From positions 32,001 through 96,000 of the forward strand of contig JBIKUX010000004.1 in assembly GCA_044347345.1 (NCBI GenBank): 64,000 nt of DNA. The letters run 5' to 3'. Both the position numbers and the translations under genes were made by a program. The notes beneath the pieces were generated by a model, which saw nothing but the letters and a program-made list of their open reading frames with translations, did not search any database and had not been told where the DNA came from. Origin of the DNA: Bdellovibrionota bacterium. GTDB lineage: Bacteria; Bdellovibrionota_C; UBA2361; JBIKUX01. Positions within the stretch are counted from its first letter, which is position 1, and every line of letters starts with the position of its first letter. Below, one piece after another: positions 1 through 64,000 of the stretch.

Positions 1-1
1 A

Positions 2-529
2 TGGGGGGTTTGTGGTGCTTTAGGCGTAACAGTTATTGCAGTAGTTTGGCAAGGACTGCCTTTGCAGCGCTCTTCAGCTAAGGATAATTTAGAGCTATCA
101 TTTGATAAGCAATTAGTTATTTCCGACAAAGAATTTGAACCAAATAACAAGAATGACTTAATTTCAAGTGGCTCGCACCTTGTAAGCTTTGGGAGCCAAA
201 ATCCTGCCGGTCAGGTTGCTTCTGAATCAGCACCTTTTGAATCAGTACCTTTTGAATCAGTACTGAGCTATAGGGCGAGCAAGTATAACAATAATACTAA
301 CGAGCCTTTAGGTGGTCGAATCGAAGTAGATTGGATTAGAAGTGACGGCACTTTACGTCTTATTGAGGGGTCTGAATCTCAATCGACGCTCATTTGGGCA
401 AAGAGGGATAAATATCCTAACAGCTCTTTAAAGCTAGAGAGCTCACCCTCACCCTCACCCTCAACCTCAACCTCAACCTCAACCTCAACCGACCAGTCGT
501 TTACCTTATCCACGAGTCCAGTAAAATAA
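2..529 (+). CDS. 5'-truncated membrane-anchored hypothetical protein, possibly anti-sigma factor C-terminal part
   Basis: Frame of ORF 62..529 stays open back to base 2 and adds hydrophobic WGVCGALGVTVIAVVW; C-terminal beta-rich EVDWIRSDG..TLIW then SP/ST tail. Function is a guess. Confidence 0.55.
   Translation, partial: WGVCGALGVTVIAVVWQGLPLQRSSAKDNLELSFDKQLVISDKEFEPNNKNDLISSGSHLVSFGSQNPAGQVASESAPFESVPFESVLSYRASKYNNNTNEPLGGRIEVDWIRSDGTLRLIEGSESQSTLIWAKRDKYPNSSLKLESSPSPSPSTSTSTSTSTDQSFTLSTSPVK
442..490. repeat. Hexamer microsatellite (CTCACC)3(CTCAAC)5
   Basis: Read directly; encodes SPSPSPSTSTSTSTST. Confidence 0.95.
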
Positions 530-637
530 TAGAATGAACGTTATATTAGTAAAACACTTGTAAACTCCTTTTTTAGCTTTTTAGTTTAAAAGCAAAAATT
601 GGCAAGTATCTTACTAGTAGCAATTAAATTTTTTTTC

Positions 638-664
638 TTAAGCTAAAAGATTTACAGCCGAATT
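638..664 (+). promoter_or_regulatory. Candidate sigma28 (FliA) promoter
   Basis: TTAA-N15-GCCGAATT vs consensus TAAA-N15-GCCGATAA; 43 nt before ATG 708. Confidence 0.4.
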
Positions 665-707
665 CTATTGTATCGGTTTTCTTTTATAAGTAGGGGTTCT
701 TACTATC

Positions 708-863
708 ATGGAACTAGATGCTGAGTACTCTTTTGCGGCAGAAGCAATAACTGAAATCATTGAACTTTCAGGTGACATTCTAGAGCTTTTAAATTTTCTA
801 ATAGATAATGATGGGTGTCCTGTACTTGATTTAGATTTGAATAAGCAGGAACTAATTCATTAA
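708..863 (+). CDS. Small acidic hypothetical protein (51 aa, not in ORF track)
   Basis: ATG708..TAA863, MELDAEYSFAAEAITEIIELSGDILELLNFLIDNDGCPVLDLDLNKQELIH; AGGGG upstream. Confidence 0.4.
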   Translation: MELDAEYSFAAEAITEIIELSGDILELLNFLIDNDGCPVLDLDLNKQELIH

Positions 864-1005
864 AAGCTCTTGTCTAGGTGAGGCTTACAGGCTTTTTATC
901 TGAAGTGATCTCTTCAAAAATGAAGATAAATTAGCTAGGACCTAAGTATATTACTAACCTTAAAGTAGTAATCTTAGCTAAATTCACGGAAGGATAAAGG
1001 TAATT

Positions 1006-2463
1006 GTGGCCAGAGGTGAAGTTTTAACTAGTCAAACTAGTCAGGGGGTGACACGTAACCGGTCGCTGGGCGTAAATATAGGCACCACAGGCACAGGCAG
1101 AGGCACAGACACTCAGCTAGCTTTGGCGCAAGTAGATTCGACTAAAACCTCGTTCACAGATGAACTACTATCTCAATCACCTCTACCACCTCCATCACCT
1201 CAAGATATAATTTACCTAGGAAATCCACAAAAATTAGAAGACTTTCCAGGGGATCCGGAGGTGAATCTTCCTCTTACAGAAGGTGAAAATATACAAGGCT
1301 CTGACCCTAACCCTAACCCTGACCCTAACCCTAACCCTGACCCTAACCCTGACCCTAACCGTAGCCGTAGCTTTTCCTCTCCAGAGGCTGACAAATATAT
1401 AATAGATATAAAGAGTCTACCTTCTTCGGCGAATACCGAAAGACCGTTTCCAATTTCAACCTCTGAGAACTCAAGGGAACCAAAACCTCAGCCTTCAGAT
1501 TTAACTTCTGAACAAAAAGCTATAGACACTGCCTTCGAACAAAAATCTGACTGGAATAAGTATAACGACCCTTCTGAGCTACAAACACTACATGAGTTGC
1601 TTAAGAAAGATCCTCGAGCTGTGGAAGCTCATGAAATACTGCATACTTTATTAATGAATGATTGTATCACCCAAAGAGTGTATGATCGTCTTGCTGGTAA
1701 AATTCGTAGCCCGATTTCATTTGATCCAAAAGACCCATTGTGTTGGATTCATCCTCAACAAGCGTTGGATCTCATTAAAAATATTAGAAATCAGATTACT
1801 ACAGGTGACCTAGCGGATCTGACCTCGCAACAAAAAGCGCAAGTAATGGTGAGATTTGCCGTAATTGCTGAAGATGGTGGATTACATGCGCTTCCGAGAG
1901 TTTTCGCTTTAAGTGATATTCTTCTTTGGAACACTAACTGGAGCTTACTGTTAGCGGTAAAACAATTGGAGATCAACAATAAAAATGAGAGTTATCAAAA
2001 CTCTTTAGATCGATTATATAAAGAGCAACTATCAAACTTAAACGCAAACTACGAAGGCTTATCTCAGGGTGGTTCGCTATTATTTCTAACTAACTATAAG
2101 GGGCGTATCACATCAGGATTTGGCCCGAGAATACATCCTACTTTGGGCTACCGTAGACATCATGCTGGAATAGATATTGCCGCCCCTCCGGGTACCCCTG
2201 TATCTTCAGCAGATGGTGGCACAGTCAAATTTGCAGGCCAGATGGGCGGTTACGGGAACACAGTTATAATTGACCATGGGCAGGGTATTACTACGCTTTA
2301 TGCTCATTTAGCTATGATCAATGTACAACCTGGCCAGCAAGTTGAAAGAGACACAAAAATAGGTACGGTTGGATCTACCGGAGTATCAACTGGGCCACAT
2401 CTTCATTTTGAAGTTCGCGAAAAAGGTAATGCAGTAAATCCATTGAAATACTATCGTTCGTAG
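1006..2463 (+). CDS. M23 family metallopeptidase with long low-complexity N-terminus
   Basis: C-terminal ITSGFGPRIHP..HAGID (HxxxD)..YAHL..STGPHLHFEV (HxH); AAGG RBS before GTG. Confidence 0.9.
   Translation: MARGEVLTSQTSQGVTRNRSLGVNIGTTGTGRGTDTQLALAQVDSTKTSFTDELLSQSPLPPPSPQDIIYLGNPQKLEDFPGDPEVNLPLTEGENIQGSDPNPNPDPNPNPDPNPDPNRSRSFSSPEADKYIIDIKSLPSSANTERPFPISTSENSREPKPQPSDLTSEQKAIDTAFEQKSDWNKYNDPSELQTLHELLKKDPRAVEAHEILHTLLMNDCITQRVYDRLAGKIRSPISFDPKDPLCWIHPQQALDLIKNIRNQITTGDLADLTSQQKAQVMVRFAVIAEDGGLHALPRVFALSDILLWNTNWSLLLAVKQLEINNKNESYQNSLDRLYKEQLSNLNANYEGLSQGGSLLFLTNYKGRITSGFGPRIHPTLGYRRHHAGIDIAAPPGTPVSSADGGTVKFAGQMGGYGNTVIIDHGQGITTLYAHLAMINVQPGQQVERDTKIGTVGSTGVSTGPHLHFEVREKGNAVNPLKYYRS
1305..1358. 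repeat. Nine CCCTRA hexamers (6 CCCTAA, 3 CCCTGA)
   Basis: Read directly; in frame, encodes a (D/N)P linker. Confidence 0.95.
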
Positions 2464-2554
2464 AAATTTCAGAGCGTGATACGTTAATTTGTCAGGTTAA
2501 GTAAAGCTCTCAATACCTACTTTAAGCACCTACTTACTTTTTTAATTTTATGAG

Positions 2555-2809
2555 TTATTTGGTTTTTAATCTGTCTTCGTTATCCGTAATAAATGCGCGC
2601 AGATCATCGGCTCGCTCAAGCAGTTTTAACCACTGCTCCTTGTAAAGAGTTACTGGAAAGCGCCCCATGCCGTACACTGATACTGCTCCTTTTTCACTTA
2701 CTTTAAAGGTCATAGTCTTTGATGGTGATGAAGCGGCATCACGTTTTAATTTTTCGTTTTCAGCACGAAGCTTTTCAAGCTCTGCTACAATTTCATCTGA
2801 TGTACTCAT
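2555..2809 (-). CDS. Small conserved hypothetical protein, possible PC4-like fold
   Basis: Coiled N-terminus then KVSEKGAVSVYGMGRFPVTLYKEQW; GAG upstream. Confidence 0.8.
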   Translation of the reverse strand: MSTSDEIVAELEKLRAENEKLKRDAASSPSKTMTFKVSEKGAVSVYGMGRFPVTLYKEQWLKLLERADDLRAFITDNEDRLKTK

Positions 2810-3024
2810 TGCAATAATCTCTTGAAAACAAAGTGAGTGAAAACACTGCTACAGAGTGTCTAACTATTTTACTGCAAAAGGTCAATCTGATCTTCAACAA
2901 AAGCCTAACTGGTAACTTACAGGTAGGAGAGGATTGTTCTAGCGTGGCACTCTTTCCTAAAGGCCCTAAGGTGAGCTAGCATCCAATACGGTAAGGAAGT
3001 GACTTCCACATAGGAGACACATGT

Positions 3025-3495
3025 ATGGTTAAAACATCAGCGCCGTTATCATCTTCTAGCTCTAACCGGTTGAATAATCGCTCGCATAACGAAGCATCGG
3101 AGAGTCAGATACATAGCAAGGAGGCGGTACGTTGGTTTTTTGGTATGGGAGCAGTGGCGATAATTATCACTTCAGCTTTATTGCTAGTTGACGGTAAACT
3201 AACGCGCTCCACCAAGGAGCGACGTTTGGCAGATACTTTATTCGAGATGCGTAGTGCCCAATCCTCCATACCACAGAGAAGTGGTAGCGATAGCAGATTG
3301 GTTGTGTCTGAGATGGTTGTGTCTGAGATGGTTGCGGGTGGTACAAATAATGGCGACGAAAAGTGGGCACCGGCTGGTGCTGTGAAGGTGCGTCCCGACA
3401 CTGCAAGTTTAAATACTCCTAGTGATGAAAATCACAATAAATATTTTGGTGCGGTACATGCTCCAGAAGAAAAGTCTGCTCATAATTCACACTAA
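3025..3495 (+). CDS. Hypothetical single-TM protein
   Basis: AGGAG RBS; TM WFFGMGAVAIIITSALLLV. Confidence 0.65.
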   Translation: MVKTSAPLSSSSSNRLNNRSHNEASESQIHSKEAVRWFFGMGAVAIIITSALLLVDGKLTRSTKERRLADTLFEMRSAQSSIPQRSGSDSRLVVSEMVVSEMVAGGTNNGDEKWAPAGAVKVRPDTASLNTPSDENHNKYFGAVHAPEEKSAHNSH

Positions 3496-3524
3496 CTTTA
3501 AAACACTGAATGCAAAAGCTGTCT

Positions 3525-3812
3525 TCAGGTGAAGATAGGTGTGGAAGATGTTTTTTCACTTACGAGAATAGGTTGAGATGAGTTTAGTAAAGTAAAATTA
3601 AAGTTGAATTCAGTGAGAAGTTGTTTAGCAATTTGAAGCGAATCTGATGAAACATAGATGCGAAAAGCCTTTGCGATAAGACTACCTGTGACCTTTATGC
3701 ATAATTCTTCCACCACAGCATCAATATCAGCTTGATGAAAATTATGAACTAAACGAAAGGCAGATGTTGCCGACCTTGTTGTTAATACTAAAATCATTGT
3801 ATTTTTAACCAT
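3525..3812 (-). CDS. Hypothetical small alpha/beta protein
   Basis: 95 aa ORF, AGGT upstream, fills the gap; no family recognised with confidence. Confidence 0.5.
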   Translation of the reverse strand: MVKNTMILVLTTRSATSAFRLVHNFHQADIDAVVEELCIKVTGSLIAKAFRIYVSSDSLQIAKQLLTEFNFNFTLLNSSQPILVSEKTSSTPIFT

Positions 3813-3913
3813 TCAATCAACCTAATAATCGGTATGAAAATAACTCTTAGGCGCTACAAAGCACCATAGGAGAAGTAGGGCTAGCATTGTTAATGCATAC
3901 TTAGGAGGAAAAG

Positions 3914-5020
3914 GTGCAAGGTAGTTTGGAGGAAGTTGTCCTATCGCCTAAAATTTTGTCTGAGTACGAAATAGGGTATGGAACTTATTCCGTAGTCCCT
4001 TTGATAAGAGGCCATCTAAATCGAACTTTTGTTATTGAGCGCAATTCTGTTACTACTGCTCCGTCAATCCTACTTCAGCAGATAAATGAACATGTTTTTG
4101 GAAATATTACAGCACTTATGGCAAATATTTCCAAAGTATGCGCTACTCTTGGTAAATCATCCTCTTATAATCGAGAAGCTACCCCTTTAACTTTACTCAG
4201 AACGCAAAATGGAGAGCCATTTACGCGGGATGAAGATGGAAATCCTTGGCGAGCATTTAGATACCTTTCGGGACGCTTAATTTTTGATCAGTGTCCTAGT
4301 GAGGATGTGGCTTGGGCTGCTGGGCGTTTATGTGCGTTATTTTTGAGTTCTTTTCATCATGAAAATTTAAGTGGTTTCAGCGAAACAATCCCCTTTTTCC
4401 AAAATTTAACTAAACGTTTTATCGCACTGAAAGAAGCATCATTGCAGGATGTAATGGGAAGACTGCGAGTAATCTCTTCGGAGGTAGCATCTCTGCTAAA
4501 TCTTGCAGAGCATGTTGCGGGTATCACAGATGATCCAGCTCTTCCAATAAGATTATGCCATAATGACTTCAAGTTAAATAACTTACTTTTTGTGAACCCT
4601 GATAAAATTAAGGGTGATGCCGTAGTAGACCTCGATACTTGCATGCCTGGAGCAATTACTTACGATATCGGAGATATGCTCAGATCTATAGCACTAGAGC
4701 GTCCAGAAGATGAGCCAGACATTACCACCGTTCATGGAAACCATGCAATTATCTCTGCATGCATAAGCGGATTCATGGAAGTTATTGGTGATAATCTTAC
4801 GCCTACAGAACTGTATCGCGCCGCTGATTCACCAAGGGCAGTTTCGCTTGCCTTAGCGGCAAGGTTCTATACTGATTATCTTAACGGTGACCGCTATTTT
4901 AGGGTTGAAGATCCTGAGCAAAATCTTCGCCGTGCTAGAGTTTACGTTAAACTAGCCACAGAACTTTACGGTTTAATGAAGGACAAAATTATTAGGCGCA
5001 TGATATTAAAAACTAGTTAG
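3914..5020 (+). CDS. APH-family phosphotransferase (N-acetylhexosamine 1-kinase/MdsC-like)
   Basis: GHLNRTF, LQQIN..VF, HNDFKLNN catalytic loop, DLDT..PG, DYLNGD.YF; AGGAGG RBS. Confidence 0.85.
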   Translation: MQGSLEEVVLSPKILSEYEIGYGTYSVVPLIRGHLNRTFVIERNSVTTAPSILLQQINEHVFGNITALMANISKVCATLGKSSSYNREATPLTLLRTQNGEPFTRDEDGNPWRAFRYLSGRLIFDQCPSEDVAWAAGRLCALFLSSFHHENLSGFSETIPFFQNLTKRFIALKEASLQDVMGRLRVISSEVASLLNLAEHVAGITDDPALPIRLCHNDFKLNNLLFVNPDKIKGDAVVDLDTCMPGAITYDIGDMLRSIALERPEDEPDITTVHGNHAIISACISGFMEVIGDNLTPTELYRAADSPRAVSLALAARFYTDYLNGDRYFRVEDPEQNLRRARVYVKLATELYGLMKDKIIRRMILKTS

Positions 5021-5103
5021 TGGACAGTCAAAAATTAGCCAAAAAAATCCAAGACTGGCCAACTAACTATTAACAAAAAACCTTGAAACTTTAAAAAGAG
5101 CGT

Positions 5104-5754
5104 TTATCGATAGATAATCAAATCTTCCTTTGAGTAGCGTACCTTTGGTAATTTTGAATTGTTATCGTCTAAAGCTCTGTAGCCAAGAGTAGCTACTACC
5201 GTTGGCCAAAATCCATCTTTTGAGCAATTTAAAATTTCATCGTACGCTTTGGCATCAAAACCTTCCATTGGGCATGCATCAATGCCTAAAAGAGCCGCAC
5301 TAGTAAGAAGGTTGCCTAAAGCAATATATGTCTGTTTACTCGTCCAAACAAATGGATCGAATCCCGGAAAGGGATACTCAACAAACCCTAGCATCATTTG
5401 ACGATATCCTTCTATCGCTTCACGACTTATTCCGCGTGTTTGCATGATGGTAGAAATAAGTCGTTCAACATCGTTTTGGCCTACTTCTTTTTGAGCGGCA
5501 AACACAACCATGTGAGAGGCTTCTGTAATTTGCGGTTGATTCCACGAGCAAGGTTGTAGCTTGGCTCGAATATTTTTGTCCTTGACTACGATAAATCGCC
5601 ACGGTTGAAGACCAAAAGATGATGGTGTAAGTCGAAGAGTTTCCTCTAACGTATCCCAAATTTCATCTGGGATAACCTTTGTTGCATCAAACTTTTTTGT
5701 GGCGTAGCGCCAATTTAGTTGACTAAGAAGGGTAGTAGTATCTGCAGGACTCAT
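5104..5754 (-). CDS. NAD(P)H-dependent nitroreductase (NfsB-like)
   Basis: WRYATKKFD, LTPSSFGLQPW, DACPMEGF, PKVR. Confidence 0.93.
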   Translation of the reverse strand: MSPADTTTLLSQLNWRYATKKFDATKVIPDEIWDTLEETLRLTPSSFGLQPWRFIVVKDKNIRAKLQPCSWNQPQITEASHMVVFAAQKEVGQNDVERLISTIMQTRGISREAIEGYRQMMLGFVEYPFPGFDPFVWTSKQTYIALGNLLTSAALLGIDACPMEGFDAKAYDEILNCSKDGFWPTVVATLGYRALDDNNSKLPKVRYSKEDLIIYR

Positions 5755-5778
5755 GGTAATTCCTTTAAATAAACATAA

Positions 5779-6024
5779 TTAGTTGTAAAGCTCACCTCTT
5801 CTGCCTTGCTCCATTCCGCCACTACTAACAGGTATACATATCCAGTGGCTATCTTCACAGAGGCAAATGTTTTGTTTTTGTCTCAAAAATACCGCATTAC
5901 CATCATCGTATGATTTGTTTTGGTAATTACATGAATTACTACTATTTATGGAGCACCCACTACTTAGAAGGGCACAAAATAACAGTATGCTTATAGTTTT
6001 AATGGTCATAGTTTGTTTAATCAT
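5779..6024 (-). CDS. Small Cys-rich lipoprotein (DUF1496/VWC-like)
   Basis: Start more likely ATG 6024 or 6009 than 6168; lipobox-like LSSGC; CNYQNKSYDDG..CLCEDSHWIC. Confidence 0.6.
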   Translation of the reverse strand: MIKQTMTIKTISILLFCALLSSGCSINSSNSCNYQNKSYDDGNAVFLRQKQNICLCEDSHWICIPVSSGGMEQGRRGELYN

Positions 6025-6031
6025 GTTGTCA

Positions 6032-6607
6032 CTAATTTTTTTGATGTAGATTGTACTCTCTAAAGTTTTCAATGAGTCTCGCAAGTTGGTACGGAGCAGA
6101 TACAAACTCAATTGAGAGCTCAGCATCGCCCTGTGCGGCTGTGCCAACATAGACGTGACCGTATCCAAATACTCTTCCCCAAAACGGTTGGAATACGAAA
6201 ATACCGCGAATATCAGTATAGCGCACCGATGGCACTGAGTAATTTAATGATAGACGCCCTGTTTTTCTAAAAATAGATACCTCACCTAATACATAAAGGT
6301 CGTTGTAGTATCTACGAGCGGTTTCAAGTAGTACCAACAAGGGTATAATTCCTAACCATCTAAGAGAAAAGCTACTTATAATCGGAATATATTGCAAATA
6401 CTGAGGAAGATATAAATTAGCCAACAGCAATAAAAATATTAGCAGTAAGAATAATATTATATTTGGGATAAGGGAGAGAGGGCTACGCATGATGCATAAT
6501 AACTCGGCACGGTTTGAACCCTTTAGAATCCTATCTATCGAGGGGTATGTCATCGAGAGCGCTCGTACTAATTTAATCTGTTTCGCTAATAAAGTGTCCT
6601 TAAACAA
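6032..6607 (-). CDS. Membrane protein with bacterial PH domain (bPH_2-like)
   Basis: Two TM helices then KTGRLS..DIRGI..QPFWGRVFGYGHV.VGTA. Confidence 0.8.
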   Translation of the reverse strand: MFKDTLLAKQIKLVRALSMTYPSIDRILKGSNRAELLCIMRSPLSLIPNIILFLLLIFLLLLANLYLPQYLQYIPIISSFSLRWLGIIPLLVLLETARRYYNDLYVLGEVSIFRKTGRLSLNYSVPSVRYTDIRGIFVFQPFWGRVFGYGHVYVGTAAQGDAELSIEFVSAPYQLARLIENFREYNLHQKN

Positions 6608-6642
6608 CTAATTAAGGAAATCTTTTTTCTTTTCATTTCAGT

Positions 6643-7614
6643 TTATTTTATATCAAGCCAATCACGCGGCAAGCTGACTACTTTTAGTAGATTTTTAGCT
6701 TCAAGTGAGGGAGGAGCTGGTTCATTTGGATGAAAATGAACTTGCGGAGGAAGAGACATTAGAATCGAGGCAGTGCGACCTCCGGTTTTAAGGCCAAACA
6801 AGGTGCCTCTATCGTAAAGTAAATTAAACTCTACATACCTGCCTCTTCGGAGAAGTTGGAATTGTTTTTCTTCAGATGTATAGGGGAGATTTTTTCTGCG
6901 AGTCACTATTGGAGTGTAAGCGGAAGTAATTGCCGCCCCAACAGATTGTACAAAAGGAAAAAATTGCTCGACGCGAGATGACTCATTTGAAGCTAAATTT
7001 TTTCCGAGATAGTCAAAGAATATTCCACCCACACCTCTGGCTTCTTGTCTGTGAGGTAAATAAAAATACTCGTCACAGTCTTTTTTAAATCGCGGATAAA
7101 AACTTTGATCATGTCTGTCACACGCTTCCTTGAGAACTGCATGAAAGTGAGTGGCATCTTCTTCATACAAAAGATAAGGAGTAAGGTCTGCACCACCACC
7201 AAACCATCGCTGAGGCTGAAGGTCTTTGGCCGTTACCTCAAGATACCTGACGTTGGCATGGGTGGTGGGAATTTGTGGGGAAAATGGATGAAATACTAGA
7301 GACACTCCTGTCGCAAAAAACTGTGCTGAAATATTAACTCCTAGCAGTTTATTTACCATGTCAGCGGGAAGTGTGCCTTCTACAGCGCTAAAGTTAACGC
7401 CAGCTTGTTCAAAAATATGACCATTTCGCAATAAAGCGGAGATTCCGCCTCCTCCATGCCCTCCAGAAATATCTGTTCTATTCCAATTCTCCTTAATGAA
7501 CGGCACAGCTCCATCACTATCTAACGCCTCAATTTCCGCGCAGATGGAAATCTGAAGAGTTTTGAAGAATTTTAATACTCGGTCTCTAAAATCAGAATTT
7601 GTATTCTCGTGCAT
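6643..7614 (-). CDS. hemF: Oxygen-dependent coproporphyrinogen III oxidase
   Basis: PTTHANVRY, WFGGGADLTP, RGVGGIFFD, RRGRYVEFNLLYDRGTLFGL. Confidence 0.97.
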   Translation of the reverse strand: MHENTNSDFRDRVLKFFKTLQISICAEIEALDSDGAVPFIKENWNRTDISGGHGGGGISALLRNGHIFEQAGVNFSAVEGTLPADMVNKLLGVNISAQFFATGVSLVFHPFSPQIPTTHANVRYLEVTAKDLQPQRWFGGGADLTPYLLYEEDATHFHAVLKEACDRHDQSFYPRFKKDCDEYFYLPHRQEARGVGGIFFDYLGKNLASNESSRVEQFFPFVQSVGAAITSAYTPIVTRRKNLPYTSEEKQFQLLRRGRYVEFNLLYDRGTLFGLKTGGRTASILMSLPPQVHFHPNEPAPPSLEAKNLLKVVSLPRDWLDIK

Positions 7615-7625
7615 GTCTGTATTTT

Positions 7626-7641
7626 TGGCCAGCTCTTTGCA
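7626..7641 (+). promoter_or_regulatory. Candidate sigma54 promoter for the flg operon
   Basis: TGGCCAGCTCTTTGCA: GG-N10-GC with TTGCA. Confidence 0.5.
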
Positions 7642-7810
7642 TCCTTTCTATCGTAACACAACACACTGTCAATAGCCCTACATATAATGTGCGGGCTGAT
7701 TTGACTAAATTAAGTGGATCAGACCAGTTGTGGTACATGGAGCCTAACAGAACAGAGTAATATCATCGGTTCTCATGTGACAACATATTGGCGAGATCGT
7801 AGGAGCGTCT

Positions 7811-8725
7811 ATGATCGGGATGCCGTTTGAGATTGGCACCATTAAACTTGTGATAGATTGCCTGTTAATGGCGATGATAGCGCTCCTTGCATATCGTTTT
7901 CTTCGATCTCCTGGTACTTCGCGAGCGTTTAAACGACTTGAAGTTTTAGAGCATTCTCTTCGAGCATTAGTCAAAGATGCTGAAACCTCGAGTAAATCGC
8001 TGGTCACAGATCTACGGGGATATCAGGGGGATCTTCGTAAGCTGTTATTAGATATTGAGACTGCTGAAACTCGACTAAACAGAGCATTGAGTAACGCAGA
8101 AGAGATGGCTGAAAGAATAGTTCAGCCATCAAAAAGTACTGTTGAGCATACTAAGTATCAAGTTCCGAGCGATCCATACCAACACCAACTAACAGATCAA
8201 AAAACATCGGAGATATTAAATCGGTTATCAGGTGAAACACTGTCAAGACAGCCTATGCAGTATTCATCAGAAATATCCTCATCTTACATAAGCGATTATA
8301 CTCCTGTTGAATTTCTTCTCGATCCGATTGAGGCTCCAGAACCGCCAAGATTTGAAATGGCGGTAAAAACTCGTCAATCTCCGAATTTACGTCCGGCATC
8401 CAATAATCAAAATATTTCTAAGAATCCATCAAATCAATCAGATAAAAGAGAGTCGCCAGTTCGATCAGTTGGTCTTGCTAGCTCAGTTGAGCGAATAAAT
8501 GAACCCTCTTCTACGGTAGTTCAAGGTAGACTGTCTGATGTTTATTCCGCTGCAGAAGAGATGCTTCGTGCTGGAAATGATTTAAATATAGTAGCAAGTA
8601 CTACTAACTTACCTATTGAACAAATAAAAGTATTGTCGCGACTCGTAAAAGAGACAAAGCCTGTAGCATCAACCACATTTGATGATGATCCGCGCTTAGG
8701 TGCTCTAAATGCAAGACGTCTCTAA
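7811..8725 (+). CDS. Flagellar-cluster hypothetical protein (TM, coiled coil, C-terminal HTH-like; DUF2802-like)
   Basis: N-terminal TM, heptads, AEEMLRAG..IVASTTNLPIEQIKVL; directly upstream of flgF. Confidence 0.7.
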   Translation: MIGMPFEIGTIKLVIDCLLMAMIALLAYRFLRSPGTSRAFKRLEVLEHSLRALVKDAETSSKSLVTDLRGYQGDLRKLLLDIETAETRLNRALSNAEEMAERIVQPSKSTVEHTKYQVPSDPYQHQLTDQKTSEILNRLSGETLSRQPMQYSSEISSSYISDYTPVEFLLDPIEAPEPPRFEMAVKTRQSPNLRPASNNQNISKNPSNQSDKRESPVRSVGLASSVERINEPSSTVVQGRLSDVYSAAEEMLRAGNDLNIVASTTNLPIEQIKVLSRLVKETKPVASTTFDDDPRLGALNARRL

Positions 8726-8737
8726 GGAGGATTAAGA

Positions 8738-9508
8738 ATGGATAGGGGAAGTTATGCATCAGCAAGCGGAGGATTTAGGCAGCTAAGATCCCTTGATATA
8801 ACTGCGAATAATTTGGCCAATATAAGTACGGCAGGTTATAAGCGCCAAATTTTAGTCAGCAGCACGCAACGTTTTGAAGATACCTTTGCCTCACTTTTAG
8901 AAAGCTCTGACCCTTATGCAAAACTTGACCATGAAAGAACTCCTGGTTCGACAAATCTTCGAACTATGACTGATTTTTCACCTGGTCCAATAACATCCAC
9001 CGGAAATCCATTTGATGTAGCTTTATCAGAACCTAATCAATTTTTTGTCGTCCAAGGTCGTAGTGGTGAACAGTTATATACTCGAGCAGGTAATTTTACC
9101 TTAAATGACCAAGGCATACTTACAACGCAAGATGGCCTTCCTTTAGTTGGAGATGGGGGTCCCATTACAGCTAATGGCTCGGTAGTTACAATATCAGCTA
9201 ATGGGTCTGTTCTTTCTGATGGTCAACCAGCTGGACAACTTCAAATTGTAGCAATGGAAGACAGCAGTAATCTTGAAAGAGTTGATGGTACAAGGTTTAA
9301 AACTGCCAATCCTCAGTCTGGACAACCAATACCTGTTGATAATCCTGAAGTAATTCCCGGCAGTCTCGAAATGTCTAATGTCTCCACCATTGATGGAGTT
9401 ATTGAGCTTGTTTCTGCGCATAGAGGCTTTGAGATGTATACCAAAATTGCACAGAGCATTGATGAGTTAAATCAGACTGCCATTAGTCGGGTAGGATCAC
9501 GACGATAA
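8738..9508 (+). CDS. flgF: Flagellar basal-body rod protein FlgF
   Basis: ANNLAN..T.GYK, TGNPFDVA, YTRAGNF, LEMSNV; precedes flgG. Confidence 0.9.
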   Translation: MDRGSYASASGGFRQLRSLDITANNLANISTAGYKRQILVSSTQRFEDTFASLLESSDPYAKLDHERTPGSTNLRTMTDFSPGPITSTGNPFDVALSEPNQFFVVQGRSGEQLYTRAGNFTLNDQGILTTQDGLPLVGDGGPITANGSVVTISANGSVLSDGQPAGQLQIVAMEDSSNLERVDGTRFKTANPQSGQPIPVDNPEVIPGSLEMSNVSTIDGVIELVSAHRGFEMYTKIAQSIDELNQTAISRVGSRR

Positions 9509-9553
9509 ATGATGTCAGTCAATAAAATAGAAATACCTTAAAGGAAAACGACT

Positions 9554-10342
9554 ATGTTACGATCTCTTTATACCTCTGCTACAGGTATGCGCGCTCAAGA
9601 GCTAAACATCGACGTTATTTCAAACAACTTAGCAAACGTAAATACTACAAGTTACAAGAAAGGAAGAGCGGCCTTTCAAGATCTTATGTACCAGTATGTT
9701 GTTGAGCCAGGTGCGCCAACAACTCAAGCCTCAACAAATCCATCAGGAATTCAAGTAGGACTCGGAGTAAGACCCGTAGCAGTTGAAAAAAGTTTCCAAC
9801 AAGGTGATGCCATCTCTACAAATAATCCTCTTGATATCGCTATAGAAGGAGACGGGTTCTTTCAGATTGCAAGACCTGACGGAACTATATTTTACACTCG
9901 AGCTGGGAACTTCACTCTCGATGCACAAGGTATCATGGTAACAGCTGAGGGTTATCCACTTGATCCAGCTATTACCATTCCGCCTGATTCGTTAGCTGTA
10001 GTAATTGGGGAAGATGGAAGTGTAAACGTTCGGCAACCAGGCGCCGCACAACCTGCTCAAGTAGGACAAATAACAGGTGTAAGATTCCCAAATAAGGCTG
10101 GACTTAGAGCTGTTGGAAGAAATCTTTATCAGGAAACATTAGCTAGTGGGCAACCTGTACAAGGAATATTTGGGGAGCAGGGCTTTGGCACATTATCTCA
10201 AGGATATCTCGAAAGTAGTAACGTAAGTGTTGTAGAGCAAGTGGTCAGTATGATTACCGCTCAAAGAGCTTACGAAGCTAACTCAAAAGGAATTCAAACC
10301 TCTGATGATATGTTAAACCAAGCCATAAATCTTAAACGGTGA
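9554..10342 (+). CDS. flgG: Flagellar distal rod protein FlgG
   Basis: [46 protein letters not shown]. Confidence 0.97.
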
Positions 10343-10345
10343 TAG

Positions 10346-11338
10346 ATGACAATAAATAATCTCATTTTATCAATTCTAATTGCCGCTAGCGTAAATTTAG
10401 TTTTAGGTGGAACTCCAAACTATCTAGTTGCAGAGGATAGTTTTCCGATTAGGCTTGTAGGACGAAGCACAGTTTCTGTTACTGTAGCTACAATAAGTCT
10501 TGGTGATATAGCTGATATACTTGTGTCAAACCCAATCTATGATAAAGACGTACTTCGCATAAAACAGATAGAGTTGGCCAAGAGCCCGCCACCTGGAAAA
10601 AATACAACAATATCTGGATTAGATATTGTTGATATCATGCGACGTGAACAAGTAAATTTATCTATTGTAGGTTATCAAATTCCACAAACAATAACGGTAA
10701 AAAGATCAGGAAGAGAGCTAACTTCAGTTGAGGCTGAAACTGCAATAAACTCATTTCTGACAGATAACGGAAGAGACGCTCTTTTGAAAGGAATAGACCT
10801 TCCACCGAATAGAACAATTTTTTCCGGACCAGTAAATATAAAAGCATTACTTCGTGGTGAGTCTCTTAAAGGCCGAACTACGTTTGCAATATCAGTGCGG
10901 ATGCAGGATAGCCCGGAAGAACTCTTGATACCTGTAATAGCCAGATTTGATGAATTTGGAGACGTTCCCGTAGCTAGTCGAAACATTGGCCGAGGTGAGG
11001 TGGTAAGAATGAGTGATTTTGTAATGGCAAGACTTAATCTTGCCCAATTACCAAGCTCTGTGCTTGATACGCCCCAGCAACTAGTTGGACAGGAAGTAAG
11101 GCAGGCAGTAAAGCAAGGTGAGCCATTTGCAAAAGACTATCTATCTATTCCGGCTGTCATTAAAAAAGGAGATAGAGTAAAGCTAATGTTCAAATCAGCT
11201 TTACTTGAAGCATCAGCTACAGGAGTAGCCTTAGCAGATGGTAGGCTTGAAGACATTATTGATGTACGTAATTCATCATCAATGAAAATTGTTCAAGGAA
11301 AAATTGTAGCGCCAGGTATAGTTAGAGTTGGACCGTGA
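10346..11338 (+). CDS. flgA: P-ring formation chaperone FlgA
   Basis: Signal peptide, SAF-like VASRNIGRGE, GVALADG..VRNSSS.KIV. Confidence 0.9.
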   Translation: MTINNLILSILIAASVNLVLGGTPNYLVAEDSFPIRLVGRSTVSVTVATISLGDIADILVSNPIYDKDVLRIKQIELAKSPPPGKNTTISGLDIVDIMRREQVNLSIVGYQIPQTITVKRSGRELTSVEAETAINSFLTDNGRDALLKGIDLPPNRTIFSGPVNIKALLRGESLKGRTTFAISVRMQDSPEELLIPVIARFDEFGDVPVASRNIGRGEVVRMSDFVMARLNLAQLPSSVLDTPQQLVGQEVRQAVKQGEPFAKDYLSIPAVIKKGDRVKLMFKSALLEASATGVALADGRLEDIIDVRNSSSMKIVQGKIVAPGIVRVGP

Positions 11339-12243
11339 TTAAAGAATCTAGAATCATATCACTATTTTTTGCTATGCACATGGCGAGTGGTTTAAATACA
11401 GGATGTACAGTTCAAACACCTATTTCAACGCGAGATCCGTCATTAGAATTTCTCAGGCGTAATCATATAGCACAAAAGAAAACTGATGACTTTTTTCAAC
11501 AACAGCATCAGCATCCCCAGGATTCTAGCTCACCGAGAGCAAGATATGCTTCATCGGAAGGAGAATTAAATAAAGAGGAGGCTTTTTTCGAACGGTCTAT
11601 TGATAATACTCCAGCGATTGTTCCAGATAGTCCGCCAGGCAAGTATACCGGACCACTTGTAATCGGTGATCCTGGAGTTAATTCTTCGTTGTGGAGAGAG
11701 AGTGCTGGTTCAATGAATGACTTGTTTCATGATTATAGGGCTTGGCAGCCAATGGATTTACTTACCATTGTGATAAACGAAAGAGCTCAGGGAAACAAAC
11801 AGGCTAATACAAGGGTAAATAAGATATCTTCATTTGAAGCTGCCGTTCGCCGCTTCATTGGGGTAGAAGCTTCCATAGCAGGGAGAAATACTCAGCTTTC
11901 ACCGGCATCACTTATAGATGCAGAAACAGGTAGTGAGTTTACAGGACAGGGGCAAACTCTTCGGCAAGATCTTTTAACTGGCACCATTTCTGCAATGGTA
12001 ACAGAGGTTTTACCATCTGGTATTCTTAGAATTGAGGGCGAAAAAATAATAACAGTTAATGGTGAAGAACAAACCATGCGACTTACTGGCTTAGTGAGGC
12101 CAAGAGATGTGAGTTCTAATAATGAGGTACGCTCAAATCAGATTGCAAATGTACGGATAGATTACTTTGGTCGGGGAAGCCTTGGTGATACCCAAGAACC
12201 AGGGTGGATAATTAAAGTGCTTCACTTATTGTGGCCTTTCTAG
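11335..12243 (+). CDS. flgH: Flagellar L-ring protein FlgH
   Basis: LFHDYRA..DLLTIVI.E, GLVRPRDV, C-terminal WPF. Confidence 0.93.
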   Translation: MIKESRIISLFFAMHMASGLNTGCTVQTPISTRDPSLEFLRRNHIAQKKTDDFFQQQHQHPQDSSSPRARYASSEGELNKEEAFFERSIDNTPAIVPDSPPGKYTGPLVIGDPGVNSSLWRESAGSMNDLFHDYRAWQPMDLLTIVINERAQGNKQANTRVNKISSFEAAVRRFIGVEASIAGRNTQLSPASLIDAETGSEFTGQGQTLRQDLLTGTISAMVTEVLPSGILRIEGEKIITVNGEEQTMRLTGLVRPRDVSSNNEVRSNQIANVRIDYFGRGSLGDTQEPGWIIKVLHLLWPF

Positions 12244-12255
12244 GAGTAACGATGT

Positions 12256-13386
12256 ATGAGCTCATACTATATACATAAAGGAGCGCGAGACTTTAGTTGG
12301 GTCATCATTACTATAATTTTGTTATTTTGTTTTGAGTCAATAGCATATGGTGCACGGCTAAAGGATGTAGCACAAGTCGAAGGTGTAAGAGGAAATCAAT
12401 TATACGGTTACGGAATTGTTTTTGGTCTTAACGGCACTGGTGATGGCAAGGGAGTAGATTTTACTCGTAAGGGGCTTTCAAATCTTCTTGAGCGGATGGG
12501 GATTAGAGTTAATTCTGAAGAGGTTAAGGTCAAAAATGTAGCATCTGTTTTAGTTACAGCTACATTACCACCATTTATAAGACCTGGAGCAAAGATTGAT
12601 GTTACTTTATCCTCTCTTGGGGATGCAAAGAGTCTTGTGGGAGGAACCTTACTTTTCACTACACTTAAAGGAGCAGATGGGAATACTTATGCTGTAGCAC
12701 AAGGTCCAATAAGTGTTGGGGGATTTGTAATAAGTGGAGGTGGAGATTCAGCGCAAAAGAATCATCCTACAGTTGGTACAATTTCTGAGGGAGCTACGAT
12801 TGAAAGATCAATTCCCTTTAATCTATTTCAGTCTGGAAGAGTAAGAATAGTGCTACGTCAACCAGATTTTACTACAATGACTAGGGTAGTTTCAGCTATT
12901 AATAAATCTCTTCCAGAGCCTTTGGCTGTAGCTATGGATGCTGGACTTGTTGAAGTACCACTAACTGGAGAGACTTTACGTGACCCAATCAGCACGGTAG
13001 CTCGTCTTGAGCAGGTAGAAGTTACTCAAGATACAGAGGCTAAGGTAATAGTAAACGAGAGATCAGGAACTATTATTATGGGTGAGCATGTTAGACTGAG
13101 TAGAGTCGCACTTGCTCACGGAAACTTGAGTATTTCTATTCGTTCTGAAACTCAAGTGTCACAACCTAATCCGCTTAGTGAACAAGGTAATACTCAGGTT
13201 GTAACGAATACAGATGTAAATGTAAGTGAAGAAGCACCTAGTCTCGGTGTCATTGGTGGAGAAGTGACACTTGGTGAGCTTGTAGATGCTTTAAATTCTC
13301 TTGGAGCTACCCCTCGAGATCTCATCTCAATTTTTACGGCTTTGGAGAGAGCAGGTGCTCTTCATGCACAACTAGAGGTAATGTAG
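12256..13386 (+). CDS. flgI: Flagellar P-ring protein FlgI
   Basis: RLKD..VEGVR.NQL.GYG.V.GLNGTGD, GDAKSL.GG, GALHAQL. Confidence 0.97.
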   Translation: MSSYYIHKGARDFSWVIITIILLFCFESIAYGARLKDVAQVEGVRGNQLYGYGIVFGLNGTGDGKGVDFTRKGLSNLLERMGIRVNSEEVKVKNVASVLVTATLPPFIRPGAKIDVTLSSLGDAKSLVGGTLLFTTLKGADGNTYAVAQGPISVGGFVISGGGDSAQKNHPTVGTISEGATIERSIPFNLFQSGRVRIVLRQPDFTTMTRVVSAINKSLPEPLAVAMDAGLVEVPLTGETLRDPISTVARLEQVEVTQDTEAKVIVNERSGTIIMGEHVRLSRVALAHGNLSISIRSETQVSQPNPLSEQGNTQVVTNTDVNVSEEAPSLGVIGGEVTLGELVDALNSLGATPRDLISIFTALERAGALHAQLEVM

Positions 13387-13389
13387 CGT

Positions 13390-13782
13390 ATGACAGTTGG
13401 TAAATTAGGAATATTAAGTAAATCAGAATATAGCTCTAAAAAAATCTTTGAAAGTAACTCTGAACTTGAGCAATTTAAGGAAGAAAAATCTTCAAAGGAA
13501 ATTGAGAAAGCGGCAAAAGATTTTGAGGGTATTTTACTCAAACAGATGTTTGAGGCTATGTGGCAGAGTGTTCCGAAAGGAGGTATGTTTGGAACAGATC
13601 TTGCAAATGATTTTTATCATGACCTCTATCACGAAGCTCTAGCAACTTCTATAGCTGAAGGTAGGAGTATTGGTATTAGAGAAGTACTTTGTCGGGAGCT
13701 TAAAACAAAGATGGAAACTGATGAGCAGAGCGAGAACAAAAATAACAGCATCGTCAAGCCATCTGATACGTCTCAACATTAG
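13390..13782 (+). CDS. flgJ: Single-domain rod-cap FlgJ (no muramidase domain)
   Basis: AAKDFEGILLKQMFEAM rod-binding motif; after flgI; 130 aa. Confidence 0.85.
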   Translation: MTVGKLGILSKSEYSSKKIFESNSELEQFKEEKSSKEIEKAAKDFEGILLKQMFEAMWQSVPKGGMFGTDLANDFYHDLYHEALATSIAEGRSIGIREVLCRELKTKMETDEQSENKNNSIVKPSDTSQH

Positions 13783-13831
13783 GATTACGAATATTTCGTA
13801 TATACAGTGTTTTTATTTTACTCTAATAGTT

Positions 13832-13847
13832 TGGCCTTTAATTTGCT
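13832..13847 (+). promoter_or_regulatory. Candidate sigma54 promoter before flgM
   Basis: TGGCCTTTAATTTGCT: GG-N10-GC, 52 nt before ATG 13900. Confidence 0.55.
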
Positions 13848-13899
13848 GTTCATAGCTGGTGTGATTGGTTATTGAAAGGTACCAAAAGAAAGGAATCAT

Positions 13900-14256
13900 A
13901 TGAAGGTTCGATCAATGGATGAGCTAATACAGGGAACATCAACGACAACATCTCTTTTATCAACTAAAAAGCAGAAGAAAAATCAATCAAGAGAAGATGT
14001 AGCTCAAAGTGATGGAATAGACAAAGAAATATCGGATAAAACGGTTAATGTATCGCAATCTCGAGAGTTACTAAGTTTACTCACTGATTCAGCAGAATCT
14101 AGCGAGAGAGCAAAAAAAGTTGCTGAGATAGCTAAGTTAGTACAGTCGGGAAAGTATTTCTCTTCACGTAAAATTACCGATATTGCAGCAGCAGTAGACA
14201 GGCGTCTTGATGAATCTGTTTCGACTTTTTCACTTCTTTTAGGAGATGATAAGTAA
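13900..14256 (+). CDS. flgM: Anti-sigma28 factor FlgM-like
   Basis: DKTVNVS..ERAKKVAEIAKLVQSGKY; between flgJ and flgN. Confidence 0.75.
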   Translation: MKVRSMDELIQGTSTTTSLLSTKKQKKNQSREDVAQSDGIDKEISDKTVNVSQSRELLSLLTDSAESSERAKKVAEIAKLVQSGKYFSSRKITDIAAAVDRRLDESVSTFSLLLGDDK

Positions 14257-14813
14257 TGTCATTACCGAAGCCTATCAACTTGCGCATAGGTGCACGTATA
14301 GCCCTTGAATCAGCAATTAGGCAAGAAATTTCCTCGTATATCAAGTATATTGAGTTGGCAAGAGACGAAAGATTAGCAATTGCTACGGGTAAGATAGCGG
14401 AACTCAATTCGATTACTGAAGCTAGAGAAGTAGCCCTAAAAGAAATTGAGAAGTCATTACGAAAACGTCAGGATGCAGAAGAGGCAATCTGGAGTGAATC
14501 AGAGGATTTTTCTGATGATTCCTTTCGATCGTTGCCATTAAGTATGCGTATTGAAAAAAGTTTGAGTCCAGTTGATTCCAATACGCTGATAGGGCTTGTA
14601 GCTGAATTAAAGAAAATTGTAATTGTTGCTCGTAATGAAGCTAAGGAGCAAGAGCAGATAACCTTTTTTGCTCGGCAGTTACTACACGGGATATTAACGC
14701 TCTCCTTTTCGCAAACACGACCACCTTTAAATCACTATGGGCCAACCGGGAAAATAAATTCTACAGAGAAGGCACTTTCTGACCCTCATCATGTGCCTCT
14801 TAGGAGAGTATAG
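14256..14813 (+). CDS. flgN: Flagellar export chaperone FlgN-like
   Basis: Helical protein ending ..HYGPTGK; between flgM and flgK; TAATG coupling. Confidence 0.7.
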   Translation: MSLPKPINLRIGARIALESAIRQEISSYIKYIELARDERLAIATGKIAELNSITEAREVALKEIEKSLRKRQDAEEAIWSESEDFSDDSFRSLPLSMRIEKSLSPVDSNTLIGLVAELKKIVIVARNEAKEQEQITFFARQLLHGILTLSFSQTRPPLNHYGPTGKINSTEKALSDPHHVPLRRV

Positions 14814-14943
14814 TTTTATCTTCAGTGTAGATTGTTCCTTAATTTCAAATTTAGTAAGAGCTTAATTATTTCAAAATAAAATGTTATAGCTAACTATCGG
14901 AGATATAAATCATTTTTACTTAAGGCATTAAATGTGGCAGTTT

Positions 14944-14959
14944 TGGCACACTTTATGCT
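14944..14959 (+). promoter_or_regulatory. Candidate sigma54 promoter before flgK
   Basis: TGGCACACTTTATGCT: TGGCAC and GG-N10-GC. Confidence 0.6.
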
Positions 14960-15014
14960 CACGTAGATAATTTTTAGGAACTAAGGTTCATTATTCTCTA
15001 CGCGGATTAAATTA

Positions 15015-16652
15015 ATGGTATATATCCCAAAAATTCTTGGAAATGCGAGGTCATCTCTTTCTGTTCAGCAAGCCGCTATAGGTGTAATCGGTAATAACAT
15101 CGCTAATGTTAATACTGAGGGATATTCCAGACGTCGTGTAGAGACTGAAGCTATTGGTCCAGGACGATCTGGTCCAGGAGCGCAGGTTGGTTCAGGTGTA
15201 AAATTTTCAGGCGCTCGTCCGATTGTCGATCAGTATGTCCAAAATCAACTCACTACTACTAGGGGGCAAAAAGAGGCCGCTGCTATCGAGGATAGTTATT
15301 TGGCTCGAATTGAGAGGCTTTTTAGTCTCACTGGTGAAAGCCCAACTATAGGTTCAAGTATCACTGAGTTTTTTTCAGCTATAAATGACTTGTCATCTAA
15401 TCCAACAAGCTATGAATTACGTTTTAATCTACTCGAGCGAGCCAGAACTCTAACATCTACTATAAGTAGTACAATGCAGTCGCTTGCTGATATGCAACGC
15501 GAAGCTGACAACAGATTAACAGATGAGATTTCAGTAGTTAACTCTATAACCTCAGAGGTAGCAAAATTAAATGGCTTAATCATGACTCGTGAGCGTTCAA
15601 CTGGTGGAGTAGCTGCTGACGAACGCGATCAACGTGAAGTCCTATTGCAGAAATTAGCTGAGAAGATAAGTTTTACTCGTTCTGAGGTAAATGACGGTTC
15701 AGTACTGATATACTTAGAGGGAGGTCTTCCAATAGTAGTAGGTGTTGAGTCTCGTGAATTAGAGGTGACAGTTACTCCATCTTTTGGAACTCCAGCTCAA
15801 GAGACAGCTATTGGTGGAGGACATTTAAGTTATATAGTTCATGATCTTCAAACTGGCCCCATTCAGTCCCATTTTGATTTGACTCAAACGCTTCAAAATG
15901 GGTCTGGAGCTATCGGAGCACTTTTACGAATTCGTGGTTATGCTACACCCACAGAGAGCGCATTTCAAGCAAATGGTGAGATTGTTGGTGTAGCGCAGAG
16001 AGTAGAAGCGCTAGCTCGTGATTTACTTACCTCATTTAACACTACGTATCTTGGGCCCGATGAAGATGCTATTACAGCCGGACTGCAATACAGTTCGTTA
16101 GATCTTGACGGAGCAAGACCAACACAGCCTTTTGCATTTTTTACTTTTCCGTCTGCTGTAGCAAGGGATGCTGTGGCCGACGGTATTCCAGCAAACGATG
16201 ATCTAAATACTCTAGGATTTGTATCGTATGCTCGACTTATAGATGTAGCCATAACAGATCCGAGAAAAATAGCAGCAGCCAGAGATACAAATCCAGCAAA
16301 TGGAGTTATTGGATTTCAACCAGGTAATTCTGAAAATCTTCGAGCGCTATATGATACACGAAATCAACAACGTAATTTTTCTGCGGGCACTTTCTCTCGA
16401 ATAACAACCTACGACGAAAACTACAATGAGTTACTTTCCTCGGTAGGAAACACTAGATCAGCTTCTCGTGTAAATTTATCGGTAGCAGAGACAAATTTTG
16501 AAATTGCTCAAAATCGTAGGGAGCAATTATCAGGTGTTAGTTTGGATGAGGAGTTTTCGCAGTTAATACTGTACCAAAAAGCTTATGAAGCTTCAGCTCG
16601 AATGATAAAAGTCGCCCAGCAACTAATTGATGAGGTGGTAAATCTTATATGA
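15015..16652 (+). CDS. flgK: Hook-associated protein FlgK
   Basis: GNNIANVNTEGYSRR, SGVSLDEE..YQKAYEASAR. Confidence 0.96.
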   Translation: MVYIPKILGNARSSLSVQQAAIGVIGNNIANVNTEGYSRRRVETEAIGPGRSGPGAQVGSGVKFSGARPIVDQYVQNQLTTTRGQKEAAAIEDSYLARIERLFSLTGESPTIGSSITEFFSAINDLSSNPTSYELRFNLLERARTLTSTISSTMQSLADMQREADNRLTDEISVVNSITSEVAKLNGLIMTRERSTGGVAADERDQREVLLQKLAEKISFTRSEVNDGSVLIYLEGGLPIVVGVESRELEVTVTPSFGTPAQETAIGGGHLSYIVHDLQTGPIQSHFDLTQTLQNGSGAIGALLRIRGYATPTESAFQANGEIVGVAQRVEALARDLLTSFNTTYLGPDEDAITAGLQYSSLDLDGARPTQPFAFFTFPSAVARDAVADGIPANDDLNTLGFVSYARLIDVAITDPRKIAAARDTNPANGVIGFQPGNSENLRALYDTRNQQRNFSAGTFSRITTYDENYNELLSSVGNTRSASRVNLSVAETNFEIAQNRREQLSGVSLDEEFSQLILYQKAYEASARMIKVAQQLIDEVVNLI

Positions 16653-17644
16653 TACGTCGCATAGCAGAAAATCAAGTCGCTAAAAGTCTCCTTTCTCAGG
16701 TTCAAAGAAGTAGAGTTTCTATAGATAAGTATTCGCGAGAGATCTCTACAGGGCTAAAGACAGCTTCACCTGGAGATACTCAGAGACCAGCGACTATTAA
16801 TCAATTTCAGTCAATGTTAACAAGATTTGAAAAATTTGAAACAACATTAAATTCAGTTAAAGGCTCTTTAATGTTTCAAGATGATACACTTAGTGAAGCT
16901 CATGATATTCTTGCTCGTGCGCAGGAATTAGCTACCTCTGGAGCAAATGACACTAATTCTTCAGACGAGAGAAAGCAGATTGCAACTGAGGTGTTAGAAT
17001 TGCGTGAAGCTTTAATGCAGTTAGCAAACTCTACATATCAAGGAAAGTATGTATGGAATGGTACCATAACGAATGTTCCTCCCTTTAGCCCACAAACATA
17101 TATAGTTCCTGCTACAGGCAATTTAAATACTCGTTATTCTTTCGATTCATCGATACTTGGATCCACTTCTGAACAGTCAGTATCTGTGAGTGATCAAGTT
17201 GATGTACGCTTTAATTCACGAGCCGATAAAATTTGGTCAAATGCTATTTCGGCAGTTGAGAGGTTAGCAAGAGCTCTTTCAGGGTATGAAAGTCTTCCAG
17301 CGCCGCCGGCATTACCAGATGGCACAGGTGCCGCTTATACTTTTCCTGCTGATTTTACCCGTCAATCTCAAGATATTAGAGCATCTATAGATTTAATTAA
17401 AAAAGCGAGAGAATCTGATATACAGGTAGAAAGAGTTAGTCTTGGTGGGCGAATGGAGCGACTTGAGGTAGCTACTTCACTTATTAATCTTAGTAAAGGA
17501 TCAGCTAAACAAGTTCTTGCTGAACTTAGTGAGGCAGATATTACTGAATCAGCATCCAAGCTTTCTCTTGCTCAGACAAACCTCGAGGCATCGTTAACTT
17601 TAACCAGTAGGATACTTAACCTATCAGTACTTGATTATCTTTAA
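16649..17644 (+). CDS. flgL: Hook-associated protein FlgL
   Basis: Flagellin-family termini, ANSTYQGKY, LSVLDYL; overlaps flgK stop. Confidence 0.9.
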   Translation: MIRRIAENQVAKSLLSQVQRSRVSIDKYSREISTGLKTASPGDTQRPATINQFQSMLTRFEKFETTLNSVKGSLMFQDDTLSEAHDILARAQELATSGANDTNSSDERKQIATEVLELREALMQLANSTYQGKYVWNGTITNVPPFSPQTYIVPATGNLNTRYSFDSSILGSTSEQSVSVSDQVDVRFNSRADKIWSNAISAVERLARALSGYESLPAPPALPDGTGAAYTFPADFTRQSQDIRASIDLIKKARESDIQVERVSLGGRMERLEVATSLINLSKGSAKQVLAELSEADITESASKLSLAQTNLEASLTLTSRILNLSVLDYL

Positions 17645-18967
17645 TTAGGTTATCTTACTTAGAAGGGAATTTAAAAGTCTGCTCTGATTCTCACTTGAAT
17701 ATCCGGTAGCCGACAAGAATTCGTTAAGGAGAGATTCAGCTTCCATTATGCGAGCAAGTTCAGGGTCTGGTGTGCCACCAAATAAAATAAGCTCGCGGTC
17801 TCTTTCAAGTCTTAAAATAGATCTTAAAATAATAGATCTAATTTTTTTTGAATCACTATCAAGTAGCTTTTGAGTAAGTCGTGAAACACTTTGGAGAAAA
17901 TCAATAGCAGGGTAGATACCTCGAGCGGCGATAGTAGATGATAAAATTATATGTCCATCTAGTAGACTTTTTACTTCCTGCGCAAGAGGATCCTGATCAG
18001 CGTCAGTTTCGGTTAAAAGAGTATAGAGAGCAGTAATTGATCCATTACAATTTGTCCCAGCTCTTTCCAACAGCATTGGTAACTCTCGTAGTACTGAAGG
18101 TGTAAGACCTCCTCTTAGCTCTCGCTCTCCAGCAGATAAGCCTATTTCTCGGATTGCTCTAGCTGTTCGCGTAAGTGAGTCAACCAGCAATAGTACGCGC
18201 TTACCCTGGTCTCTATAATGTTCAGCAATAGCTGTAGCTACAAATGGAGCAAGACGACGAGCCATTGGAGGTTCATCAGAGGTTGATACCACCATTACAG
18301 TTCGAGTAAGTGATTCCTCGCCTATTGTTTCCTCTAGTATAGAGCGCACCTCACGACCACGCTCTCCAACTGTACAGTAAACGATATAGTCAACTTCAGC
18401 ATTGGCACAAATTTCTCCAAGAAGTGTTGATTTACCTACACCTGGACCGGCAAATATACCCAGCCGTTGTCCGTATCCAATAGGTGTCAGAGTATCAATT
18501 GAACTAATGCCAGTAATTAATTGTGTATTTATTGGTAGACGAGTAAGCGGATTGGGAGTAGCAGATAAAATTGGATTTACCGTGATTGTATTTACGCTGT
18601 TTAGAGATAAACCTATACGAGGATTGTTGAGATGCGAACTATTTTTGATTTTATTAGTTTTATTTAAAATATCCCCGGAAGGAGATAATACTAAACCTTG
18701 AGGATTATCAGGGATTTTAATTGTAAAATTAGCATCATGAAAAAATACTGGGGAATTTAGTGAGACTCCATCTAATGAGCCAAATGGAATGAGTGTCGCG
18801 TATTGCTCTGAGAGAGCAACTACTTCACCTAAAAGAGCAGTTTTATCATTTTTAATTAATTTACAGGTCGCTCCAATAGTTAGACCTGGAAAATTGGCGG
18901 TAACTTTGTTTGGTTCAATATTAATAACAGTACCGTGAGGTGGAATTGTGCCAATATAATTAGACAT
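17645..18967 (-). CDS. fliI: Type III export ATPase, FliI/SctN family
   Basis: GQRLGIFAGPGVGKST, GERGREV, LLLVDSLTR, LDGHIILS, YPAID..SVSR. Confidence 0.85.
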   Translation of the reverse strand: MSNYIGTIPPHGTVINIEPNKVTANFPGLTIGATCKLIKNDKTALLGEVVALSEQYATLIPFGSLDGVSLNSPVFFHDANFTIKIPDNPQGLVLSPSGDILNKTNKIKNSSHLNNPRIGLSLNSVNTITVNPILSATPNPLTRLPINTQLITGISSIDTLTPIGYGQRLGIFAGPGVGKSTLLGEICANAEVDYIVYCTVGERGREVRSILEETIGEESLTRTVMVVSTSDEPPMARRLAPFVATAIAEHYRDQGKRVLLLVDSLTRTARAIREIGLSAGERELRGGLTPSVLRELPMLLERAGTNCNGSITALYTLLTETDADQDPLAQEVKSLLDGHIILSSTIAARGIYPAIDFLQSVSRLTQKLLDSDSKKIRSIILRSILRLERDRELILFGGTPDPELARIMEAESLLNEFLSATGYSSENQSRLLNSLLSKIT

Positions 18968-18979
18968 GCAGATGCCATC

Positions 18980-19660
18980 TTATTTTTTTGTAAGAGTTTT
19001 TAGAGAAGAAAAATAATTTTTAAATGAAAAGGTAAGTTCACCTTGATTGGTAGCTAATACTATAGTCATTGGTTGGACTAAGTTTTTTTCCTCTATTGGC
19101 AAATTAAGAGTAGAGGATAGTTTACTGAAATACTGTGATTCGCCTGGTGGCACAAATATCATTAGTGGAGATACGTTAATCAGTTTGCCTACTGTGTCTT
19201 TGATGGAAGTACATAGCACTTTTCGTTGCTTGGTAGGAAGTGTGCCAATTATTGATTCGCATAGATTCAGTGAGTAATTGATCATATTTGATGATAATTC
19301 TTCGATGTAATCCAAGAGGCTATTGTTTATTTGTTGGTAAATAATTTGTTGTATGTTTCTCCACTCATGTTCTCTTTCTTGCCTAAAAGCTTCGAAAATA
19401 CGGTGTTGACGTGCTCGGAGGGCTTTTATTTTTTTTGCAGCATCTTTTCTTGAAATCAGTGTCTTATCGTGACAATTTTCATTAATCGTAGCACAAGAGG
19501 AGTCTTTATTTTTTAAGATAAGCTTTAGATTACCAAAAGTAGCGTTGGTATCTGAGTCTCGATTGTGTACTAGCAACTGCAATGATTTTTGCTCTGATGC
19601 TGTTTTATCTCGTGATTCGTGGGATTGTTCGCTTTGGATTATCCAACTTTCTTGAAGCAT
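18980..19660 (-). CDS. Divergent FliH/SctL-like ATPase stator
   Basis: Directly upstream of the ATPase; helical middle and C-terminal IFVPP..IVLATNQGEL pattern. Confidence 0.5.
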   Translation of the reverse strand: MLQESWIIQSEQSHESRDKTASEQKSLQLLVHNRDSDTNATFGNLKLILKNKDSSCATINENCHDKTLISRKDAAKKIKALRARQHRIFEAFRQEREHEWRNIQQIIYQQINNSLLDYIEELSSNMINYSLNLCESIIGTLPTKQRKVLCTSIKDTVGKLINVSPLMIFVPPGESQYFSKLSSTLNLPIEEKNLVQPMTIVLATNQGELTFSFKNYFSSLKTLTKK

Positions 19661-19738
19661 AGTAATTCTTAATATTTTAAACTTACTAAGTTCAGTAATC
19701 GTTACGAGAATGGGTTTGTTGCTAAAATAATAAATAAT

Positions 19739-21352
19739 TTAACTTAAATCTTCAGAATTTTTTTGATTTAAAATTTGTATTATTCCCTTTATTTCAGGAC
19801 TTTTTAGAGCAAAATTTAGAAGTATATAGATGAATGTTCCTAATATTATTTTTAGGAAAAAAAAATCCGAAAATAAAAAAGATGCCAACAAGAAGGCTAC
19901 ACCTGTAGAAATTAAGGCTCTTATTAAACTAATTAGCATTAGCTTACCAATATTGCTTGTATCTAGCGTAATATACCTAATTATTAGAAAGATGGTGCTA
20001 GCTAGTGATCCAACTGTCGATGCAGTAGCAAGACCTACATGACCTAATGACCATGAGATCGGAAGATAGGTTTGAATAAAGCTGAGGCTATCAGCAAATA
20101 ATCCTTTCAATTCAGATTTAGGAGCACCCATTGTGATAACGGCTGTTAGCATAGAAATGCCTAGTGAAATAACCGCACTTTGAAGGGGAATGTTTAGCAT
20201 TTTTCGAGCTGTAAAAGCCCTAGCTAAGAGCGAAGAGCAACTCACACTCCAAAGACTAACACTAAGTGCTTTAACAGCGCTTGCAGTAGCCATAGTTGCG
20301 TCCGGAGAAAAGGCACCTCTTTCAAACAGAGCACGAACTATTATGTTACTTTCTGATAGAAGAAATGCGGTAAAAGGAATCATCATAAAGCTCGTAGCTG
20401 ATAGAGCGGCTCCTAGTTGAGATGAAGCCATATTGCGGTCTCCTTGAGCCTCTGCCCTGGAAAGAATCGGCAGTAGCACTGAGGCTAGTGATATAGAGAA
20501 TACGCCGATTGGAAGCTGAGTGATTCTATCGGCGTAATAAAGCGCTGATACAGCACCTTCGCCGACTAGTGAGGCTAAGATAGTGTTTATTAGAATTGTT
20601 AATTGATACACACCAGCTCCGGCAGCTGCGGGTATCATAAGACGAAGAGTTGCTCGAACCGCCGGAGACCAGATATTTGTGCCCCAAAAGGAAAAAAGTT
20701 TTATACCAACTGTATAAAGAGCTGGAAGTTGAACCAGCACTTGAATCATACCACCAGCTAATACGCTTATTCCTAAAAAAATACATGCAGAAGAGGGAGC
20801 AGCAAAATAAAATGCCGCCACTGCACCAATTATTAAAACTATGTTCATCACTACTTGAGCCCATGCAGAGGCACCAAATACTAAATGAGCGTTAAGAGCT
20901 CCGTTAATTAGTACGACAACACTTACAAAAATAATGTAAGGAAACATAATTCTTGTAAGTGCTGTGGTGAGTGCAAACGCTTCAGGATTGACTCCAAAGC
21001 CTGGAGAAAATATATCCACAATTTGTGGAGCGGTAATAATACCCAAGAGTGTTATAAAACCAGTTGCAAGGAGCAAAGTAGCTAGTACACTTGAAAATGC
21101 TTTCTGCGCTTGATGTGCCCCGAGTCGCAGCTGATCAGTAAATGTGGGAACAAAAGCTGATGTTAAAGCTCCTTCCGCAAATAAACTTCTCAGTAGATTA
21201 GGAATTCGGAAAGCTACGAAAAAAGCATCGGCATACCAAGATGTACCGAGCAATCTGGCTACTAAGAGATCTCTGATAAAACCAAGTAAGCGACTAAGCA
21301 GTGTTAGCACTGAAACAATGGTCGTTCCTCTGACTAGAGATGACCTACTCAC
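19739..21352 (-). CDS. murJ: Lipid II flippase MurJ
   Basis: SRLLGFIRD, AFRIPNLLRSLFAEGA, YYADRITQLP.G. Confidence 0.96.
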   Translation of the reverse strand: MSRSSLVRGTTIVSVLTLLSRLLGFIRDLLVARLLGTSWYADAFFVAFRIPNLLRSLFAEGALTSAFVPTFTDQLRLGAHQAQKAFSSVLATLLLATGFITLLGIITAPQIVDIFSPGFGVNPEAFALTTALTRIMFPYIIFVSVVVLINGALNAHLVFGASAWAQVVMNIVLIIGAVAAFYFAAPSSACIFLGISVLAGGMIQVLVQLPALYTVGIKLFSFWGTNIWSPAVRATLRLMIPAAAGAGVYQLTILINTILASLVGEGAVSALYYADRITQLPIGVFSISLASVLLPILSRAEAQGDRNMASSQLGAALSATSFMMIPFTAFLLSESNIIVRALFERGAFSPDATMATASAVKALSVSLWSVSCSSLLARAFTARKMLNIPLQSAVISLGISMLTAVITMGAPKSELKGLFADSLSFIQTYLPISWSLGHVGLATASTVGSLASTIFLIIRYITLDTSNIGKLMLISLIRALISTGVAFLLASFLFSDFFFLKIILGTFIYILLNFALKSPEIKGIIQILNQKNSEDLS

Positions 21353-21387
21353 AACTCTCCGCTATCAATTTATCTTTAGATACATAC

Positions 21388-22572
21388 TTAACGAGTCATA
21401 AAGTCTAAGGCGACTTGATAAAGATCGGAATTAAGGTTCACAGTACGAGATTTAATGTTGCCGTCTTCACCAACCATATCGTGAAGGTTTTGATAGCTCA
21501 GAGTGTCATAGTCTCTAGTTACCATTACACCACTATATCCTTCACACAATAATCTTACTGCTCCGTATCCGAGAAAAGTGGTGTATTCAATATCGAAGGA
21601 TACTGGTTCATGACATCGAAGCTCATAACCTATATTTTTGGTATTTATTTTTATATCGATGCTTTGTTGCTGACATCTTTCTCTTAAAGCTGGTGCGATA
21701 ACATCACCTATTTCAAGCATGTTATATCTTATTCGACCTAACTCATCTCTTTGGATACTTCTTAATAGTTCACTTGAGTCAGGGTCTACTACGTCTAACA
21801 CTCCCTCAGCAATAACAGCCACTCCGTATGGGCGCCCGACAGCTACTCGCTTTTTTATTGAAGATAACAAAATATCTACAATATCATCTACAGTTGGACG
21901 AGTGCCCGTGAATTCTTCAGGAATAATTGTGAGCGTGGCTCCCGAAGCGATACCGAGGCCAAGCGCGAGAAATCCCGCTTTTCGACCCATACTAGATACT
22001 ATAAACCATCTTTGAGATGTACGTGCATCAACCTTAAGCGTGTGAAGAATGTTAGTTCCTACGTAGCGAGCAGTTTCAAAACCAAAACTAGGATATTCAT
22101 TAGGTAGGATTAAGTCATTGTCGATAGTTTTCGGAACGTGAACTACTTGAATATCTGGAACAGTAGAAGATAGATGGTAGCTTACCCAGGCTGATCCTTC
22201 TCCGCCTATAATAACGAGTTTATCAATGTTATGGTCTGCTAGAGTTTTTATAAATGTTTGTTGAGTCTTTGGTTGCGAAAGAGGGTTAAATCTTGAGGTT
22301 CCTAAAATAGACCCCCCAGTTTTATAAATGCCACCTGAAAGAGAAGATGGTGACAAGTCGATGACTGCATTGTTATCACCATTAGCAATTCCTCTAAAAC
22401 CGCCCTTTAAGCCTTTAACTCTAATACCTCGAGCGTGAGCTGCGTAAACAGTAGAGCTTATTACTCCGTTTATACCGGGAGCTGGCCCACCACTTACAAC
22501 TATACCGATAGCGCCAGAACTTTGGTGCTTTTTAATTACATTTGTACTTTTGCTGGTGCTAGCACTGCTCAT
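21388..22572 (-). CDS. 6-phosphofructokinase (PfkA superfamily)
   Basis: GGPAPGINGVI, GGSILGTSR, PKTIDND, MGR, GYELRC. Confidence 0.93.
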   Translation of the reverse strand: MSSASTSKSTNVIKKHQSSGAIGIVVSGGPAPGINGVISSTVYAAHARGIRVKGLKGGFRGIANGDNNAVIDLSPSSLSGGIYKTGGSILGTSRFNPLSQPKTQQTFIKTLADHNIDKLVIIGGEGSAWVSYHLSSTVPDIQVVHVPKTIDNDLILPNEYPSFGFETARYVGTNILHTLKVDARTSQRWFIVSSMGRKAGFLALGLGIASGATLTIIPEEFTGTRPTVDDIVDILLSSIKKRVAVGRPYGVAVIAEGVLDVVDPDSSELLRSIQRDELGRIRYNMLEIGDVIAPALRERCQQQSIDIKINTKNIGYELRCHEPVSFDIEYTTFLGYGAVRLLCEGYSGVMVTRDYDTLSYQNLHDMVGEDGNIKSRTVNLNSDLYQVALDFMTR

Positions 22573-22729
22573 TGTATGCTCACCATAATAACGTGTTTTC
22601 TTACAGTCTGGAACTTAGCACAAAATTATGATGAGCTGGAAGAAGTTACTATGCTACGAGCTTAATTAGTACTTAGTTGTTGGTAGGTAAAGAAGCTCTT
22701 AGTTATATAAATCGGCTAAGTTAAGTCTA

Positions 22730-23632
22730 CTAGTTGTTATTACTTGTCGTGCGTAACCACAGTTCGCTATTTTTAGATGCTGTAATAACTTCTGTCCCTT
22801 TTAACACACCAATTCGTATCAAAGTCTCATTATTTTTCTCTTGAGCTTGGATTAGCTCAAGTCCATCAAATTCTGAAGGGGGGTAATACGGATGTCCGAG
22901 CTCAGTTGATATCAGATTTGTATTGGGTAGTTTGAGTACAAAATTAGTTTCATCCTCTCTGGTTAGTGAAAAATTCGGAAGTTCCGTAAATTTAAGTTTA
23001 ATCGCTTTAATTCCTGATGGATTTAGTTTTACAAATTCGAGTGATTCAAGAGTTGCTAAATTCGTAGCTGGAATATCTGTATTGGGTATAACTTTTTCTT
23101 TGGGAGAGGTGTTTGGGATTAGTGCGCGCATTGATACCGAGGCGCGTATATCGTCGTTTATTTTATCAGCAGGTGTATTTTTTGCTAAAATCTTGGTGGG
23201 TAGATTATCTTTACCGTTAAACGATAAAGCTAACACGCCAGAGGATTCATGTTTTTCTACCTTAGGTTTTGCATATCCATTGAGATCAAATACTATCCTT
23301 AATTTATCGGCGTGAGATGATATTCTAATTTTTGAGAAAGGTGACGTATTTGGTCCGTCGATAACTTCGTGCCAGCCTTGCAATTTGGTGCTTGGAATAT
23401 CAACGACTAGCCTGTTTGGACTAGAGAGAGTAAAACTTTTTAAAGTTTCAGCAAATGGGCTTTCAAAAGAGATAGCTGGGGTCATTTGCTGCGAAAATGA
23501 AATGGTCAATTTACCATTCTTATGTGTGCGAGTAATCTGTTGGGTGTCATCGGCATAGGTAGATTTTGATTCTACCAAAATAACCGAGGCTAAAGTTAAA
23601 GCTGCTAAGCGAGAAAATACTTTTCTTCTCAT
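22730..23632 (-). CDS. Secreted AMIN-domain protein
   Basis: Signal peptide; FTLSSPNRLVVDIP..IRI..LRIVFDL; possible second degenerate AMIN domain. Confidence 0.8.
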   Translation of the reverse strand: MRRKVFSRLAALTLASVILVESKSTYADDTQQITRTHKNGKLTISFSQQMTPAISFESPFAETLKSFTLSSPNRLVVDIPSTKLQGWHEVIDGPNTSPFSKIRISSHADKLRIVFDLNGYAKPKVEKHESSGVLALSFNGKDNLPTKILAKNTPADKINDDIRASVSMRALIPNTSPKEKVIPNTDIPATNLATLESLEFVKLNPSGIKAIKLKFTELPNFSLTREDETNFVLKLPNTNLISTELGHPYYPPSEFDGLELIQAQEKNNETLIRIGVLKGTEVITASKNSELWLRTTSNNN

Positions 23633-23734
23633 ACGATCCCTTCCTTAAGGTAGCTTAAATTCCTCACACCTTAATTACTTGGATTACATCAACTAGGGTT
23701 TTCGATGCAGATAAATGAGTAATCTGATATTTTG

Positions 23735-25645
23735 TTAGATATTTCGTGGTAGCAGGCTGAGAATTATATTTGCATCGTCAGTTAATTTGTCCAGTAAGCT
23801 TGTCCCTATTTGTTGAATAGCCTGTTTTTGCGCTAGGGTTTTAGTCTCAACTGGAATATCGATATCAACAACGCGGTTATAGGCATCTCGTTCTAAATCT
23901 ACGGTTGTTCTTAGATGCTTTATAGCCACATCTAACCGAGCCTGTATGGCATCTATCGAGCCAATTTCGGCATTTACCCGGTCGTACATTTGAGAGAGCT
24001 TGCTTAAAGCTTGTTGACTAGATGATGGTGAAAGAAGATTTGGGTATCTAGTGTCTCCGGGCGAAAGAAAGGCATTACTACCAGTAACTATATCTAAAAA
24101 GCCGTCTCCATTTATATCTCCCACAGAAATTCCGTAGCCGTTATTACTCGATGGTCCAACTGTAAAGGGAGCTTTAAAAGTGCCGTCGCCATTTCCATAT
24201 GAAAGAGAAGCAAAGTTATCTACACCTACAGATGAGGTAGTGAGTAAATCTACCTTACCGTCTCCATTAAGGTCAGCTATTTCAATATCTCTTGTGTAGG
24301 GCGCGTGAGGAGTGCCAGCGAGTACTGAAGTACTTATAGTCACAGAGGGGTTGGGAATAGAAGAACCATTACCAAAGCTAATTCCAGCTTGTCCGTAATT
24401 AGTTTGGTCGTATATTACTATGCGGTCGAGAAAGGTATCTTGGTTTAAATATCCCACATTTGAGCCTCGTCTGTTACCATTTTCAGCAATAAAATCACCA
24501 GTGGTGAAAGTTCTGTTACCGTTATTATAAAATTGTCTTGCGCCGTACCCTTGATTAGCGTCGGTTAGGATTAAATCTAACCGTCCGTCACCATTTATAT
24601 CTCCTATATCAATATCGGGAATTTCTACGCCCCAAGTTATCACAGTAGAACTGGCAAATCCTCCTTGCCCGTTCCCCCAAAATATTTGGGCATTACCTTG
24701 CCTTCCTCCTATTGCAATATCAAGATTTCCATCAGCATCAATATCAGCTACATAAGGTTGACTCTCTCGGTTTACAGTAACTACGTTAGGAAGTGAGAAA
24801 AATGATTGTGGCATTGGAAAAGTGCCGTCTCCATTGTTTAAAAGAACCTCAACTGTATTCTGAAGAGAGGCCATTACAAGATCGGGTAAGCCATCTTTAT
24901 TAAAATCTCCTGAACTAGTGCCTCCGTAGTTCTTGCCGTTGCTATAGTCAGGAATTTCTTGTTCAGTCTTAAAGGTGCCATCACCGTTTCCTAATCTTAG
25001 GCTTGCTCTGTCGGCTGTTGTAACTGCGTCTAAGTAACCATCTGCGTTAAAATCATCGAGGGTAACCTGCCCATTTAGTCGGCCATCAGTAAAAGTCTGA
25101 GATAGAACCCACCCACCATTTGGTGCTTCAACGGTTTCAATTGGTCGATTTAATTCTTTACCAATGCCTATGGGAATAATGGCATGTTGTCCTATGCCAG
25201 CTTGTAATGTTGTGCTCGTAAATGAGCCGTCTAAAAGCTTTAGACCATTATATGAAGTTTCTTCAACTATACGATTATATTCATCTGTTAAGCTTTTAGC
25301 TTCTTCATTAAATGCTTGCCTCTGAGCTAAAGAGTAAGTTCCGTTTGCACTTTGCTGTGCTAGCTCCATTTGTCGTGTAACTATATTTGCAAGTGATTCT
25401 AAGGCACTTTTTGCTACCGTTACAGCGCTTATACCTTCATTTAGGTTTTGTACGCCTTTATAATTAATTGATTTTCGACCATTTAGAGATTCTGACAGTA
25501 TAAGGCCGGCAGCATCATCTTTCCCTGAGTTAATTCTACGGCCTGAAGCTAGTTTTTTGTAAGTTTCTGATAGTTCATTAGATGTCCTATTCAAATTAGC
25601 TTGAATAAGATTACTTAAAGAAGTACTCCCTATCTTCATTACCAC
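23735..25645 (-). CDS. Flagellin with seven FG-GAP/VCBS repeats in the variable region
   Basis: N-terminal LASGRRINSGKDDAAGL..SANGTY..YNGLKLLDG; C-terminal flagellin helices; internal DxxxDGxxD repeats. Start GTG 25645 or ATG 25639. Confidence 0.92.
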   Translation of the reverse strand: MVMKIGSTSLSNLIQANLNRTSNELSETYKKLASGRRINSGKDDAAGLILSESLNGRKSINYKGVQNLNEGISAVTVAKSALESLANIVTRQMELAQQSANGTYSLAQRQAFNEEAKSLTDEYNRIVEETSYNGLKLLDGSFTSTTLQAGIGQHAIIPIGIGKELNRPIETVEAPNGGWVLSQTFTDGRLNGQVTLDDFNADGYLDAVTTADRASLRLGNGDGTFKTEQEIPDYSNGKNYGGTSSGDFNKDGLPDLVMASLQNTVEVLLNNGDGTFPMPQSFFSLPNVVTVNRESQPYVADIDADGNLDIAIGGRQGNAQIFWGNGQGGFASSTVITWGVEIPDIDIGDINGDGRLDLILTDANQGYGARQFYNNGNRTFTTGDFIAENGNRRGSNVGYLNQDTFLDRIVIYDQTNYGQAGISFGNGSSIPNPSVTISTSVLAGTPHAPYTRDIEIADLNGDGKVDLLTTSSVGVDNFASLSYGNGDGTFKAPFTVGPSSNNGYGISVGDINGDGFLDIVTGSNAFLSPGDTRYPNLLSPSSSQQALSKLSQMYDRVNAEIGSIDAIQARLDVAIKHLRTTVDLERDAYNRVVDIDIPVETKTLAQKQAIQQIGTSLLDKLTDDANIILSLLPRNI

Positions 25646-25779
25646 GATAAATAAAATTAGAAATAATACTTACTAAATCGAGCAGTCGCCCAGTTGGATA
25701 AGATACTTTAGGGATATAACTATAAAAATTTTAAAAAAATTTATTTAGCTCAGAAAGTAATTACTGACTATTAGGTAAG

Positions 25780-26544
25780 CTAAAGGGGAACATAATCATT
25801 TTGGGTGTATCCATTAGATGAATTAGCAGATTGAAGGAGGCTTTGGCGACGAGCGGCTATTTCTTTTGTTTCCTCATGTGCTTCCATCAATTTTTTTTCA
25901 AAAACTACTAGAGCCGCCGAATATGGACTGGTCAAAATAAAGTGGCGATTTTTTCGCTTTTTGTTATCACGAAAAGTAATATGCAGTTTTCTGTTGTTGG
26001 AATAACTTGATTCACCTGACGGAGATTCACCGTAAACGTTTAATTTATCGTCTAAAATCTTTCCTAGTTCTAAGTTTGCACCGTTAAGACCTTCAGAAAG
26101 CATGATGATAGCATCGTTTAGTAGCGCTACCCATACCGCCGCTTCTCTTACTTCACCTACAACATTTTCAAATGATGGCATATTATCTTGTGATGTATCT
26201 TCAATGCGTAAGTGTCCTCGAAATAGTAGTAAGACCGTTAAGTCTTTTGAGTTTGCCGAAAGAGCAAAGCGACGTGCCGCAGATCGTGCGGCAAGATATT
26301 CGAGAATAGTTTTCGGTCGAAGATGCCGAAACCGACGGCTAGAGGCAGATTGAAATACAAATGGGGAGATAATGAGGGAAAACCAGATAAATTTAGCTAG
26401 CTCTAGTCCAATAGCTACTGTGCCGGTAGTTAAAATGAAGAATGCAACCCATACAATACCGTTAGAGTGCGACTTAGCTAAAATCTCAAGCTTTTCTTCA
26501 GGTGGGATGCGTCGCCAAACTTCTTCTGGGTTTAGAAGTTCCAT
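25780..26544 (-). CDS. Hypothetical two-TM membrane protein
   Basis: 254 aa ORF, two N-terminal hydrophobic helices. Confidence 0.75.
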   Translation of the reverse strand: MELLNPEEVWRRIPPEEKLEILAKSHSNGIVWVAFFILTTGTVAIGLELAKFIWFSLIISPFVFQSASSRRFRHLRPKTILEYLAARSAARRFALSANSKDLTVLLLFRGHLRIEDTSQDNMPSFENVVGEVREAAVWVALLNDAIIMLSEGLNGANLELGKILDDKLNVYGESPSGESSYSNNRKLHITFRDNKKRKNRHFILTSPYSAALVVFEKKLMEAHEETKEIAARRQSLLQSANSSNGYTQNDYVPL

Positions 26545-26763
26545 AGGTATGATGTTTGGTTTAAGCCATCAGAGTTTGAATATTAGATTCCTTTAGGAAT
26601 CATAGTCTCGTTTATCTCATTTGCATAACTCGAGCCAAAGAGGTTAACGGCATTTTTTTTAGCAACCTTAGGATTTATCACACGATTATCCAAAACAAAT
26701 TATTTAAGGGGAAGGATTGTCCTATTACGTTGGGCGATCTCGGGTGATATTAAGTGGTAAAAA

Positions 26764-28353
26764 ATGCTCGCAAAGGTTCAATCAGCAGTTCTTTCAGGTA
26801 TTGAAGCTACGATAGTACAAGTTGAGGTGGAGTTAAGAAAAGGGCCTAGAAAGTTTGTAATTATCGGTATGGGCGATAGTGCTGTTCAGGAATCGCGGGA
26901 GAGAATTATGGCCTCTTTAAGGTCTCTTCCTATCGAGCTGCCCGATCAAATTACGGTAAATTTAGCTCCTGCATCAGTCCGTAAAGTGGGGACTTGCCTC
27001 GAGCTTTCGATTGCAATTGGCGTTCTAGCTGCGATGGGAGATATCCCACTTGATACACTTCACCAAACTTTTTTTCTCGGTGAGTTATCTCTTGATGGTA
27101 CATTGAAAGCTATACCTCAACATCTGGCTCTTCTTCTGTCGATTTTACAGCAAGAGCCTTCCTGCATACTTACGCCTCATATACCTCTTCCTGAATCCTT
27201 ACATTGTAATCAAACTTTTGTGGCAGGGGTAAACTCTATCGAGCATGCTAGGTCGGTGCTCAGGGGGGAGGCTTCACTAGAGTGGGGAGGTCTGCCGTAT
27301 AGTGATGATAGTGTAAATGAAGAGCTTTTGCTTGATGAAGTAGCGGGACTGCATTTTGCAAAAAGAGCTCTTGAAATCGCATTAGCCGGAGGGCATAACA
27401 TCCTACTCAGTGGTCCTCCTGGATGCGGAAAGTCGATGCTTCTTCGAAGGGCACAATTTCTCGCTCCACCCTTATCTACTAGTGAAGTACTTGAAGTAGC
27501 GCAAATATACTCGTTAGCTGGAGCTTCATTAAAAGGAGTATTGCAAGGTCGAGCACCTTTTCGCTCTCCTCATCATAGTGTAAGTAGAGCGGCGCTTGCC
27601 GGCAGTAGCGCTCGTGGTATTCCTCATCCAGGAGAATTTTCGCTTTCTCATCGCGGCATTTTATTTTTAGATGAAATGCCAGAATTTTCGCGAGGATCCT
27701 TAGAGGCTTTAAGGGGGCCTCTTGAAGAGGGCGTAGTTAGTATCGCTCGCGCAGGTGGGGAGCAATCATTTCCAGCTCAATTCCAGCTTTTAGCGGCGAT
27801 GAATCCATGCCCATGTGGGACGAATGCCGGAGAAAATGCAAAATCATCTTCTGATTATAACCAAAGTTATAACTGTCGATGTTCAGCTTCATCTATTTTG
27901 CGCTATCAAGAGCGAATCTCTCAGCCACTCCGTGAGCGATTTGATATAAGGTGCGTTATATCTTCAAAGGTTGATGCAAAAAATCGTATAATGCCACTTT
28001 TATCAAGTGATATAACTGACTGTGCTGGACTCCGTTCACTTGCTCGGCCTGTTTCAAGAAAAGAGCACGATGAAACATTTGAACGAATAAAAAGAGGAAG
28101 AAACCGTATGCTTGATCGTCAAGGACGATTAAACCGATGGCTCAGTAATAATGACCTCGTCCAGGTTATTCAATTAAAAGATAGTGATCAATCTTATTTG
28201 ACTGAGGCTGCTAATAAAGCACGTCTTTCGATGAGAAGTATTACGAAATTGCTTAGGGTAGCTCGTACGATTGCTGATATTGATGATGTAGAGCAAGTTA
28301 CAAAGGATGAATTACAAGAGGCATTATTATACCAACAAGCTACTATGACCTAA
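26764..28353 (+). CDS. comM: YifB/ComM Mg-chelatase-like AAA+ ATPase
   Basis: ITVNLAPA, GELSLDG, GPPGCGKS, FRSPHH, LFLDE, AAMNPCPCG, VARTIAD. Confidence 0.93.
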   Translation: MLAKVQSAVLSGIEATIVQVEVELRKGPRKFVIIGMGDSAVQESRERIMASLRSLPIELPDQITVNLAPASVRKVGTCLELSIAIGVLAAMGDIPLDTLHQTFFLGELSLDGTLKAIPQHLALLLSILQQEPSCILTPHIPLPESLHCNQTFVAGVNSIEHARSVLRGEASLEWGGLPYSDDSVNEELLLDEVAGLHFAKRALEIALAGGHNILLSGPPGCGKSMLLRRAQFLAPPLSTSEVLEVAQIYSLAGASLKGVLQGRAPFRSPHHSVSRAALAGSSARGIPHPGEFSLSHRGILFLDEMPEFSRGSLEALRGPLEEGVVSIARAGGEQSFPAQFQLLAAMNPCPCGTNAGENAKSSSDYNQSYNCRCSASSILRYQERISQPLRERFDIRCVISSKVDAKNRIMPLLSSDITDCAGLRSLARPVSRKEHDETFERIKRGRNRMLDRQGRLNRWLSNNDLVQVIQLKDSDQSYLTEAANKARLSMRSITKLLRVARTIADIDDVEQVTKDELQEALLYQQATMT

Positions 28354-28414
28354 TTCCAGAACGGTCTAATTTTAATTTGTTTAAATCGAGAAGGTTATTT
28401 ATCTTTTCAAGTAA

Positions 28415-29299
28415 TTATCTAGAACCAACCGGATTTACTTTTTCGGGCGTTCGTAGTGATAACTCTACTTGCTTTTGTTTCTTTTTACCGTTAATAGGAT
28501 CAAATGGGTCAACCTCGGTTTCAAGTATTACAATACGCTGCTTATCAATAGTGACGATCTCACCACAAGCAAGACCCATCTTCATCCCCGGTTGAACCAT
28601 ATGACCCTTACCATCTAGGGTTTCGACTATAGCTCGCGTTGGAGAAAACCCTTCTAATACTGCTGTTAGCTTTAGCTGATTAAGAGCAAACTGACAAAGC
28701 ACAGGAGCGTTCTCGTCTACGATTGGCCCTATAACAAGATCAGTTGGCAAGAATGGATCTCTTTTCCCAACTGGATCATAAACCCAGCCAGCATTTGGAT
28801 CGGTGGCAATAGCTGCTAGTACAGTTTCTTTTTTGATATTTTCATTCTGTTTTTTATTTGAAGATTCTCGATTGTTTGCTTGAGATGCCGGCGTTTCTGA
28901 GGATATCGTTACTGGAGGTTTTGTTGCTGATGATACTGGCTCATCTGCATCTGTACCTACAAAAAATTCATTATCTTGGGTTTTGTAAGTGAAGGGCTGA
29001 CCAGTCTTTGGGTCTGTCGGTATTTTGTCAATGTAAGTGGGTACTAAATCTTGTAAACTTGAAGGAAGTTTTTTTTCGTTTACTTGATAAGCTCTTACTG
29101 CAGCTTGAATACGTCGTTGTTCCCTTACTCTTGGATCTTGAATCTCTTTAACAGTATTGCCTATTTGAGGAACAACTGTTTCGTTTGAAGCACGTTGAGA
29201 TTGAACGTAAACTAGATAGCTAAGCTCTCCAGCTATAGCTACTAAAAGAAGTAGCATCACATTACGAATGGCGGAAGAGCGCTTTTTCTTTAGAGGCAT
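28415..29299 (-). CDS. PilP-domain protein with N-terminal TM and pseudopilin-like segment
   Basis: YDPVGKRDPF..LNQLKLTAV..AIVE..GKG (PilP); AY..LPSSLQDLVP.YI.KIP.DP.TG.PF.Y (GspG-like). Confidence 0.75.
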   Translation of the reverse strand: MPLKKKRSSAIRNVMLLLLVAIAGELSYLVYVQSQRASNETVVPQIGNTVKEIQDPRVREQRRIQAAVRAYQVNEKKLPSSLQDLVPTYIDKIPTDPKTGQPFTYKTQDNEFFVGTDADEPVSSATKPPVTISSETPASQANNRESSNKKQNENIKKETVLAAIATDPNAGWVYDPVGKRDPFLPTDLVIGPIVDENAPVLCQFALNQLKLTAVLEGFSPTRAIVETLDGKGHMVQPGMKMGLACGEIVTIDKQRIVILETEVDPFDPINGKKKQKQVELSLRTPEKVNPVGSR

Positions 29300-29532
29300 G
29301 CTGGTACTCTATACTTAACCCTCCATCGTTTGATGGTGTTATGCAGGGAAGAGATGCGCTTTAATTGCACATTGATGAAAGTTCGCTTTAAGTAAAGCGA
29401 TGTCTTTAAAATTTTCATCCTGAACTAGTCGGAATTAGTGCTTTTTTGGCATAAAATCCGCACATATTGGATTAACAAAGTTGGTTTTTTTAAACTGATT
29501 TGTAGAAGGTTTACGGTGCTGGATCTTAAAAA

Positions 29533-29607
29533 TCGGGGTGACTGGATTCGAACCAGCGACCTCTAGTTCCCAAAACTAGCGCTCTAGCCAGGCTGAGCTA
29601 CACCCCG
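29533..29607 (-). tRNA. tRNA-Pro(TGG)
   Basis: CGGGGTG acceptor, anticodon arm CTAGT-TT TGG GA-ACTAG, GGTTCGAATCC; CCA not encoded. Confidence 0.96.
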
Positions 29608-29754
29608 AAGGACTCTCAAATTGTAACCTAAATAAATGGTTTTGAAAACAAAGCCAATAAAATGTAGTTTCAAAAATTAAAAACTTTTTTATTATATATG
29701 AGTTCGAAATTTTTTTAAACTCATACATAAGTAAGCATACATTTGGAAAAAGTA

Positions 29755-31197
29755 ATGTCTCCCACAGATAGCCCAAACAATAAAATTTCTCATCCAGTAC
29801 AAATTAGTATCGCTCACTTATTGGGAAAATCTGAGGCAATGGAAGGTGAGTTGCTTGAATCGGGAAAGAAACTCCAATTATCAGGATGGATAAAAACTCA
29901 TCGACAGTCAAAAAAAGTTTCATTTATTGAAATTTCAGATGGAAGTTCGGTAAAGGGATTTCAGCTTGTAATTGATCCTCAAATAGCGGGATATCAAAAG
30001 CATTCCGCTCAACTAACAACAGGTGCTTCAATTACAGTAGAAGGTATTCTCACCCCATCACTAGGTGGTGGCCAAAAATGGGAGATGCAAGTTTCTCATT
30101 TAGAACTGATTGGGGGATCAGATGCTGACAACTATCCTCTTCAAAAAAAAGGTCATTCGCTTGAATTTTTGCGAGATCATCCTAATTTACGGATGCGGTC
30201 AAATACGCTTGGAGCGGTGATGAGGGTGCGCTCTGCAGCCTCTTTTGCAGTGCATTCTTTTTTTAAGGAACGGGGATTTTATCTACTACATGCTCCAGTT
30301 ATTACTACATCAGATTGTGAGGGGGCAGGGGAGATGTTTAGGGTTACTACCCTATCCTTGAATGCGGACAAAAATACTTCTGACAAAGAGGACTTTTTTG
30401 GTAGGCCGACATTTCTTTCAGTTTCTGGACAACTTGAAGCTGAAATAGCGGCAAGTGCGCTAGGAGCTGTTTATACTTTTGGACCAACATTTAGGGCTGA
30501 AAACTCAAATACACCTCGGCACCTGGCAGAGTTTTGGATGATTGAACCAGAGGTTTCTTTTTGTGATTTGCATGGAAACATTAATCTGGCGTCAGATTTT
30601 GTCTCGTCAGTGATACAGCAAGTGATTAGTGATAGTGCAGAGGATTTAGCTTTTCTTCATAGTCGAGATTGGTGTGAAGAAGGATTGCTTAAAACACTTC
30701 AGTCCGTGGTTACAAAACGTCCTGAAATACTCGATTATTCTGACGCTATTACAGCCCTTGAGAAAAGTAATATTTCTTTTCAGTTTCCGGTGTCATGGGG
30801 TATCGATCTGCAATCTGAGCATGAAAGATATCTAACTGACGTATTTGTTAAAGGTCCTGTAGTTGTAATTAATTACCCAAAGGCAATAAAAGCGTTTTAT
30901 ATGAGAGAGAATAACGATGGTAATACCGTTGCCGCTATGGATTTTTTGGTGCCACGTTTAGGTGAAATTATAGGTGGTTCGCAAAGAGAAGAGCGTTATG
31001 ATGTTCTTAAACGTCGTATTCAAGAAAATGGTTTGTCTGTCGATAGTTACAATTGGTATTTAGATTTGAGAAAATTCGGAACGGCACCACATTCTGGTTT
31101 TGGATTGGGATTTGAGAGACTTCTAATGTACCTTACTGGTATTCAGAATATCCGTGATGTAATGCCTTTCCCTCGGTATCCAGGGCATTGCCTCTAG
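29755..31197 (+). CDS. asnS: Asparagine--tRNA ligase
   Basis: YPLQKK, SDCEGAGE, FRAENSNT.RHLAEFWMIEPE, GGSQREER, GFGLGFER. Confidence 0.97.
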   Translation: MSPTDSPNNKISHPVQISIAHLLGKSEAMEGELLESGKKLQLSGWIKTHRQSKKVSFIEISDGSSVKGFQLVIDPQIAGYQKHSAQLTTGASITVEGILTPSLGGGQKWEMQVSHLELIGGSDADNYPLQKKGHSLEFLRDHPNLRMRSNTLGAVMRVRSAASFAVHSFFKERGFYLLHAPVITTSDCEGAGEMFRVTTLSLNADKNTSDKEDFFGRPTFLSVSGQLEAEIAASALGAVYTFGPTFRAENSNTPRHLAEFWMIEPEVSFCDLHGNINLASDFVSSVIQQVISDSAEDLAFLHSRDWCEEGLLKTLQSVVTKRPEILDYSDAITALEKSNISFQFPVSWGIDLQSEHERYLTDVFVKGPVVVINYPKAIKAFYMRENNDGNTVAAMDFLVPRLGEIIGGSQREERYDVLKRRIQENGLSVDSYNWYLDLRKFGTAPHSGFGLGFERLLMYLTGIQNIRDVMPFPRYPGHCL

Positions 31198-31360
31198 TTA
31201 TTCACTAAGCACTCTATAGTTTTTAGGAGAGCTAACTGTGAGCAGAAACAAAATGTAAATTATTGATACTTTTAATGTTAAAAAGCAGTCATAATTAGAC
31301 CATTATTTTTTAGAGATAGGGGGGGGTGGTTTTCTAAAATATTTAAACTGCAGTGTCAGT

Positions 31361-32584
31361 ATGAATGAAAGTCCAGCAAATCAAAATTATTCAAGCAGTC
31401 AGCTCCTTGAGTTGGCTGATAGGTGGCTGGCACATAATTACGCTCCGTTAGATATTGTCATAGAGCGCGGAGAAGGCTCATGGGTGTGGGATATTGAAGG
31501 AAACAAATATTTAGATTTACTAAGTGCTTACGGCGCTTTGAATTTAGGTCATCTACACCCGAGGATTGTAGAGTGTGCTAAGTCTCAGCTACAACGGTTA
31601 ACTCTTACTAGTCGAGCTTTTCATTCTAAAGAAATCAGCTTACTTGCGATGGAGCTTGCAAAGTTTTGCGAGTTAGAGATGGTTTTATTTATGAATTCGG
31701 GGGCTGAAGCGGTAGAGACAGCTATTAAGGCCGCTAGAAAATGGGGTTATGAAAAAAAAGGGATACCGGTCAATAAAGCTGAGATTATCGTATTTTCAAG
31801 AAATTTTCACGGGCGGACTACGACTATCGTGGGATTTAGTGATTCATTGTCTGCGAAGGAGGGTTTTGGTCCATTTATTCCAGGTTTTGTGCTTTGTCCC
31901 TACGATGATCTAGAGTGTTTAGAGGCTCATATCACACCTCATTGTGTAGGTGTTTTAATCGAGCCTATTCAAGGTGAAGGTGGGGTCAATGTACCTAAAG
32001 AAGGCTACCTTAAAGGAGTAGAGTCATTGTGTCGCGCCCATAATGTTCTCCTTATGATTGATGAGGTACAGACCGGCTTTTATCGAACGGGAGTACGATT
32101 TGCTTACCAAAGAGAAGCTGTAGACCCTGACCTCCTCATTTTAGGAAAAACGCTAGGTGGCGGTGTAGTGCCAATCTCTGCTGTTGTTGGCAAAAAATCA
32201 GTTATGGAAGTTTTTACGCCCGGCACTCATGGGAGCACTTTTGGCGGAAATCCCTTTGCATGTGCTATCGCTCGTGAAGTTCTTTTGATACTGGCAGATC
32301 CGATTATAGAAAATCGAGTTGAAAGTTTAGGTGAATTATTTCGACGCACACTTATTGAAGCAAGGTCGCTTAAAGTGAGGTCGGTAAGAGGAAAAGGTCT
32401 TTTAATTGGAGTTGAGTTTACAAAAGAAGCAGGTACAGCCAAAGATTATGCGAAAAAACTTCTCGAAAGAAAAATTCTTACTAAAGATACAAGAGTTCAA
32501 ACCTTGCGTTTCGCTCCACCGCTTACGATTACCGATGAGGACCTCGAATGGGGCTTACAAGGAATTTTAAAAGTTTTGGGTTAA
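31361..32584 (+). CDS. rocD: Ornithine--oxo-acid transaminase
   Basis: AHNYAPL, LSAY.A.N.GH.HP, LTLTSRAF, EPIQGEGG, DEVQTG, HGSTFGGNP. Confidence 0.92.
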   Translation: MNESPANQNYSSSQLLELADRWLAHNYAPLDIVIERGEGSWVWDIEGNKYLDLLSAYGALNLGHLHPRIVECAKSQLQRLTLTSRAFHSKEISLLAMELAKFCELEMVLFMNSGAEAVETAIKAARKWGYEKKGIPVNKAEIIVFSRNFHGRTTTIVGFSDSLSAKEGFGPFIPGFVLCPYDDLECLEAHITPHCVGVLIEPIQGEGGVNVPKEGYLKGVESLCRAHNVLLMIDEVQTGFYRTGVRFAYQREAVDPDLLILGKTLGGGVVPISAVVGKKSVMEVFTPGTHGSTFGGNPFACAIAREVLLILADPIIENRVESLGELFRRTLIEARSLKVRSVRGKGLLIGVEFTKEAGTAKDYAKKLLERKILTKDTRVQTLRFAPPLTITDEDLEWGLQGILKVLG

Positions 32585-32632
32585 TTTTTCGCGTTGTTAC
32601 TCCCTCATCTGAGATGAATCGCTGAGCCATAT

Positions 32633-32670
32633 TGCTGGGCTCACACTGCTGGGCTCACACTGCTGGGCTC
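32633..32670. repeat. 14-bp tandem repeat TGCTGGGCTCACAC x2.7
   Basis: Read directly; just 3' of tRNA-Trp. Confidence 0.92.
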
Positions 32671-32682
32671 CTATCACGAAAC

Positions 32683-32755
<73 letters not shown>

Positions 32756-32928
32756 ATAAATTTGCTCTTGCCGTTAAACTCAAACACGCTAACAAGCTTA
32801 CTATGATGCATAATTGCTTTGTAGTATTGGCTAGATTTTTTGTAGTAAAGGCTAAATTCACAAAAAAGCTAAGTTAACAGCAAACTTACATTCATAGCAA
32901 TAAACGAGAATGTTGCGATAAATGATAA

Positions 32929-33004
32929 TGGAGCGGGAGACGAGGCTCGAACTCGCGACCCTCAGCTTGGAAGGCTGATGCTCTACCATTTGAGCTACTC
33001 CCGC
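32929..33004 (-). tRNA. tRNA-Gly(TCC)
   Basis: GCGGGAG acceptor, TCAGC-CT TCC AA-GCTGA, 3' CCA encoded. Confidence 0.97.
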
Positions 33005-33091
33005 ATTATTTTAAAAAACTTACAACCTTTATGATAAACGCTTTTTAACTACATTAAAATATCTAAACCTTTTAAGTAAATACAGTAAAAA

Positions 33092-33174
33092 TGGTGAGTG
33101 CAGGATTCGAACCTGCGTAGGCGTCCGCCAACAGATTTACAGTCTGCCCCCTTTAGCCACTCGGGCAACTCACC
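33092..33174 (-). tRNA. tRNA-Tyr(GTA)
   Basis: GCAGA-CT GTA AA-TCTGT, long variable arm, GGTTCGAATCC. Confidence 0.96.
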
Positions 33175-33261
33175 TTATCATTTTTGGCTAAAGATATATT
33201 AAATCCAATATATTCCTTTTAAACCAAATAACCAAACTGACCAAGTAATTATAAGCAATCA

Positions 33262-33334
33262 AGCTGACAACGGGACTCGAACCCATAACCTGCTGATTAC
33301 AAATCAGCTGCTCTACCAATTGAGCTATGTCAGC
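33262..33334 (-). tRNA. tRNA-Thr(TGT)
   Basis: GCTGA-TT TGT AA-TCAGC, GGTTCGAGTCC. Confidence 0.96.
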
Positions 33335-33477
33335 ACTCTACTTAATTCTTGTGCCATCAAGTCTACAATGGAAAGGTAGATAGTTGTAGCTCTCTTGTAA
33401 AGAGCAGTTAAGCGTCTCTTTTAATCTTCAGCCTTATTTACAACTTGGTCGAGCTTCCTCATACTCATGCTGCTGTT

Positions 33478-33553
<76 letters not shown>

Positions 33554-33761
33554 TTACAAAAATTACATTAGACATTTTTAGTCAGTAGATACATTTAGTC
33601 AGAAAAAGGTAAGACAAAATTGGCTGAATAAGGATTTAAGGTAAATCCAGAGTTCGCATACGAAAAGCATTAGAGGCCGAAAGTTTTTGGGCTAACAATG
33701 CAGTTTATTTGTTATATGTAATGTTTTGTAGGCGCTTCGATTTTAGGCCAAAAACTCTGGT

Positions 33762-34382
33762 TTAAAAATCTGGGCCAAATCCCTCTAATTGAAATGCACA
33801 GTAAAAACAGTTAAACATAGCTTCTGCCCCACATACGGCGGTAGGTACTGTTTCTGGTTTGAGGTAGTTCTCCAAAAAAGTTAAACATTCGCGCCATTTA
33901 GTTGATGTCGATTCCCTATAGGATAAGAAGTAATTCAACGCCTCTGCTGGTACTTTTCTATCGAATAACTTAGCAATTGTAGTGCCTCCGAGGGTGGAAC
34001 CTTCAACAACATATACACCCCCTAAAAAATAACTGGGGTTGGTTAAAAAATTTGAGGGAAGTGGCACTAAACTGGGAATAGTACCGTTTAAGGTAGCGAG
34101 GCTTTGCTCAAGTAAAATACTTTTTTCGCGCTCTTTGAGTAGCTCTGTGAATGTCGAAAAAAAATTAGGTATCACCAATTTTTCCCACGAAAAAATTATG
34201 CGAGCGTGGGCTTTTAGTAGTCTGGTTAAAAATGATTCATTTAAAGATTGAGCATTGAAACTAACCAAAGCATCGAGGGCAGCATGAAGTTTTGCAGTGT
34301 GCAACCTTAATTCTTTAACCATGGACGGGCGAGGATAAGTGTGATGTTGTGTTGCTGAATTAGGTGACCAAGATGGTTTCAT
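33762..34382 (-). CDS. Biliverdin-producing heme oxygenase (BphO-like)
   Basis: LRLHTAKLH (proximal His), YVVEGSTLGG, W..C..FL, AEAMF; start likely 34382 or 34322 (track start 34457 overlaps gltX). Confidence 0.85.
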   Translation of the reverse strand: MKPSWSPNSATQHHTYPRPSMVKELRLHTAKLHAALDALVSFNAQSLNESFLTRLLKAHARIIFSWEKLVIPNFFSTFTELLKEREKSILLEQSLATLNGTIPSLVPLPSNFLTNPSYFLGGVYVVEGSTLGGTTIAKLFDRKVPAEALNYFLSYRESTSTKWRECLTFLENYLKPETVPTAVCGAEAMFNCFYCAFQLEGFGPDF

Positions 34383-34422
34383 GGTAAGTAGGTAACTAAT
34401 TTTATGTGAGGTAATCGCCCAA

Positions 34423-36231
34423 ATGGTACACGATTCATCAACAACTTCTACTAGCAACCCCAGCCGGATCTTATCTTCGCCCTTAAGTCAAATTGAACGA
34501 GAAAACCTGTGTAATCTTCTTTTTCCTGATTTAGAGGCGTTGCCTACCTTGCCAGCCTTGGAAATTCGATATGGAGAGCGTCCTCTTCCACCTAAGGTTA
34601 TGGTAACTCGTTTTGCCCCCAGCCCAACTGGATTTATGCATTTAGGTGCTGTTTATGCCGCCCTAATTAACTATAGGTTTGCTTCTCAGACGGGGGGAAA
34701 ATTTTTGTTGCGGATAGAAGATACTGATCAAAAAAGAAAAGTTGAAGGAGCATTTAATCTGATAGTTGAGTCTCTTGAGATGTTTGGACTCATCCCCAAT
34801 GAAGGATTTGTACCATCAGAAGGTACGGGGACAATTACGGAGATTGGTGATTACGGACCTTATCAACAGAGTAGCAGAGTGTCTCTGTATAGAGCTCATG
34901 TAGCACATCTAATTCGAGAGGGTTCTGCCTATCCATGCTTCGCTTCTGAAGCTCAGCTCAAGGAGATGCAGGAACAACAGCAATTAGAAAGGCAGCGACC
35001 AGGATACTACGGGAGATGGGCTATTTGGCGTGATGCTCCTTTAAACCAAATTAAAGACAGCATTGAACAAGGTATACCCTTTGTTATTAGATTTCGCTCA
35101 ACTGGCGATTACAATAAAAGAATTTCTTGGAAGGATAGTATTCATGAAGTAATGCATCAACCTGAAAATGATTTAGATGCGGTGTTGTTAAAATCTGATG
35201 GTACTTCCCTTTACCATTTAGCTCATGTTGTGGACGATCATTTTATGCGAGTCACGCATGTTATTAGAGGTGATGAGTGGCTTTCGTCGGTGCCTCTTCA
35301 TTTACAATTATTTTCTGCTTTTGGTTATACTCCACCTGTTTACTGTCATTTAGCACCAATTCAAAAGCTTGAATTAGTCGAGGAACAGATTGATGACCAG
35401 ATTCAGCGCCGTGAATCAAGAAGAAAACTCTCAAAGCGCAAAGATCCCGAGGCAAGTGTAAGTTATTATGTTGAGCATGGATATCCACCGGTAGCCGTGT
35501 TGGAGTATCTTCTTCATATAGCTGATTCGAGTTTCGAAGAGTGGCGGTTAAATAATCCGAATGCTACTTGGGCTGATTACGCGCTAAAGTTTCAAAATTT
35601 TTCTCGTTCTGGAGCGTTGGTAGATTTAGAAAAACTTCAGAGTGTAAGCAGAGACGTTGTTTCAAGAATGGATCTAGATATTTTATACCATGACGCTATC
35701 AAGTGGTGTAAGCAATTTGATTCAGAGTTTGCCAGTATATTGGAAGCAAATGATGATTATACTCGCTCTGCCTTGGATATTGAGCGAACTGGTGATAAAG
35801 CAAGCAAGCGCATAGCATCTTGGAGAGACTTACGTCCTCAGCTTTGGTGGTTTTATGATGAATTATTTGTCAATCATCAAGTTTTTCCTTACCCTAAAGT
35901 TTTTATAAACACTGAGGTAGTAGATATTCTTGATAGGTTTATCGCGAGCTATGACGAGTCAGACGACAAAGATACTTGGTTTTTAAAGTGTCAAAAAGTA
36001 GCAGAGGAGCTACAATACGCTCCAACCATTAAGCTTTATAAGAAGAATCCTAATGTATATAAGGCTCATATAGGTGACGTAACTATGGTTATAAGAGTCG
36101 CTATATCTGGCTTAGAGCGGACTCCAGACCTGTATCAGATGCTAAAAGTAATGGGAAGAGATAGAGTAAAAAGCCGTGTTTTAGGCGCAATTGAAAAAAT
36201 AAGAAGTGAATTTAGTCAGGAACAGCGATAA
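34423..36231 (+). CDS. gltX: Glutamate--tRNA ligase, long form
   Basis: TRFAPSPTGFMHLG, RIEDTD, VDDHFM..THVIRGDEW, KLSKR. Confidence 0.93.
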   Translation: MVHDSSTTSTSNPSRILSSPLSQIERENLCNLLFPDLEALPTLPALEIRYGERPLPPKVMVTRFAPSPTGFMHLGAVYAALINYRFASQTGGKFLLRIEDTDQKRKVEGAFNLIVESLEMFGLIPNEGFVPSEGTGTITEIGDYGPYQQSSRVSLYRAHVAHLIREGSAYPCFASEAQLKEMQEQQQLERQRPGYYGRWAIWRDAPLNQIKDSIEQGIPFVIRFRSTGDYNKRISWKDSIHEVMHQPENDLDAVLLKSDGTSLYHLAHVVDDHFMRVTHVIRGDEWLSSVPLHLQLFSAFGYTPPVYCHLAPIQKLELVEEQIDDQIQRRESRRKLSKRKDPEASVSYYVEHGYPPVAVLEYLLHIADSSFEEWRLNNPNATWADYALKFQNFSRSGALVDLEKLQSVSRDVVSRMDLDILYHDAIKWCKQFDSEFASILEANDDYTRSALDIERTGDKASKRIASWRDLRPQLWWFYDELFVNHQVFPYPKVFINTEVVDILDRFIASYDESDDKDTWFLKCQKVAEELQYAPTIKLYKKNPNVYKAHIGDVTMVIRVAISGLERTPDLYQMLKVMGRDRVKSRVLGAIEKIRSEFSQEQR

Positions 36232-36248
36232 TTTAGAGGTTACATAAT

Positions 36249-36491
36249 ATGCAAGTACGCTCAGAAGGAAAGGCTTCGTTAAGGTCAAAATCTAAGGATA
36301 TAGCTGGTGGTTCATCAGGTTTTATGGGAGTAATTAAAGATACAGTTGATGAATTAAAGAAAGTTCATGCACCTACTAAGCAAGAGACTTTGCAGGCTAC
36401 TCTCGTAACTCTTGCTATAGTAATTTTTTTTGCGGTAATACTAGCACTCTTAGATTGGGCATTTCGTGGTTTGGTATGGCGCCTTGTTTAG
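36249..36491 (+). CDS. secE: Preprotein translocase SecE
   Basis: ELKKV.APTKQE motif plus one TM; upstream of nusG. Confidence 0.92.
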   Translation: MQVRSEGKASLRSKSKDIAGGSSGFMGVIKDTVDELKKVHAPTKQETLQATLVTLAIVIFFAVILALLDWAFRGLVWRLV

Positions 36492-36514
36492 GACGGCGTC
36501 ATGTTTAGCTGTTT

Positions 36515-36794
36515 AGTGTAGGCTTAACAGTGTAGGCTTAACAGTGTGGGTTGATTAACGCGTCCTGTATATCCTAGGGCTGTATATCCTAGGGTTTAGA
36601 TCCCAGAGTTTATAATTCAGAGTTACCTATATTAACTTGAGTTGATTAAACTATCAGTAGCGAGTATCACCATACTTTGTGATATATGTATTTACTTTAT
36701 ATATTAAGGTAACATGTGTTACAGGCAACATATCTGAGTTGTACAGGTAGCAAAAAGTACCAGGTAATGAAAAATACCAGGTAATGAAAAATAC
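36515..36794. repeat. Three separate short tandem duplications (14, 15, 17 bp)
   Basis: AGTGTAGGCTTAAC x2 (36515), CTGTATATCCTAGGG x2 (36565), TACCAGGTAATGAAAAA x2 (36758). Confidence 0.9.
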
Positions 36795-36922
36795 AGAGCG
36801 CCGACATAATCAAGAGGCTAAAGGCTTTTTTGCTAAGTTTATCGCGAAGCGGTCGTGCGATGTTGTAGACAGACTGTTGTGGACAGATTGGGCTGTTAAA
36901 TATAGAGTAAGAAATAGAAATA

Positions 36923-37630
36923 ATGCAATCGGCAGGAACAATGGAATCGGGCCAAGAACCATCAGCACCAGTTGAGACAGAACAGCAAGATTTAACTGAC
37001 GTCAGTCACGATCAAGTCAACAACGACAACAGTACTGGGGCTCTAAATAAATCGCAAAGTGCAAACAGTAGTAACGTCGTTCAAAGTTCAGACAAGAACA
37101 AAAACCTGCAATGGTATGCCGTGCACGCGTACTCTGGTTTTGAAATGAAGGCTAAAAAAACTTTAGAGGATCGAGTTAAAGCTCACGGCATGAGCGAACA
37201 ATTTGGAGAGATTTTAGTACCTCAAGAGACCGTAGTTGAACTAGTGAAAGGTCAAAAGAAAACTTCCAGTAAGAAGTTCTTTCCAGGATACCTTTTAGTT
37301 CAGATGGTACTGAACAGAGATACCTGGCACTTAGTAAATGAAACTCCAAAGATTTCAGGGTTTTTGGGAGATGCCACTGATCCCGATCCAGTACCACAAG
37401 AAGAAGTTTCGCGCATTTTAGCACAGGTTGAAGAAGGAACCAGTGCTCCACGGTCTAAGGTAAGTTTTGAGCAAGGAGAGCCCGTAAAAGTGATTGATGG
37501 ACCGTTTGCTGATTTTAATGGAACTATTGACGAAGTTAGACCAGAAAAAGAAAAAGTTAGGGTTTTAATTAGTATTTTTGGACGAGCTACTCCGGTGGAG
37601 CTAAATTTCTCTCAAGTTGAAAAACTGTAG
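36923..37630 (+). CDS. nusG: Transcription factor NusG with N-terminal extension
   Basis: WYAVHAYSGFE, FFPGY, KOW DGPFADF.G, IFGRATPVEL. Confidence 0.97.
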   Translation: MQSAGTMESGQEPSAPVETEQQDLTDVSHDQVNNDNSTGALNKSQSANSSNVVQSSDKNKNLQWYAVHAYSGFEMKAKKTLEDRVKAHGMSEQFGEILVPQETVVELVKGQKKTSSKKFFPGYLLVQMVLNRDTWHLVNETPKISGFLGDATDPDPVPQEEVSRILAQVEEGTSAPRSKVSFEQGEPVKVIDGPFADFNGTIDEVRPEKEKVRVLISIFGRATPVELNFSQVEKL

Positions 37631-37904
37631 AGTATAGTTGTGTTTCTTTTTATTTCAGTATAAAAGTCCGTGTCTAGTTTATGCGATAAGTTTAAAGCGA
37701 GAAATTATCTCTTGATTCAAAGAGATTGTTTCATCTGGTGAAGGATCTGGTGCTGAAACTAGGCGCAGCTGGTTTATATTTGGTACTGGTATTGTATATT
37801 AGAGTCGACCCCGATTTGTTTTAATATCGTCGGGAGATACGATTGTTTTACGGTGATAACAAGTTATTTGGTATTTTTTTAAATTTTGACATCGAGAGGA
37901 AAAG

Positions 37905-38330
37905 ATGGCTAAAGAAGTGATGGCCCTTATAAAGCTACAAGTTAAGGGGGGACAGGCCAATCCCGCACCTCCAATCGGGCCGGTTCTAGGTCAGAATGGT
38001 GTAAATATAATGGAGTTTTGTAAACAATTTAATGCTCGGACTCAGAAACAAGTAGGAGAGATCATCCCTGTTGTTATAACAGTTTTTAAAGATCGCTCAT
38101 TTACCTTTATTACCAAAACGCCGCCAGTATCGTATCTTCTTAAAAAAGTATTGAAACTCGATAAAGGCTCATCTGAGCCAAACAAAAACAAGGTAGCTAA
38201 AATTACTCGTGCTCAGGCTTTAGAAATAGCTCGTCAGAAGTTGGAAGACCTCACCGCTGCCTCTGAAGAAGCTGCTTTGAAGACCGTGATGGGTACGGCT
38301 AGAAGCATGGGGATCGAGGTAATTGATTAG
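37905..38330 (+). CDS. rplK: 50S protein L11
   Basis: [22 protein letters not shown]. Confidence 0.98.
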
Positions 38331-38409
38331 TAGGGATATTATTAAAAGCAAGATTACAAACATAAACTTGGCATAAAAATAAAGTATAAGGCTCCGAGAG
38401 AGTGGAATT

Positions 38410-39108
38410 ATGGCAAAAACAGGAAAACGCTTCGCGTCAGCACAAAAACTAGTTGTTGCTGGAAAAGCCTATTCGCTAGAAGAGGGCTGTGAATTAGTGA
38501 GTCAGCTTGGTACAGCAAAGTTTGATGAGACCGTCGAGGCTGCAATCCGGCTAGGTGTAGATCCTCGTAAAGCGGATCAAAACGTGCGAGGTAGTGTAGG
38601 CTTGCCACACGGTCTTGGTAAGACTGTGAGGGTTGCTGTATTTGCTAAGGGCGATAAAGCTCAAGAAGCAGAGGCTGCCGGCGCAGACATCGTGGGGGGG
38701 GATGACTTGGTGGAGCGTATCAAGGGAGGCTTCTCAGAGTTTGATAGTGTTATTGCTACACCTGATATGATGGTACAAGTAGGTAAGGTTGGCCGCATTT
38801 TGGGTCCGCGCGGTTTGATGCCTTCACCTAAAGTGGGCACAGTGACTTTTGAGGTCGGAGAGACTGTAAAAGCAGTGAAAGCTGGTCGCGTTGAATACAA
38901 GGTTGACAAAGCAGGTATAGTTCACGCTCCGATAGGTAAAGTATCCTTTGGTTCTGATAAAATAAGAGAAAATTTTATTGCTCTATTACAAGCTCTTTCG
39001 AGGGCTAAGCCGTCAACAAGTAAGGGAATATACTTTCGGTCGTTATCTCTGTCTCCAACGATGGGTCCAGGGGTGATAATTGACTCGGGTGTCACAAGGG
39101 CTATTTAA
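38410..39108 (+). CDS. rplA: 50S protein L1
   Basis: [27 protein letters not shown]. Confidence 0.98.
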
Positions 39109-39162
39109 TTTTAGTTAGGTAGTTCTGGTAAATATTTTTCAGAGTAGATGGCGGGGTAAGTA

Positions 39163-39708
39163 ATGGAAAAACACGAAAAAGTTTCTCTCGTAAATTCATT
39201 AAAAAGTTCATTGAAGACAGCGCAGATAGCCGTTTGCGCCGATTTTCGTGGATTAACTGTAGCTGAAGCTACCGCTTTCCGGCGTGAACTAAGAGGCGTT
39301 GGGGCGACTGCTCTTGTTGTTAAAAATACCTTAGCCAAACTGGCTTCTCAGCAAGCATTTGAAGATGGCAGTGACAGTGAAGTCGATAAGTTTATACACT
39401 CCTTTAACGGGCAATCGTTGGTTGTATATTCAGCTATTGATCCAGTTTCACCGGCTAAGATTTTAGCAAAGTATGGTGGAGAAAAAGGTAAAATCGCTGT
39501 TAAGGGAGCGATGCTTGAAGGACGTTTTCTCGATGCTAAGGGTATTGATGCAGTTTCTAAGTTACCTGGTCGGGAAGAATTGCTGGTTCAGTTGCTTAGA
39601 TTGATGAATACACCAGCCACCAGAATAGTACGTCTTCTTTCTGCACCAAGCACAAAAGTGGTTAGAGTTATTAACGCTCAGAAAGAAAAATTGGCAGAAG
39701 CAGCGTAA
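39163..39708 (+). CDS. rplJ: 50S protein L10
   Basis: DFRGLTV, VVKNTL, LPGREEL. Confidence 0.96.
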   Translation: MEKHEKVSLVNSLKSSLKTAQIAVCADFRGLTVAEATAFRRELRGVGATALVVKNTLAKLASQQAFEDGSDSEVDKFIHSFNGQSLVVYSAIDPVSPAKILAKYGGEKGKIAVKGAMLEGRFLDAKGIDAVSKLPGREELLVQLLRLMNTPATRIVRLLSAPSTKVVRVINAQKEKLAEAA

Positions 39709-39951
39709 TATTGGTAAGGGTGTATGTTTGTTTAGCGAAATGCTTGCCTTCGTTTAAATGGTGTGATAGCTCAACAAGCTCACAGTGAAAAAAGTATTAG
39801 GGCTTTCCTCTTGTGGTCTAATACAAAAAAAGGCTACCCCTTCAGAATTTGGCTCTCTGAAGAGAAGCTATTAAGCCGGTGTGAAAAAATAGAAATCTTA
39901 GCATTGATTACTAATAAAATATAAAAAGTTTTGTTCAGGAAAGGAGAAGAA

Positions 39952-40338
39952 ATGAGCGACGTAGTAACAATTGAGCAGGTTAAATCATTTATAAAAAACA
40001 TGTCGCTTATGGAAGCGGCTAAACTAGTAAAGGATCTTGAGGAAGAATTAGGAGTGAAAGCAGACGCTCCAGCTGCTATGGTGATAGCTGGTGGGGCAGG
40101 TGCTGGGGCAGCTCCTGTTGAAGAAAAGACTGAATTTGCAGTTCATTTGGAAGATGCCGGTGCTGAGCGGGTAAAAGTTATTAAGGTAGTACGGGAATTA
40201 ACTGGTCTAGGGCTTAAAGAAGCAAAAGATCTTGTGGAAGCAGCACCAAAAGCTGTTAAGGAAGCTCTTCCAAAAGCAGATGCTGAAGCTGCCAAGAAAA
40301 AACTTGAAGAGGCTGGAGCTAAGGCCAGTATCAAGTAG
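39952..40338 (+). CDS. rplL: 50S protein L7/L12
   Basis: [32 protein letters not shown] before ATG 39952. Confidence 0.98.
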
Positions 40339-40378
40339 TGTAATCTTTACTGCTGTTAATTTTAGCCAACAGTCTGTA

Positions 40379-40420
40379 ATACCGTACTCTTGCGTCATAA
40401 GTTGTTGCAGGGTACGGTAT
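40379..40420 (+). terminator. Strong hairpin between rplL and rpoB (attenuator or processing-site candidate)
   Basis: ATACCGTAC...GTACGGTAT perfect 9-bp stem, extended by TGC/GCA; no clear U-tract. Confidence 0.45.
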
Positions 40421-40632
40421 AAACAGTTGTCAAATCAGTAAATTCACAAAAGCTTCAGATCAGCATAACTTTTTGAAGGCCTTAATTCGAATTTACTGTT
40501 AACACTGATTGAAAAGCAGAAAAAATTCTCGTCAGTGAACAAAAGTAAAGTAATGTTGATAAACTCACTTACTACTAATTGTTTCTCTGGCAAAGACAAA
40601 GCGCCACATATAAAATTTACACATAAGTAATA

Positions 40633-43600
40633 GTGGGTATGAAAGATTCTCTGAAGACTAATGTCCGGCTCCGTCGCAGTCACTCGAAGATTGAAGAAGT
40701 AGTCCAAGTTCCAGACTTGATTCAAATTCAAAAACAATCATATGAGAGATTTTTACAAGTTGGGGTACCTCCGGAAAAAAGGGAGGATATAGGACTGCAG
40801 AAAGTTTTCAAATCTGTGTTTCCTATCAGAGATTATAATAATACTGCTTCATTGGAGTTTGTATCTTATTCTCTTGGAACCCCGAAATATGATGTAGAGG
40901 AGTGTCGCGATAGAGGAATGACCTGGGCGGCTCCCCTTCGTGTAACTATCCAACTTATTCTCTGGGATATAGATGCAGAAACAGGAAGTCGGACTTTAAG
41001 CGCGCTGAAGGAGGATGTTGTCTACTTTGGTGAAATTCCTCTTATGACAGAGCGAGGTACCTTTATGGTAAATGGTACCGAGCGAGTTATAGTAAGTCAG
41101 CTTCATCGGTCTCCAGGGGTGTTCTTTGATCACGACGGTGGGAAGAGTCATATTTCAGGCAAATTACTATATTCTGCAAGGATAATTCCGTACCGAGGTT
41201 CATGGATAGATTTTGAATTTGATATAAAAGATCTATTGTTTGTACGAATTGATAGACGTCGCAAGTTAAACGCATCTGTTCTGCTGCGTGCTCTTGGTAT
41301 GTGTGAGGACGAGATTTTAAGTACATACCACAAAACAGATGAAATAAAATTTAGCAAGCGAGGGATAGTTACAAAAGTATTTAAGGCTAGTCAACTTGAG
41401 GGTCAAAAATCATTTCGAGAAATTAAGTCCGACAGCAAGGTGATTGTAAGGCAGGGGGGCAAGTTTAACAGGGCGGTAATCCGTAGATTAAAGGAAGCGG
41501 ATATAAGTGAGATCGAAATAGATCCGGATTCAGTTTCAGGAATGGTAAGTGCGCATACTATTCTTCATGTTGAAGAAGAGGTAGTAAATCGAAAGACTGG
41601 TGAGGTTTTAGCTGAGCAGGGCGAAGTTATTATTGGTTGGGAATCGATTAAAGAAAGATTCAAGTCTTTAGCAGAGTTATTAAATGAGGCCGATGCGCGT
41701 GTTGAGCTAAACAAGGCCCGTATAATAATCAACGCTGGTGAAGAGCTTGTTCCTGACAAAATAAATCAAAAAGAAGAGATTGTTGAAGAGGGTACAGTTT
41801 CCGCTCTCAAGAGGATTGGTATAGAGTCGATTGAGGTTTTATTCCTCGATGACCATCATATAGGTGACTCTCTGCTTAGGACACTTTGGTCTGATAAAAT
41901 GACCAATGACGTAAATGATCTATATGCAAGATTAACTGGCCAAGCTTGTGAGGATAGTTTAATTGAGATATACAGGCGTCTTCGTCCTGGAGATCCTCCA
42001 AGACCAGAGACTGCAACATCCACTTTTAAGAACTTGTTTTTTAACTCTGATAGATATGATCTATCAGATATTGGTCGTTATAAGATTAATCACAAGCTCT
42101 TTATATCTCAGGGACGAGAAGCTCCACCTTTGGATCAAGGAACCCTATCTATCGAAGATATTAAAGAAACAGTCCGTTATCTATTGGAATTGAGAAATTC
42201 TAATGATCCAATCCGCCACTCTGTGGATGATATCGACCATTTGGGAAATAGACGAATACGCTCAGTTGGTGAGTTAGTCGAAAATCAATTTCGAATTGGA
42301 CTGGTTCGTATGGAGCGTGCGGTCAAGGAACGCATGGGCATGCAAGATATAGACACTCTGGTTCCACAGGATCTTATTAATTACAAACCTGTTGCTGCAG
42401 TTGTTAAGGAGTTTTTTGGGTCATCTCAGTTATCTCAATTTATGGATCAAACAAATCCTCTATCAGAGGTAACTCACAAGCGACGTTTATCAGCTCTCGG
42501 GCCAGGTGGATTAACTAGAGACAGAGCTGGATTCGAAGTTAGGGATGTAAACCCTACTCATTACGGTCGGATTTGTCCAATAGAAACACCAGAGGGGCCA
42601 AATATTGGTTTGATAGCTTCACTTGCAGTTTACGCTAGAGTAAATGAATTTGGTTTTATTGAAACCCCATATAGAGTAGTTGATAGTACAAATGCTGTTA
42701 GTTCAGATATTGTTTACTTGTCAGCACTTGAGGAGGAACGTGAAACAATAGCACAGGCTAGCGCGCCACTTAATGACGGGGGAAAATTCGCAGAACAATT
42801 AGTTTCATCACGACGGAATGGTGAATATGTTCTTTCTCCTTCTGATGATGTAACTAAGATGGATGTTAGTCCCCGTCAAATCGTGAGCGTCGCTGCATCT
42901 CTTATTCCATTTTTAGAAAATGATGATGCAAACAGGGCACTCATGGGTTCTAATATGCAGCGTCAGGCTGTACCCTGTTTAAAAGCACAGGCGCCCCTTG
43001 TAGGAACTGGAATCGAAAGAATAGTTGCGCGTGATTCAGGGGCAACAAAAGTTGCTCGTCGTTCCGGAAAGGTAGTATCGGTAGACTCCGAAAGAATCGT
43101 AGTAAAAGCTGACCAGATTAGTGATGACCAACTAGATACAGGGGTTGATATTTACAAGCTTGTAAAATATCGACGCTCTAATCAAAATACCTGCCTAAAT
43201 CAGCGTCCAATCGTGAGAGCCGGTGAAGAGGTAGCTGCTGGTGAGGTAATAGCAGACGGTCCAAGCACTGATATGGCAGAACTCGGGCTAGGCCAGAACG
43301 TAGTCGTAGCGTTTATGCCATGGGGTGGCTATAACTTCGAAGATTCAATCCTTATAAATGAAAAATGTGTTGAGAAGGATATTTTCACCTCTATCCATAT
43401 TGAAGAATTCGAATGTATAGCTCGAGATACAAAGTTAGGGAAGGAAGAGATAACCAGAGATATTCCGAATGTCGGAGAGGAAGCCTTAAAAAATCTAGAT
43501 GATTCAGGCATTATTTGTGTCGGTGCTGAAGTCAAGCCCGGTGATATTTTAGTTGGTAAAATAACTCCAAAGAGTGAGACTCAGCTGAGCCCTGAAGAAA

Positions 43601-45093
43601 AATTACTACGGGCTATATTTGGTGAAAAGGCTGGTGAAGTTAGGGATACAAGTTTGAAGCTGCCACCCGGAGTGGAAGGGACGGTAATTTCCGCTCAGGT
43701 ATTTACTCGAAAAGGAATCGAAAAGGATGAGCGTACCCTAGGTATAGAAAGGCGAGAGGTGGCTCGGTTAGAGCAAGACCAAAGAGATGAAATTAAAATT
43801 ATAATAGATGCCGCATTCTCTGAAATTAGGGATATTCTTTTAGGTCAAGTTACTACTGGTCGTCTTGTTGATGACAGAAGAGAAGAGTTGCTTCCTAAGG
43901 GTGTCCAGTTGACAGTAGACCATCTCAAAGAAATCCCTTTTGAGTATTTACGAGATATTCAAATTGGTGATGAGCTCGGTCAGGAACGAGTTAATCGTAT
44001 AGTAGTTAGTACCGGACAATTAATTAACAGTAAAAGGGCTGTGCTTTCTGAAAAGATAGCTCGACTTCAGGAGGGTGATGAATTAGCTCCTGGAGTTATA
44101 AAGTTGGTGAAGGTATTTATTGCGATTAAGCGTAAGCTACAAGTAGGTGATAAGTTGGCAGGCCGCCACGGAAATAAAGGTGTCCTCTCAAGGGTCTTAC
44201 CTCAGGAGGATATGCCTTATCTTGCAGATGGTACACCTGTCGATATTGTACTTAATCCCCTAGGTGTTCCTTCTCGTATGAATGTTGGCCAGATTTTAGA
44301 GACTCATCTTGGCCTCGCTTCTTGGGAATTAGGTAGAAAATTAAGAGATCAACTTGAACCTCTTATTGATGTAGCTACAGGATTGGAGCGTTCAGATGTT
44401 TCTGATGAAAATAAAAAACGAGGAATTGGGTCTGTACGGGAGCTTTTAGAGAAAGTTTTTGGCACACGAACAGAGGGAAAATTTATCAGGTCGCTATCAG
44501 ATAAGTCAGTCCTTGAGTTTGCAAGACGTTCAATTGGAGGTATTCACTTTGCTAGTCCGGTTTTTGACGCGACGAATGAAGATGAAATAGAACAACTATT
44601 AAAAGTTTCTGGTTTGGATGGTACAGGCCAGATTCAGTTGTATGATGGGCGCACTGGAGAACCTTTTAGTGAGAAGGTTACAGTAGGTGTCATGTATATG
44701 CTCAAACTTGATCACCTAGTTGATGATAAAATTCATGCTAGATCTACTGGGCCATATTCTTTAGTTACCCAGCAGCCTCTTGGTGGTAAAGCTCAGTTTG
44801 GTGGACAACGTCTAGGAGAGATGGAAGTATGGGCTCTTGAAGCTTATGGAGCCGCCTATACTCTTCAGGAGTTTTTGACCGTTAAATCTGATGATGTGAC
44901 TGGGCGTACTAGAATGTACGAGTCAATTGTCAAGGGTGAGCATGTTCTTGAACCAGGTTTGCCGGAATCATTCAATGTAATGATGAAGGAGTTACAATCT
45001 TTGGGACTAGATGTTGAACTAATCGAAGAGGCAAGTCAGGAGGGCGTTGAAAATTCTGACACTGAATTTGGTATGGGGAGCCAAGCAGCATAG
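40633..45093 (+). CDS. rpoB: RNA polymerase beta subunit
   Basis: [37 protein letters not shown]; start GTG 40633 or ATG 40639. Confidence 0.99.
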
Positions 45094-45745
45094 AGTGAAA
45101 TAGACTAAAAGTTAAAACTTTTATTTTCTAAATTGTTTTTATGCCTGTATCGTTGACTTATAATGAAAATGTCGGTATTACAGCACGACAATATTCGGAC
45201 AAAGAATAAGGGGTGCAATGGCTTAGTCAACACCCTTCAAAATGTCTAATTAAAAAGCTTAAGCATAATAGCAAAAGCAGTTTTATCGAGAAGTTTCAAA
45301 GATTACGAATCCAGCTTGGACTCGTACTTGTAAAAAATGTTGCTCAAAAAAAGCAAAGAGATATACGCTAACTTTTTTAAAAGCAAATTTCTTCAAAAGA
45401 TAAAATTAAAAAGATAAAAAGTGATAAATGAAATCCAGTTAGAGGTAAACCTCAACTGCACATGTAATCAATTTATTATCAAGCGAAGTATTTGAAATTC
45501 GCAAGTTTCAAAAAGGTACGGTTATAACGACCAAACCGAAAGGAAACTGCTCAAAGAGTATTCAATAACAAAGTCTGACTTGAGTCTCAGTTCTTGTTAA
45601 GAAGCTCGAAGAAAAAAAGTTTCAAACATGGAGATGAACTTATATAGAGTTTAGGTTAACATCTAGCATCAACCAGAGAGCGTGTGGGTTAATCGCCGGA
45701 TTTTAAGATATTTAAGTTTAAGTATTTGGAGAGGCACCGAAAAAA

Positions 45746-46117
45746 ATGCCAACGATAAATCAACTTGTAAGAAAAGCAAGGTTAAAAAAGAAAGCTCGAA
45801 CAAAGTCTCCAGCTTTGGAAAGGTGTCCACAGAAAAGAGGCGTTTGTACAAGGGTATACACACAGACACCTAAGAAGCCCAACTCAGCCTTGAGAAAGGT
45901 AGCTCGTGTAAGGTTAACTACAGGTATGGAGGTTACTAGCTACATTCCAGGAGTTGGCCACAATCTTCAGGAACACTCAGTAGTGCTAATTCGAGGTGGA
46001 AGAGTAAAAGATTTGCCTGGGGTTAGATATCATATTATCCGAGGTAAGTTGGAAGCTCATGGGGTACAGGATAGACGGCAAGGTCGCTCTAAGTACGGTG
46101 CAAAACGTCCAAAATAG
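45746..46117 (+). CDS. rpsL: 30S protein S12
   Basis: [27 protein letters not shown]. Confidence 0.99.
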
Positions 46118-46211
46118 TATTCAGTACATATAGCTTAATTCTGATTAAATAAATAAATGCAAAATAAAAAAGTTTAAATGGGAAAAGCTAAAGTTTAATC
46201 TCGGATAATTT

Positions 46212-46682
46212 ATGACACGCAGAAAAAAAGACTTTTCACGAGAACTATTACCAGATCCAAAATATGCGGATCTTACCATTACTAGATTGGTGAACACTCT
46301 AATGAAAGATGGTAAAAAGAGTGTTGTTGAGAAGGCGTGTTATGATGCCCTCGACATAATTACTGAACGAATGAAGTCAGATTCGTTGCAGATATTTAAG
46401 CAAGCAATCGACAATCTTAAGCCTATGGTAGAAGTGCGTAGTCGTCGAGTAGGTGGAGCTACATATCAAGTTCCAACAGAGGTCAGACCGAGAAGAGCTG
46501 AATCTCTTGCTATCAGATGGTTAGTCGATGCTGCAAATGGAAGAAGTGAGAGAGGCATAGCTTTGCGCCTCGCAGGAGAACTAATGGATGCTTCGTCAAA
46601 TAGAGGCGTCGCTATTAAAAAGCGTGAGGACACTCATAGAATGGCTGAGGCAAATAAAGCCTTCTCGCACTTTCGCTGGTAG
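46212..46682 (+). CDS. rpsG: 30S protein S7
   Basis: [24 protein letters not shown]. Confidence 0.99.
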
Positions 46683-46748
46683 GAGGATTGCCTTCGGGTT
46701 TATAGGCAATTACTAAAAAATTTACGCTAAAAGAATATAATCCACGCA

Positions 46749-48842
46749 ATGTCAAAAAAAGATCTCTCTACAACTCGAAATATCGGTATAATGGCACATA
46801 TTGATGCCGGTAAAACAACCACAACCGAAAGAATTCTTTTTTATACTGGAATAAATTATAAGATAGGCGAAGTTCATGAAGGTGCTGCCACAATGGACTA
46901 TATGGAGTTGGAGCAAGAGCGAGGGATTACCATTACCTCTGCAGCAACTACCTGTGAATGGAAAGGTTCAGACGGTCAACGGATAGCTCATAAGATTAAT
47001 ATTATCGACACTCCTGGCCACGTTGATTTTACGATTGAAGTCGAGCGTAGCCTAAGGGTTTTAGATGGAGCAATTGCCGTTTTCGACGGAGTAAGTGGGG
47101 TTGAACCACAGTCTGAAACTGTATGGCGTCAGGCTAATAAGTTTAATGTGCCCAGATTCTGTTTTATCAACAAACTTGATAGGATGGGAGCAAATTTTGA
47201 GAAAGGGGTAGAATCAATTCGTAATAGGCTTCAAGCAAATGCTGTTCCCGTCCAATTGCCGATAGGAATAGAGAGTGATTTTATAGGTATAGTCGATTTA
47301 GTAGAGATGCAAGGGATCTACTATCTTGATGAGACTAAGGGTGCTCAGTTTGAAATCCGACCAATACCAGATGAACTTGTTGAGCCTGCAAAGAGAGCTA
47401 GAGAGAGCTTAATTGAGGCAGCTGCTGATTTTGATGAAGAGCTTCTGGAGCGTTATTTGGCTGGAAATGAGATTTCTCCAGCTGACCTAAGAGCGGCTAT
47501 TAGGAAGGGAACCTTGTCAATGAAGCTCTTTCCGGTTTTATGTGGAAGTGCTTTTAAAAATAAGGGCGTACAACCTTTATTGGATGCGGTTATCGATTAT
47601 CTTCCTTCACCACTCGATGTACCTCCTGTTGAAGGAGTAGACCCTTCATCTTCTGATGGGGCAATATTATCTCGCTCAGCAAACCCCAATGAACCGTTCT
47701 GTGCATTAGCTTTTAAAATTATATCGGATCCTTTTGTAGGAACACTGACCTTCTTTAGAGTTTATTCCGGAACAATAACTCCAGGTACAGCAGTGTACAA
47801 TGCGACACGAAGCGAAAAAGAAAGAATCGGTCGTATTGTAAAAATGCACGCTGATAAGAGAGAGGAAGTTAAGGAGATTTCTGCCGGCGACATTGGCGCT
47901 GCGGTCGGTCTTAAATCAACTATAACAGGCGATACGCTATGTGAGCCTGGTTCATTAATTGTACTCGAATCAATCAAAGCACCTGACCCGGTTATAAGCG
48001 TGGCTATTGAGCCTAAGACTAAGGCCGATGAAGAGAAGCTTGGTTTATCATTGATGAAGCTTGCAAAGGAAGATCCATCCTTAAGGGTAACATCTGACCC
48101 CGATACAAAACAGACTATCATCGCTGGAATGGGTGAGCTTCATTTAGATATTATTAAGTCACGACTTGAACGAGAATATGGCGTTCAAACAGATGTAGGT
48201 AAACCTCAAGTAGCTTATCGAGAAACTATTCTTGGTAAAGTTGAAAATGAAACTAAGTATGCTAAGCAGTCAGGTGGTAGAGGTCAGTTTGGTCATGTCT
48301 TTCTTCGTGTTGAGCCGCTTGAAAGAGGAGCCGGGGTTCAATTTGTTGATGAAATAAAAGGGGGAGTAATACCTAAAGAGTACGTTCCCGCAGTTGAAAA
48401 TGGCGTTCGGGAAGCATTGACTGGGGGTATTTTTGCAGGATATCCAGTTATAGACTTAAAAATTGCTTTATTTTATGGAAGCTTTCACGAAGTTGACTCT
48501 AGCGAAATAGCTTTTAAAATAGCTGGCTCGATGTGTGTAAAGGAAGCATGCAGAGAGGCCGGATTGCAACTTCTTGAGCCAATTATGGCGGTAGAAGTAG
48601 TCTGTCCTGATGATTTTATAAGCAATGTTGTTGGTGACTTGAATAGGAGGAGAGCTCGTATACAAGGAATGGAGCCAAGGGCGGGTGCACAAGCTGTAAA
48701 AGCTGAAGTTCCATTGTCGGAGATGTTTGGATATTCTACTGACTTACGTTCTGGTACGCAGGGTAGAGGTACGTTTTCTATGGAGTATGATCATTATGCG
48801 CCTGTACCTCAGCATATTGCTGAACAGATAGCTAAAAAGTAG
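46749..48842 (+). CDS. fusA: Elongation factor G
   Basis: [30 protein letters not shown]. Confidence 0.99.
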
Positions 48843-48987
48843 TTAAGTACAGTTAAAGTGTAGATCAGGATAAAGCTAATAGTGAAAAGATTATTTACAG
48901 AGTAGGTCGATAATAATTAGAAAAATTATATCGATATGTTTAATATTTAAATGGTTATACTAATAAAAGTAAAAACTGGAGCAAATA

Positions 48988-50184
48988 ATGGCAAAGGGTA
49001 AATTTGAACGTACAAAACCCCACGTAAATATAGGTACTATCGGTCACGTTGACCATGGTAAAACCACATTAACGGCGGCTTTAGTAAACACTCAGGCTGG
49101 ACGTTCTTTGGCAAAAGTAAAAAGCTATCAAGATATTGCCAAGGGGGGGACAGTAAGAGATGCAACTAAAACTGTAACCATTGCTTCAGCTCATGTTGAG
49201 TACGAGACAGCCAATCGTCACTACGCTCATGTTGACTGCCCAGGGCACGCAGATTATGTAAAAAATATGATTACTGGTGCAGCTCAAATGGACGGCGCTA
49301 TTCTTGTAGTCAGTGCGGCTGATGGTCCGATGCCTCAGACTCGAGAACATATATTACTCGCGCGTCAAGTGGGAGTTCCAAAGATTGTTGTTTTTTTGAA
49401 CAAAGTCGATGTCGTAAATGACCCTGAATTACTTGAACTTGTGGAAATGGAAGTCAGGGATCTTTTAAATCAATATGATTTTCCAGGTGATGATACTCCG
49501 ATAATACGCGGTAGCGCCCTTAAAGCACTTAACGGTGAAGATAGTGAAATAGGTATTGGCGCAATTGATAAGTTACTAGCAACTATTGACGAATATGTTC
49601 CTATCCCAGAAAGGGAGATTGATAAGGCTTTTTTGATGTCTGTTGAGGATGTATTTTCGATTGCAGGGCGTGGCACAGTAGCAACAGGTCGTGTAGAACG
49701 CGGGAGAGTGAAGGTTGGAGAGGAAGTAGCAATAGTAGGTCTTCGTCCAATTCAAAAGACTACCGTAACCGGTGTTGAGATGTTTAATAAACAACTCGAT
49801 GAGGGAGTAGCTGGTGACAACGTAGGTTGTTTGCTTAGGGGATTGAAGCGAGAAGATATCGAAAGAGGGCAGGTATTAGCCGCTCCAGGTAGTATAACTC
49901 CACACAAGAAATTTAAAGCTGAAGCTTATATCCTGAAGAAGGAGGAAGGTGGACGTCATAAGCCGTTTTTTGGTGGCTATCGTCCTCAGTTCTATTTCAG
50001 AACAACGGATGTGACTGGAGTAATTAAGCTACCTCAAGGCGTTGAGATGGCAATGCCAGGTGACCACATAAATTTGGATGTAGAGCTTTATACAGAAATA
50101 GCACTCGAGCGTGGAGTAAGGTTTGCTATCCGTGAAGGTGGAAGGACTGTTGGCTCTGGTGTCGTAACAGAAATTATCGAATAG
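48988..50184 (+). CDS. tuf: Elongation factor Tu (atypical switch I)
   Basis: [40 protein letters not shown]. Confidence 0.98.
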
Positions 50185-50200
50185 GAAATAGCTTTTATAA

Positions 50201-50244
50201 TGACTGGCCTTGTAGTTAAGCTTATCTAACGAAAGGCCTAGTCA
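50201..50244 (+). terminator. Hairpin after tuf
   Basis: TGACT-GGCCTT...AAGGCC-T-AGTCA; no U-tract on +. Confidence 0.35.
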
Positions 50245-50432
50245 AAAGCAATTCAGATAATTTCTAGCTTAAAAGTATCGTTTGTTAAAGGCAAAAAGCA
50301 TTCAGTAAATAAAAAAGGGCTATATAATTTCATCACAAGTAATCTGCTTTAAAATTACTTATAAAGACCGATTATTTTGTTTGAAGGCAGTAGTTTCTTT
50401 GAAATAAATGCACAAATGGCAGTAGGTAAATA

Positions 50433-50747
50433 ATGGTAAGTGGCAATCTAATAAGGGTTCGGTTGAAAGGATACGACTATCGGCAGCTTGATAGTGCTGT
50501 AGCTGATATTGTGCAAACGGTTCGTCGTACAGGTGGAAGAGTAGCTGGCCCAATCCCACTGCCGACAAAGATTGTAAGATATACTGTAAACCGGAGCTCT
50601 TTTATTGATAAAAAGTCTCGAGAGCAGTTTCAGGTTTCTACCTATAAACGATTGATTGATATTTTGGAACCGACCCAGCAAACAATTGACGAATTAGGAA
50701 AGTTGGAACTGTCCACGGGCATCGGTGTAGAGATTAAATTAATGTAA
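50433..50747 (+). CDS. rpsJ: 30S protein S10
   Basis: [22 protein letters not shown]. Confidence 0.98.
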
Positions 50748-50812
50748 ATAGCAGCTTGTGAAATTAAGTAGCGACTCTAATAACTAACTAGGCAATAGTA
50801 ACGGCTCAAGAT

Positions 50813-51505
50813 ATGTCATCTCAGTCAAAAACAAATCTACCGCAGATAATTGGGCGAAAGCTCGGAATGGCTCAGGTGTTTCGCCCTGACGGAACCTGTA
50901 TAGCTGTCACGGTCATCGAGGCCGGTCCCAATCAGGTGTTAGGGTTAAAGTCTTCTTCAGATCATGGATATGAAGCCGTCCGAGTCGGATTTTCGCCTAT
51001 ACCGGGTAAACGGCTGTCTCAGGCAGTAAAAGGTGAGTTCATAAAAGCTGAGACTCCTAGTTTTAGATTTGTTCGCGAACTAAGATGCTCAGCCGATATA
51101 TTAGGTGTAGCGTCGGTTGGTGATACAGTTGAGTTAGGCTCAATGTTTCCAGCAGGTACCTATGTTGATGTATCTGGGACATCTATCGGTAAGGGGTTTT
51201 CAGGGGTTGTAAAGCGGTTTCATTCCAAAGGTCAACCGATGAGTCGAGGGACTCACGAGTATCGGCGTCATATTGGGGCTGTTGGTTGTCGGAAGTTTCC
51301 AGGTAGGATTTTCAAAAACAAGAAAATGCCGGGTAGAATGGGTGGTGAGAAAGTAACTATTCAGAATCTTGAAGTAGTAGATGTTCATGCCGACAAGCAT
51401 ATTCTTCTGGTAAAGGGTGGAATTCCTGGTCCAAAAGGTAGCCTTGTAAAAGTAAAAGTGGCAATTAAGCGCATCTCTAAAATTGGGAGTGGAAATGGAA
51501 GTTAG
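50813..51505 (+). CDS. rplC: 50S protein L3
   Basis: GRKLGM.QVF, SIGKGFSGVVKR, KMPGRMG. Confidence 0.97.
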   Translation: MSSQSKTNLPQIIGRKLGMAQVFRPDGTCIAVTVIEAGPNQVLGLKSSSDHGYEAVRVGFSPIPGKRLSQAVKGEFIKAETPSFRFVRELRCSADILGVASVGDTVELGSMFPAGTYVDVSGTSIGKGFSGVVKRFHSKGQPMSRGTHEYRRHIGAVGCRKFPGRIFKNKKMPGRMGGEKVTIQNLEVVDVHADKHILLVKGGIPGPKGSLVKVKVAIKRISKIGSGNGS

Positions 51506-52151
51506 TTTACGCTCAGTGGATGGGCTAGAAATAGGACGTCATCAAATAAAAACCTGTATTTCACAGTCAGGTAGCAATTACGAAGGATATGCTCCCTTAG
51601 TTCATGAGGTGTATGTTTGTTCTGCTTTAAAGTTTAGGCAGGGTACTCATTCAACTATTAACAAAGCTGCATTTAAGGGCGGTAGCCGAAAGCCATGGAG
51701 GCAAAAAGGCTCTGGAAGAGCTAGAGCTGGTGGAGCTGATTCACCTATCTGGGTTGGAGGGGCAATAGCTCATGGCCCCACACCTAATAAGAATTACCTC
51801 AGAAGGATGAGTTCAAGAAGTAAAGCATTGGCTCTTAGTGCTCTTTTGTGTTCAAGATCTGCTGAAGGCTCTCTTTTCGGGTTAGATAGTTCGCTTTCGT
51901 TATCCGCGAAGACGAAAGATGCAGACAGAGTCCTCAAGAGTTGTTTCTCTAACCAGAACTCAAAGATTCTCTTCGTTATTTCAGGGAAAGATGGTGATTC
52001 TCTGATTGCAAGAGCTGTAAGAAATATCCCTTACGTTTGGGTTTGTGAAGTTGGAAAAATAGGGGTGGCTGAAGTTTTACATACAGGTGCAGTAGTTTTT
52101 ACAGCTGAAAGTTTGGAACTGTTACCGAAACGGTTTGAAAGATGGCTATAG
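51495..52151 (+). CDS. rplD: 50S protein L4 (divergent)
   Basis: RQGTHST, KPWRQKGSGRARAG, GGAIAHGP. Confidence 0.95.
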   Translation: MEVSLRSVDGLEIGRHQIKTCISQSGSNYEGYAPLVHEVYVCSALKFRQGTHSTINKAAFKGGSRKPWRQKGSGRARAGGADSPIWVGGAIAHGPTPNKNYLRRMSSRSKALALSALLCSRSAEGSLFGLDSSLSLSAKTKDADRVLKSCFSNQNSKILFVISGKDGDSLIARAVRNIPYVWVCEVGKIGVAEVLHTGAVVFTAESLELLPKRFERWL

Positions 52152-52213
52152 GCAATGTTTCTTAGTTTTTGGTCCGTAGTTTAAGTACTTAGTTACTAAT
52201 TATAGGGTGTAGT

Positions 52214-52522
52214 ATGGATGAGAGTAATAAAGTTTCTCTCCGATCATTTAAGGTATTAAAAAGGCCTTTAGTCACTGAAAAAAGTGCAGGTGGTTTAGGA
52301 GAAAGAACGTTTTCTTTTGAGATTGACAGCAGAGCTACAAAAAACGACGTGCGTAGAGCAGTAGCAGCTTTGTTTAATGTAAAAGTCGAATCAGTAAGAA
52401 CCTTATCGATTCTCGGTAAGATAAAGCGTACAGCTCGTGGGTCAACTAGGCGTGCCGGTATTAAGAAAGCATATGTAACACTAGTTCCTGGTGAACGTTT
52501 AGAACTAGTTGAGGGAATATAA
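52214..52522 (+). CDS. rplW: 50S protein L23
   Basis: [27 protein letters not shown]. Confidence 0.96.
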
Positions 52523-52524
52523 AA

Positions 52525-53346
52525 ATGGGAATGAAAAAGTATAGACCGGTCACTCCAGCACGTCGGCAGTATTCCGTTTCCGATTTCAGTGAAATCACCT
52601 GTGATAAGCCAGAGCGCTCATTACTTGCGCCGATTAGGAGAACCGGTGGTCGGAATAATCAGGGAAGGGCAACAAATATTAATAAGGGTTCCGGTCACAA
52701 GAAGCGCTATCGCATAATCGATTTTCGTCGAGACAAGGTTGGTATTACAGCTGAAGTAGCAACAATAGAGTATGATCCCAATCGTTCTGTTCGCATAGCT
52801 TTGCTTAAATATAAGGACGGTGATAAGCGTTATATTCTTGCGCCTTTATTGCTAAAGGTAGGAGACGTTGTATCGTCTGGGAACACGGCTGAGATTAAGC
52901 CAGGTAACGCTCTTCCATTGAAAGTTATCCCGACTGGGCAACCTATTCATGCGATTGAGCTCAAGCCAGGTAAAGGTGCACAACTCGTCCGCTCTGCAGG
53001 AAATTCAGCTCAGCTTGTAGCGAAGGAGGGTCGTTATGTGTTAATTAAGCTTCCTTCAGGTGAAATGAGGCGTGTTCTTGATTCGTGCATGGCCTCAATC
53101 GGTGTGCTGAGTAATCCCGAGCATTCTAACATAGAGCTTGGAAAGGCTGGAAGGAGTAGATGGTTGGGTCGCCGTCCACATAACAGGGGGGTTACCAAAA
53201 ATCCAGTGGATCACCCAATGGGAGGCGGAGAGGGTCGTACTTCAGGTGGTAGGCATCCTTGCTCCCCAACAGCTATACCTGCAAAAGGGTTTAAGACTAG
53301 AAAAAACAAAAGGACAGAGCGTTTTATTTTAAGACGCCGTCAATAA
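52525..53346 (+). CDS. rplB: 50S protein L2
   Basis: [24 protein letters not shown]. Confidence 0.99.
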
Positions 53347-53395
53347 AATTATATTAGTTTTTTGGTTTACCAATTAATGTTTTAGAAGAAGTTAT

Positions 53396-53668
53396 ATGGC
53401 ACGTTCACTAAAAAAAGGACCTTTTGTGGATAACAGTCTACAAAAGTGGTTAAATCGCGTAAAATCAGGTCTTCACCGGGGTCCAATAAAAACATGGTCT
53501 AGGCGGTCAACGATCACTCCGGACATGATAGGGGTTTCGTTTGCGGTACACAATGGGAAGCAATTTACTGCTGTATTTGTGACAGAAAACATGGTTGGTC
53601 ATAAGTTAGGTGAGTTTTCACCTACGCGCAATTACCATGGGCATACTTCTAAAAAGGGCAGTAAATAG
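53396..53668 (+). CDS. rpsS: 30S protein S19
   Basis: [23 protein letters not shown]. Confidence 0.99.
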
Positions 53669-53688
53669 AGACAGGCTGGAGTTTGGTT

Positions 53689-54057
53689 ATGGCAAAAGAA
53701 ATAAAAAAAAGTCGGCCTGTAAAGCCAGTGGCAAAAGCAATTCTTAGGAATGTGCATATTTCACCTCGTAAGCTCAGGCTTGTTGCTGATTCTGTACGTG
53801 GAAAGCAGGTGGAATTAGCGTTAAATATCCTCGGAGTTACACCCAAAAAAGGTGCTCGTTTAGCTGAAAAAGTATTGAAGTCAGCCATTGCAAACGCGCA
53901 TTCAAAGCACGGCGTAGATATTGATGCCTTATGGATTAGTCAAATTTATGTTGACATGGGACGAACCTTAAAGCGTTTTATGCCTCGAGCGCAGGGAAGA
54001 GCCACACCGATCCGAAAGCGTTTTTCTCATATGATAATTGAAGTAGGTATACGGTAG
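53689..54057 (+). CDS. rplV: 50S protein L22
   Basis: [21 protein letters not shown]. Confidence 0.98.
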
Positions 54058-54085
54058 GGTCTTTTTTAAGTTTTAAAAGGTAAGT

Positions 54086-54748
54086 ATGGGACAAAAAGTT
54101 AATCCGAACGGACTGCGGCTGGGGCTGTTACGCAATTGGAATTCGCGTTGGTTTGCGACAAAGGAAAGTGGCCGGTATATTGGTGAGGATAGGAAACTTC
54201 GTAAATTTGTTAAAGACAGGCTTAGTAGTGCCGGAATTGCTCGTGTAGAAATTGAAAGAGCTCCAGCTCGTGTTCGTATTCATATACATACAGCTAAACC
54301 TGGCTTAGTAATTGGGAAGAAAGGAAAGGACATTGAAGATTTAAAAGCTGTTTTACGGCGATTAGTGGGTAGAGACGTACTCGTTAACATCATTGAGTCT
54401 CGTAAGCCTGATACAGATGCTCAGTTAGTAGCAGAAGCTATTGCGTTTCAATTAGAGAGGCGAGTGAATTTTCGAAGAGCACTAAAAGAGGCAGTTAATC
54501 GCGCTTTGCGGGCCGGTGCTGAAGGTGTTAAAGTCTGCGTCTCCGGCAGACTAAATGGGGCTGAAATTGCGCGTTCTGAGAAGTATATGGAGGGTCGGGT
54601 ACCATTACATACATTGCGAGCAGACATTGATTATGCAACAGCTGAGGCTCAGACCACCTATGGTGTTATTGGAGTAAAAGCGTGGATTTTTAAAGGGGAG
54701 CGTTTTTCGAAGGCTGATGCTACACCAGTTGAAGCGCTTATTGTTTAA
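54086..54748 (+). CDS. rpsC: 30S protein S3
   Basis: [25 protein letters not shown]. Confidence 0.99.
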
Positions 54749-54783
54749 TTTATATAGATTGATGGTGTAAGGTAAGGCAAGTC

Positions 54784-55209
54784 ATGTTAGTTCCAAAAAA
54801 ACCGAGATATAGGAAGCAGCAAAAGCAAGTTCGTCATCTGCTAGGCCAAGAGACCAGGGGATGTAATCTTGAGTACGGTGATTATGGGATTCGTGCAGTT
54901 GAGTCAGGTTGGATAACGGCTAGGCAGATCGAAGCCGCTCGTATAGCAATCAGTCGGCGAGCAAAAAGAGGTGGAAAAATCTGGATAAAGATTTTTCCTG
55001 ATAAGCCAATCACAAAGAAGCCTGCTGAGACAAGAATGGGTAGTGGGAAAGGGTCGCCTGAATATTGGGTAGCTGAAGTTAGAGCTGGTAGGGTCTTATA
55101 TGAAATAACTGGTGTATCTAAGGATATTGCTATAGAGGCTTTGCAGCTTGCAGTAAGTAAGTTGCCCATTAAATGTAAATTCGTAGAAAGAATGGAAACT
55201 ATTCTATAG
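54784..55209 (+). CDS. rplP: 50S protein L16
   Basis: [25 protein letters not shown]. Confidence 0.99.
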
Positions 55210-55274
55210 GATGGGAAGGGGTCTTTTAAGTTTTAATGGCCTGTTAAGTAACTAATAACCCAGTTGACGTATAT

Positions 55275-55517
55275 ATGAAAAAAAAAGATTTTCTTAAATC
55301 CGCTAGGTCTTCATCACGCCAGGAAATACTTTCGCGAGCAGTCGAAGTTTCTGAGAGATTACTTCGAGCAAGGTTTTCAAAAGCGGCTGGGCAACTGGCC
55401 AGTTCAGCGGAAATTAAAAATATTAAGAAGGAATTAGCTCGGTATTTAACTGTTATGGCTGAAATTACGCCGATAAGCCAATCTAATGTTAATAAAGCAA
55501 ATGACAATATCAGCTAG
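55275..55517 (+). CDS. rpmC: 50S protein L29
   Basis: RF..A.GQL...EIKNIKKELAR..T; position. Confidence 0.9.
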   Translation: MKKKDFLKSARSSSRQEILSRAVEVSERLLRARFSKAAGQLASSAEIKNIKKELARYLTVMAEITPISQSNVNKANDNIS

Positions 55518-55564
55518 TAAAAATTAGTTTATTTTAGCAAGTTTAAAAATACTGGAGATACTCT

Positions 55565-55918
55565 GTGAGTAACGATAAGATTGTTGAAAGGCAACATACA
55601 GACATTAGCTGTTGCGATGGAAGTGAAATAAAGAAATCGTCTTTGAAAAAAACCCGTGAAGGGACAGTTGTTAGCAACCGTATGGATAAGACAATAGTAG
55701 TTTCTAGTATCGTTCCTGTAAAGCATAAAAAATATGGGAAGTTTGTTCGTATAACTAAGAAGTTTTATGCACATGACGAGCACAACCAGTGTTTAGTAGG
55801 AGATAGGGTAAAGATAGTTGAAACAAGGCCGCTTTCTAAAACAAAGAGGTGGCGTGTGGTTGAAGTTAAGGTAACAGCTGGTGATTCATCATTAGATGGA
55901 ATTCAAACTGTGGCCTAG
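55565..55918 (+). CDS. rpsQ: 30S protein S17
   Basis: [28 protein letters not shown]. Confidence 0.97.
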
Positions 55919-55995
55919 GTATTTTATTAGTGTTTAATTTGTAAGAACCCGTCGGGAACTCATAAAGAATTACACCAGGCGGACGGAGACAGCCA

Positions 55996-56364
55996 ATGAT
56001 TAGTCTAAAAAGTGTTCTCTATGTAGCAGATAATACAGGTGCAAAGCGCGTCGTCTGCGTTAAGGTTTTAGGGGGGTCGCGTCGTCGCTATGCGTCTGTT
56101 GGTGATACGGTGGTAGTTTCAGTCAAGGAAGCTATACCGAACTCCAAGATCTCCAAGGGCGCTATTTATAAGGCTGTAGTCGTAAGAACCGCAAAAGAAG
56201 TATCTCGTAATGATGGCTCTTATATAAAGTTTGACGATAATAGTGTAGTTCTTATAAATCCAACCGGTGATCCAATAGGGACAAGAATTTTTGGGCCGGT
56301 TGCTAGAGAGCTTCGTGCAAAAAAGTTTATGAAAATTATTTCATTGGCACCAGAAGTCCTATAG
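55996..56364 (+). CDS. rplN: 50S protein L14
   Basis: [26 protein letters not shown]. Confidence 0.99.
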
Positions 56365-56469
56365 TCTCCTAGAATTATCTCAGGGTTATGCTAGTGAAAC
56401 TGGACTAGAAAAACATTGGACGGTTGTCAATAAACTTTTGATTGAATATAAATTTACTTGGATTGGCTA

Positions 56470-56814
56470 ATGAGAGAGACAAAATTAAAAGAAGGTGATA
56501 CGGTTCTTATTATTGCTGGCGGTAATAAATCCAGTAATCAGCTAAAGGGTAGAACCGGAAAAATTATCAGGTTTGTTGGTTCCCGTCGTGTATTAGTTTC
56601 TGGATTAAATTTAGTATCAAAGCATAAGCGCGCTCAATCGGCAGATAAACCAGCGGGTATTAAACTTGTTGAAGCTCCTATTAGCATTGCAAATGTTATG
56701 TTTTACGTTGATTCAATTCAAAGGCCTGTCAGGTTGAAACTGCAAAAGAGGCCAGATGGAAAAAACATTCGTGGTTACTTAGATCCAGTTACAAAAGGGT
56801 TTGTCCCAGTTTAG
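56470..56814 (+). CDS. rplX: 50S protein L24
   Basis: KEGDTV.IIAG, EAPISIANV. Confidence 0.95.
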   Translation: MRETKLKEGDTVLIIAGGNKSSNQLKGRTGKIIRFVGSRRVLVSGLNLVSKHKRAQSADKPAGIKLVEAPISIANVMFYVDSIQRPVRLKLQKRPDGKNIRGYLDPVTKGFVPV

Positions 56815-56857
56815 GCTTTAAATATTCGTTTAATTTACTGTAAGTAAAAGAAAAGTC

Positions 56858-57409
56858 ATGACCGATCTAGCAGAAAAATATCATTCAGTAGTAGTTCCTG
56901 CCCTTCAGAGCCGTTTTAATTATAGCTCTTGTATGCAAGTTCCAAAGTTATCAAAGATTGTTCTCAATATGGGTATCGCTGAAGCGGCATCAAACAATAA
57001 AATTGTACAATTCGCCGAATATTCACTAAGTCAGATTTCTGGCCAGAAGCCAGTAGCAACTAGGGCAAAAAAATCTGTTGCGGCTTTTAAGTTGAGGGAG
57101 GGGCAAATAATTGGTTGCATGGTCACTCTGCGTAAGCGAAGAATGTTCGATTTCCTTGAAAGGCTTTTTTATGTGGCTCTTCCTCGTGTAAGAGATTTTC
57201 GAGGTATACCTCGTAGGGGCTTCGATGGAAATGGTAATTTTACTATGGGATTAAAGGAACAAATAGTTTTTCCAGAGATCGAAATAGATAAGCTCGATAA
57301 AGTAAGGGGTTTTGATATAACATTCGTCACCACGGCTAGGACGGACGAAGAGGGAAGGGTTCTGTTAGAGGAATTGGGTTTGCCTTTTAGAAAAAGTTCT
57401 GCAGCCTAA
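56858..57409 (+). CDS. rplE: 50S protein L5
   Basis: [26 protein letters not shown]. Confidence 0.99.
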
Positions 57410-57487
57410 CGTTAAGGGACTTTTTTGTGAAAGTGATGAGCTTTGGAGCTCATTAGGGAATAAAATTGCGTAGTTTAATTAAATGTT

Positions 57488-57889
57488 ATGGTAACCGACA
57501 CTGTTGCAGATGTTCTAACAAGAATCAGAAACGCTCAATTGGCTGGGCATAAATCGGTACGGGTTCCGACGTCTCGCATGGTTAGGAGGTTTCTTGATGT
57601 TTTGGTAGCGGAAGGATTTATTGATACTATTAGTGATGCGGTGGATAGCGAAACTGGATTCAGTTTTTTGGATGTTGGACTACGCTACTTACAAGATGGT
57701 CGTCCGCTAATTGCAACATGCACGCGCGTAAGCAAGCCTGGTCGACGGGTGTATTGTGGCACCGATTCTTTGAAGCAAAAAAAGTCTGGACTAGGAATAG
57801 CTGTTATTTCAACTTCTAAGGGCATCATGTCGGATAGGCAAGCAAAACGTTATGGGATAGGTGGGGAGGTTCTGGCCATAATTGGTTAA
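57488..57889 (+). CDS. rpsH: 30S protein S8
   Basis: D.LTRIRNA, SKPGRRVY, STSKG, GGEV. Confidence 0.98.
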   Translation: MVTDTVADVLTRIRNAQLAGHKSVRVPTSRMVRRFLDVLVAEGFIDTISDAVDSETGFSFLDVGLRYLQDGRPLIATCTRVSKPGRRVYCGTDSLKQKKSGLGIAVISTSKGIMSDRQAKRYGIGGEVLAIIG

Positions 57890-58020
57890 ATTCAAAGTTG
57901 CATTAAGTCTAATTACAGAAATTTGATACGATAGAATCATTTGGATTTAAATTACCAGTCAAGCTAAAATATTAGACAAGTCAGTCTACCTAAAATTGTC
58001 GAAAGGAACGAATATTTAAA

Positions 58021-58560
58021 ATGTCAAGAGTAGGAAAAAAGCCAATAGTTATCCCAAGTGGGGTAGATGTAGGGATTGATTATCCCAGTATCGCAGTTAA
58101 GGGGCCAAAAGGCTCACTTTCCATCAAGGTTGGTCGGGGAATTAGCGTAAAAAAGATAGATCAAACCATTCAAATTGGTTGCGATTATCCCTCTGATAAG
58201 CAGTGCAGAGCAAATTTCGGAACAGCCCGGGCGCTTATAGCAAACATGGTAGCTGGTGTTAGTACTGGCTGGAAAAAGTCACTTGAAATGACTGGCGTTG
58301 GGTTTAGCGCAAAATTAAACGGTTCCAAGCTTGTACTCAACGTAGGCTTTTCTCATGAGGTGGAACTTGAAGTCCCTTCAGGTGTTGTCTGCTCAGTAGG
58401 AAAGACGTCAGTAGCTCTTGAGGGCTGTGATAAAAGTTCCTTAAGTAATTTTGCCGCAAAAGTTCGTTCTATTCAGCCACCAGAGCCTTATCTTGGGAAA
58501 GGGATCAGGTATAGTGATGAAACTATACGGCGTAAAGCTGGTAAGACAGGGAAAAAATAG
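58021..58560 (+). CDS. rplF: 50S protein L6
   Basis: MSRVGKKPI, PPEPY.GKGIRY. Confidence 0.98.
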   Translation: MSRVGKKPIVIPSGVDVGIDYPSIAVKGPKGSLSIKVGRGISVKKIDQTIQIGCDYPSDKQCRANFGTARALIANMVAGVSTGWKKSLEMTGVGFSAKLNGSKLVLNVGFSHEVELEVPSGVVCSVGKTSVALEGCDKSSLSNFAAKVRSIQPPEPYLGKGIRYSDETIRRKAGKTGKK

Positions 58561-58609
58561 CAGTGAAGAGTATTAAGCTATTGTGTTAGCTATTGAAAGG
58601 TAAAACATT

Positions 58610-58990
58610 ATGGAAGCTGAAAAGCGTAAGCGTCGGGCCGCTCTTGTTCGAAGTAAAATTAGGATAAGAAAAAAAATTTTTGGTACTGTTGGTCGTCCAC
58701 GCCTGACTGTTTTTCGCAGTGATAAACATATATATGCCCAATTGGTTAACGATGATAGGTCAACAACCCTTGCTGCTGCCTCAACTAAGGAACATGAGAT
58801 TATAGCTCGTGTTCCCTCTGGGAAAAGTTTGAAAAGTATTGAGGCGGCTCACACCGTTGGGTTGGTTCTAGGTGAGAGAGCGAAACAGGCTGGTATTACT
58901 TCCGTTGTATTTGATCGGAATGGTCTTCCTTATCACGGAAGAATAAAAGGACTGGCTGATGGTGCACGGGGTGCTGGGTTACAGTTTTAG
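58610..58990 (+). CDS. rplR: 50S protein L18
   Basis: RPRL.VFRS.KHIYAQ, FDRNG..YHGR. Confidence 0.98.
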   Translation: MEAEKRKRRAALVRSKIRIRKKIFGTVGRPRLTVFRSDKHIYAQLVNDDRSTTLAAASTKEHEIIARVPSGKSLKSIEAAHTVGLVLGERAKQAGITSVVFDRNGLPYHGRIKGLADGARGAGLQF

Positions 58991-59002
58991 TTGGAGATGT
59001 TG

Positions 59003-59536
59003 ATGAGTACAGAGGGAAGCCGTTTAAATAAGGCTCGGATTGAAGAGGTAGGCGAGATTACAGAAAAGACTGTTGCTATCAATCGAGTTTCGAAAGTAGT
59101 AAAAGGGGGTCGTAGATTCAGCTTTAATGCTTTGGTAGTGTGCGGTGATGGACGCGGTCATGTAGGATTTGGTCTCGGAAAAGCGGCCGAAGTTCCTGAT
59201 GCAATTAGGAAAGCTACTGAGCAAGCTCGAAAGTCCTTAGTAAAAGTTCCGGTGCGAGGTACTACCATTCCGCATGAAGTTGTTGGAAAGTTTGGACCAA
59301 CATCAGTTCTTCTTAAACCTGCTAAGCCGGGTACAGGTGTGATAGCTGGTTCAGCTGTCAGAGCAATTGTAGACGCTGCCGGGATTAGAGACATTCGTAC
59401 TAAGTGTATCGGGTCAAATAATGCACATAATGTTTTACACGCAGTGATGGAAGGTCTCGGTAGGCTCACCAATCCGGAGATGGTAGCACTTGCTAGAAAA
59501 ATTCCTTTGGAAGATCTTAATTATGCACCTTATTAA
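59003..59536 (+). CDS. rpsE: 30S protein S5
   Basis: [23 protein letters not shown] before ATG 59003. Confidence 0.98.
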
Positions 59537-59676
59537 AGTATAGTTTAGCTTTCTGGATTCTATTCAAAATAGTATTAGAAAAATTAAATCATATAATTAG
59601 GTTCGTCTAGCTAACGGTATATTACGTTTTGAATTTTATTTTTAAATTGCTTTCTTAATTCATAAAAAAGGTAAAT

Positions 59677-59895
59677 ATGTCTATTAATGAGACAATCAAG
59701 AAAACAACGGGTGATAAGATAATTCAAGTGACTTTGGTGCGAAGTCCATCTGGAAATAATAAGCGTATAAAGAGCACTTTAGAGGCTCTGGGTTTAACCT
59801 GGGTCGGTAGATCTCGTCAACATGTAGTAAACATGCCAGTGTTAGGAATGGTAAAGAAAGTAAACCATTTGGTAAGAGTTTCGTTACTATCTTAA
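59677..59895 (+). CDS. rpmD: 50S protein L30
   Basis: VTLVRS..G, TL.ALGL, GMV.KV.HLV. Confidence 0.93.
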   Translation: MSINETIKKTTGDKIIQVTLVRSPSGNNKRIKSTLEALGLTWVGRSRQHVVNMPVLGMVKKVNHLVRVSLLS

Positions 59896-59941
59896 GGTAA
59901 GGCTTGAGGTGGGTATATTTGTTGTGATTTAGGAGTTTTTC

Positions 59942-60445
59942 ATGCGTAGTCATTCAATAGAGCCGTCGATAGGCAGTCGCAAAACTCGCAAAAGAGTAGG
60001 CCGTGGAGAAGGTAGCGGACTTGGAAAGACCTGCGGTAGAGGTGGAAAGGGACAGACAGCGCGGTCCGGCGGTACCATCCATCGTCATTTTGAGGGTGGA
60101 CAGATGCCCTTATATAGGAGAATTCCTAAATTGGGCTTCAGTTCACCAATTAGGCGTGCACGTAAAAATATATTTCATGTGGTTGGTCTCTCAGACGTTT
60201 TGTCATGGGTTAAAGGTGTGGACTCCTCGGAGAGCGGTGTCGTGATGGTCGATGCCTATCAAATTGGTAGAAAAGGTAGGAAGTGGAATTCACGCAAATA
60301 TCCTGCTGGAGTGAAGGTCTTAGGTGATTGTAGTGACAAAGTTGGTGTACGCATTACACTCAGAACGACCGCAGTATCCAGTTCTGTACGAGATGCAGTT
60401 GAGGCAGCCGGTGGTAACATCGAGATAGTGCCGCCAGCCTTGTAG
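59942..60445 (+). CDS. rplO: 50S protein L15
   Basis: RVGRG.GSG.GKT.GRG.KGQ.AR, FEGGQMPL.RR.PK. Confidence 0.97.
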   Translation: MRSHSIEPSIGSRKTRKRVGRGEGSGLGKTCGRGGKGQTARSGGTIHRHFEGGQMPLYRRIPKLGFSSPIRRARKNIFHVVGLSDVLSWVKGVDSSESGVVMVDAYQIGRKGRKWNSRKYPAGVKVLGDCSDKVGVRITLRTTAVSSSVRDAVEAAGGNIEIVPPAL

Positions 60446-60531
60446 GGTAAATTAATTGTTGAGTTAGAGAAATTAGCATACAGGTGTGATGTTCAACTGT
60501 AAAATTGTTAACTTAAACTAATAAGAGGTTT

Positions 60532-61857
60532 GTGTTAGGTACTGATGCCTTTGGAAAAATACCTGAACTCAGACGTCGAGTTTTGGTCACACTAGGTTTA
60601 CTTGCTGTATATCGTCTGGGAGTTTTTGTTTCAGTTCCTGGTATAGATGTAGCTAAATTAAAAGCTATGTTTCAGGCAGGCTCCGGTTCCTTATTTGGTT
60701 TAGTAAACATGTTTTCCGGCGGAGCTCTTGAGAATTTCTCAATTTTTACGTTAGGGATTGCTCCGTATATTTCTGTGTCGATTATTGTGCAATTGCTTAC
60801 GCCCTCAATACCTGCTCTAGATGCACTGAAAAAAGAGGGGGAAGCTGGTAAAAGGGTTCTGACGAGGTACACTCGGATTGGTACAATCCTACTTGCTCTT
60901 ATTCAGGGTTTCATGATTGCTCTTGGCCTTGAAAGTCAAGGACTCACTCAAACCGGTGGTTTGGCTTTTCAAATTACTACGGCTGTTACACTCACTTCAG
61001 GGACGGCCTTTATAATGTGGTTGGGGGAGCAGATAACTGAACGGGGAATTGGGAATGGAATAAGCATTATCATTTTTGCAGGGATAGTCGCAAGAATGCC
61101 TAGTGTGTTTTTGTCCACGATTGTTCTAGGACGTACTGGTTCAATTTTACCGTCAGCTATATTCTTAGCCTTTTTAGTTTGTGTTTTTACTGTAGCAGTG
61201 ATTGTATTTGTTGAAAGGTCTCATAGAAAAATACCTGTTCAGTACCCAAAACGTATGTTGGCAAACGGAGTATCGCAGGCACAAACTCAATTTATGCCAC
61301 TTAAGGTAAACATGGTAGGAGTTATACCCCCCATATTCGCTTCGGCTTTATTAGTTATTCCAGGCTATTTTGCAGGACTTAGCGAAAACCAGGTGGTTTC
61401 TGTTGTGTTGTCCTATCTAGCTCCTGGTCGCGCGGTTTATGAGATTCTGTTCGCCTCCTTAATAATTATTTTTAGTTTTTTTTACACATCAATAATTTTC
61501 AATCCTGAAGAGGTGGCTGAAAATTTAAAAAAAAATGGGGGCTTTATTCCCACAGTTCGGCCAGGGAAATCCACGGCAGAGTATCTATTTCAGGTTCTAA
61601 ATAGGCTTACAGTATGGGGTGCAATTTATATTGCAGCTATTTGCATTATTCCTCAGGTGATTTACATGAATCTTGGTGTCAATGATTTTGCTTACGTTTT
61701 CGGTGGTACAGCGATATTGATTGTAGTTGGCGTAACTCTTGATACTGCGGCTCAAATAGAGTCCTACATTGTTACTCGTAACTACGAAAGTTTTTTAACA
61801 AAGGCAAAGAGAGGAAGTGTTTTAGGTGGCCGCCGAGGAAGGTTTCTTCAGCGATAA
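60532..61857 (+). CDS. secY: Preprotein translocase SecY
   Basis: LGI.PYI, WLGEQITERGIGNG, GVIPPIFA, GG.IP.VRPG. Confidence 0.98.
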   Translation: MLGTDAFGKIPELRRRVLVTLGLLAVYRLGVFVSVPGIDVAKLKAMFQAGSGSLFGLVNMFSGGALENFSIFTLGIAPYISVSIIVQLLTPSIPALDALKKEGEAGKRVLTRYTRIGTILLALIQGFMIALGLESQGLTQTGGLAFQITTAVTLTSGTAFIMWLGEQITERGIGNGISIIIFAGIVARMPSVFLSTIVLGRTGSILPSAIFLAFLVCVFTVAVIVFVERSHRKIPVQYPKRMLANGVSQAQTQFMPLKVNMVGVIPPIFASALLVIPGYFAGLSENQVVSVVLSYLAPGRAVYEILFASLIIIFSFFYTSIIFNPEEVAENLKKNGGFIPTVRPGKSTAEYLFQVLNRLTVWGAIYIAAICIIPQVIYMNLGVNDFAYVFGGTAILIVVGVTLDTAAQIESYIVTRNYESFLTKAKRGSVLGGRRGRFLQR

Positions 61858-61892
61858 CTTTTTTTGATTACATTGGTATTAAAAGCAAATCT

Positions 61893-62471
61893 ATGCAGCC
61901 TCGGATTATAGTTTTGTTTGGCCCGCCAGGTGCCGGAAAGGGTACTCAAGGGGAACGTTTAGCTCACTCGATCGGAGCTGGCTACATTCAGACGGGAGAA
62001 ATTCTGCGCACTGCAATGAAAGAGCTAAGTCCTCTTGGTGTTAAGGCAAAGGGGTTTATTGAAGCTGGCAATCTTGTACCTGATACGCTGATTAATGAAC
62101 TAGTGCTTGATCGTCTGAATCAGTTGGGATTGTTAACTAGTGATTTGATTTTAGACGGTTATCCCAGAACCTTAGCTCAAGCTACTTATTTAGACAGTTC
62201 TCTTGGTTCGGTAATAAGTTTGGCTATTAGGGTTATTGTTATTGAGGTTCCAGAAGAGATTTTGATCAGGAGGCTTAGCTCTCGAGCAATAAATGGTGGC
62301 GAGAATAGGCGGGTTGATGACAATGCTAGTATTGTTGAACACAGATTAAAAGTTTACGCGGCTGATACAGCACCGGTAATTGATTATTATAGAGATTCAT
62401 CACGGGCTGTTTCGATAGATGGGACAGGCTCCATTGATGAAGTTTTTGAGCGTATTCAAAAGGCTATTTAA
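61893..62471 (+). CDS. adk: Adenylate kinase, short-LID type
   Basis: GPPGAGKGTQ, LDGYPR, R.DD; no Zn-finger LID. Confidence 0.96.
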   Translation: MQPRIIVLFGPPGAGKGTQGERLAHSIGAGYIQTGEILRTAMKELSPLGVKAKGFIEAGNLVPDTLINELVLDRLNQLGLLTSDLILDGYPRTLAQATYLDSSLGSVISLAIRVIVIEVPEEILIRRLSSRAINGGENRRVDDNASIVEHRLKVYAADTAPVIDYYRDSSRAVSIDGTGSIDEVFERIQKAI

Positions 62472-62790
62472 GGCAGATTTAGTGTTTGCTTTGAAGAGTC
62501 AAGGTAATATTTATGTTGAGGCTTGCAATAAAAAAAGAAATTTAATATAGTTCGCCAACTCAGTAAAATTATGGTTGTACTTAATCGTGGGAAAACCTTT
62601 TTTGGCTCGGGTAAGGCTCACGGTTTAAAAAACTTAACTCACTAGTTAGTTCTAAAGTTGAGCTAAAAAAATCATTAAAAAGATGTGGTGGTGCTAAAAA
62701 AACCACTTTGTGTAGTTACTCAGATTAGAAAGGTTACTTAAAAAGTTTGTATATTGTAGACTGTTTAGGACTTTGAAGAAAGGATGTACG

Positions 62791-62907
62791 GTGAAAGTTA
62801 GAGCTTCAGTTAAACCGATCTGTGATTATTGTAAAGTAGTTCGCAGAAAAGGCAAAGTAATAGTAATTTGTAGTCGCACTCCAAAGCATAAGCAGCGACA
62901 GGGATAA
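62791..62907 (+). CDS. rpmJ: 50S protein L36 (Zn-binding form; not in ORF track)
   Basis: GTG start after [43 protein letters not shown]. Confidence 0.97.
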
Positions 62908-63000
62908 AAACTTACCTATGTTATTAATCAATTGGTAAAGTAGGTTAATAAAAAATTACGCTAGTTAAATTATTGAGTTGTTAAAAAAAATAGAGCGAGT

Positions 63001-63384
63001 ATGCCACGAATTGCCGGAGTTGATCTTCCACGAGACAAAAGAGTTGTAAGGGGACTAACCTATATTTATGGAATAGGTCTAAAGACATCAGAGCAGATTT
63101 TAAAAAAAGCCAATATTCCTGAATTTGTTCGTACAAATTCTCTAAGTGAGGATCAAGTAGCAAGAATTCGAGCTATTATCGAAGAAGAGTATACCGTTGA
63201 GGGTGATCTTCGTCGCGAACGGCAGATTGCTGTGAAAAGGCTGATGGATTTAGGTTGCTACCGAGGACTAAGGCACCGTCGTGGATTGCCTGCAAGGGGA
63301 CAGCGTACTCGAACAAACGCCAGAACTCGCAAAGGTCCACGTCGTCAAGCTATAGCTGGAAAGAAGAAGCCTGGTAAGAAGTAA
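63001..63384 (+). CDS. rpsM: 30S protein S13
   Basis: [32 protein letters not shown]. Confidence 0.99.
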
Positions 63385-63478
63385 TTTTAGGGTGTTATTT
63401 TTAGTCTGGGTTATCTAATTTTGTTGTAAAAATTTTCCTAAGTAAATCTTAAAAAAGAACACTAAAGGGGTCAGAATT

Positions 63479-63871
63479 GTGGTAGAAGCTAAAGCTACGA
63501 TAAAGAAAAAGAAAGTTAAAAAAAATATTCCAACAGGTTTGGTTCATATTTATGCTACATTCAACAATACTGTTGTAACCATTACCGATCCATCTGGTAA
63601 TGTAGTTAGCTGGTCGAGTGCTGGATGCGGTGGATTTAAAGGTTCTCGGAAGTCAACTCCATTTGCTGCGCAAGTGGCTGGTGAAGCGGCGGCTCGTAAG
63701 GCTAAGGAAGCTGGAATGCGTTCGGTTTCAGTATTTATTAAAGGGCCAGGGGCTGGTCGAGAGTCTGCTCTCAGGGCACTGGGTAGTGCTGGGTTAAATG
63801 TAACTCTTATTAAGGATGTTACTCCTGTGCCTCACAATGGGTGTAGATCAAGGAAAAGTCGTAGAGTTTAA
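63479..63871 (+). CDS. rpsK: 30S protein S11
   Basis: [31 protein letters not shown]. Confidence 0.99.
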
Positions 63872-64000
63872 ATCTGCTGAGTGTCAGAAAAATCATTACC
63901 ATGTTATCTATCGTGAAAAGTTTTTGATAGGACAGGTTTAATAAGTAAAAAAGTACCACTAAATAGGTTTGGGTGTAGAGTACAGAGCTATCACTCTCAA

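Follow-up and report, generated by a model that had tools for sequence, protein, structure and literature searches.

Introduction

Where is the gene for the β′ subunit of RNA polymerase in a genome in which rpoB is followed by rpsL, and how did it come to lie there? The question is raised by a stretch of 64,000 nucleotides (here called the window) from an uncultured freshwater (lake) bacterium with a genome of 2.5 Mb, available as a metagenome bin of 68 contigs (95.8% complete, 0.37% contaminated). The first-pass annotation of the window had proposed that rpoC was relocated or that the assembly was collapsed at this point.

Few known gene pairs are as stable as rpoB-rpoC, and the locus described here is a real, rare exception to this near-invariant arrangement. 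The existence of a natural exception means that pairing is not indispensable. Nor does assembly of the core enzyme from unsplit β and β′ subunits depend on a single mRNA, translational coupling or co-translational contact. The locus provides a test case for the reason why the pair is otherwise conserved, be it stoichiometry, speed of assembly or the difficulty of breaking it. It also holds a caution, in that synteny-based bin checks would wrongly flag it as misassembled. Its reach is limited, as the proteins are ordinary and the split is carried by one genome, which alone represents its family among the genomes compared.

The rpoB-rpsL Junction

Ahead of rpoB the gene order is the usual one, secE-nusG-rplK-rplA-rplJ, matching that of the relatives G047 and G040, and the final ribosomal gene is rplL, encoding L7/L12 (39931..40338, + strand; TIGR00855, 128.6 bits). 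As in the canonical rplKAJL-rpoBC operon, rpoB comes behind rplL. It is complete and single-copy (40633..45093, + strand, GTG start) and encodes a β subunit of 1486 aa that matches TIGR02013 over profile positions 3-1238 of 1238 (1797 bits, cut-off 801). The conserved motifs are present, and tblastn gave one match in the genome. Against the β/β′ fusion models PRK09603 and PRK14844 the protein scored 1413 and 1388, where 4632 and 5372 are needed, and the earlier statement that RpoB is not a fusion is correct.

Directly behind rpoB, in place of the rpoC of the canonical operon, is rpsL (45746-46117, + strand), the first gene of an intact str operon, rpsL-rpsG-fusA-tuf (45746..50184, + strand), recognized by TIGR00981, TIGR00485, its ORFs and comparison with relatives. 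The canonical str-S10-spc-alpha supercluster continues downstream without interruption, in the order of G047 and G040 save for rpsN and rpsD. The end of a complete rpoB at 45093 and the position of rpsL as the next gene at 45746, from which the first-pass annotation had started, are thus borne out by the ORFs and the full-length TIGR02013 match.

The usual site of rpoC is occupied by a non-coding spacer of 652 bp, 68% A+T (45094..45745, + strand). The ORFs of at least 40 aa that touch it are merely 42-66 aa long. A search for an RpoC remnant in 45000-45800, by tblastn with the genome's own RpoC, returned only matches with E values of 4.9 and 5.6; an RpoC profile search (--max) of the gap gave no match, and neither did Rfam at E ≤ 1 in L044, which contains the gap, or in L001. 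With these results the description of the gap as AT-rich and free of a sizeable ORF or β′-like peptide holds. Its length falls within the range of about 550-1480 bp found for the rpoC-rpsL spacers of relatives; an alignable homologue was sought in 40 relatives, and two short unrelated matches were all that appeared. Most likely the spacer arose by fusion of the rpoB unit, at its 3′ end, to the former leader of the str operon.

The Relocated rpoC Gene

A search for RpoC across the assembly, which the first-pass annotation had recommended, found a single intact copy on contig C44, outside the window (G000:C44:73-4209, − strand), with no rpoB upstream; the proposal that rpoC was relocated is supported. 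The gene encodes 1378 aa with no internal stop, and the protein matches TIGR02386 at positions 2-1145 of 1147, well above the cut-off (1810 vs. 963.5 bits). Catalytic, zinc-binding, bridge-helix and trigger-loop motifs were found, using patterns that we take to be characteristic of these elements, and the protein is a canonical bacterial β′.

The bin has one rpoB, one rpoC and one rpoA, with no extra or paralogous RNA polymerase subunit gene. There is no fused RpoB-RpoC ORF of ~2800 aa; the ORFs of 1486 and 1378 aa lie on different contigs. Nor is β′ divided into rpoC1 and rpoC2: rpoC is a single ORF that falls short of the TIGR02387 cut-off (825 vs. 976), and although TIGR02388 is above its cut-off (684 vs. 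467), this is a partial match inside full-length RpoC. The RNA polymerase is an ordinary α2ββ′ core made of ordinary proteins.

The neighborhood reads gltA-(447 bp)-rpoC-cysS, with the citrate synthase gene gltA upstream and co-oriented. The end of rpoC and the beginning of cysS overlap by one base, common to the rpoC stop codon and the cysS GTG; this is the only cysS in the genome (L062:55-1497, in G000:C25), and C44 overlaps C25 by exactly 127 bp. Judging from the different contigs and different neighbors, the gene for the catalytic β′ subunit would be transcribed apart from rpoB, as it is in cyanobacteria and plastids. The split is visible independently at both ends, as an rpoB without rpoC behind it and an rpoC without rpoB ahead of it, and that the split itself is real we regard as close to certain.

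Rarity and Precedents

Among other genomes of the order at ≥85% completeness, the end of rpoB and the start of rpoC are adjacent in 62 of 72, with 117-354 bp between domain matches. The remaining ten (five cut at contig ends, five with no match) include no split. Adjacency was thus lacking in none of the 62 resolvable genomes, which makes the split more than a matter of chance. In other orders of the class, 19 of 20 genomes have the genes adjacent and one was unresolved. At rpoC loci from a genome collection, rpoB lay upstream in 78 of 80, a set that includes at least three duplicate order genomes, and the other two loci begin at a contig end. The corresponding figure for metagenome loci is 76 of 80 (two of them at 1.2-1.3 kb), with four cut. 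All of these adjacency figures are counts given without a statistical test, since kin are not independent. The near-universal adjacency that the first-pass annotation had asserted, and the synteny comparison that it called for, agree: the pair is kept together in every resolvable relative.

The other side of rpoC is already loose in the order. In 15 relatives rpsL was close to rpoC in four, behind inserted genes in four and absent from the fetched stretch in seven.

Two departures from the usual spacing or number were seen in other material. Metagenome loci L167 and L217, from other bacteria, show a distance of 1.2-1.3 kb from rpoB to rpoC, a stretch that inserted genes probably fill, and the bin G095, contaminated to 6%, contains the rpoB-rpoC pair twice.

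A published survey of rearrangements, mainly in Gammaproteobacteria and Bacilli and not in the lineage studied here, lists 163 events in 204 genomes, none of them at the rpoB/rpoC junction, while the rplL/rpoB and rpoC/rpsL junctions break repeatedly (PMC8046335, Table S6). In the open literature, with few subscription or older papers covered, we found no natural rpoB/rpoC split, and the available portions of two further papers have nothing on one (PMC6735719; PMC2758279). The nearest cases in the survey are rplJL in Haemophilus influenzae (P23) and secY in Bacillus selenitireducens (F84), in which, as here, an essential gene leaves, its neighbors close up, and a single native-type copy is located elsewhere (PMC8046335). 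The present break differs from those events in being at a junction that is unlisted there. In the terms of Brandis (2021), this is a gene gone with the flanking operons still concatenated, rpoB and rpsL being 652 bp apart, and an outside copy that did not come from a distant donor (100 SH-aLRT and AU tests, described below).

In Synechocystis sp. PCC 6803, rpoC1 is reported to be monocistronic, and rpoB and rpoC2 to form an operon (PMC6037674). This is the closest precedent, a gene for the catalytic half of β′ that is transcribed apart from rpoB. It differs from the present case in that β′ is split and one half stays with rpoB, whereas here the whole, unsplit 1378-aa rpoC has left. The Synechocystis arrangement indicates that separate synthesis of core subunits is viable in nature. 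RpoB-RpoC fusions occur in Helicobacter and Wolbachia. These fusions, represented by PRK09603 and PRK14844, also alter the rpoB/rpoC junction, in the opposite direction, and RpoB here ends normally.

When rplKAJL-rpoBC was moved experimentally in Vibrio cholerae, growth was shown to be affected by the position and dosage of the RNA polymerase genes, and the locus is there called universally conserved (PMC12993453). Unlike here, rpoB and rpoC were moved together, and in the text consulted no natural separation is mentioned (PMC12993453).

Origin of the Relocated Gene

RpoC is 76-81% identical to the proteins of order members and 60-66% to those of outsiders, in step with RpoB (73-80% and 54-61%). 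In the RpoC tree it falls inside the order with 100 SH-aLRT and groups with G018, G024 and G047. Rows without full-length RpoB or RpoC were left out of the RpoB and RpoC trees, and three duplicate and four distant outgroup rows were omitted from the RpoC tree and the AU tests. These identities and trees exclude a distant donor of rpoC; an ancient donor within the order is possible, if less likely than a native origin.

An unlikely, though not negligible, alternative to a move of the native gene is xenologous displacement, in which a foreign rpoC, donated by a different order member, inserted behind gltA before the native copy disappeared; cysS and probably rpsD and rpsN underwent the same in this genome. 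The adjoining cysS is foreign, and the free RpoB and RpoC trees differ, the former placing this genome elsewhere, with G002 or G006, with weak support. The conflict is not significant, however: RpoB does not reject the RpoC groupings (p-AU 0.33 and 0.55), and the second constrained tree outscored the free one. The correlation of RpoB and RpoC distance profiles for this genome, 0.76, is within the range of 23 others (0.66-0.97). Moreover, while a distant donor is excluded by the identities given above, there is no close donor either, the nearest RpoC path being 0.43, compared to about 0.14 between G024 and G047. The codon use of rpoC is also nearer to that of its own rpoB (r 0.84) than the codon use of the rpoC of any of 28 relatives is (best 0.82).

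The composition of silent sites can be read both ways. The GC content of four-fold sites is 0.242 in rpoB and 0.320 in rpoC, and the difference of +0.078 is the highest of 30 genomes; the other 29 have a mean of -0.017 (sd 0.022), which puts this genome about four sd above. The rpoC value is still within the genome's own range, at the 75th-95th percentile. We read the raised GC as the mark of a long separation from rpoB, which would make the move an old one. It could alternatively be the trace of a GC-richer donor after incomplete amelioration, as displacement would have it.

The gltA gene and the divergent GroES-like gene beside it form a pair common to G024 and G047, in which a different gene lies behind gltA. 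G047 also shares an ornithine aminotransferase gene upstream of the tRNA cluster. The GroES-looking protein, of 133 aa (L002:6125-6526), is conserved beside gltA in those two relatives; it had no NCBIfam match at E ≤ 1e-10, and its likeness to GroES comes from reading the sequence.

Other Displaced Genes

CysS is 47-56% identical to Verrucomicrobia-labelled and unnamed proteins and 33-41% to the CysS of the order. Grouping with G024 and G047 is rejected (p-AU 1.5e-64), grouping with the main 19-row order clade is borderline (p-AU 0.049), and a single clade of all order rows is not rejected (p-AU 0.46), in a tree that missed two of the 30 order rows. From these comparisons cysS is judged to be foreign, Verrucomicrobia-like and horizontally acquired. 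CysS is polyphyletic across the order, so that such replacement is common there.

Two ribosomal protein genes are also missing from their usual places. There is no rpsN at the rplE-rpsH junction (57410..57487, + strand), a divergent, long-form rpsN being at G000:C45:156418-156579. Nor is there an rpsD at the rpsK-rpoA junction (63872..64000, + strand), where rpoA begins shortly beyond the end of the window; the rpsD, likewise divergent, is at G000:C35:6533-7120. No cysteine zinc motif was found in the translations of either relocated gene, which suggests replacement by zinc-free forms. Both genes are kept in the cluster by G024, G047 and G040; G018 likewise has rpsN elsewhere. Losses of rpsN and rpsD, as seen here, are listed for Bacilli (PMC8046335). 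The lineage is prone to moving genes out of the ribosomal cluster.

Route of the Move and Expression

We consider it probable that the native rpoC moved as a single gene, by duplication followed by loss. The lineage's own rpoC would have left the rplL-rpoB-rpoC-rpsL cluster alone. Since rpoC is essential, a second copy would have arisen first, presumably behind gltA by segmental duplication or an equivalent event. The operon copy would then have been cleanly deleted, with the str-operon leader retained and rpoB joined to it. The same route has been proposed for rplJL and secY (PMC8046335). Neither site in this genome yielded the remains of a duplicate or a mobile element. The two new spacers also lack homology to each other and to the rpoB-rpoC spacers of relatives, so that the breakpoints cannot be placed.

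After such a move, β would be made from the ribosomal-protein transcript and β′ from another mRNA starting in the 447-bp spacer or at gltA, with the horizontally acquired cysS riding on the rpoC transcript. The claim that β and β′ synthesis is uncoupled stands in part, insofar as rpoB and rpoC cannot share an mRNA. The balance of subunits would have to be kept post-transcriptionally, for example by turnover of the unassembled subunit or by feedback. The core assembles in the order α2, α2β and then β′, and does so from separately expressed subunits, so that no new chemistry would be needed.

The 652-bp spacer has a perfect −10 hexamer (45159..45164, + strand) with a −35 element 17 bp upstream that matches at only three of six positions, an unproven candidate for the str-operon promoter. 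Consensus promoter scans of the two spacers gave 3 sites against a shuffle expectation of 2.2 and 1 against 1.9, neither count rising above chance, and did not call the site at 45159; a terminator scan of both found none. Behind the 132 TTGAC sites present in 780 spacers, no −10 consensus peculiar to the lineage could be made out. In the gltA-rpoC spacer there is a 17-bp tandem duplication (L002:4462-4498; 2.2 copies, 95%) with several short related words, repeats which could be regulator sites or decay.

An adaptive reading is improbable, though not negligible. It would have β′ separately controlled and rate-limiting, co-transcribed with gltA and translationally coupled to cysS, so that the supply of RNA polymerase would track carbon flux and not the ribosomal-protein operon, the core being assembled wholly after translation from two mRNAs. 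If true, no earlier example would be known of a free-living bacterium that controls whole rpoB and rpoC genes differently.

Still less probable is a direct cut-and-paste event, or a series of inversions, in which rpoC was never present twice. In its favor, breaks between rpoC and rpsL are frequent in the order, and the tRNA genes ahead of secE are rearranged in every relative examined. In addition, stable folding into a hairpin (z ≤ -2, reaching -9.6) is seen in 12 of 25 rpoB-rpoC spacers of order relatives (L003-L031, L148-L157), which could mean that rpoC was to some degree a unit of its own beforehand. These hairpins, which have no shared sequence and mostly lack a U tract, are possibly sites of mRNA processing or attenuation between the two genes. 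Against a direct transfer, rejoining rpoB to rpsL requires three simultaneous breakpoints, or several inversions through an essential cluster, and the sites carry no repeat or transposase relic. Duplication followed by loss remains the preferred route.

Soundness of the Assembly

The window stretch or part of it is contained in 23 of 24 listed runs, nine of which are flagged as a possible source. The contig layout across the junction was taken from four runs not flagged as source, from three studies. RNA libraries may contain DNA, and contigs cannot show transcript starts; RNA runs were therefore used solely as assembly bridges. One contig of X10 (record 6) spans 44289-48287, from rpoB to rpsL, with 0 differences, and record 21 of X15 covers 44134-45732, to within 14 nt of rpsL. 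In X7, an RNA run, the gap is covered by two contigs that overlap by 26 nt. They meet at 45185-45210, immediately past the −10 hexamer, and depth goes from 12 to 21 at this place, where X10 is unbroken. Among the matches listed, none of the four runs has a joint or loose end inside the gap. Thus the contigs of other runs, standing in for the read mapping across 45.0-45.8 kb that the first-pass annotation had suggested, reveal no missing segment of ~4 kb. Its alternative of a collapsed assembly is not borne out, given independent contigs that cross the gap unchanged and the lack in either spacer of any repeat over 16 bp, the longest word shared with another place, compared to assembly overlaps of 127 bp. 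For the window junction, an artefact is already largely refuted.

By tetranucleotide profile contig C44 fits the bin, with an r of 0.989 where 43 contigs range from 0.919 to 0.998, and end overlaps of exactly 127 bp link it in a chain to four contigs, C37-C39 and C25-C22. The gltA-rpoC and rpoC-cysS junctions are known from one assembly alone. A metagenome scan with RpoC residues 138-237 gave no contig of the species or genus among the matches listed, the best being 71% identical. C57, which carries dnaA, is linked to neither C3 nor C44.

It is true that this is a 68-contig metagenome bin in which 72 bp separate rpoC from the end of its contig, C3 and C44 have no linking end overlaps and the gltA-rpoC junction rests on this assembly, but a collapse of ~4 kb between rpoB and rpsL together with a C44 rpoC that is misjoined or from another organism is very improbable, as contigs of runs from unflagged studies cross the gap unchanged, neither spacer has a repeat over 16 bp, two independent and mutually complementary misjoins would be required, C44 fits the bin in composition and synteny, and misassembly of one operon cannot produce silent-site drift.

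Other Features of the Two Loci

Beyond cysS, a 2980-aa ORF (L062:3282-12224) presumably encodes a protein resembling cyclic β-1,2-glucan synthase. Upstream of secE, genes for tRNA-Trp, tRNA-Gly, tRNA-Tyr and tRNA-Thr lie on the minus strand and one for tRNA-Thr on the plus strand (32682-36231), with no tufB; the order of the tRNA genes differs in each relative examined. A gltX of 602 aa is directly ahead of secE. NusG (36923-37630) has a low-complexity N-terminal extension of 63 residues before the TIGR00922 match, and that of G040 is similar.
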